In this document: one piece after another, positions 1 to 32,118 of the stretch
Layout: each line of letters starts with the position of its first letter
How positions within the stretch are numbered: the first letter of the stretch is position 1
Virus record (IMG/VR): IMGVR_UViG_641736163_000005
Source: a virus
Lineage: Duplodnaviria > Heunggongvirae > Uroviricota > Caudoviricetes
Length of the DNA: 32,118 bases
Strand: one strand, 5' to 3'
Notes under the pieces: model-generated
Told to the model about the DNA's origin: nothing
The model's input: only the letters and a program-made list of their open reading frames with translations
Database searches by the model: none
Position numbers and translations under genes: made by a program

Positions 1-22935: not shown

Positions 22936-23459
22936 GCTGCCCTCCTGACGCCCTGCCCGATCGCCATCAATGCCGCTTTGGATACGGTAGTAAACATCCG
23001 TCGAGGACTGATGAACGGTCGCCAAATCAGCAGCATGGAACCTTTGCTGTTTCCCTTCTTCTCCAGCCCTGTCGATGGTTCGATAAAATTAATCCGTCCA
23101 TCAGTGATAATACGAACTTCGTCAACACTCTCCAGAGCCTTGCTGAACCATCCGACTGACATATCCTCTGGTACAAGCATAACTACCGTCTGTCGCTGTT
23201 GTATGCACTGCTCAGCGGCTTTTTCCACCCACGGCCTGATATTGCTGTACGGTGGGTTATTCCAGATTGCACCGTGGCTTACCCACTCAGAATTGAGCGC
23301 GTCGTCGGCCTCAGTTAGCCAGTGAGCGCACAGAGCATTTTTGTCGCTCGCAGCTGAATCCAGCCAGAATCCAAACTCAATATCCAGCGCATCAAAAAGC
23401 CAAAGCGGCGTTTGCCAGCAGTCCTTGTCGTGTGATGGCGTATTTGATTTGATAGTCAT
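22932..23459 (-). CDS. phage DNA N6-adenine methyltransferase (Dam-like)
   Basis: 175 aa from [26 protein letters not shown]...; NPPY catalytic motif (AIWNNPPYS). Confidence 0.8.
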
Positions 23460-23896
23460 GCAGCCCGATCTCCCCATCGCGCTTTCCACTCCAGAGCCAG
23501 TCGCGCTTCGTCTGACCACTTAACGCCACGCTCTGTACCGAATGCCTGTATAAGCTCTAATAGCTCCGCAAATTCGCTTACACACATCCTGCTGGTTGAC
23601 TGGCCTATTACCACAAAGCCATTCCCGGCAAGGTTAGGAACAACGTCCTGCTGCTTTAATGCTGCTGTAAAAACGCACTTCCAGCTTTCTGCATCCAGCC
23701 AGCGACCATGCCATTCAACCTGACGAGAGACGTCACCAAGGCAAGCCCAAAGCTTTCGGTTTTGGTCTAAGCTGCGGTTGCGTTCCTGAATGGTTACTAC
23801 GATTGGTTTGGTTGGGTCTGGAAGAATTTGCTGTACTGCGTGAATAGCGTTTTGCTGATGTGCTGGAGAGCGAATTTCAAAGGTTAGTTTTTTCAT
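23456..23896 (-). CDS. ninB: NinB recombination protein
   Basis: 146 aa MKKLTFEIRSPAHQQNAIHAVQQILPDPTKPIVVTIQERNRSLDQNRKLWACLGD...; matches lambda NinB. Confidence 0.9.
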   Translation of the reverse strand: MKKLTFEIRSPAHQQNAIHAVQQILPDPTKPIVVTIQERNRSLDQNRKLWACLGDVSRQVEWHGRWLDAESWKCVFTAALKQQDVVPNLAGNGFVVIGQSTSRMCVSEFAELLELIQAFGTERGVKWSDEARLALEWKARWGDRAA

Positions 23897-23969
23897 GACT
23901 TTCCTCTTCCCCAAATAAAAAGGCCTGCGATTACCTGCAGGCCTGTTATTAGCTCAGTGATGTAGATGG

Positions 23970-24260
23970 TCATCTTTTAACTCCATATACCGCCAATACC
24001 CGTTTCATCGCGGCACTCTGGCGACACTCCTTAAAAATCAGGTTCGTGCTCACCTTTCCTTCCCGTTCTTCTCTGGTAGCGAACCGGTAATACACCGTTC
24101 GCCAGACCTTACCTTCGATAACCAGAAGACCTGCCCGTGCCATTTTAGCCGCGGCCTGATTTATGCTGGTTACTGTTGCGCCTGTTAGTGCGGAAACGTC
24201 CTGTGCACAGAAGCTCTTATGCGTTCCGAGGTAATGAATAATTGCCTCTTTGCCCGTCAT
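23970..24260 (-). CDS. ren: Ren (Rex exclusion resistance protein)
   Basis: 96 aa MTGKEAIIHYLGTHKSFCAQDVSALTGATVTSINQAAAKMARAGLLVIEGKVWRTVYYRF...; matches lambda Ren. Confidence 0.9.
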   Translation of the reverse strand: MTGKEAIIHYLGTHKSFCAQDVSALTGATVTSINQAAAKMARAGLLVIEGKVWRTVYYRFATREEREGKVSTNLIFKECRQSAAMKRVLAVYGVKR

Positions 24261-24958
24261 ACACTTGCTCCTTTCAGCCCGAACTTAGCTTTGATTTCTG
24301 CGATCTTCGTCAGAGCCTGCACACGGTTTAGAGGCCTTCCCCCCATGACAGGAAGTTGTTTTACGGGTTCAGGTATTGCCTCACCACGGTTAATTCGCGC
24401 GGTCATACAGGACAGTTCATCGGCAGCCTTGCGCCGTAATTCCGCGTCAGTCAACGCATTGGCCCGCATGTTCTGGTACAGGTTGGTAACCAACCAGTAG
24501 TGCGCGTTCGATTTCCATGGATAAGACTCTGCGTCCGGATACAGGCCACGCTTCCGGCAATACTCGTAAACCATATCAACCAGCTCGCTGACGTTTGGCA
24601 GTCCGGCGATAACGGATGCTTCTTCCCGGCACCATGCAACAAACTGCCCGGGAGATGGCAGGAACGGTCGATTCTGCCGACGGGCTACGCGCATTCCTGC
24701 GTTAACCTGTTCCATTGTGGTGATCCCGTTTTCCCGGAAAGTCAGAACCCACTGGCGGCGGATTTCGTTCAGTTCGTTCTGGTCACGGTTAGCCAGGCTC
24801 GCCGGGAAAGTTGCCAGTAACTGGCTGAACACACAGTTGATGATCTGCGCTACCTGCTGTACCTGAGACTTTTCGTCGTACTGTTCCGGCATGTTGTTGG
24901 CGATCCGACGCATCTGCTCACGGTCAAAGTTAACCATCTGTGCGGCGATGTTTTTCAT
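24257..24958 (-). CDS. P: replication protein P (DnaB helicase loader)
   Basis: 233 aa MKNIAAQMVNFDREQMRRIANNMPEQYDEK...; matches lambda P. Confidence 0.95.
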   Translation of the reverse strand: MKNIAAQMVNFDREQMRRIANNMPEQYDEKSQVQQVAQIINCVFSQLLATFPASLANRDQNELNEIRRQWVLTFRENGITTMEQVNAGMRVARRQNRPFLPSPGQFVAWCREEASVIAGLPNVSELVDMVYEYCRKRGLYPDAESYPWKSNAHYWLVTNLYQNMRANALTDAELRRKAADELSCMTARINRGEAIPEPVKQLPVMGGRPLNRVQALTKIAEIKAKFGLKGASV

Positions 24959-25854
24959 AGATCCACTCCGTAAATCCAGTCTGTGTTTGTCAGGTCGAGT
25001 TTTGGTTTGCAGGCTGTCACGCCTGCCTGTTGCTTGTTACGGTTGATTTCGAGTTGGGTCCACTTATCGCGGAGTTTGGCCGGGCTCAGCACGTTACCGG
25101 ACCAGAAGTTGTCCTGGCATGCCCAGCGGAACAGCACGCACATGTCGCGGTGGTTACGTCCGTCACGTTCACGCATCAGGCGGATATCGTTAGCCCACCC
25201 AGCAAAATTCGGTTTTCTGGCTGATGGTGCGATAGTCTTCACCATGTCAAACATCCACTCTGCGGCGGTCAGGTCTTCTGCTGTCCCCCACTTGCTGCCG
25301 CTCTGAATTGCAGCATCCGGTTTCACCACAGAAAGGTCGTTTTCTGGCTGGTCAGAGGATTCGCCAGAATTCTCTGACGAATAATCTTTTCTTTTTTCTT
25401 TTGTAATAGTGTCTTTTGTGTCCCCCTGTTTTGAGGGATAGCAATCCCCCAATTTGATGGATGTTTTATCCCTCGTTTTAAGGGATTTTCCCTCGTTTTG
25501 AGGGATGCACCATTCTGAGATGTTTTTATTTGGTCCAAACATGCCGCATTGCTGCTTGATAATATTCATTCTGACGAGTTCTAACTTGGCTTCATTGCAC
25601 CGTTTGACGGGTAACTTTGTAATCTCGCTAAGTTGAGAATCGGTGATTCTGTCCATTGGTTTATTCCACCCATAGGTTTTACGCAGAATGGCAAGCAGCA
25701 CTTTAAACTGTCGCTTGGTCAGATCTGCGCCTGAATAAGCCTCAAGCAGCATATTTGATAGTCTGGCGTAACCATCATCGAGATCTGCCACATTACGCTC
25801 CTGTTTGGCAAAGTTACCTCTGCAGAAGTTGAGTATTTTTGCTGTATTTGTCAT
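24955..25854 (-). CDS. O: replication initiator O
   Basis: 299 aa MTNTAKILNFCRGNFAKQERNVADLDDGYARLSNMLLEAYSGADLTKRQFKVLLAILRKTYGW...; matches lambda O. Confidence 0.95.
   Translation of the reverse strand: MTNTAKILNFCRGNFAKQERNVADLDDGYARLSNMLLEAYSGADLTKRQFKVLLAILRKTYGWNKPMDRITDSQLSEITKLPVKRCNEAKLELVRMNIIKQQCGMFGPNKNISEWCIPQNEGKSLKTRDKTSIKLGDCYPSKQGDTKDTITKEKRKDYSSENSGESSDQPENDLSVVKPDAAIQSGSKWGTAEDLTAAEWMFDMVKTIAPSARKPNFAGWANDIRLMRERDGRNHRDMCVLFRWACQDNFWSGNVLSPAKLRDKWTQLEINRNKQQAGVTACKPKLDLTNTDWIYGVDL
25380..25507 (-). promoter_or_regulatory. ori: ori-lambda inside O: four iterons plus AT-rich unwinding region
   Basis: Four about 19-bp inverted-repeat iterons at about 25421-25506 (TCCCTCGTTTTGAGGGAT-type) and an AT-rich tract at 25383-25412. 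Confidence 0.8.
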
Positions 25855-25886
25855 AATGACTCCTGTAGATTGATCCAGTAATTCCC

Positions 25887-26183
25887 TCAGAATTGCATAT
25901 CAATTTGCTTAGCGTCCCCGGCGACCACCGGGGATTTTTTCTTTGTGATTCCATCAAGCGCATACTTAAAAGCCCTGCTAATTGGACTGATGTCTGATGC
26001 CATTCCGAAAGCACACAAGACCGAAGCAATAAATCTCCAGTCCGTTCTGCTTATCTTCGATTCATGACAGCCAATCATCTTTGCCAGACCACGCTGGGTA
26101 AGCGTTGACAGGTTGATGAGTAAATCTGTTTCTGCGCGATCAACGTCACGCTGTGATAGTTTGCTGTAACTTGTTCGTTCCAT
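25887..26183 (-). CDS. cII: CII-like transcriptional activator (non-lambda immunity type)
   Basis: 98 aa between cro and O; HTH-like centre (...QRGLAKMIGCHESKISRTDWR...); C-terminus ...AGDAKQIDMQF resembles lambda CII ...RSEQIQMEF. Confidence 0.7.
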   Translation of the reverse strand: MERTSYSKLSQRDVDRAETDLLINLSTLTQRGLAKMIGCHESKISRTDWRFIASVLCAFGMASDISPISRAFKYALDGITKKKSPVVAGDAKQIDMQF

Positions 26184-26260
26184 TTCTTACTATTTCCATA
26201 GGTAAATAATCACTAATACTCATCTTTCGATGAGTGCTTAATTAGTTACCGCGTTGTCGG

Positions 26261-28214
<1,954 letters not shown>

Positions 28215-28241
28215 GTCGGCGGTGCAGATTGATAAAGAGCG
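28215..28241 (-). promoter_or_regulatory. nutR: nutR remnant: boxA (CGCTCTTTATCA) and 5' arm of boxB, cut by the IS21-family insertion
   Basis: Minus-strand CGCTCTTTATCA 8 nt after cro stop; reconstructed hairpin ACCGC-CGACAAC-GCGGT spans the insertion point; compare nutL at 30305-30340. Confidence 0.5.
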
Positions 28242-28248
28242 GTGTTAC

Positions 28249-28488
28249 TTATGCAGCCAGAAGGTTCTTTTTACTTATTTCAAGCATTTCGCTTGCTTGA
28301 TATTTGCCACCAGAAATCTCTTCGATTTTTGAGGCGTATTTCGTTTTCCCAAAAAACTCAGTCTTAGGGAGGAAGCCGTTTTTGAGCCACTTATAGACAG
28401 CCCTTTCGCTAACTCCACAAGCCTTCGCAACTTCAGGTATGCCGACACCTTTAATCGGCTCATCAAGATTTTGCATAGGAATACCCAT
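28249..28488 (-). CDS. cro: Cro-like HTH repressor
   Basis: 79 aa; HTH segment GIPEVAKACGVSERAVYKWLKNG; divergent from cI and upstream of nutR and cII. Confidence 0.6.
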   Translation of the reverse strand: MGIPMQNLDEPIKGVGIPEVAKACGVSERAVYKWLKNGFLPKTEFFGKTKYASKIEEISGGKYQASEMLEISKKNLLAA

Positions 28489-28554
28489 TTCGTACTTTCA
28501 GCACGCATTATGATTGAACTGAAAGTTTTTTGCAAGTGCTTTAGTATCGTACTC
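28489..28554. promoter_or_regulatory. oR/pR/pRM-like divergent operator-promoter region between cro and cI
   Basis: 66-bp cI-cro intergenic region with repeated TCGTAC-core motifs (28489-28495, 28545-28552) and inverted repeat CTTTCAG...CTGAAAG. Confidence 0.45.
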
Positions 28555-29262
28555 ATGGTTCAGAATGAAAAAGTGCGCAAAGAATTCGCCCAGCGGCTAG
28601 CGCAAGCCTGTAAAGAAGCTGGTCTTGATGAACATGGTAGGGGAATGGCTATAGCCCGTGCCCTTTCTCTTTCGTCCAAAGGCGTTAGCAAATGGTTTAA
28701 TGCTGAGTCTTTACCGCGTCAGGAAAAAATGAATGCGCTTGCGAAATTTCTAAACGTTGATGTTGTTTGGCTTCAGCACGGCACTTCGTTAAATGGAGCG
28801 AATGATGAAGATACTCTTTCATTTGTTGGCAAATTAAAAAAAGGGTTAGTGCGCGTGGTTGGTGAGGCAATTCTTGGTGTTGATGGTGCCATCGAGATGA
28901 CCGAAGAACGCGATGGGTGGCTCAAGATTTATAGCGATGATCCAGATGCCTTTGGTCTTCGTGTGAAAGGAGACAGCATGTGGCCCAGAATAAAATCAGG
29001 AGAATATGTACTCATTGAGCCTAACACCAAAGTATTCCCGGGTGATGAGGTGTTTGTCAGAACCATCGAAGGACACAACATGATCAAGATTCTTGGCTAT
29101 GACAGAGATGGAGAATACCAATTTACAAGCATCAACCAAGACCACAGACCAATAACGTTGCCTTATCATCAAGTAGCAAAGGTGGAGTATGTGGCTGGTA
29201 TTCTGAAGCAATCTCGCCATCTGGATGACATCGAGGCAAGGGAGTGGCTGAGAAATTATTAA
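28555..29262 (+). CDS. cI: CI-type prophage repressor (HTH plus LexA-like S24 peptidase domain)
   Basis: 235 aa from MVQNEKVRKEFAQRLAQACKEAGL...; C-terminal GDSMWPRIKSGEYVLIEP and KILGYD... resemble S24 Ser/Lys dyad regions. Confidence 0.8.
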   Translation: MVQNEKVRKEFAQRLAQACKEAGLDEHGRGMAIARALSLSSKGVSKWFNAESLPRQEKMNALAKFLNVDVVWLQHGTSLNGANDEDTLSFVGKLKKGLVRVVGEAILGVDGAIEMTEERDGWLKIYSDDPDAFGLRVKGDSMWPRIKSGEYVLIEPNTKVFPGDEVFVRTIEGHNMIKILGYDRDGEYQFTSINQDHRPITLPYHQVAKVEYVAGILKQSRHLDDIEAREWLRNY

Positions 29263-29428
29263 TACCAATAGCATAGAGACGAAAATGCGACAGGTTTTAG
29301 GTACAAATCATAACCCTATCCACAAACAACGTTGTAAATATACACATAAGACTATTGTAAAAAAAGCTCTATCCCAGTAAATGCGGTTGCAAAATGGGTT
29401 GATCGAGCATATATAAGGAGTATAGTTA

Positions 29429-29791
29429 GTGACCCAAGATGAAACGAATGAATATCTGAAAACCTTAGCATTGGTTCCAAGTGCAGAGGCCTCCGCAGAG
29501 GAGAAGCAGATATATAGCGTCAAAAAGGCTGTAATCGGTCTGATTGAATTTGTTACAACCAGTCTTGAAGAGCTTGGAATTGAAGGGTTGCATGAGTTAA
29601 CCAACCCATCTCTTGACGAATTAGATGCAGAGCTAGAGAAACTTGACCAAAAAGCTGATGCAATCAATGAACTAAACTTAAAGCAAATCATCATATTTGC
29701 ACAGATTTTAATCAAAAACATAAGAGAAAAGAATCCTGATTTGTGCTCTGAGGGATCAAAACTACTCAAGAGTGCTAAATCGGGTCTTTGA
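29429..29791 (+). CDS. hypothetical acidic helical protein (120 aa) at the rex-equivalent position
   Basis: GTG start with TAAGGAG RBS; AT-rich; no similarity recognised to RexA/RexB or anything else; candidate promoter TTGCAA-17-TATATA at about 29385-29413. Confidence 0.5.
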   Translation: MTQDETNEYLKTLALVPSAEASAEEKQIYSVKKAVIGLIEFVTTSLEELGIEGLHELTNPSLDELDAELEKLDQKADAINELNLKQIIIFAQILIKNIREKNPDLCSEGSKLLKSAKSGL

Positions 29792-29814
29792 CACTTACAG
29801 AGCGGAGGATAAAC

Positions 29815-29937
29815 ATGTCTAGAACTGAACATATCAAAGATATGCTTAAAAGTGCGGATCGAATCAATCAGATTATTGCTGAAATGAAGCAGAGAAAAGC
29901 AGAAATGCTAGCATCAAAGCTTCCAATGGCAGCATAA
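29815..29937 (+). CDS. hypothetical 40-aa protein, second gene of rex-position cassette
   Basis: ATG with GGAGG RBS (MSRTEHIKDMLKSADRINQIIAEMKQRKAEMLASKLPMAA); terminator immediately downstream. Confidence 0.35.
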   Translation: MSRTEHIKDMLKSADRINQIIAEMKQRKAEMLASKLPMAA

Positions 29938-29945
29938 CCAAAAAC

Positions 29946-29968
29946 ACCCGCTTCGGCGGGTTTTCTTA
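29946..29968 (+). terminator. intrinsic terminator after rex-position cassette
   Basis: ACCCGC-TTCG-GCGGGT hairpin followed by TTTTCTT. Confidence 0.6.
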
Positions 29969-30304
29969 TTCCCCTAAAAAGATCAAACAACTCCACATTA
30001 GCTTTTTTGTGCCCACAGTTTTCTACCTAGCAGTTTTCTTTGCCTCCCGATCCACCATCTAAAAACACATAACCAATTGTATTTATTGAAAAATAAATAG
30101 ATACAACTTGCTAAACCACGCAATTCTGATCCCTGCCGCATAACCTTCATCCGCAACATTTACAAAAATAAATTTCCTTATATATCAAAATCATATTTCG
30201 TAGAGTTAATAAACCACAAACGATTCGTACCAATAGTTCTTGATAATATCGAACTATTAGTTCATCATTATCACCATCAGCAGGACGTTGGAAGCCAAAC
30301 GGAA

Positions 30305-30340
30305 CAGATTGGCAGGCTCTTTAACTTCGATGGCGCGCTG
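30305..30340 (+). promoter_or_regulatory. nutL: nutL (boxA GCTCTTTAAC plus boxB hairpin GCGCGCTGACAAAGCGCG)
   Basis: boxA-like element then a boxB-like stem-loop with GACAAA loop, about 130 nt upstream of N; resembles my recollection of P22-type nut sites. Confidence 0.6.
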
Positions 30341-30468
30341 ACAAAGCGCGAACAGATACCAAACGAGATGGGTTTGGCGGTGATGTGAATTGCAGCAGCA
30401 ACGACAGCAACCAGAAGATCAGCATCTGACTCATCACCACCAAAGCCATTTCACATAAGGAAAATATC

Positions 30469-30777
30469 ATGACGGTAATCGTGTACGGAAAATCAACATT
30501 TGCAGGAAATGCCAAAACTCGCCGCCATGAGCGGCGCAGAAAGCTGGCTATCGAGCGTGATGCTATATGCAACATCATCGATTCGATCTTCGACACAGAC
30601 AGTGAGGAACCTGTTCAGGAAGAGCAGAAAAAGCGTTTAAGTCTTTCTGAAAAAGCAATATCACTCGGAAACCTTCGCTGCAAGAAAGAAGATGAATGCA
30701 GTGGAAGTATTTGCCTACCAAACGTAGCTCTTTACGCGGCAGGCTACCGGAAATCCAAACAACTGACAGCAAGATGA
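30469..30777 (+). CDS. N: N-type antiterminator (P22 gp24-like) with arginine-rich motif
   Basis: 102 aa MTVIVYGKSTFAGNAKTRRHERRRKLAIERDAICNIIDSIF...; ARM TRRHERRRKLAIER; closely resembles recalled P22 gene 24 N-terminus. Confidence 0.8.
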   Translation: MTVIVYGKSTFAGNAKTRRHERRRKLAIERDAICNIIDSIFDTDSEEPVQEEQKKRLSLSEKAISLGNLRCKKEDECSGSICLPNVALYAAGYRKSKQLTAR

Positions 30778-30835
30778 CTTGTGTTGGTCGCCAGAAAATG
30801 AAATTAGGCAGCAAACCACTTATTTGAGGTGATAT

Positions 30836-31285
30836 ATGGAAGAACAGGCAAATAAGATTCTCATAGAACTATTGCAAAAAGCCAGTAATGGAATAGACGC
30901 GGCTGTCTCATTTAGCCAGGCACAGATTCCTGATGTTGTTCATCAGTTGCTGCTATGGAACATGGTTGACAGTCTGATTAAAACATTAATAGCCATTTTA
31001 ACAATCCCGCTGGTTTTCTGGTTTATGAAGAAACAGTACCAAAAAGTTGAAATTGGTAAGTTCGATGATGAAGGATGGTCATGGGATAAGGGGAAGACTA
31101 AATACAAACCGACTATGATTTGGGAAAGTAACGGTGAGATTAGTTTTCTAATCTTACCATTAGCTGCAGTTTTTGTTCTGTGGGTAAGTTTTATTATTGC
31201 TGTAGTAACCAATATGACATGGTTAAAAATTTTGCTGGCTCCAAAGCTTTACCTTATCGAATATGCAGCATCATTGGTTAAGTAA
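30836..31285 (+). CDS. small inner-membrane protein (2 predicted TM helices), possible superinfection-exclusion protein
   Basis: 149 aa; hydrophobic segments IKTLIAILTIPLVFWFM and ISFLILPLAAVFVLWVSFIIAVV; AT-rich; follows N; terminator downstream. Confidence 0.5.
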   Translation: MEEQANKILIELLQKASNGIDAAVSFSQAQIPDVVHQLLLWNMVDSLIKTLIAILTIPLVFWFMKKQYQKVEIGKFDDEGWSWDKGKTKYKPTMIWESNGEISFLILPLAAVFVLWVSFIIAVVTNMTWLKILLAPKLYLIEYAASLVK

Positions 31286-31289
31286 TTTC

Positions 31290-31315
31290 AGGCCGCATAG
31301 TCGGCCTTTATTTTT
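31290..31315 (+). terminator. intrinsic terminator after membrane-protein gene
   Basis: AGGCCG-CATAGT-CGGCCT hairpin followed by TTATTTTTGG. Confidence 0.55.
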
Positions 31316-31420
31316 GGCACTAACAACAGAATAAACACTGCACTGTGTATTCATTCCAACGAGTGGGTGATGCTGCCAACTTACTGATTTAGTGTATGAT
31401 GGTGTTTTTGAGGTGCTCCA

Positions 31421-31696
31421 GTGGCTTCTGTTTCTATTAGCTGTCCCTCCTGTTCAGCTACTGACGGGGTGGTGCGTAACGGCAAAAGCACCGCCGGACA
31501 TCAGCGCTATCTCTGCTCTCACTGCCGTAAAACATGGCAACTGCAGTTCACTTACACCGCTTCTCAACCCGGTACGCACCAGAAAATCATTGATATGGCC
31601 ATGAATGGCGTTGGATGCCGGGCAACTGCCCGCATTATGGGCGTTGGCCTCAACACGATTTTACGTCACTTAAAAAACTCAGGCCGCAGTCGGTAA
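31421..31696 (+). CDS. insA: IS1 InsA (copy 2)
   Basis: Identical 91-aa InsA. Confidence 0.95.
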
Positions 31697-32118
31697 CCTC
31701 GCGCATACAGCCGGGCAGTGACGTCATCGTCTGCGCGGAAATGGACGAACAGTGGGGCTATGTCGGGGCTAAATCGCGCCAGCGCTGGCTGTTTTACGCG
31801 TATGACAGTCTCCGGAAGACGGTTGTTGCGCACGTATTCGGTGAACGCACTATGGCGACGCTGGGGCATCTTATGAGCCTGCTGTCACCCTTTGACGTGG
31901 TGATATGGATGACGGATGGCTGGCCGCTGTATGAATCCCGCCTGAAGGGAAAGCTGCACGTAATCAGCAAGCGATATACGCAGCGAATTGAGCGGCATAA
32001 CCTGAATCTGAGGCAGCACCTGGCACGGCTGGGACGGAAGTCGCTGTCGTTCTCAAAATCGGTGGAGCTGCATGACAAAGTCATCGGGCATTATCTGAAC
32101 ATAAAACACTATCAATAA
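31615..32118 (+). CDS. insB: IS1 InsB frame (copy 2, canonical C-terminus)
   Basis: 167-aa frame ending ...[20 protein letters not shown] with TAA at 32116-32118. Confidence 0.9.

Follow-up and report, generated by a model that had tools for sequence, protein, structure and literature searches.

The interval between cI and N is a recognised mosaic hotspot. Two abortive-infection systems that are expressed along with the repressor, rexAB and bstA, are found in it (PMC8585504). In the prophage analysed here, this interval holds two small genes, and the question is what this two-gene cassette is and which role it might play. The window, that is, the whole 32,118-nt stretch of the viral record IMGVR_UViG_641736163_000005, carries a defective lambdoid prophage that is disrupted by IS100 and IS1, with the cassette intact.

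The rex-slot cassette and its signals

The gene order of the locus follows the cro/cI-rex-N plan of lambda, with the orientation reversed. A cro-like helix-turn-helix (HTH) gene (28249-28488, minus strand) lies next to the gene for a cI-type prophage repressor with HTH and S24 peptidase domains (28555-29262, plus strand; Pfam Peptidase_S24, 4.2e-16, and HTH_3, 1.2e-5). Directly 3' of the repressor gene and on the same strand are ORF-A (29429-29791), which encodes 120 amino acids from a GTG start, and ORF-B (29815-29937), which encodes 40 amino acids from an ATG start. The far boundary of the rex slot is formed by the antiterminator gene N (30469-30777, plus strand; PF25694, 4.2e-41), with a pL candidate from the promoter scan at 30240-30268 and a boxB-like hairpin in the sequence at 30335-30349. 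The initial annotation had placed the cassette at the rex position downstream of cI, and the S24 repressor and N genes that flank both ORFs bear this out. The same cI-N position on the repressor strand is seen at related loci.

The cassette ends in a Rho-independent terminator (29946-29968, plus strand), in which the stem-loop ACCCGC-TTCG-GCGGGT (29946-29961) is followed by the T-rich tail TTTCTTATT, with a folding energy of -11 kcal/mol (z = -2.97); it is readable on the minus strand as well. The hairpin agrees with the earlier description of a clean terminator, and its position is kept in other lineages, with differing stems. At 38.7%, the GC content of the cassette is modestly lower than the values of cI (44.9%), N (46.0%), and the window (50.9%). 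The cassette had been called much more AT-rich than its flanks; its GC content is indeed lower than those of cI and N, but the wording was overstated, as the cassette is matched in AT-richness by the adjacent pL region and by the gene that follows N.

The terminator scan of 29263-29428, between the repressor gene and ORF-A, predicted none. A search for LexA boxes near the cassette was likewise negative, and the Rfam scan of 28100-31400 returned only chance matches, all of them sub-threshold. svsR, a small RNA of NC-SV prophages, was rejected as a counterpart of the cassette because it sits within the 3' end of cI. The window lacks a DUF2767-like convergent gene, which Serratia loci have. Two additional ORFs were dismissed, one of 31 amino acids (29285-29380), which is not conserved, and one of 174 amino acids antisense to ORF-A (29308-29832), which overlaps it and is not conserved in the homologues.

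A conserved block on the plus strand (29387-29428) immediately precedes ORF-A and holds two overlapping promoter-like sites and a Shine-Dalgarno sequence. P1 consists of TTGCAA (29387-29392), a 17-nt spacer, and TATATA (29410-29415), while P2 consists of TTGATC (29399-29404), a 16-nt spacer, and TATAGT (29421-29426). The consensus scan lists P2 and misses P1 because TATATA does not have a T at position 6. The Shine-Dalgarno sequence of ORF-A, AAGGAG (29415-29420), is located 8 nt before the GTG, between both -10 elements, and an in-frame TAG at 29423-25 makes a start further upstream impossible. The consensus of the block, TTG.AAA...ttgAt.g...ctATATAAGGAGTATa.TtA-gTG, is kept in 14 lineages with saturated synonymous sites, and in Aeromonas phage AsXd-1 both promoter registers are present, 45 nt upstream of an ATG. 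Promoter-like sites overall are not enriched relative to shuffled sequences (5 found, 6.0 expected), and the real support for the putative promoter block is its conservation across lineages rather than site frequency.

The geometry of this block is unusual. Transcription is predicted to start at about 29422 from P1 and at about 29433 from P2, positions 3' of the Shine-Dalgarno sequence or even 3' of the GTG. The -10 element of P1 abuts the Shine-Dalgarno sequence, so that a transcript begun there would lack the ribosome-binding site of ORF-A. Given this arrangement, the translation of ORF-A may depend solely on read-through transcripts. The promoter first proposed, TTGCAA-17-TATATA, has to be revised: its elements are present and conserved, but its coordinates were about 2 nt off, and it overlaps P2, with a -10 element that adjoins the ribosome-binding site.

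Two small conserved proteins

Comparison of 15 lineages gave pN values of 0.12-0.42 against saturated pS values of 0.7-0.9, for ORF-A and ORF-B alike. Judged by this substitution pattern, both are real genes under purifying selection. Both have been annotated solely as 'hypothetical', and the counterpart of ORF-B was left unannotated in a diverged lineage of E. coli. On the Kyte-Doolittle scale, the 19-residue hydropathy peaks at 1.17 in ORF-A and at -0.07 in ORF-B, and neither contains a transmembrane segment; since a hydrophobic segment is absent, both products are predicted to be cytoplasmic.

ORF-A is acidic (pI 4.6, net charge -9), and its AF2 model is all-helical, forming a four/five-helix bundle. 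The start codon is GTG or TTG in 13 of the 14 enterobacterial lineages. Three motifs are conserved, G-[IM]-[ED]-G-[LM]..L-[TV]-[ND]-P-S-[LI]-[DE]-[DE]-L, N-[LI]-K-Q, and K-N-P-[DE]-[LM]-C. The invariant residues G50, P60, and S61 and the N-P-D triplet map to helix ends in the model and are read as structural capping or turn positions. A likeness of ORF-A to histidine-phosphotransfer (HPt) domains was rejected, with His55 not conserved across the family.

ORF-B is modelled as a single helix spanning residues 3-38 (pLDDT 88), with a less confident tail. The helix is amphipathic, with a hydrophobic moment (muH) of 1.10 compared with 0.51 +/- 0.27 in shuffled sequences. Its Shine-Dalgarno sequence, GGAGG (29804-29808, plus strand), is located 6 nt before the ATG; a GGAG-type site is kept at this position in most lineages, and the start is always ATG. 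The C terminus ends in Ala-Ala in all 17 lineages, as K-A-A in 16 of the 17 and as M-A-A in the window copy. C-terminal ClpXP degrons of E. coli depend critically on a terminal Ala-Ala, which is necessary but not sufficient for recognition, and Leu is the preferred residue at -3 (PMC10862746). The C terminus of ORF-B resembles such a degron and is compatible with one.

Pfam and NCBIfam scans of both proteins gave no significant match, and neither protein has an enzyme-like motif. The sole PHROG is phrog_16322 (PHROGs v4, unknown function), which ORF-A matches at 1.7e-6 and whose profile matches 17 of the 26 members of the wider family (best 8.2e-89). It is the only catalogued family with these proteins, and being unannotated, it adds no functional information. 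Against PADLOC-DB v2.0.0, ORF-B had no match and ORF-A only a weak partial one to AbiEi (E 0.0041, 14.8 bits), which is probably due to chance. The sequence-profile search of the PDB returned only coiled-coil noise (e.g., influenza HA2, E ~0.1), and Foldseek searches of the PDB and BFVD found nothing with E < 0.1. In the literature, the RefSeq accessions, phrog_16322, and the AsXd-1 copies of the genes are nowhere mentioned. The initial annotation had described a 120-aa acidic helical protein and a 40-aa protein, each with a strong ribosome-binding site and neither recognisable, and had suggested profile and structure searches; the pI, the helical model, and the AAGGAG and GGAGG sites agree with the description, and the searches yielded no informative family.

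Distribution and mobility

ORF-A and ORF-B are always found as a pair, which is present in about 20 independent Enterobacterales lineages and, at 28% identity, in an Aeromonas phage. Downstream of every ORF-A homologue, an ORF of 33-42 amino acids begins after 23-43 nt, and length, order, and C terminus are kept down to 28% identity. The cassette is rare, with carriers among 4 of 5426 E. coli genomes and 48 of 2.9 million viral contigs. The scan of species-representative genomes found one locus only, the plasmid search no homologue, and the search of sequenced phages no match at the DNA level.

A survey of the genomic contexts of homologues, as had been proposed at the outset, placed the cassette next to a repressor gene in nearly all lineages. 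There it lies directly 3' of, and co-oriented with, genes for S24 repressors that are 33-100% identical to each other. Three loci lie elsewhere: in Aeromonas phage AsXd-1, the cassette is located between an integrase/DinI-like region and the tail fibres; in Pantoea, it adjoins umuC; and in Salmonella houtenae, it follows an S-type bacteriocin gene and is accompanied by a DinI fragment.

The same cro-cI region (>=97% identity) is found in 427 E. coli genomes, of which only 4 carry the cassette. Homology to the listed non-carrier genomes stops 7 nt before the stop codon of cI, and in the two non-carriers inspected, the slot holds either a DUF3024 gene with a Ser/Thr kinase gene or a gene for a 299-aa hypothetical protein. 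The rarity of the cassette behind a shared cro-cI, together with the other cargo found there, marks it as a mobile moron of the hotspot that also houses rex and bstA. Morons, in the Hendrix/Juhala definition, are autonomous accessory modules of temperate phages. In agreement with this, the cassette is variably present among near-identical relatives, and its base composition is modestly unlike that of its neighbours. Its own signals comprise a conserved terminator and a putative promoter-like block, which is conserved but overlaps the ribosome-binding site. On this comparative evidence, the cassette is a horizontally mobile and apparently self-contained module that travels independently of its repressor; the separate acquisition first suspected from composition is upheld by the 4 carriers among the 427 genomes and by the many unrelated repressors.

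Known systems and possible roles

In its layout, the cassette resembles rexA-rexB of lambda, with two genes on the repressor strand in the same slot between cI and pL/N and a terminator before pL. In lambda, the internal rex promoter pLIT gives a rexB-only transcript, and the terminator is tImm. Both loci may use the repressor promoter plus a second, internal promoter that would favour the distal gene, and the pLIT transcript would be an analogue for cassette-initiated transcripts with a different A:B ratio. The proteins differ, as no match to Rex families was found in Pfam, NCBIfam, PHROG, or PADLOC (E<=1). RexA has about 279 amino acids and RexB spans the membrane several times, whereas the cassette products are tiny and soluble, which excludes a membrane-depolarising mechanism. 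With neither predicted protein having a membrane segment, the cassette bears no mechanistic resemblance to Rex. BstA of the Salmonella prophage BTP1 is encoded directly 3' of the repressor gene, with its own terminator; the repressors that it follows are diverse, and now and then it is located at other sites (PMC8585504). The cassette shares all of these features of position, but BstA is a single large protein with no sequence or fold similarity to the cassette proteins.

A further point of comparison is the type II toxin-antitoxin (TA) systems, such as Phd/Doc of P1 with its protease-labile antitoxin. Likenesses are the organisation as a mobile operon of two genes, the apparent design for unequal expression, and the small partner with a putative ClpXP degron. 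Differences are the absence of a known toxin fold, of a DNA-binding antitoxin domain, and of an operator palindrome; the gene order would also be toxin-first.

Tentatively, we explain the cassette as a mobile moron expressed in the lysogen, in which ORF-A would be an effector and ORF-B its labile antagonist, with a role in defence or exclusion. We infer that the lysogen makes two kinds of transcript of the pair, one that reads through from the repressor promoter and one that begins at the cassette's own promoter. ORF-A, as a stoichiometric binding effector, would be made sparingly owing to its GTG/TTG start. ORF-B, with its ATG and strong ribosome-binding site, would be the antagonist or partner that docks onto ORF-A through a hydrophobic stripe, and ClpXP would take it as a substrate because its C-terminal Ala-Ala is exposed. 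If production of ORF-B were interrupted, or if ORF-B itself were titrated, as might happen when an infecting phage shuts off host expression, ORF-A would be released to act on a target in the host or the phage, and the infection would be aborted or excluded. The overall logic would be that of a TA-like system protecting the lysogen. The contrasting start codons of the two genes, the amphipathic single helix of ORF-B with its invariant C-terminal Ala-Ala, and the precedent of rexAB and bstA in the same hotspot (PMC8585504) argue for this scheme. Against it, ORF-A is unlike any known toxin and has an acidic, non-enzymatic profile that is more typical of inhibitors or antitoxins than of effectors, and ORF-B lacks the DNA-binding domain of type II antitoxins. 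The Lys at -3 differs from the Leu preferred in ClpXP degrons (PMC10862746), and the window copy ends in M-A-A. The unusual promoter geometry also counts against the scheme, and the hotspot position is circumstantial evidence for defence, as the slot also holds non-defence cargo. A more specific proposal, that the pair is an unrecognised anti-phage system of about 160 amino acids, with a helical-bundle effector, a 40-aa helix timed by ClpXP, and a promoter/ribosome-binding block that sets A:B ratios by transcript, appears unlikely.

Among other roles, the pair might tune the switch of its own prophage between lysogeny and induction rather than act on other phages, which we likewise hold to be unlikely. 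It could buffer the RecA*-stimulated cleavage of the repressor, or ORF-B could engage ClpXP or another AAA+ protease as a decoy substrate or as an inhibitor; CIII of lambda acts in this way on FtsH, and RexB reportedly on ClpP-dependent degradation. The nearly constant position directly behind, and co-oriented with, RecA-cleavable S24 repressors is in line with such a role, as are the conserved Ala-Ala of ORF-B, the acidic, non-enzymatic character that ORF-A shares with DinI-type mimics, and the SOS-associated neighbours at the three off-repressor loci. DinI, umuDC, and bacteriocins are, however, common prophage cargo and may only mark cargo regions. No LexA box lies near the cassette, neither protein is homologous to DinI, PsiB, or CIII, and the movement of the cassette independently of repressor type is unexpected for the partner of one repressor. 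We consider it improbable that the pair changes host expression rather than phage growth, as a modulator of host physiology (lysogenic conversion) in the manner of Hha/TomB. The pair would then consist of an acidic helical bundle with a conserved C-terminal Cys and a small helical binder of a global regulator or nucleoid protein. The fold match to Hha/TomB is generic, ORF-B is not Hha-like, and comparison of ORF-A with TomB (Hha/TomB, YmoA/YmoB) gave an hhalign probability of 0.2%, a BLASTP E of 10, and no PF10757-type match; TomB and Hha are also chromosomal and not prophage cargo.

A pure addiction module, in which a TA-like pair acts only by penalising loss of the prophage or of its immunity region and leaves other phages unaffected, seems more doubtful still. 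The features that suggest an effector and a labile antagonist would apply equally, and the cassette is intact in a prophage broken by insertion sequences. The weaknesses are also the same; moreover, its rarity suggests weak selfish spread, and a role in defence has emerged for many TA modules. That the ORFs are chance or decaying remnants in an AT-rich spacer, forming no functional unit, is effectively refuted. The 'hypothetical' annotations, the unannotated small ORF, and the long overlapping antisense ORF could be read this way, but both ORFs are under purifying selection with saturated synonymous sites, and length, order, C terminus, ribosome-binding sites, and terminator are conserved, unlike the antisense ORF.

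The repressor-adjacent slot has already been the source of RexAB, BstA, and the 933W kinase. The cassette adds a compact, well-delimited, and strongly conserved occupant that belongs to no described family, and its ORF-B-type peptide has been overlooked by annotation in at least one lineage. At 0.7 kb, the whole cassette can easily be tested, and its putative promoter, overlapping the ribosome-binding site, offers a testable case of transcript-dependent translation. Should the cassette tune induction or host regulation, it would represent a new class of accessory factors of lysogeny; should it serve in defence or exclusion, as we tentatively favour, it would add a new minimal mechanism of two proteins, with proteolysis as its inbuilt timer.

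The immunity region and its cassette

The end of the window is a lambdoid prophage immunity region, oriented opposite to the lambda map, and comprises a cro-like helix-turn-helix gene (28249-28488, minus strand), a cI-type repressor gene (28555-29262, plus strand; Peptidase_S24, 4e-16; HTH_3, 1e-5) and the antiterminator N gene (30469-30777; PF25694, 4e-41). A candidate pL (TTGATA-17-CATCAT, 30240-30268) is flanked by an inverted repeat (30229-30239/30251-30261), and the N leader contains a boxB-like hairpin (GCGCT-GACAA-AGCGC, 30335-30349), which we take to resemble P22-type nutL boxB. An IS21-family element (26347-28148, plus strand; istA, 340 aa; istB, 260 aa), annotated as IS100 in the matching Escherichia coli genomes, lies between a cII-like gene (25887-26183, minus strand) and cro. 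It cuts the early-right operon and so renders the prophage defective, with the immunity region and cassette still intact. The early-left operon is truncated by IS1 (about 31392-32118; insA/insB-like ORFs 31421-31696 and 31615-32118) directly past the gene 3' of N, and the cro-cI-cassette-N block is thus bracketed by two insertion sequences. Directly downstream of N, at the position of lambda sieB, lies a gene for a 149-aa membrane protein (30836-31285, plus strand; maximum KD19 of 2.82), which matched phrog_3054 (9e-60, function unannotated) but no Pfam family, shares 82% identity with the same-place gene of prophages of the type of L047, an E. coli locus, and may be a further exclusion candidate.

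Between cI and N, the initial annotation had described two ORFs with strong ribosome-binding sites followed by a clean terminator, and this layout was borne out. ORF-A (29429-29791, 120 aa) starts with GTG, with AAGGAG 8 nt upstream, and ORF-B (29815-29937, 40 aa) starts with ATG, with GGAGG 6 nt upstream. The GTG is the earliest possible start of ORF-A because of an in-frame TAG at 29423-25, and the N-terminal codon changes relative to the Serratia copy are mostly synonymous, indicating that this start is genuine. The hairpin terminator (ACCCGC-TTCG-GCGGGT plus a T-rich tail, 29946-29968) begins 9 nt past the ORF-B stop codon and folds at -11 kcal/mol (z = -2.97). Scanned on the minus strand, its 29946-29961 portion scores as a terminator too, with the tail GTTTTTGGTT. 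In the Serratia and Klebsiella relatives, the terminator is where a small convergent gene (DUF2767, or ORF7 of phage RAH1) ends; the window has no such gene there, just a non-conserved 53-aa ORF (29998-30159, minus strand). The cassette is more AT-rich than its neighbors, as proposed, but the excess is only moderate (38.7% GC, versus 44.9% for cI and 46.0% for N). Two other ORFs, a 174-aa antisense ORF overlapping ORF-A (29308-29832, minus strand) and a 31-aa ORF in the spacer between cI and ORF-A (29285-29380, plus strand), were dropped, since they are not conserved in related loci and probably arose by chance in AT-rich DNA.

A conserved pair of small proteins

The cassette DNA matched none of 50,697 phage records and 4 of 5,426 complete E. 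coli genomes (99.9% identity), in which both ORFs are annotated as "hypothetical". The ORF-A family is small, with 21 clusters among 5.8 billion proteins and, in an exhaustive profile search of 1.84 billion proteins, 30 representatives, all stand-alone proteins of 59-135 aa. Each inspected ORF-A homologue has a second ORF, of 33-42 aa, 23-43 nt downstream, in a survey covering Serratia, Pectobacterium, Pantoea, Salmonella houtenae, Rosenbergiella, Klebsiella phage RAH1 and 48 IMG/VR viral contigs representing 16 distinct ORF-A sequences. Aeromonas phage AsXd-1 keeps the pairing (125 aa, then 36 aa) with an ORF-A about 28% identical. Across 15 lineages, both genes have pN values of 0.12-0.42 against saturated synonymous sites (pS 0.7-0.9). 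ORF-A and ORF-B are real genes that form one unit.

ORF-A has a pI of 4.6 and a net charge of -9, and its predicted structure is an all-helical four/five-helix bundle (mean pLDDT 73, pTM 0.55; 19-sequence alignment), in agreement with its earlier description as an acidic helical protein. Neither ORF-A nor ORF-B has a hydrophobic segment. The profile and structure searches suggested earlier left the cassette uncharacterized: phrog_16322, whose function is unannotated, is the sole catalogue entry with the ORF-A family, PADLOC returned nothing beyond a weak partial AbiEi match (E = 0.004), Foldseek searches of ORF-A against PDB and BFVD gave nothing below E = 0.1, and a literature search found no mention of the cassette-protein accessions or phrog_16322. 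The invariant or near-invariant residues of ORF-A are Gly50, Pro60-Ser61 in (N/D)-P-S-L-D-E-L and the N-P-D of K-N-P-D-L-C; Cys106 is also widely conserved. In the model, the invariant and near-invariant residues lie at helix ends and read as capping or turn positions, not as a catalytic constellation, which suggests that ORF-A is a binding protein rather than an enzyme.

ORF-B is predicted to form a single long helix (residues 3-38; pLDDT 88, with a less confident tail) that is amphipathic (muH of 1.10, versus 0.51 +/- 0.27 in shuffles). Its C terminus is Ala-Ala in all 17 lineages and K-A-A in 16, counting the Aeromonas copy and a diverged E. coli lineage, and most of the further clusters inspected from a profile search share this ending. 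In E. coli, C-terminal ClpXP degrons depend critically on terminal Ala-Ala, but this is insufficient alone, and Leu is preferred at -3 (PMC10862746). The Ala-Ala end as a putative ClpXP degron is only a lead.

Slot preference and the upstream block

A survey of genomic context located the pair directly 3' of a same-strand S24 repressor in all distinct IMG/VR lineages inspected and likewise in the Serratia, Pectobacterium, Klebsiella and Rosenbergiella loci; these repressors are 33-100% identical among themselves. Of the 427 E. coli genomes with the cro-cI type of the window (at least 97% identity), only 4 contain the cassette, which supports the earlier proposal of separate acquisition. Homology with the non-carrier genomes listed ends 7 nt short of the cI stop codon. 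In two inspected non-carriers with 97% identical cro-cI, the cargo after cI is a DUF3024 protein, IS1 and a Ser/Thr kinase annotated as 933W Stk-like (locus L066, 4575-7258) or a 299-aa hypothetical protein (locus L067, 4644-5543), which illustrates turnover of the slot. A diverged second lineage of the family is found in the same slot between cI and N of 32 E. coli genomes (L047, 3968-4348 and 4418-4519; L064, NZ_CP019250.1, 4067-4447). It encodes a 126-aa protein with 28% identity to ORF-A and a 33-aa peptide ending in TKKAA, whose gene has been missed, as RefSeq annotates the large gene alone.

Three copies lie away from a repressor: one in AsXd-1, with an integrase/DinI-like gene on one side and the tail fibers on the other, one at the edge of a Pantoea prophage, convergent with umuC, and one in S. 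houtenae, preceded by an S-type bacteriocin with its immunity gene. The cassette is mobile, strongly prefers the rex slot and behaves as a moron. The cI-N interval has been documented as a mosaic hotspot harboring rexAB and bstA, co-expressed with the repressor (PMC8585504).

The upstream DNA of the lineages is unalignable apart from one block beginning 42 nt before the start codon (consensus TTG.AAA ... ttgAt.g ... ctATATAAGGAGTATa.TtA-gTG), which must be under strong constraint since synonymous sites are saturated. This block contains two overlapping sigma-70-like arrangements, P1 (TTGCAA 29387-92, 17 nt, TATATA 29410-15) and P2 (TTGATC 29399-404, 16 nt, TATAGT 29421-26), the latter reported by a promoter scan. 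P1 is the promoter proposed initially; all 14 lineages have its -35, but the usual T at position 6 is missing from its -10. P2 has a near-consensus -10 in all lineages but a -35 in only about 8 of 14. AsXd-1 repeats both registers (TTGAAA-17-CATCAT and TTGATT-16-TATGAT) 45 nt ahead of the ATG, which is an ordinary position. The enterobacterial form has its Shine-Dalgarno sequence between the two -10 elements, and the expected starts (P1, about 29422; P2, about 29433) are both downstream of it, that of P2 also downstream of the GTG. A terminator scan found none between cI and ORF-A. We infer from this arrangement that efficient ORF-A translation would be limited to transcripts reading through from the repressor, and that transcripts begun in the cassette would chiefly express ORF-B. 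Such a transcript would resemble that of lambda pLIT, which carries rexB only. The start codon of ORF-A is nearly always weak (GTG or TTG), and that of ORF-B is ATG.

In Serratia prophages, loci with different repressors share a leader of ~280 nt upstream of the cassette, and some have a 34-aa YoaK-family small-protein gene between repressor and cassette (5607-5711 and 5712-6000 in loci L007 and L008; 5726-6000 in L004 and L006). The leader could hold a further promoter or RNA element.

Possible functions of the cassette

That the cassette is an autonomous two-gene accessory module is well supported. Its expression in the lysogen is probable, and the two small soluble helical proteins it encodes almost certainly work together; non-functional ORFs are effectively excluded. 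A defence role is a hypothesis. We tentatively propose a toxin-antitoxin-like abortive or exclusion logic, in which ORF-A would be a stoichiometric effector and ORF-B its abundant, proteolytically short-lived antagonist or partner; infection would disturb the ORF-B supply and release ORF-A, protecting the lysogen population. Against this proposal, ORF-A looks more inhibitor-like than toxin-like, and ORF-B has no DNA-binding domain.

The cassette might instead modulate the prophage's own switch or proteolysis, which we consider rather unlikely, although the SOS-type neighbors of the three non-repressor copies hint at it: a DinI-like gene, a DinI fragment with the S-type bacteriocin, and umuC with a small upstream gene (loci L015, 4398-4661; L013, 616-726; L010, 4604-6105). 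These neighbors may hint at function or may simply reflect coincidence among cargo regions. A Hha/TomB-like pair acting on host regulation is an unlikely reading, and a pure addiction module an improbable one.

Compared with known systems, the cassette resembles lambda rexAB in slot, strand, two-gene layout and terminator, but shares no homology with it and lacks its membrane component. It resembles BstA in slot and mobility, although BstA is an unrelated single large protein. The initial observation of an uncharacterized, separately acquired cassette in the rex slot is confirmed, and its kind, repressor-adjacent prophage cargo, is already known. The invariant Ala-Ala peptide end and the promoter-like block overlapping a ribosome-binding site are unexpected, and the cassette is compact, conserved, unstudied and directly testable.

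Follow-up and report, generated by a model that had tools for sequence, protein, structure and literature searches.

By profile match and architecture, the 149-residue membrane protein encoded downstream of N in the DNA analysed here (a stretch of 32,118 nucleotides, called the window below) is an ordinary member of PHROG 3054, a phage protein family that is already catalogued and unnamed. Nothing yet shows a new principle in this family. Its gene is a mobile single-gene cassette that occupies, in many phage types, the sites where accessory genes usually lie. Transcription signals and gene positions point to a product that is used in lytic growth and not to a guard expressed in the lysogen. 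As a tentative best guess, the protein may exclude other phages or guard the envelope while lytic growth is under way, in the manner of T4 Imm.

The features of the gene, of its protein and of its surroundings are collected in Table 1. The initial annotation of this DNA had described an AT-rich ORF of 149 codons, and its coordinates are exact. In the open-reading-frame list it starts with ATG and ends with TAA. Its GC content is 37.1%, compared with 46.0% in N and 50.9% in the whole window. Its leader, ttatttgaggtgatatATG, is also present in two related loci, L001 and L015.

The gene was also said to follow N on the pL transcript and to be followed by a terminator and then IS1, and the signals around it agree. 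N lies 58 nt upstream on the same (pL) strand. A terminator scan and folding find no terminator-like hairpin between N and the ORF, and a consensus scan finds no promoter-like site between pL and the ATG. The promoter itself may be the site at 30240-30268, which is weakly indicated by a consensus scan and by its position. The boxA and boxB labels given to the nutL-like site follow what we take to be the lambda and P22 nut consensus. Judged from these signals, transcription from pL covers N and the window gene, the two genes that precede the first terminator. This terminator is the equivalent of the Sf6 site annotated tL2A, and the same hairpin is found 3' of the PHROG 3054 gene in Sf6, in HF4s and in the related loci L001, L015 and L023.

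IS1 is inserted in a conserved boundary sequence past the terminator, where homology to relatives stops at ...ccaacgagtg. Because of this insertion at 31366, the rest of the pL operon is cut off. The window prophage has two IS insertions and is probably defective; the 149-residue ORF is intact nonetheless. The lysis genes of the window, which were identified by position alone, are about 14 kb away.

Table 1. Features of the window gene, its predicted protein and its surroundings. dN/dS values are pooled over 58 distinct nucleotide variants.
Feature	Position	Strand	dN/dS	Basis
Candidate pL promoter, TTGATA-17-CATCAT	30240..30268	+		Consensus scan, 9/12 matches; position agrees with pL in the Sf6/HK639 annotation
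nutL-like site: boxA-like GCTCTTTAAC (30316-25) and P22-type boxB hairpin (30334-50)	30316..30350	+		Sequence; fold
Antiterminator N, co-transcribed, upstream of the 149-aa ORF	30469..30777	+		PF25694, E 4e-41; phrog_271
Shine-Dalgarno-like GAGGTGA	30826..30832	+		Read from sequence; GAGG at 30826-29, 6 nt 5' of ATG
CDS of 149-aa two-TM protein (PHROG 3054 family), stop included	30836..31285	+		ORF list; phrog_3054, E 9e-60; 58/58 variants intact; AF2 pLDDT 91.7
Conserved acidic N-tail, residues 1-43, predicted periplasmic	30836..30964	+	0.11	Alignments
TM helix 1, about residues 44-64	30965..31027	+	0.15	Hydropathy; lies inside AF2 continuous helix 2-68
Variable loop, residues 65-103, predicted cytoplasmic, K/R just after TM1	31028..31144	+	0.28	Charge statistics
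TM helix 2, about residues 104-126	31145..31213	+	about 1.1	Hydropathy; AF2 helix 106-125
Conserved C-tail, residues 127-149, aromatic, amphipathic, predicted periplasmic or interfacial	31214..31282	+	0.07	Conservation
Intrinsic terminator, G+C-rich hairpin GGCCGCATAGTCGGCC and T-run	31290..31316	+		Terminator scan; fold -9.7 kcal/mol
IS1 left end, running off the window	31366..32118	+		Flank alignment; InsA domains PF03811 and PF12759 (31421-31696)

The ORF is a real gene under purifying selection, which is strongest on both tails of the protein. Evidence for this is provided by 82 full-length relatives, taken from viral contigs and annotated records, which yield 58 distinct nucleotide variants. 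All 58 are intact and end in a stop codon, and their pooled dN/dS (Nei-Gojobori) is 0.24.

Two strong hydrophobic helices had been noticed before, and the hydropathy scan places them at about residues 44-64 and 104-126, with Kyte-Doolittle means over 19 residues of up to 2.0 and up to 2.8. By a simple hydropathy filter, exactly two hydrophobic segments are present in 82 of 100 PHROG 3054 members. The conserved portions of these proteins are the first 43 or so and the last 22 or so residues, and the helices and the loop between them vary. Since the dN/dS of the second helix is about 1.1, this segment looks like a hydrophobic anchor with little constraint on its sequence.

The tails each carry a family motif. 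In the N-tail this is A-Q-I-P-D-V-x-x-Q-L-L-x-W, within a longer consensus ...G-x-D-x-A-V-x-F-x-Q-A-Q-I-P-D-V-I-x-Q-L-L-x-W. In three alignments, P32 is invariant and F26, V34, Q37, L38, L39 and W41 are at least 90% conserved. In the C-tail the motif is W-L-x-I-W-x-A-P-K-L-Y-L-I-E-Y-A, and the consensus extends to W-L-x-I-W-x-A-P-K-L-Y-L-I-E-Y-A-A-x-L. Here K137 is invariant, and I132, A135, P136, L140, E142, Y143, A145 and L147 are at least 90% conserved. Between members of the family, the loop varies in length from 12 to 74 residues. Because it can shrink to about 12 residues with both tail motifs kept, the tails would be the working part of the protein.

Beta-clamp-binding motifs have the form QL[SD]LF. 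The QLLxW of the N-tail was considered as such a motif and dropped, because its spacing is unlike that form and its residues abut the first helix.

The charge distribution of the family is uneven. Per 10 flanking residues there are on average 2.16 K/R after the first helix, 0.54 before it, and 0.52 on either side of the second. The N-tail is net acidic, with a family-wide mean of 2.3 K/R against 6.0 D/E. Because of this charge bias and the positive-inside rule, the topology is most likely N-out/C-out, which would put both conserved tails on the periplasmic side and leave the variable basic loop in the cytoplasm. AlphaFold2, run on a 100-sequence alignment, predicts a confident helical hairpin (mean pLDDT 91.7, pTM 0.71). 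The model has a long helix at residues 2-68, a small hairpin in the loop, a helix at 106-125 and two short C-terminal helices.

The assignment to PHROG 3054 rests on a match to the phrog_3054 profile (E 8.9e-60) that covers residues 1-149 of the protein and positions 1-137 of the 137 in the profile. The window protein also shares the architecture of the family in three alignments, namely the N-tail motif, two TM helices and the C-tail motif APKLYLIEY. A PHROG 3054 match was likewise obtained for 100 of 100 diverse representatives. The catalogue annotates the family as 'unknown function', and the source names of more than 150 homologues are all 'hypothetical protein'. That the sequence could not be recognised by eye is borne out by database searches, in which this uncharacterised family was the one match obtained, with none in Pfam or PADLOC.

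Pfam gives no match to the window protein at E<=1, NCBIfam gives a chance match only, and the PADLOC-DB v2 defence models give no family at E<=10. A sequence-profile search of the PDB returns only chance matches to TM proteins (E >= 0.14), and no fold relative of the window protein was found there. When 100 relatives were searched against Pfam and PHROG, no consistent Pfam family appeared; beyond phrog_3054 the searches gave two small PHROGs that are unannotated or generic, and sporadic TM matches due to chance. A literature search by family identifier, by accessions, by Sf6 gp34 and by lysis-cassette context found no paper on the family or any of its members. A preprint on LysZ (10.1101/2025.06.24.661397) concerns Corynebacteriales phages and offers a conceptual parallel only.

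The family is widespread. A profile search of 1.84 billion cluster representatives, with clusters formed at 50% identity, finds at least 2,472 clusters at E<=1e-3 and 1,105 at E<=1e-10. The matches listed are all 70-184 residues long, and none among them is fused to another domain. About 176 deposited phage records contain a member. Carriers include Sf6 (gene 34), HK639, HK633, SPN9CC, Oslo, HF4s and Gally. Virulent carriers are found in the Stephanstirmvirinae (phi92 gp220, muut_147 and several BASEL phages), in the N4-like Schitoviridae (Shigella phage B2, FSL SP-058 and Vibrio Pariacacavirus), among many other Vibrio phages, and among Pseudomonas and Rheinheimera phages. A copy detectable by megablast is present in 242 of 5,426 complete E. 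coli genomes. In species-level genomes, prophage copies occur in Enterobacterales, Pseudomonas, Thalassotalea and Betaproteobacteria (Pusillimonas, Achromobacter, Castellaniella and Uliginosibacterium).

The gene has four settings: downstream of N or ral in lambdoid phages; directly behind Rz/Rz1, or behind an antirepressor gene, in the interval from lysis cassette to terminase; antisense in structural operons; and the early region in virulent phages of the N4-like and phi92-like types. In the lambdoid setting the order is fixed, as cI - N - (Sf6 gene 36) - (ral) - PHROG 3054 gene - terminator - boundary sequence - (ea10 or Sf6 gene 33) - cIII - kil - gam, and the gene is on the pL strand in every case. 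In HF4s, N and the PHROG 3054 gene are only 8 nt apart. In Sf6 and several contigs, one terminator hairpin lies 25-45 nt 5' of the ATG and another lies downstream. Because there are terminators on both sides, these copies would be readable only on antiterminated transcripts.

Since the window gene depends on pL, which is shut off by the prophage repressor, it should be silent in a lysogen. This pL dependence, the terminator bracketing in relatives, and the members in virulent phages and in late operons are the reasons for regarding the protein as a product of lytic growth.

The same facts bear on whether the protein could be a SieB-like exclusion or abortive-infection protein, made by the prophage to protect the lysogen. 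The slot after N or ral is otherwise filled by sieB, ral and other genes in lambda-like phages, so the gene does occupy the mosaic slot where these phages have sieB. It has stayed intact in a prophage with two IS insertions, and some homologues are moron-like, being single antisense genes within structural operons. As for moron features in the window gene itself, it has a terminator downstream and, in a simple scan, no promoter-like site upstream.

A lysogen guard is nevertheless highly improbable. The window gene lacks its own promoter-like site and relies on a repressed promoter, relatives have a terminator just 5' of the ATG, and members occur commonly both in virulent phages and in late operons. 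In one related contig, sieB and the PHROG 3054 gene are present together. In lambda, moreover, sieB is antisense to pL and converges on the end of N, so that it is not on the pL transcript, and its product has a large soluble C-terminal domain unlike anything in the window protein. The suggestion in the initial annotation that SieB-type membrane proteins sit at this position therefore holds for the region and fails for the transcript. Its proposal of a SieB or abortive-infection function is disfavoured by these observations, by an hhalign probability of 0.1% against lambda SieB and by the lack of a PADLOC match.

Expression with the earliest phage genes would also suit a counter-defence protein, which neutralises a membrane-acting abortive-infection system of the host or of a prophage. 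In Sf6 and many relatives this accessory gene lies beside the anti-restriction gene ral, and its presence in virulent phages is sporadic. Such a function is nonetheless quite unlikely. Invariant motifs and a wide host range poorly match the patchy spread of any single defence system, copies in late operons would act too late, and no similarity to the anti-defence proteins described in PHROGs was found.

The second setting is at the end of the lysis cassette. It accounts for 11 of 37 species-level prophage loci (about 30%), for 22 of 203 loci overall, and for several viral contigs. Pfam finds holins, M15 endolysins and Rz (PF03245) upstream of these copies. Frequent overlap of the gene's start with the Rz stop implies that it is expressed late, along with the lysis genes. 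In Mixta, Pantoea and related contigs the gene sits in the stretch from the lysis genes to terminase and is start/stop-coupled to an antirepressor gene of the ANT/KilAC type. A P2-like Serratia prophage has the gene in its X-R interval, which in P2 holds Y, K, lysA, lysB and lysC.

A replacement for a missing o-spanin was considered for the copies after lysis cassettes and rejected, because an embedded Rz1-type lipoprotein ORF is present in 10 of the 10 cassettes checked.

These positions raise the possibility that the protein modulates the timing of lysis. It would tune the action of holin, endolysin or spanin, for example as an antiholin-like brake or a lysis-inhibition sensor, with its periplasmic tails acting on another membrane-anchored lysis protein. 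Besides the species-level loci and contigs in which it directly follows holin, endolysin and Rz/Rz1, three post-lysis copies (L021, L088 and L142) are 73-87% identical to the window protein, and the Serratia copy lies in the X-R interval. Expression from an early promoter is compatible with such a role, since T4 rI is made early.

Yet the lysis proteins that accompany the gene are of unrelated types (Phage_holin_8, holin_3_7, holin_3_2 and holin_2; M15 peptidase and lysozyme) while the tails are invariant, and the cassettes already have complete Rz/Rz1 pairs. At most loci, the window included, the gene is a long way from the lysis genes. Accessory genes commonly occupy the gap between lysis genes and terminase, where ANT and KilA-N genes adjoin the PHROG 3054 gene. 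Nor is the protein similar to P2 LysA, and Pfam and PHROG give no match to a holin or an antiholin. On balance, control of lysis timing is considered unlikely, though it ranks close behind the Imm-like role preferred below.

The third setting is a single gene antisense within a structural operon, as seen in a Pseudomonas lundensis prophage, a Rahnella prophage and Vibrio phage K367. The antisense inserts in the loci L097 and L101 and in Vibrio phage K367 must carry their own promoter; a simple scan found none. In the fourth setting, that of virulent phages, the gene is among early or middle genes without a conserved neighbour.

No partner gene emerges from these settings. The genes that follow the PHROG 3054 gene in Sf6, muut, Shigella phage B2 and a Vibrio phage are mutually unrelated, and clustering of neighbours gives positional associations only, with Rz upstream or ANT upstream.

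The spread of the gene suggests a further explanation, in which the phage takes over a part of its host. The periplasmic tails would bind an envelope machine that is conserved in Gamma- and Betaproteobacteria, and would inhibit or redirect it during infection; division, peptidoglycan synthesis, Tol/Ton, the envelope-stress sensors and the FtsH complex are examples. Extreme conservation of the tail motifs is seen between different hosts and between phage types that have no injection or lysis apparatus in common, and temperate and virulent phages alike have the gene. The terminator bracketing in several lambdoid relatives is the pattern expected of a product harmful to the host, and the lambdoid pL operon also holds the host-directed cIII and kil. 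On the other hand, no result indicates a candidate target, and no fusion or conserved partner gene was found. With all 58 variants intact there is no sign of counter-selection against a putatively toxic product. Host takeover, too, is judged unlikely, on a par with lysis timing and likewise close behind the Imm-like role.

The explanation preferred here, with more doubt than confidence, is an Imm-like exclusion or envelope-guarding role in lytic growth. The protein would be a small inner-membrane accessory protein made during lytic development and not in the lysogen. Its two hydrophobic helices would serve as anchors, inserted N-out/C-out, and on the periplasmic side of the inner membrane they would bring the acidic helix at the N-terminus together with the aromatic one at the C-terminus. 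The resulting periplasmic module may guard the inner membrane of the infected cell against a second DNA entry or an envelope insult. Guarding of this kind would prevent wasteful superinfection and would also keep the membrane from depolarising too early, which could set off the holin.

Most small phage inner-membrane proteins of known role at such positions are exclusion factors, for example T4 Imm, P22 SieA and HK97 gp15. Also counted in favour of an Imm-like guard are the accessory-gene behaviour, the conservation of the tails, the charge bias, the AlphaFold2 hairpin and the dependence on pL.

Several observations count against the guard. There is no homology to any of the known exclusion proteins compared. 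From Vibrio to Alcaligenaceae phages, and in podo-, sipho- and myoviruses alike, the tails hardly vary, whereas known exclusion proteins are usually narrow in distribution and fast-evolving. Because of this near-invariance across unrelated phages and hosts, a conserved host target or self-assembly fits better than a phage-specific injection apparatus. Finally, fusion onto the late lysis operon at about 30% of species-level loci is late for exclusion and hints at a link with lysis.

A broader form of this idea can be put forward, with considerable reserve. PHROG 3054 may be a new and very widespread class of phage inner-membrane effectors. Their invariant tails would attach, in the periplasm, to some envelope component that Gamma- and Betaproteobacteria have conserved, and would either seal the infected cell against further DNA entry or set the time of lysis. 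If so, a single generic mechanism would be common to lambdoid, P22-like, P2-like, N4-like, phi92-like and Vibrio phages, and it would have no relation in sequence or fold to Imm, SieA, SieB, RI or LysA.

Small phage membrane proteins are among the least understood of phage genes. PHROG 3054 is large, conserved and mobile between phages of different lifestyles and morphologies. For these reasons a general step in the infection of Gram-negative hosts seems likelier than a strain-specific trick; that step may be exclusion, lysis timing or a manipulation of the host envelope. The family is easy to test, as it is present in Sf6, HK639, phi92 and phages of the BASEL collection.

The window protein can be compared with several known systems. 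Profile-profile comparison reveals no relation to SieB, an Imm-family protein, RexB or P2 LysA, with hhalign probabilities of 0.1-0.3%. The value for lambda RexB against the window family is 0.2%.

P2 LysA and T4 RI are, like some members of PHROG 3054, non-essential small membrane proteins tied to lysis cassettes: certain PHROG 3054 genes end such cassettes, and one is in the P2 X-R interval. The family differs in having no fixed partner holin type and in that most members are away from lysis genes. The hhalign probability for P2 LysA is 0.1%, and no holin or antiholin family is among the Pfam or PHROG matches of 100 members.

P22 SieA and HK97 gp15 are small inner-membrane accessory proteins of lambdoid or P22-like phages, and in this they resemble the window protein. 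Both block DNA entry; the prophage expresses them, and they occur only in narrow groups of phages. PHROG 3054, in contrast, is on lytic promoters here and spans many phage types. Judged by PHROG and Pfam family profiles alone, there is no cross-match between these proteins and the window family.

SieB of lambda and P22 is a membrane protein encoded in the same mosaic part of the lambdoid early-left operon, a short way past N. Lysogens express it, and it works by aborting infection. It has 184 residues, with N-terminal TM segments ahead of its large soluble domain, and its gene is antisense to pL, whereas the window gene is on the pL strand. The lambda sieB ORF used for comparison is itself recognised as PF14163 (E 1e-29); neither the window protein nor any of 100 relatives matches PF14163 in Pfam at E<=1. 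The window protein thus fails the features of SieB both in sequence and in gene arrangement.

T4 Imm is most plausibly the closest comparison, although the window protein falls outside the Imm family (PF14373). None of 100 members matches PF14373 in Pfam, and hhalign gives 0.3% against the PF14373 protein of Vibrio phage K367, a phage that carries an Imm-family gene as well as a PHROG 3054 gene. The window protein is also about twice as long as Imm and has a conserved N-tail of 43 residues. Imm acts at the membrane against a second DNA entry. What the two would have in common is that each is a small inner-membrane protein, expressed in lytic infection rather than from a prophage, and found in virulent phages as well.

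Two AT-rich ORFs of 120 and 49 aa (GC 38-39%) lie between the cI-like repressor gene and pL, and the pair is closed by a bidirectional terminator. They occupy the position of rexA and rexB in lambda, immediately 3' of the repressor gene, and by this analogy may share a transcript with the repressor in the lysogen. No Pfam family was found for either ORF, and PADLOC returned only weak, non-significant matches for them (AbiEi, E 0.004; JetA, E 0.011). The two ORFs look like better candidates for an exclusion or defence function expressed in the lysogen than the PHROG 3054 ORF (30836-31285), for which the initial annotation had proposed superinfection exclusion or abortive infection.

The window carries two insertion sequences. 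In Sf6, HF4s and many other relatives, a conserved boundary sequence follows the terminator 3' of the PHROG 3054 gene. IS1 lies within this sequence: homology between the window and its relatives ends at ...ccaacgagtg, and the remaining early-left operon, past the window end, is cut off by it from N and the PHROG 3054 ORF. The second insertion is an IS100-like element of the IS21 family, which encodes IstA (rve) and IstB (PF01695, E 8e-112) and shares 99% identity with a copy in E. coli SLK172. It is flanked by cII and the cI-like gene, an interval where cro and the right operator would be expected; no cro was located. The presence of both insertions suggests that the prophage is defective.

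Repressor homology to the SLK172 prophage (95%; window 28809-29257, L001 3979-4427) is confined to the C-terminal, Peptidase_S24 part. The DNA-binding N-terminus is unlike in the two prophages, and so is the operator region, which predicts that they differ in immunity specificity.

Coordinates of features in the window and in related loci
Feature	Sequence	Coordinates	Strand
cII	window	25887-26183	-
IS100-like element	window	26322-28214	
ORFs of 120 aa and 49 aa	window	29429-29937	+
Bidirectional terminator	window	29946-29961	
IS1	window	31366-32118	
gp84	Shigella phage B2 (L006)	4473-5462	
Imm-family and PHROG 3054 genes	Vibrio phage K367 g1 (L208)	266-460 and 3001-3405	
Gene X-gene R interval	Serratia marcescens P2-like prophage (L209)	3263-4384	
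ANT/KilAC and PHROG 3054 unit	L142	2752-3950	
ANT/KilAC and PHROG 3054 unit	L210	3306-4387	
ANT/KilAC and PHROG 3054 unit	L211	3300-4384	
ANT/KilAC and PHROG 3054 unit	L212	31-1115	
Intrinsic terminators around PHROG 3054 gene	L097	2764-2780 and 3504-3519	
Intrinsic terminators around PHROG 3054 gene	L101	2958-2975 and 3593-3614	

PHROG 3054 genes are found in varied surroundings. In the virulent, N4-like Shigella phage B2, the gene adjoins gp84, which combines collagen triple-helix repeats (PF01391, E 8e-23) with a YadA-like outer-membrane anchor (PF03895, E 1e-19). Anchors of this trimeric-autotransporter type are uncommon for phages. In Vibrio phage K367 g1, a single + strand PHROG 3054 gene is surrounded by - strand tail genes. 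A genuine member of the Imm family (PF14373, E 3e-9) is encoded roughly 2.5 kb away in this phage, and the two gene types are therefore not mutually exclusive.

Several enterobacterial prophages carry, between lysis cassette and terminase, a recurrent two-gene unit in which the stop of an ANT/KilAC (sometimes pRha) antirepressor-like gene overlaps or abuts the PHROG 3054 gene start; their PHROG 3054 proteins are distant from one another in sequence. In P2, the genes Y, K, lysA, lysB and lysC lie between the tail gene X and R. The corresponding interval of the P2-like Serratia prophage contains a PHROG 3054 gene and two other small ORFs, one soluble and one with a lipoprotein-like signal (C24). 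The latter is overlapped by an alternative-frame ORF with a second lipoprotein-like signal, and no holin or endolysin was recognisable in the interval.

Bracketing of the PHROG 3054 gene by intrinsic terminators on both sides is frequent in the family, occurring at L097 and L101 and also in Sf6 and at three further loci (L023, L090, L091). The upstream terminator lies just 25-45 nt 5' of the ATG. This layout is the opposite of that of classical morons, which are arranged as promoter, gene and terminator.
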